Positions 1-14,809 of a stretch of DNA of 14,809 bases are shown piece after piece; position 1 is the first letter of the stretch; the number at the start of each line of letters is the position of its first letter. A model generated the notes under the pieces. The model made no database searches. It was not told the DNA's origin and saw only the letters and a list, made by a program, of their open reading frames with translations. This stretch comes from Armatimonadota bacterium (GTDB taxonomy: Bacteria; Armatimonadota; Zipacnadia; Zipacnadales; UBA5352): contig JAYENL010000028.1 of NCBI GenBank assembly GCA_034722055.1, forward strand, positions 1-14,809. The letters are read 5' to 3'. The position numbers and the translations under genes were made by a program.

Positions 1-223
1 GAAACCGCCCTGCGGGGCGGGATGAAGCGGCGGATAGCTTCCGGCGCGGCTCGACCGTGCCGGAACACCATAAAAAGCCGCAAAATGATGATAAAACTCC
101 GCCGAAAAGGCGGAGCGGAGGGTTACATCGTGATGTGGAGAAGCTCCTGTCCCTGCCCTGCGGCGGAAAAGAGAGACGTCAGATCCCGCCCCACGGCAGC
201 AGACGCCCATTCTTCAGCAGTCA
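1..223. mobile_element. Hairpin-rich non-coding DNA abutting the truncated prepilin; probable end of an inserted element, continuing past the left edge
   Basis: No credible ORF. Stems at 5-20, 39-65 (11 bp with one G-T), 97-115 and 125-136, plus a 10-bp inverted repeat 14-23/183-192. Abrupt junction with coding sequence at 223/224. Confidence 0.45.
82..115 (-). terminator. Intrinsic terminator-like hairpin downstream of the prepilin fragment
   Basis: Minus strand reads CTCCGCC-TTTTC-GGCGGAG (7-bp GC-rich stem) followed by TTTTATCATCATTTT. Confidence 0.6.
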
Positions 224-274
224 GATGATCGCGATCACCACCAGCAGTTCGATCAGCGTGAAGCCACGTCGCAT
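221..274 (-). pseudogene. Prepilin-type N-terminal cleavage/methylation (type IV pilin-like, DUF1559-type) gene 5' fragment, 17 aa MRRGFTLIELLVVIAII then TGA
   Basis: Textbook class III signal G|FTLIE with E+5. RBS GAAGGAGG (GGAGG 8 nt before the ATG at 274). The usual continuation of the hydrophobic helix (e.g. AILAAILFPVF) is absent; a stop follows ATC ATC directly. Confidence 0.9.
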
Positions 275-361
275 CTCTACCGCCTCCTTCTCGCCCACTG
301 TAGGATCACCTATTGGAAGGATTCTTGAAGCCTCCCCACCCCTGGCACTCACCATCATCAT

Positions 362-388
362 ATTGTACCCCGCGTGGTGCGTTGTCAA
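362..388 (-). promoter_or_regulatory. Sigma70-type promoter for the prepilin gene
   Basis: Minus strand TTGACA (388-383), 15-nt spacer, TACAAT (367-362), in an AT-richer patch about 90 nt upstream of the ATG. The spacer is shorter than optimal. Confidence 0.6.
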
Positions 389-514
389 GGATATCGCGCA
401 TATTGGGCCGGAATTCGCTCCCCTTGCTGGCGCAGCGCATCCTCGCCCAAGCGGCGAGTCAATACCGATGCGCCCACGTAAGCCATGTTTCTGGGGTGAC
501 AGCGGCGCCACCGC

Positions 515-1819
515 TCACTGCTCCTGCGGCAGCAGCGACCGCTCCTCGAAGCGGTTCGTCCCCGGGTTGTACTCGTAGTACGCTAGCCATGTGTCCTTCG
601 CGATCCGCGTTGTCTGGGTCGTGGCCTCGTGATGGACCTCCGGGAGCGCGTCGAACACGAAGTCGCCGTCCAGCCGACCGGCGATCAGTATGGGGACCGG
701 CCGCTGCGCGTACTCGAAGCCCGGCTGCTGCTCCGGCTCCGGAGGCGCATGCTCCTTCACCCCGACGGGACCCTCCGGCACCGGGACGTACTCCCACCTC
801 TGCCCGTCCTCGGGTCGGCGGAACCACGCCGAGACCGCGGCGTAGTGGTTGTTGCGCAGCCTCAGCCGCCGGGCGCCCTGGACGACGATGCAGGCGTTGT
901 CGGAGAAGTCGTTGCGCCGCCACCCGTGGCCGTAGTAGCCCCAGAACAGGTTCGTGTCAATGGTCGTCTGCCAGGGCGTCCTGACGCCGATGTGGTTGCC
1001 GTTGGCCTCGAAGTAGCTTCCGGCGATGACGGTCTGAGCGCTATCCAGCAGCAGGATTCCATAGCCCTTGTTGGCCTCAAAGATGGAGCCGGAGATGTGC
1101 TGGCCATTGGAGGCCCACTGCCCCCGGTCGGGGCCGATCACCAGCCCGTGATGGTGATTGCGTCGGAAGGTGCAGTTGGTGATGCCGATGTTGTTCCCGT
1201 GGTTCTGGATGATCATCCCCACGTCATTGCCGCGGAAGAGGCATTCGGCGAAGAAGACCTGCCACGAGTGATTGATGTGCACGCCCACCTTCTGGCCCAG
1301 GAACCTGACGCTGCGGAAGGTGGTGTTCTTGGGCACCCGCTCCGACCAGGGCACCGAGACGCCCACGCCGCCGTGGCGCTGCTCGCGGTCGAAGGTCAGG
1401 CCCTCGATGGTGAAGCTGGCGCCCTCCCTGCCGCCGGGCCCCTGCACCACCATGATCGGCGGACCGTGCTCGGCCTCCTCCGGCTCGACGTCGCTCCACT
1501 CCTGCGCGTCCAGCGCCGCCGTTGCCAGCAGCGTCGCGCCGTAGCCCACCATGTGCAGGCCCCACTGGCCCGGACCGGTGCCCAGCCGAATGGTGCTGCT
1601 GACGCGATAGACCCCCGGTGGCAGCACGATGGTCCCGCCCGGCGACTCCTCCGACGAGAAGGAGTCGATGGCCGCCTGGATGGCCGGCGACCAGTCGCCC
1701 TCCTCGGCCAGCTCCGCGTAGTCCTGCACGTTCACGGCCACCTGCTGCGAAGGCGTCTCGCCATCCGCCATCCACTGCGCCGGCGGCAGCAGAAACGCTG
1801 TCACGATCGCCGCCATCAT
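515..1819 (-). CDS. Right-handed parallel beta-helix (pectate lyase-like) protein, probably exported, about 434 aa
   Basis: N-terminal motif VNVQDY...DWSPAIQAAID...GGTIVLPPGVYRVS typical of Pectate_lyase_3/GH28-like proteins; beta-helix repeats (CLFRGNDVGM, CTFRRNHHHGL, SIFEANKGYGI, SYFEANG). Start placed at MMAAIV downstream of GGGGAG; exact start uncertain. Confidence 0.8.
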   Translation of the reverse strand: MMAAIVTAFLLPPAQWMADGETPSQQVAVNVQDYAELAEEGDWSPAIQAAIDSFSSEESPGGTIVLPPGVYRVSSTIRLGTGPGQWGLHMVGYGATLLATAALDAQEWSDVEPEEAEHGPPIMVVQGPGGREGASFTIEGLTFDREQRHGGVGVSVPWSERVPKNTTFRSVRFLGQKVGVHINHSWQVFFAECLFRGNDVGMIIQNHGNNIGITNCTFRRNHHHGLVIGPDRGQWASNGQHISGSIFEANKGYGILLLDSAQTVIAGSYFEANGNHIGVRTPWQTTIDTNLFWGYYGHGWRRNDFSDNACIVVQGARRLRLRNNHYAAVSAWFRRPEDGQRWEYVPVPEGPVGVKEHAPPEPEQQPGFEYAQRPVPILIAGRLDGDFVFDALPEVHHEATTQTTRIAKDTWLAYYEYNPGTNRFEERSLLPQEQ

Positions 1820-2013
1820 GCTGTCATCGCTCTCCCCTGTGCGCGGTCTCACGTCGGCGTGGGGTATTCGTCGCCTGAGACGCTCAGGCCTTCTCAGTCG
1901 CCCGCCGCGTGACAGCACTACTCAGGTCAGCCTGCGTGCGCGGGAGGACCAGAGCGTCGGGCCGCCGAACTACCGCTCCGTGACGCAGCAGGCAGGGACC
2001 CAAGGAGCCTGGC

Positions 2014-4020
2014 ATGACTCGCGCGCAGAAGATGTTCTCCGAGGCTCTCATCGTCATCGGGCTGCTGGCCGCGGTCTGGATCGCGGTGGGACGGGTGATG
2101 GTGGAGCAGACCAACCTGACTGTGGGCATGGCCGTGGACTGGCAGGAGGTGGTGCGGCTCGCCGCCTCCGAGGGCGTCGGCCCCCGGGACGTGCTGGTGG
2201 CCCTCGAGTCCGCCGGCGCCACGCACCTGGCCGTGCCCGAGGAGGCACTCTCGGACCTCACCGAGCGCGGCGAGGTGGCGCTGTTTCGCCGCGGCGATGT
2301 GGATGTGGTCGAGGTCTATGGCGACGACGATGCGACGCTCCAGCGCGTGGCGCAGGCCCTCAAGGCCCGCTTCCCGGGCACATACCAGAAGACCACCATG
2401 CCGGACGGGGAAACCTGGCTGAGCGTGCCCGCTGCAGCGGTTTCGGTGCCCGACGCCGGGGTGGGCTATCCCCGCGCGGCGCTGGCGACGGCGAATGCCC
2501 TCGGGCTGAGGCTCGTGGTCCGGCCCAGGTGGCAGGGCGTGCGAACGCCGGCCGCGATCAGCCACGTTATGCAGGCCGCCGGCGACGCCCGCGCGGAGAT
2601 GGTGGTCTTCGACGGGGAGCAGGTGGTGGGCTTTCCGGAGCATGTGGATGTCACGGCACAGAAGATACGGCAGATGGGCCTGACCTTCGGGCTGATCGAG
2701 CTGGTGCCTCAGTTCGGCGCGAGCAGGCTGGCCATGCGTCTTCGCCATCAGCTCGTGCGCGTGCACAGCATCACGGAGCCGGAGATGCGGACCATCGGTC
2801 GGCGGCGCGCGGTGGAGCGCCTCGTGCGCGCCGCCCGGGAGCGGGGAGTCCGCCTGCTCTATGTGCGCATGCTGCCGGCATCCGACGCTGGCCTGCTGGA
2901 GGGGAATGCCGAGTATCTGCGCGATGTGCAATCGGGACTGCGCGCCGCCGGGCTCAAGACCGGCGTGCCGCGGCCGCACGCGCCCTTCTCGACCGCGCCC
3001 TGGCGCCTGGCGCTCGTGCAGCTTGGCGTAGTGGGCGCCGCCCTGTGGCTGCTGCAGGCCCTCTTCGGCCTGAAAGGCGGGCACTTCTGGCCGCTGGCGG
3101 CGGTGCTGATCGCCGGGGGCGCGGCGGCGATGTTCGTGGCCCAGGACCTGGGGCGCACGGTGGCGGCACTGGGCGCCGCCGTGCTCCTGCCCATCATCGC
3201 GGTGTGCTATGCGGGCCGGGCAGCCACCGCTCCGGCAGGGGGCAGGCCCGGCCTGCTGCGGGCGCTCCCGGAGGTGATCGGGGCCTTCCTGATTGTGTGT
3301 GCCGTAAGCGCCTTCGGCGGCCTGCTGGTGGTGGGCCTGCTCGGGGACACGACCTTCATGATCAAGGTGGCGCAGTTCAGGGGCGTGAAGGTCGCGCAGC
3401 TCCTCCCCATCCTGGTGGTGGCGCTGGTCTGGCGGGCGCGATCCACCGGGAGCTACCAGCGGGCGGTCTCGGAGGCCACGCCCGAGATGGTGGACTACCG
3501 CTCCGGCGAGACGGTGGCGGAGTGGCCGGCGCTGTGGCGGGGCCTCCGGGAGGCCTTCGCGAGCCTGGTGGCCTACTGGCACGTGGCGGCGGCCTTCGCC
3601 GCGCTGGTGCTGCTGGCGCTGCTGATGCTGCGCTCGGGGAATCAGCCCGAGGGAGCGGTGCTGCCCATGGAGCTGGAGATACGCTCCCTGCTCGACCGCC
3701 TGCTGGTTGTGCGCCCGCGCACCAAGGAGGTCTTTCTGGGCCACCCGGTGATGCTCCTGGGGCTGCTCCTGGCGCTGCGCGCCCAGCGGCGGGGGCTGTG
3801 GATCGCGCTGGCCGTGGGCACTATCGGACAGATCTCGCTGGTGAACTCCTTCTGTCACATTCACACGCCGCTACTGCTGACGCTGATGCGAGTGCTCAAC
3901 GGCATGTGGCTCGGGGCCGTCGGCGGCCTGGTGCTCTGCGCCGTCTGGGACGCTCTGGGCGGCGCGCCGCAGCCGGAGGCCGAGCCGGCCCCGCCCGAGC
4001 AGCCCGGCGATGAGCAATGA
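2014..4020 (+). CDS. DUF5693 family membrane protein, 668 aa
   Basis: N-terminal TM helix, large extracytoplasmic domain, multi-TM C-terminus with QFRGVK, RPRTKEVFLGHP and GQISLVNSFCHIHTP motifs. RBS AAGGAG. ATGA overlap with csaB, its usual neighbour. Confidence 0.85.
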   Translation: MTRAQKMFSEALIVIGLLAAVWIAVGRVMVEQTNLTVGMAVDWQEVVRLAASEGVGPRDVLVALESAGATHLAVPEEALSDLTERGEVALFRRGDVDVVEVYGDDDATLQRVAQALKARFPGTYQKTTMPDGETWLSVPAAAVSVPDAGVGYPRAALATANALGLRLVVRPRWQGVRTPAAISHVMQAAGDARAEMVVFDGEQVVGFPEHVDVTAQKIRQMGLTFGLIELVPQFGASRLAMRLRHQLVRVHSITEPEMRTIGRRRAVERLVRAARERGVRLLYVRMLPASDAGLLEGNAEYLRDVQSGLRAAGLKTGVPRPHAPFSTAPWRLALVQLGVVGAALWLLQALFGLKGGHFWPLAAVLIAGGAAAMFVAQDLGRTVAALGAAVLLPIIAVCYAGRAATAPAGGRPGLLRALPEVIGAFLIVCAVSAFGGLLVVGLLGDTTFMIKVAQFRGVKVAQLLPILVVALVWRARSTGSYQRAVSEATPEMVDYRSGETVAEWPALWRGLREAFASLVAYWHVAAAFAALVLLALLMLRSGNQPEGAVLPMELEIRSLLDRLLVVRPRTKEVFLGHPVMLLGLLLALRAQRRGLWIALAVGTIGQISLVNSFCHIHTPLLLTLMRVLNGMWLGAVGGLVLCAVWDALGGAPQPEAEPAPPEQPGDEQ

Positions 4021-5099
4021 GGATCGTCCTGTCCGGGTACTATGGCTTCGGCAACGCCGGCGATGAGGCTGTGCTCAGTGCCGCCGTCACCGAGCTCAGA
4101 CGGCGGCTGCCGGAGGCCGAGCTCGCGGCGCTGTCGGCCGACCCACGCGCGACCGAGGACGCCCACGGCGTGCGGGCGGCGCAACGCTGGCCGCCCGGGC
4201 CGCTCTGGCGCGCCATCGCCTCGGCGGACCTGATGCTCTCCGGCGGTGGGAGCCTCCTGCAGGACGCCACGAGCCTCCGGTCGCTGGGGTACTACCTGCT
4301 GACAATGGAGCTGGCCCGCCGCGCCGGCGTCCCCTACGCCATCCTCTCGCAGGGCCTGGGGCCGCTGCAGAGCTGGCTGGGGCGGCGGCTGGCAGGGCAC
4401 TACCTGCGCGGCGCCGGGGCCGTGACCGTGCGCGATCAGCAATCGGCGGACCTCGCGCGCACGCTCGGCGTCCCGGAGGCACTCATAACGGTGGGAGCGG
4501 ACCCGGGCCTGCTGCTCGAGCCCGCCAGCGCGGGCGAGGCCAGAGCGATCCTGCAGGAGGCCGGTGCGGAGGTCGGCCGACCGCTGACGGGCATCGTCAT
4601 GCGGGAGTGGCGTGGAGCCTACCAGGCGCTCCCAGCCCTTGCGGCTATCGGCCGCGCGGCGATCGAGCAGTGGCAGGCCGGGGTCGTGCTGCTGCCCTTC
4701 CAGGTGCCGGCGGACCTGGAGATCACGCATGAGCTGGCCTCGCTGCTACCGCACAGCGCGGTCGTCGCGGAGCCGCTGCACCCCAGGGCCTTGATGGCCG
4801 TGATCGGGCAGCTTGAGATGGTAGTGGCGATGCGCCTGCACGCGCTGGTGTTCGCGGCGGCCCAGGCTGTGCCGGCGCTGGGCGTGGCCTACGACCCGAA
4901 GGTGGCGGCGCTGTGCCGGGCGGCCGAGCAGGCTTGCGCGCCGCTGGAGGAGCGCCAGCGCCTCGCGGAGCTGGCGGAGGAGACCTGGCGGTCCCGCGAG
5001 AGCCAGGCGGAGGTGCGTCGGCGGCGGGCGGTGGAGCTGCGCCAGCGAGCGGCGCGCTGCTTCGACGTCATCGAGCGCCTCTGCCAGGAGCTGTCGTAG
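4017..5099 (+). CDS. csaB: Polysaccharide pyruvyl transferase CsaB
   Basis: SGYYGFGNAGDEA, SGGGSLLQDATSLRSLGYYL, QGLGP, VRD, MRLHAL and YDPKV motifs. Confidence 0.93.
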   Translation: MRIVLSGYYGFGNAGDEAVLSAAVTELRRRLPEAELAALSADPRATEDAHGVRAAQRWPPGPLWRAIASADLMLSGGGSLLQDATSLRSLGYYLLTMELARRAGVPYAILSQGLGPLQSWLGRRLAGHYLRGAGAVTVRDQQSADLARTLGVPEALITVGADPGLLLEPASAGEARAILQEAGAEVGRPLTGIVMREWRGAYQALPALAAIGRAAIEQWQAGVVLLPFQVPADLEITHELASLLPHSAVVAEPLHPRALMAVIGQLEMVVAMRLHALVFAAAQAVPALGVAYDPKVAALCRAAEQACAPLEERQRLAELAEETWRSRESQAEVRRRRAVELRQRAARCFDVIERLCQELS

Positions 5100-5146
5100 C
5101 GTCTGTTGGCAGCCAGAGATGCCTGGCCACGGGGAAGGCTCGCTTC

Positions 5147-5169
5147 GTGGCGCAGGCTGGAAGCCTGCG
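5147..5169 (+). repeat. REP-like hairpin (GTGG plus 8-bp stem)
   Basis: GTGG-CGCAGGCT-GGA-AGCCTGCG. Confidence 0.6.
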
Positions 5170-5186
5170 GTTGGTGGCAGGCAAGC

Positions 5187-5349
5187 GTGACGCTGCTGTT
5201 CTCCGGGATAGAACCTGCGTTCTATCTGCGTGCAGGAGCACTCTGCGGCGCCTGTGAGCCCGCTTTCGAGACTCTCCCATCACTCCGGCGCCATCGCCCT
5301 CGCCCGACCGTAGCCCGGCGCAAAAAGCCCGCCAGAACAGCAGCGTCAC
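5187..5349. mobile_element. 163-bp MITE-like element with perfect 16-bp terminal inverted repeats
   Basis: GTGACGCTGCTGTTCT (5187-5202) and AGAACAGCAGCGTCAC (5334-5349); internal 8-bp hairpin GATAGAAC-CTGC-GTTCTATC (5207-5226). No target-site duplication seen. Confidence 0.55.
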
Positions 5350-5396
5350 TCCCGCCCGTGCGCCGTTCTCTACAGGAGCGGCAACGAGCCGAAGCG

Positions 5397-6167
5397 TCAG
5401 AGGTCAAACTCCGCCAGCAGGGGCGCGTGATCCGAGGGCTTCTCGGCGCGGCGGGGGGCCAGGTCGATCCAGCAGCGCGTGCTCAGCCTCGCCAGCGGCT
5501 TCGTGGCCATGGTGTGATCCACGCGCCAGCCGTGCCCCTTTTGCAGGGACTGCGTGTCGCGGTAGTCGTAGAAGGTGAACTGCCCGTCCTCGTCATTGTG
5601 CCGGCGGAAAACGTCCACGAAGCCCCACTCGGCGGTGTGCGCGAAGGCCGCCCGCGCATCCGGATGGAAGTCCGGGTGGTTCCCGAGGCGCTTCGGGGCG
5701 TAGACATCCCGCTCGGTGGGCGCCACGTTCATATCGCCGACCCACAGGATGCGCTTGCGCGGCGTCCACCTGCGTTCGAACAGATCCCGCAGCCGCCGCA
5801 GCCAGTCGAGCTTGTAGCGGAAGGCCTCGTCCTCGGGATCGCGTCCCTGCGGCACGTAGGTGTTGACCACCGGCAGCCGGCCGATCTGCACGATCAGCAG
5901 CCGCGAGGCGTCGCTGGGCTCCTCGTCGAAGCCCTGATCGGTCACCTCCATCTTCAGCCGGCTGGCGGTCGCCACGCCGTTGTACGACTTCTCGCCCGCA
6001 AAGGCGACCTCGTAGCCCATGGCCTCGAAGGGCTCGGCCGGGAAGTCCTCGTCCGCGACCTTCGTCTCCTGCATGCACAGCACGTCCGGCTCCTGGTCCT
6101 CCACGAAGGCCTCGACAACCGGGATACGAGCGCGGATGGAGTTGACGTTCCAGGTGGCGATGCGCAT
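5397..6167 (-). CDS. xth: Exodeoxyribonuclease III (AP endonuclease)
   Basis: MRIATWNVNSIRAR, DVLCMQETK, YNGVA, YVPQG, GDMNVAP, WRVDH and PSDHAP motifs; RBS GGAGG. Confidence 0.95.
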   Translation of the reverse strand: MRIATWNVNSIRARIPVVEAFVEDQEPDVLCMQETKVADEDFPAEPFEAMGYEVAFAGEKSYNGVATASRLKMEVTDQGFDEEPSDASRLLIVQIGRLPVVNTYVPQGRDPEDEAFRYKLDWLRRLRDLFERRWTPRKRILWVGDMNVAPTERDVYAPKRLGNHPDFHPDARAAFAHTAEWGFVDVFRRHNDEDGQFTFYDYRDTQSLQKGHGWRVDHTMATKPLARLSTRCWIDLAPRRAEKPSDHAPLLAEFDL

Positions 6168-6179
6168 GATGCGCCTCCA

Positions 6180-6214
6180 GTGAGCGACGAGCTGTGAGCT
6201 TTCAGCTATCAGCT
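6180..6214. repeat. Five degenerate heptamer tandem repeats in the xth leader
   Basis: GTGAGCG ACGAGCT GTGAGCT TTCAGCT ATCAGCT. Confidence 0.6.
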
Positions 6215-6235
6215 ACCGAGTCTCACCGAACAGTC

Positions 6236-6490
6236 GGGCGTCCGTGAAGTGCTTCTGCAGGGCGCGCGGGGGGGACCTTTCGCCCGTTGCTGTAGGGCGC
6301 GGACCAGTGCCGCGCCGGTCGTTGCGGCTGCCCGTGCGCCGTCGTGGCGCTCGAACCATTGCACGATTCTGGGAGGCGGGCGCCCTCGCCCGCCTGCGAT
6401 CCGAAGGCCGGCTCGACGGCCGAACGAGAGCGACCGGGCACGAGCCCTTCGTGCGAGTGCAGGGCGGCCTCGGTGACTTCGCCGACGGGC
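6236..6490. repeat. Palindrome cluster, REP/MITE-like, between divergent xth and exporter genes
   Basis: GTAG-GGCGCGG-n7-CCGCGCC (6292-6316), AGGCGGGCG-CCCT-CGCCCGCCT (6374-6395), GCACGA-n5-TCGTGC (6438-6454); imperfect 11/15 end inverted repeat 6236-6250/6476-6490. Confidence 0.5.
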
Positions 6491-6528
6491 TGTGAACACC
6501 TGCCGGCACGCGCGCAGGCAGAATCCGC

Positions 6529-6556
6529 GCAGGAGGAAATGAACACCCATCGAATA
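6529..6556 (+). promoter_or_regulatory. SigH/ECF-like promoter of the exporter operon
   Basis: GC-AGGA-N17-GAAT, resembling the Bacillus sigma-H consensus, about 100 nt upstream of ATG 6657. Confidence 0.45.
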
Positions 6557-6656
6557 CCCACGAGGGGGCAATGAGAGAGAGTCCGTTACGTGCGGAGGGT
6601 GACGGGTGCGGCCCGCCGGTCCGGACCGCGTATGGGGGCATGAGTGGAGGCGTCAG

Positions 6657-8457
6657 ATGGCGGAGGAGCGCAACGGCGAGGCGGAGCAGGAGCGGCAGGC
6701 CAACGAGCAGAGACGAGCGAAGAAGCGGCGGCCCTGGCTGCGCTGGCTATGGCTGGTCCTCATCGCGGCGGTGGTCGGTCTGGCTGTCTGGCGACTGCGC
6801 CAGCCGGCCGAGGTGGAGGTCGTCCATCCCCAGAAGCGCATGATCGTGCAGACGCTGACCGCGAGTGGGCGCGTGGCGGGCGCGCGCGAGGCGGAGCTGT
6901 CGGTGGACCGGGCGGGCGTGCTGGTGGATGTGCTGGTGGAGGAGGCCGATCACGTGATGCCCGGCGACGTGGTGGCCCGCATCTCCTCGGACGTGGAGTC
7001 GGCCGAGCTGCGGCGCGCCGAGGCGGCCGTAGCGACCGCCCGGGCGGAGCTGGCCCGCGCCAGCGCCGACGCCCGCACGCTCGCCCCTACCATCGCGCAG
7101 GCCGAGGCGGAGGTCGCCGGCAGCGTGGAGCAGGCGCAGGAGCGGCTGACCGCCGCGGAGGCGCGCCTCTCGGAGCTGCTGGCGGGCGGTCGGGAGGAGG
7201 AGCGGCGCGAGGCCGAGGCCGCCGTGCAGCAGGCTCGGGCTCGCGTGGCGCAGGCGGAGAAGGACGTGGAGCGCGCCCGGAGCCTGACCGAGTCCGATGC
7301 GACCGCGCGGGCGGCGCTGGAGCGGGCGCAGGCCGCCGCCGCGACGGCCGGGGCGCGCGTGCAGGAGGCCGAGGTGCGGCTGGCCCAGGCGAAGCGGGAC
7401 CTGGTGCGGGCGCAGCGGCTCTTCGACGACGGCGTCATCCCCGAGACTGAGCTGGAGGGCGCTCAGACGGCGGCCGACACCGCCACCCAGGCCCTCGACC
7501 AGGCCCGCGCACAGCTTCAGCAGGCCAAGGTGGAGGTCGAGAACCAGCGCACGCTGCTGGAGGTAACGCGCGAGGAGCAGCTCGACCGGGCGGAGACGGA
7601 GCTGGAGGCCGCGCGCCAGCAGCTCGTCCAGGCCGAGGCGCGGCTGGAGCTGGTCTCCGGCCCGGCGCGGGGGGAGCAGATCGAGCAGCAGCGGGCGGAG
7701 ATCCGCTCCGCGCGCGGCCCTGCAGGCGGCCCAGGAGGGCGGCGAGCCCCGGGTACGCAGCCTCCGGCTGACCCCAATGCAGGAGGCGGTGCGGGTGGCC
7801 CAGCGCCGCCTGGAGGAGGCGGTGCGGGCCCGCGACGCCGCGCTGCAGCGCCTGCAGACCACGGAGATCCGAGCGCAGTTCGAGGGGATCGTCACGGAGA
7901 TCGCCCGGGAGCCGGGCGATGTGCTGGCGCCCGGCCAGGCCGTGGTCACCATGTCCGAGATGCAGTGGCCCGAGGTTCACATGGAGATCGACGAGCGCGA
8001 CATCGCGGAGGTGAAGGCCGGCCAGGACGCCGTGCTGACTGCCGACGCCTATCCGGAGGAGCGCGTGCCGGCTGAGGTGACGCGCATAGCCCCGCGCGCG
8101 AAGACGGAGCGCGGGATCATCGACGTGGTCCTTCGGCCCACGCGGCGGCCCGGCTGGCTGCGTACGGGCATGACGGTGGACGCCAGCATCGTCGTGACGC
8201 CCAGGGAGGAGCTGCTGGTGCTGCCCACCACGACCGTGGTTCAGTCGGGCGAGGATGCCTTTGTGATGGTCGTGCAGGATGGCCGGGTGCGCCGACTGGC
8301 GGTGGAGACCGGCGTCGGCGGCGTGCGAGGGACGGTCATCCGCTCGGGCCTGCGCGAGGACGCCGCGGTGGTTCGCGAGCCCGCCACCGTGTCGCCGGGG
8401 CAACGCGCGAGGGCCGTGGAGAGCAAGGCGAACCTGGAGGCCGCAGATGCGGTTTGA
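6657..8457 (+). pseudogene. HlyD/MacA-family periplasmic adaptor subunit, frameshifted near 7709-7716 (about 600 aa if repaired)
   Basis: RBS GGAGG and ATG 6657; TM anchor; first lipoyl half RAGVLVDVLVEEADHVMPGDVVARI in one frame. Second half EIRAQFEGIVTEIAREPGDVLAPGQ, EIDERDIAEVKAGQ and LRTGMTVDASI lie in the +1 frame. The first frame turns into GC-biased nonsense after ...EIRSAR. Confidence 0.85.
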
Positions 8458-9691
8458 GACCCGCATTGCGCTCCGACACCTGCGCGCCGGCGGCTCGCAG
8501 ACGCTGCTGATCCTCGGTGGCGTGGCCATGGCGGTCACGCTGGTGATCTTCGTCAGCGGCCTGATCACCGGCCTGCAGCAGCGGCTCATCGACACCATCG
8601 CGGGCTCGGTCTCGCACATCACGCTGGAGGCCCCCGAGCGCATCCCCCGTGTGCCGGCCGAGCTGCCTGACCACCCGCAGGCCCTGGTGGTCTCCTCCCG
8701 CCAGCAGCGGCTCTGGCAGCCGGATACCATCGACGAGTGCCGCTGCCTGGAGGCGAAGATCGCCGCCTTCGACCACGTGACCGCAGTGGCCCCGGCCGTC
8801 TCGGGGCAGGCGCTGATCACTCGCGCGGGAGGCGAGAAGTCCGTGCTCGTGGTGGCGTCGCCGCCGCTGCAGCAGGACAAGATCAGCAACCTCAACAAGG
8901 ACCTGGTGCGCGGCGATTACCTGCATCTGCAGCCGGACGAGGCCGTCATCGGCTACGACCTCGCCCGGGAGCTGGGGGTGACGCTGGGGGATCGCGTGCG
9001 GCTGACCACGGGCGCCGGCACCACCGAGACCTTCCGCCTGGCGGGAATCGTCTTCACCGGCTCGGAGGGCATCGATCAGTCCACGGTCTTCCTGACCCTC
9101 CGCGCCGGCCAGACCCTGTTCGGCACCGGGACGCTGGTGACGGCCTTCTCAGTGAAGCTCGATGACCCGTTCCGGGCCAACGACGTGGGCGACGCCATGG
9201 CCGCCTCCCTGGACCTGGACGTGGCGACCTGGATGCGCCAGAATCCGCGGCTGCTCTCCGCTCTGCGGGCCCAGAGCGGCTCGGCAGCCATGATCTCCAT
9301 CTTCAGCCTGGCGGCCTCCGGCTTCGCCATCGCCAGCGTGCTGATCGTGAGCGTCCTCAAGCGCTCCAGGGAGATCGGCATCCTGAAGGCCATCGGGGCG
9401 CGGAGCAGGCAGATCCTGATCGTCTTCACCCTGGAGGGGCTGATCATCGGCGTCCTCGGCGCGGTGGTCGGGGCCCTGGTGGGCAGCGGCATCGTGCTCG
9501 CGGTGGCGAGGATCCCACAGCCGGTGCGCGTGCCCGGCGTGGCGCCCGACCCGCTCTTTCCGGGTATCGTCACCCCCACCATCGTGGGAGGGACGATGCT
9601 CGCGGTCATCATCATCACCGTCATCGCCAGCATTCTGCCGGCCCGCCAGGCCGCGGAGCTGGACCCCGTGGATGTGATCCGCGGTGCCTGA
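8447..9691 (+). CDS. ABC transporter permease, LolC/E-MacB-FtsX family, 414 aa
   Basis: MRFETRIALRHLR start after GGAGG; TM1, periplasmic domain (EAVIGYDLARELGVTLGDRV), KRSREIGILKAIGA and PARQAAELDPVDVIR. Confidence 0.92.
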   Translation: MRFETRIALRHLRAGGSQTLLILGGVAMAVTLVIFVSGLITGLQQRLIDTIAGSVSHITLEAPERIPRVPAELPDHPQALVVSSRQQRLWQPDTIDECRCLEAKIAAFDHVTAVAPAVSGQALITRAGGEKSVLVVASPPLQQDKISNLNKDLVRGDYLHLQPDEAVIGYDLARELGVTLGDRVRLTTGAGTTETFRLAGIVFTGSEGIDQSTVFLTLRAGQTLFGTGTLVTAFSVKLDDPFRANDVGDAMAASLDLDVATWMRQNPRLLSALRAQSGSAAMISIFSLAASGFAIASVLIVSVLKRSREIGILKAIGARSRQILIVFTLEGLIIGVLGAVVGALVGSGIVLAVARIPQPVRVPGVAPDPLFPGIVTPTIVGGTMLAVIIITVIASILPARQAAELDPVDVIRGA

Positions 9692-10370
9692 GCAGCGGCC
9701 GGCGGTGGAGACGCGCGGCCTGAGGAAGACCTACTTCGGCGCGGTGCCGGTGAAGGTGCTGCACGGTATCGACATGCTGGTGATGCCAGGTGAGTTCGTC
9801 TCGGTGCTGGGCCAGTCGGGCTCGGGCAAGTCTACACTGCTGAACTGCCTCGGCGCGCTGGACCGCCCCACCGAGGGCCGGGTTGTCATCGACGGCCAGG
9901 ACCTGGCGGACCTGGACGACGATGAGCTGGCGGACTTCCGTAACAGCGCCGTCGGCTTCATCTTCCAGTTCCACTACCTGCAGGACGAGTTCACCTGCCT
10001 CGAGAACGCCCTGATGCCGGTGTCGATCCGCAGGGGCACGCCCGACGACCAGGACGTCGAGCGCGTCATTGATCTGCTGCAGCGCGTGGGGCTCGACCAT
10101 CGGCTGGGCAACCTGCCCAGCCAGCTCTCCGGCGGGGAGCAGCAGCGGACGGCTATCGTGCGCGCACTCGCCAACCAGCCGCGGCTGGTCCTGGCCGACG
10201 AGCCCACCGGGAACCTCGACAGCGTCTCCTCGGACCAGGTATTCACCCTCATGCGGGAGATCAACCAGGAGACGGGGGTGGCCTTCGTGATGGTCACACA
10301 CGACGACCGCCTCGCCTCCCAGGGCGACCGCATCCTCCGCATCCAGGACGGGCTGCTCACCGAGGACTGA
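9684..10370 (+). CDS. ABC transporter ATP-binding protein, LolD/MacB-like
   Basis: Walker [18 protein letters not shown], signature LSGGEQQR, Walker [17 protein letters not shown]; overlaps the permease stop. Confidence 0.95.
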
Positions 10371-10485
10371 GAGTGAGGCGCGCCTGCAGCGCCAGAGATA
10401 GCCGACGGCGGCGCGGCAGGGCTCTCTCCGGGCGGGCGCGAAGGTCTTCAGTGGACGGAGCAATCCGCGTGCGGAGGCGTTGGCA

Positions 10486-11151
10486 ATGAGACGAGCCTTT
10501 ATGCTGGCGATTGCGGCGCTGATGCTGGGAGTGATGATGGTGGCCTGTCCCGGACAGGAGGAGCAGCCGGAGCGCATCGACCTGCCCGAGCCCGACACCA
10601 GCGGGGACATGTCGGTCGAGGAGGCTATCGCGCAGCGGCGCTCTGTGCGGCAGTTCGCCGACCGCGATCTGTCCGCCGAGCAGGTCGGACAGCTCGCCTG
10701 GGCCGCACAGGGGATCACGGACCCGCGACAGGGCTTCCGGGCGTCGCCCTCAGCGGGCGCGACCTACCCCATGGAGCTCTACCTGGTGACCCCCGACGGC
10801 GTGCATCACTACCTGCCGCGGGAGCACGCCGTGGAGACCAGGAAGCGCGAGGACGTGCGCGCCGATCTGGCCGCAGCGGCGCTGGGTCAGGACTTCGTCG
10901 GCACGGCCCCGCTGGACATCGTCGTGGCGGCCGTCTACCAGCGCACCATGCAGCGCTACGGCGACCGCGGGCGGCGCTACGTACACATGGAGGCCGGGCA
11001 CATCGGCCAGAACATCCACCTGCAGGCGGAGGCGATGGGCCTGGCGTCGGTGCCCGTGGGGGCCTTCGACGACGCCGGGGTGGCCAGGACTCTGGGCCTG
11101 CCCACCGACCAGGAGCCGCTCTACATCATCCCCGTGGGCTACCCGCGCTGA
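10486..11151 (+). CDS. SagB/ThcOx-family FMN nitroreductase with lipoprotein-like signal
   Basis: SVEEAIAQRRSVRQF, LAWAAQG, RASPSAGATYPMELY, EAGHIGQNIHLQAEAMGL and VGAFDD motifs. RBS GGAGG 8 nt before ATG 10486; N-terminus MRRAFMLAIAALMLGVMMVAC. Confidence 0.92.
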   Translation: MRRAFMLAIAALMLGVMMVACPGQEEQPERIDLPEPDTSGDMSVEEAIAQRRSVRQFADRDLSAEQVGQLAWAAQGITDPRQGFRASPSAGATYPMELYLVTPDGVHHYLPREHAVETRKREDVRADLAAAALGQDFVGTAPLDIVVAAVYQRTMQRYGDRGRRYVHMEAGHIGQNIHLQAEAMGLASVPVGAFDDAGVARTLGLPTDQEPLYIIPVGYPR

Positions 11152-11336
11152 TCCGCGAGGCCGTGCCCCGCGCGGCTACTGCCGCGTGGCGGGGATGCTC
11201 TCGGTGTGCTACGGGCTGACCCGCGCACAGCCGACGAGGCCGTGGCCAAGGTGGTGCATAGGACTGCTTGCCACCATGGGGATGTGATGCGGCGGGGATA
11301 GCGTCCGCTGCCCGAGGGAAAGGACCTGCGGGACAC

Positions 11337-11368
11337 GTAGCGGCCGGGGCCCGCTCGGGCCCCGGCCG
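11337..11368 (+). repeat. REP-like hairpin (GTAG plus perfect 12-bp stem) between convergent genes
   Basis: GTAG-CGGCCGGGGCCC-GCTC-GGGCCCCGGCCG. Confidence 0.6.
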
Positions 11369-11466
11369 ACGCGACGCGATGTGTATGAACAACCCCCGTG
11401 TGCGTCGGTGCTACGTCTGAATCGAGCGTCGTCAGACTCTCAGCGCCGTCTCGACCCTCGGCGCCA

Positions 11467-12384
11467 CTACCTCTTCCGCCACCCGGGCCGCTGCGCCTTC
11501 ACGATCTTGGTGTCGGACACCGCCTCGTTGCCCTCATTGTCCGCGGCCTGGAGTTGGAACTCGTAGTCGCGGCCATCGAAGTCCCGGGGCCGCACCCACG
11601 AGCGCAGGTAGACGGTGAGCCTGAACTTCCCGTCCTTGTCCAGGAGTTCCGTGACGTCGTACTTCCCATCGTGCCGGCCGTACTCGTCCGTGACAACCAC
11701 GACCGCCGATTGCACCCCGCTGACATCGTCAACGACGCTACCGCTGATGCTGACGGGCTTGAGGCGGAAGGGGCTCCGCCACGGCAGCACGGGCGGCTGG
11801 GGGGACTCCAGCGTGACGTCCGGGGGCGTTTCGTCGGGCTCCGACCCGCGATCCGGATCGGGATCTGGCTTCCAACCGTCGCCCTTTTCGATGACCGCGA
11901 GGTTGGCAACGGCTGCATTAGCGTCGATCCACCAGCCGCCGAACTTCGCATAGACGGCGCCAACGTCCTCAACGCCCTCCCAGTCGTTGGGCTCGTTGTT
12001 GTGCCACTCGGTGTAATCCAGCCCCTCACCGGTGATCCAGCCCCAGCCCTCGTCTTTGCTCTTTGCGTCAGGGTCCTGCCTCAGGCCGATCCAGAAGTAG
12101 TCCGTAGGGGTGGCGCTGTCGCCCTTCGCGGCGCGGTAGAGGTCGTAGACGAACGTGCTCTCCTCGGCGGAGGTAATGGTCGCCAGGTGAGCGCCCAGGG
12201 CCTCGGCGTCGGCCTCCTGGGCATCCCATCCCTTCGCCTCCAGGAGCACGGCGTACTGGTGGCCGTTGCCCCCCTGGTCAGTCTCCCATGTGGTCCACTG
12301 CACGTCCTGTGCTGCAGCTATGGTGCATGCCAGGGCTATGATAATGAGTGTCGAGCAGGCCGCCATCGTCGTCCTTCGCCTCAT
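11467..12384 (-). CDS. Secreted C-type lectin domain protein with C-terminal Ig-like domain, 305 aa
   Basis: Signal peptide ending IAAA-Q; NGHQY...GAHLATITSAEE...FWIGL...WGWITGE...EWHNNEPND; Pro/Asp linker; DETPP...DDVSGV...AADNEGN Ig-like domain. RBS GGGAGGGAG before ATG 12384. Confidence 0.85.
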   Translation of the reverse strand: MRRRTTMAACSTLIIIALACTIAAAQDVQWTTWETDQGGNGHQYAVLLEAKGWDAQEADAEALGAHLATITSAEESTFVYDLYRAAKGDSATPTDYFWIGLRQDPDAKSKDEGWGWITGEGLDYTEWHNNEPNDWEGVEDVGAVYAKFGGWWIDANAAVANLAVIEKGDGWKPDPDPDRGSEPDETPPDVTLESPQPPVLPWRSPFRLKPVSISGSVVDDVSGVQSAVVVVTDEYGRHDGKYDVTELLDKDGKFRLTVYLRSWVRPRDFDGRDYEFQLQAADNEGNEAVSDTKIVKAQRPGWRKR

Positions 12385-12488
12385 CAGTAACTCCCTCCCG
12401 AGCGTCTGTGATGGCGCGTCCCGCCCAGCCAGGCCTGTAAACCAAAGCCTCTGATGCGCTCGCGCCCGCCGCCCGACGGACACGGACG

Positions 12489-12516
12489 CAACTGCCAGTT
12501 GTCATCCAGTTGTCAT
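12489..12516. promoter_or_regulatory. 11-bp direct repeat (CCAGTTGTCAT x2) with overlapping palindrome; candidate OmpR/PhoB-family operator
   Basis: Exact repeats at 12495-12505 and 12506-12516; CAACTG-C-CAGTTG at 12489-12501. Confidence 0.45.
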
Positions 12517-12544
12517 CGCGCGCCAGGGGCCATCGGCGGGGCCA

Positions 12545-12685
12545 TCATGCCCCGCGCTTCACGGTCTGGTGGCTGCCGCCGCTGTCCCAGCGCTCCACGG
12601 CAGCGTCAGCGTCTGCGCTGACGCGGGCCAGGCTGTAGACGAAGACCCAGGTGAGCAGCAGTGCGGCCAGCCCGATGATGGCCAC
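12545..12685 (-). CDS. Small single-TM protein, 46 aa (MAIIGLAALLLTWVFVYSLARVSADADAAVERWDSGGSHQTVKRGA)
   Basis: GAGGAGG RBS 8 nt before the GTG at 12685; clean hydrophobic helix and polar tail. Confidence 0.6.
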   Translation of the reverse strand: MAIIGLAALLLTWVFVYSLARVSADADAAVERWDSGGSHQTVKRGA

Positions 12686-12998
12686 CGTGACACCCTCCTC
12701 CGGCAGCGCGTTCTCCCCGAACACACACGTGGTGTGAATGGTGTATGCCTCGCCAGGCGCCGGTTCATGCACCGGGGACGCCAGACGAGTCGCCGCGCGC
12801 GAAAAACTCAATAACCTCTCAAGCTACGCTCTGTTTTTACTCTACCCATTGTGTAGTTTATATGAAACATCGATTCGTGTCCAGTCATCGCGAGGATACT
12901 GTCCGAGAATCTCACCCGGAAGGATGAGAGAGGTCCCGAACGGTCTACCGGTGAACCTCGGCGAGGACGCTCAGACGATGCCAGGGAGGGCACCACCG

Positions 12999-14501
12999 AT
13001 GGACCGGTCGTCGCTGAAGATTCTGCTGCTGTGTGACAGCCCGGGCACCTTGAAGGCCGATCTCGATCTTCTCTACCCGGAGCGCGTGAGCGTCGTCAAC
13101 TTTGCGGAGGAGCCTCCCGGCGCGGAGGTCCTCGAGGAGTATACGCACGTGATCACCGCGGTCCAGGACGGCGAGAATCTGCCGGGCCTGGACTACACCG
13201 CCGTCCGCGGCTATGCTGAAGCTGGCGGCCAGGTGCTCTCCTGCCTGCTGGAGTACGCCGCTGACCGCGGCTGGCAGTTCTCCAAGACCCACGTCGGGGA
13301 TCGCATCGAGCCGGCGATGCGCATACAGGCGGAGTGTGATGTGACCCGCGGCTACACGGTGGGCGACGAGGTGTGGTGGTACGGAACCGTCTCCAGCGCG
13401 CCCATGCAGACCTACAGCAACCAGATGTATCAGCGACAGATCCTCAACCCCATCGAAGACGAGCGGACGACCGTGCTGGGCCGCTCCAACGTCAACCAGG
13501 GGGCGGTGATGATCGAGGAGCGCGTCGGGGAGGGCCGCATCCTGGCGCTGGACCTGATGTCCCCGGGGCGACCGTGGTACGGCTCACACGGCTCCGAGAA
13601 TAAGTGGCTGTTCCCCGGCAACTTCATCGGCGGCAGCGTGGGCTGGGGCAGGCACTACCCGCGGCGGCTGTGCTACGACGAGTTCGTGGGGCTGATGAGG
13701 CGCACGGCCGAGGCCCACGAGGGGCTGGAGATGGTGGCCGAAGGCCCCTGCAGTGACGGCCGCGAGATGTACACGCTGCGGTGGGGCGATCCCGGCCTCC
13801 CGACCGTCTACCTGGGCGGAGCGCTGCACGGCTGGGAGTGGGAGAACTGCTACGGGCTGGTGCGAGTGGCGGAGCTGCTGGGCTCGGACGCGGACCTGGG
13901 CATAGACGCCGCAGCCCTGCACTGGGTGATGATGCCGGTGCAGAACCCCTACGGCTTCGACCACTTCGTGCGGCAGAACGCTGACGGCGTGGACCTCAAC
14001 CGCAACTTCGACCACGGGTGGGCGGACTACCCCATGCCCCAGGACGTGGCGGTGCCCTGGGACTACAACTACAAGGGCACACGGGCGGCGTCGGCGCGGG
14101 AGAGCCGCATCATCCAGGGCCTGATCGACGACCTGGCACCCATCGGGATGATCGACTTTCACACCGCTCACTACATCCTCATGCCAGCCATCGGCGCCGA
14201 TGAGGAGCTGGTCGGGCGAATCCATGAGGATATCCAGCAGCGGCTGAAGGATCGCTTCGTCTGCCAGGCGCCCTACAACGGCGACTACCAGCAGGTGAAC
14301 ATGGACCGCATCTCGGACCCGGTGGATGAGCCCTACGCCACCTGCTACGCCGCCGACCGCGGCTGTCGTGCGCCGATCCTGATCGAGATGTCCGGCAACC
14401 GCGATGATGTGCACGGACTGGTAGTGGTCACCGACACGGTGGTGGAGATCTGCATGGCCCTGGCGCATCACTGCGCGGCGGCCGCAAGCGAGGGGAGCTG
14501 A
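12999..14501 (+). CDS. M14 family zinc carboxypeptidase with an extra N-terminal domain, 500 aa
   Basis: HGWE (HxxE), NPYG, RQNADGVDLNRNFD, IDFHT and ILIEM motifs; RBS GGGAGG before ATG 12999. Confidence 0.88.
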   Translation: MDRSSLKILLLCDSPGTLKADLDLLYPERVSVVNFAEEPPGAEVLEEYTHVITAVQDGENLPGLDYTAVRGYAEAGGQVLSCLLEYAADRGWQFSKTHVGDRIEPAMRIQAECDVTRGYTVGDEVWWYGTVSSAPMQTYSNQMYQRQILNPIEDERTTVLGRSNVNQGAVMIEERVGEGRILALDLMSPGRPWYGSHGSENKWLFPGNFIGGSVGWGRHYPRRLCYDEFVGLMRRTAEAHEGLEMVAEGPCSDGREMYTLRWGDPGLPTVYLGGALHGWEWENCYGLVRVAELLGSDADLGIDAAALHWVMMPVQNPYGFDHFVRQNADGVDLNRNFDHGWADYPMPQDVAVPWDYNYKGTRAASARESRIIQGLIDDLAPIGMIDFHTAHYILMPAIGADEELVGRIHEDIQQRLKDRFVCQAPYNGDYQQVNMDRISDPVDEPYATCYAADRGCRAPILIEMSGNRDDVHGLVVVTDTVVEICMALAHHCAAAASEGS

Positions 14502-14506
14502 CGGCG

Positions 14507-14809
14507 ATGGACCGCGGCGGATGGATCGAGATGGCGGAGGCCGGCGGGCTGCAGGAGGCGCTGGAGGAGCTGCCTGACGAGGGCGGGACGGTGCACGTAC
14601 CAGCCGGTCGATGGGAGATCGATGCGACGGCCGAGATCGCGCTCCGCGAGGGCCAGCACCTCTTCGTAGTGGGCGACGGCCGCGCCAGCGTGCTGGTGAA
14701 CACCAGCACCTCCGGCGATCCACTGCTGTCCATCGCCGGGGCCATCGGCGAGTGGTGGCCGGACCTGAACATCACCATCCGCGATCTGTCCATGGAGGGC
14801 AACTACGAC
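14507..14809 (+). CDS. Right-handed beta-helix / pectate lyase-like protein, 5' part only (runs off the window)
   Basis: Manual translation, not in the ORF track: MDRGGWIEMAEAGGLQEALEELPDEGGTVHVPAGRWEI...VVGDGRASVLVN...ITIRDLSMEGNYD. Starts 5 nt after the peptidase stop. Confidence 0.8.
   Translation, partial: MDRGGWIEMAEAGGLQEALEELPDEGGTVHVPAGRWEIDATAEIALREGQHLFVVGDGRASVLVNTSTSGDPLLSIAGAIGEWWPDLNITIRDLSMEGNYD

Follow-up and report, generated by a model that had tools for sequence, protein, structure and literature searches.

We are highly confident that the first 224 bases of the window (the whole 14,809-nucleotide stretch analysed here, contig JAYENL010000028.1 of the Armatimonadota assembly GCA_034722055.1) are the right end of an IS1182-family insertion sequence (IS), inserted into a DUF1559-type prepilin gene at the codons for IAI-IAI with a 5-bp target-site duplication, and that its transposase likely reads a 17-bp palindrome at this site. 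Established by observation are the identity and ends of the element, the duplication, an empty orthologous site, insertion in both orientations, the in-frame stop codon, and the near-exclusive use of one site by a single transposase clade and its 106-140-bp miniatures. The IS1182 family is already known, and what is new here is a clade within it that targets prepilin genes to the exact codon, together with its miniature elements. Position 1 of the window is also the first base of contig C28 in a genome (G000) of 330 contigs, which leaves no sequence for an extension to the left, and the features at this edge are collected in Table 1.

Table 1. Features of the interrupted prepilin locus, in window coordinates.
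Feature	Position	Strand	Basis or remark
IS1182-family insertion sequence, right end, running off the contig start	1..224	+	98-99% identity to four other contig ends
Last 7 codons of the transposase (KPPCGAG) and TGA	2..25	+	Reading frame; same C-terminal residues in P0003
Putative terminator-like hairpin within the IS right end, oriented towards transcription coming from the prepilin side	96..116	-	
Right terminal inverted repeat CTGACTGCTGAAGAAT	209..224	-	Pairs with the left end CTGACTGCTGAAAAAG
5-bp target-site duplication ATCAT	225..229	-	Body of the orthologue on C106 begins with these five bases
Left arm and core of the palindromic target ATNGCNATNATNGCNAT, peptide IAI-IAI	225..235	-	
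5' half of prepilin gene, DUF1559 / H-X9-DG type, MRRG/FTLIELLVVIAI...	225..274	-	N_methyl, TIGR02532
Ribosome-binding site GAAGGAGG	283..290	-	8 nt upstream of ATG; retained in the G001 orthologue
Candidate promoter-like TTGACA-N15-TACAAT	362..388	-	Short spacing; -10 not conserved
Upstream host gene, right-handed beta-helix protein	515..1918	-	Pfam Beta_helix, E 7e-14

The interrupted gene and the inserted element

Read on the minus strand, the window carries GAAGGAGG at 290-283, an ATG at 274, the leader MRRG/FTLIELLVVIAII and a TGA at 223-221, and the leader matches both Pfam N_methyl (E 8e-8) and TIGR02532. An intact leader with a ribosome-binding site and an immediate stop codon had been described in the first-pass annotation, and this description is borne out at coordinates 290-221. 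The promoter reported with it is present as hexamers (TTGACA at 388-383, TACAAT at 367-362) but not in strength: the hexamers lie 15 nt apart, a sigma-70 scan of window positions 1-700 returned 0 sites, and the orthologue in G001, a genome of the same genus, retains TTGACA and reads TGCAAG at the -10 position. Judged by these signals, the candidate promoter of the window leader appears weak. Among 7 runs, no RNA data set was listed as containing the sequence, a result that bears on expression in neither direction. As for the nature of the target gene, an N-methyl motif, DUF1559 and a C-terminal H-X9-DG were all found when the leader was considered along with the orphan bodies on contigs C154 and C269, both of which match DUF1559, with that on C154 passing H-X9-DG. 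The intact G001 orthologue has HNDGANVGYCDG as its C-terminal end. A six-frame scan of the window genome detected 48 prepilin motifs, 5 of which end at exactly the residue where the window leader is broken.

Several additional features have been observed around these loci. The intergenic stretch upstream of the leader (413-550) occurs as two haplotypes, differing by 10 substitutions and 2 gaps, in the runs of one study. Further along the window, a DUF5693 gene (2014-4020, plus strand), a polysaccharide pyruvyl transferase gene (4017-5099, plus strand) and an exonuclease-III-like gene (5397-6167, minus strand) are ordinary and show no relation to the element. Elsewhere in the genome, a prepilin start is present twice around a run of N (G000:C95:30541-30768), probably a scaffolding artefact, and C18 and C143 carry 127 identical overlapping bases at another prepilin leader.

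The empty site is found in G001, where synteny extends through the upstream region (85% over 3.2 kb, anchored by an 88% identical orthologue of the beta-helix gene) and the prepilin gene is intact. The body of this G001 gene corresponds to contig C106 of the window genome (87.8% over 596 bp), on which the body opens with ATCATCGCC immediately following an element end. A pairing of the C28 leader with the C154 body, proposed from end type and core, was rejected, as synteny indicates C106. Comparison of the other eight gene halves with 38 G001 stretches gave one-sided orthologues only and no second pair. The junction itself lies at 225/224, with C224 as the first base of the element (miniature copies read G there); the leader is thus cut exactly by other DNA, as had been noted earlier, at a breakpoint of 225/224 rather than 224/223. 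Bases 2-4 of the inverted repeat (TGA, 223-221) constitute the stop in the prepilin frame. The duplication takes the form ATnAT and is 5 bp long, with identical repeats in 13 of 14 collinear complete IS copies. Across lineages, bases 2-4 of the element end read TGA, TAA or TAG, always a stop in the leader frame. This invariance may reflect selection against prepilin fusions, a hint to be read with the fact that the search patterns partly presuppose T-R-R.

The five broken leaders of the genome continue into one of two sequences, both containing CTGACTGCTGAA, and one of these (on C203 and C154) leads into an open reading frame (ORF) beginning MQHRPQ. The left end CTGACTGCTGAAAAAG is present on C203, C154, C230, C249 and C275. 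A full-length relative, P0003 (510 aa), is 99% identical to the N-terminal fragment on C203 and comprises the Pfam domains DUF772, DDE_Tnp_1 and DDE_Tnp_1_6. It passes the IS1182 model NF033551 (333 bits, cut-off 270) and narrowly also the IS5 model NF033581 (141 against a cut-off of 140), a test that was run on a protein from another assembly, linked to the window through the window tail and the 99% identity to C203. Its C-terminus, KPPCGAG, is the residues encoded by window 2-25, and because the window encodes these terminal residues, positions 1-224 are identified as an IS1182 right end lying antisense to the prepilin gene. The DNA downstream of the leader, described at first as foreign and structured, consists of a transposase tail, at bases 2-25, and the non-coding right end of an IS.

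The remaining transposase was not found assembled in G000, where copies of the element are assembled at their ends only, these ends being 98-100% identical among copies. Taken with the empty site in G001, this near-identity is at most an indirect hint of active transposition. Complete elements from 25 relatives measure 1,785-1,845 bp, with one long ORF and terminal inverted repeats of about 15-16 bp. IS1182 elements have a single ORF and a length of about 1.3-2 kb, and the family model, the size with a single ORF and the terminal inverted repeats all place the element among them. Residues D144, D324 and E455 are invariant across 31 transposase proteins and are predicted to be catalytic; a search for a solved structure related to the transposase found none. 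Read depth at the IS end exceeds that of the flank about 9-12x in two runs of one study (129.8 vs 10.7-15 and 438 vs 40-52), figures that sum all organisms and do not represent a copy number. One contig of a second study corresponds to window 1-226, apart from 8 differences. At another locus (L206 / L017, G034:C24) a truncated element has been detected, in which the left end and about 40 transposase codons are followed by a prepilin body, with no right end.

Target motif, site specificity and distribution

The target ATNGCNATNATNGCNAT is palindromic at all its fixed positions whatever wobble bases are used, because the dinucleotides that open Ile codons (AT) and Ala codons (GC) are each self-complementary and IAIIAI is the same in both directions. 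The 17-bp motif has 36 intact copies in the 6.1 Mb of G000, all within prepilin genes, and 41-150 intact copies per relative genome; the arms alone occur 147 times outside prepilin genes in G000. In this genome, 15 of 16 element ends, belonging to the IS and to a 106-bp miniature, are located at the same codon of prepilin/DUF1559 genes (9/10 IS ends, the exception being on C249, and 6/6 miniature ends). When ends were searched in five relatives without the target in the pattern, 80 of 82 genome-typical ends were on target, after removal of 12 of 94 raw matches that did not resemble the end typical of their genome (a reversed-pattern control returned 20). Prepilin-gene junctions were detected in 18 of the 67 genomes of the order, covering five of its seven families, with a reversed-pattern control of 0; outside the order, the same pattern found none in a class and phylum sample of 356 genomes. 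Insertions occur in both orientations and across many different paralogues.

A further set of 65 metagenome loci was found by protein alone, with 34 in a close clade (33 of them at least 42% identical across almost the whole length and one a partial match) and 31 more distant; several of the 65 are near-copies, and related genomes are not independent observations. A prepilin half is present at an end in 32 of the close-clade loci, the flanks of the other 2 being too short, and one locus has its second end off target. No prepilin motif was found at the 31 more distant loci. In a quick tree of 55 transposases, 32 prepilin-labelled rows fall on one side of a branch with an SH-aLRT of 100; six near-duplicates and the loci without a 330-aa frame were left out of this tree, and the labels of L063, L106 and L114 derive from short flanks. 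Element ends were not found for most outgroup rows of the tree, and in a set of 10 outgroup IS1182 loci an inverted repeat was detected in 2, one of which is doubtful. Close matches among named records comprise two assigned to Armatimonadota/Armatimonadetes and one to Chthonomonas, the latter a 1.8-kb contig consisting almost entirely of IS. Selection has filtered the sites seen today, and the true fidelity may be lower. In one relative (G016) insertions seem to favour the orientation antisense to the gene, and the ATGAT core occurs in 2 of 3 leaders at left ends. A literature search covering titles and abstract openings found no description of a prepilin-targeting IS.

Departures from the target have also been observed. 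At three off-target ends (L006:127, which is G000:C249, L108:2059 and L197:831) A-Y-n-G-Y is kept at -11 to -7 and the core is lost, the one on C249 lying close to the terminus of a long open frame. At L110, L121 and L198, the arm or core tolerates single changes. At L105 (G016:C180) the insertion precedes IIAIMAAALMPAVT; since this body differs from the usual IIAILAAILFP, the motif rather than the subfamily seems decisive.

The miniature found in G000 is 106 bp long with 16-bp inverted repeats, and its three copies occupy the same target site in both orientations. Being short and non-coding, with ends and target common to the IS, it qualifies as a miniature inverted-repeat transposable element (MITE), with ends that differ from the window IS end at two bases. 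Overall, 15 complete miniature insertions have been identified, 10 with an identical 5-bp duplication and 5 with non-identical cores, which perfect the flanking inverted repeat. All 15 are collinear, and miniatures are short enough to be spanned by single reads. The 106-bp miniature plus its duplication amounts to 37 codons and keeps the prepilin frame (L003, L005, L061, L090, L041), the first TGA being the sole stop in 4 of the 5 copies read; other miniatures, 108 or 140 bp in length, do not keep the frame.

With regard to mechanism, the transposase would form a complex of two-fold symmetry that binds to both arms (A-Y-n-G-Y at -11 to -7) and cleaves with a 5-bp stagger around the central ATnAT. 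The DNA address would be maintained through selection acting on the pilin helix, and dozens of paralogues likely make each knockout tolerable, such that the prepilin family could serve as a renewable safe haven. We infer that the palindrome is read by protein, which is likely because no conserved guide RNA was found. Two options had been offered in the first-pass annotation, a mobile element using the conserved motif as a landing pad and an excision or inversion switch, with checks suggested. The landing pad is the option that stood: a DDE transposase was identified, with its tail inside the window; orphan 3' halves exist in the genome as bodies beginning IIAILAAIL; and the breakpoint is common to 5 leaders of the genome, to other paralogues and to other genomes. 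The accompanying comparison with islands in tRNA genes is sound as far as a conserved motif serves as landing pad, and parts company at the DDE enzyme, the 5-bp target duplication and the broken gene. The switch was not upheld, considering that the element carries no recombinase, occurs in both orientations and in many paralogues, has junctions that are patchy across the order and shares its site with a non-coding miniature.

Mixed junctions and alternative explanations

The C28 leader and its orthologous C106 body both adjoin a right end, an arrangement that is not obtainable from one simple insertion, and that could have originated from a mixture of two strains that carry the element in opposite directions, from a flip in place or from an event involving two copies. 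The long-element contigs with one or both flanks readable number 26. They include 14 collinear cases, 6 of the leader-IS-leader type and 5 of the body-IS-body type; a further 5 contigs had a flank that was short or off target, and 1 was merged as a duplicate. Leader junctions read ATGAT in 12 of 56 cases and body junctions in 1 of 69, whereas intact genes read ATH at the same position in 41/41 (G000) and 37/37 (G001), never ATG. In 5 of these 12 junctions the adjoining position -6 carries a leader-type base, which confines the change to the core. The ATGAT core occurs in 5 of 6 leader-IS-leader contigs versus 0 of 14 collinear ones (Fisher p 0.0004, for loci that are related), and non-identical cores were detected in 1 of 14 collinear IS insertions. 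The mismatched cores might have arisen by carry-over of the donor core or by template-switch correction.

The two right ends flanking the halves of one gene, the leader-IS-leader and body-IS-body contigs, the enrichment of ATGAT in the former and its occurrence at leader junctions when every intact gene reads ATH together speak for an element that also rearranges prepilin loci, by two-copy or replicative events carrying the donor 5-bp core, with leaders and bodies of different paralogues becoming neighbours. We regard this as unlikely, at roughly one chance in a handful. Taking into account that all 15 read-length miniatures are collinear, the long-element pairings may be assembly chimeras; the two haplotypes at 413-550 mean that the right/right arrangement may come from two strains carrying the element in opposite directions; and the mismatched cores in every case complete the inverted repeat beside them, an outcome expected of template-switch correction. 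A bolder and somewhat more doubtful reading is that a lone DDE transposase reads the 17-bp palindrome with more than 95% fidelity, carries the donor core and re-pairs leader and body halves among dozens of paralogues, acting as a shuffler of the surface repertoire; under it, carry-over and re-pairing would arise since each donor flank already amounts to half a target. Improbable, in our judgement, is a weak specificity sharpened by selection, whereby the element inserts at many A-Y-n-G-Y...inverted sites and survives only in redundant prepilin paralogues. The three off-target ends that retain arms only are consistent with it, as is the fact that surviving insertions alone are visible, but the 147 arm-only sites outside prepilin genes are intact, when insertion into some of them should be neutral, and a single base position is used rather than positions spread over 600-bp paralogues.

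The remaining explanations carry far less weight than the insertion of a site-specific IS. A programmed excision or inversion switch of the shufflon or skin type, joining an expression site to a pilin body, would account for the intact leader and ribosome-binding site and for the same end type at both gene halves; it is very unlikely for an element that encodes a DDE transposase as its sole enzyme, produces a target duplication instead of an att core and uses many different leaders, with a simply intact orthologue in G001 and junctions in just 18 of 67 genomes of the order. Action at the RNA level, either intron-like removal or guidance by a bridge-RNA-like guide in the long right end, we consider just as remote. 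In relatives, 155-198 bp of the right end are non-coding, the right end in the window folds better than its shuffles (z -2.5), and the 106-bp miniature with its duplication makes 37 codons that are open besides the first stop in 4 of 5 copies. Nonetheless, no structure conserved across 25 right ends was found, these ends being 42% identical with no consensus pairs; Rfam gave no match in the window and four loci; half-target matches occur in 0/25 (ATNGCNAT) and 2/25 (the core-containing half) non-coding right ends; and the 108- and 140-bp miniatures are out of frame. Misassembly at the repeated motif is scarcely credible: the site does lie 224 bases from a contig end, and no listed sequence piece bridges the junction with 31 letters on each side, but the junction recurs in 18 genomes and many independent metagenomes, short miniatures span the site whole and the duplications match.

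Significance and relation to known systems

Simple DDE insertion sequences usually choose their targets loosely or by DNA structure. In the clade described here, which spans transposases as little as about 42% identical, a single base-exact address within a protein-coding motif is retained, and on account of this the clade is a compact candidate for understanding how a lone transposase reads a long target, possibly also for site-specific integration. It illustrates a route by which conservation at the protein level creates a landing pad in DNA. The insertions constitute natural knockouts of the large DUF1559 prepilin family, with at least 8 genes affected in G000 against 36 intact target sites, and the element accounts for assembly breaks at prepilin genes in these genomes.

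A conserved gene serves as a fixed address for Tn7 (attTn7, at glmS), tRNA islands, comM-targeting elements and the rDNA-specific R2 and Pokey, the last two of which also inactivate individual copies in a redundant multigene family. Tn7 depends on an additional targeting protein and leaves its target gene unharmed, and islands, which use recombinases, leave the gene restored. In contrast to Tn7, islands, R2 and Pokey, a single-ORF bacterial IS is involved here, acting within a protein-coding paralogue family; a DDE enzyme and a stop codon right after the junction set it apart from tRNA-type islands. It resembles shufflons, pilin invertases and skin-type elements in that a gene is interrupted or split and the expression site is intact, but the element has a transposase only, with no recombinase, uses many loci rather than a fixed single one and gives no sign of programmed rejoining. 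DDE domains and the fact that no conserved structured RNA was found likewise separate it from RNA-guided IS (IS110/IS1111) and group II introns.

Within the IS1182 family, the closest parallels are IS1272 and TnSha1 of staphylococci, for which the available parts of the reports describe insertion at terminator hairpins without primary-sequence specificity, part of the stem being deleted and no duplication made (PMC5678879; PMC4923244). A review cited in the former mentions, without detail, that some IS1182 members target palindromes (PMC5678879). Transposase family, terminal inverted repeats of about 16 bp and a palindromic target are thus shared with IS1272/TnSha1 as there described, whereas the prepilin clade uses one primary-sequence motif in coding DNA and duplicates 5 bp, the duplication being present in 13 of 14 collinear IS and 10 of 15 miniature insertions. 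ISPse1, an IS1182-family element from Paracoccus, has a comparable canonical anatomy (1,653 bp, 16/16 inverted repeats, 4-bp duplication), and the difference lies in the strict target site, which is not reported for ISPse1 in the sections available (PMC3281130). Another report, in the part at hand, has no bearing on targeting (10.1101/2024.06.02.596822). The use of a multicopy palindrome as a low-cost and highly selective landing pad has been described, in the available text, for the REP-targeting ISPa11, ISPpu9/10 and ISRm22 (PMC1525189). As presented there, REPs are extragenic, whereas the prepilin palindrome arises incidentally from a protein motif, and the gene is destroyed by each insertion.
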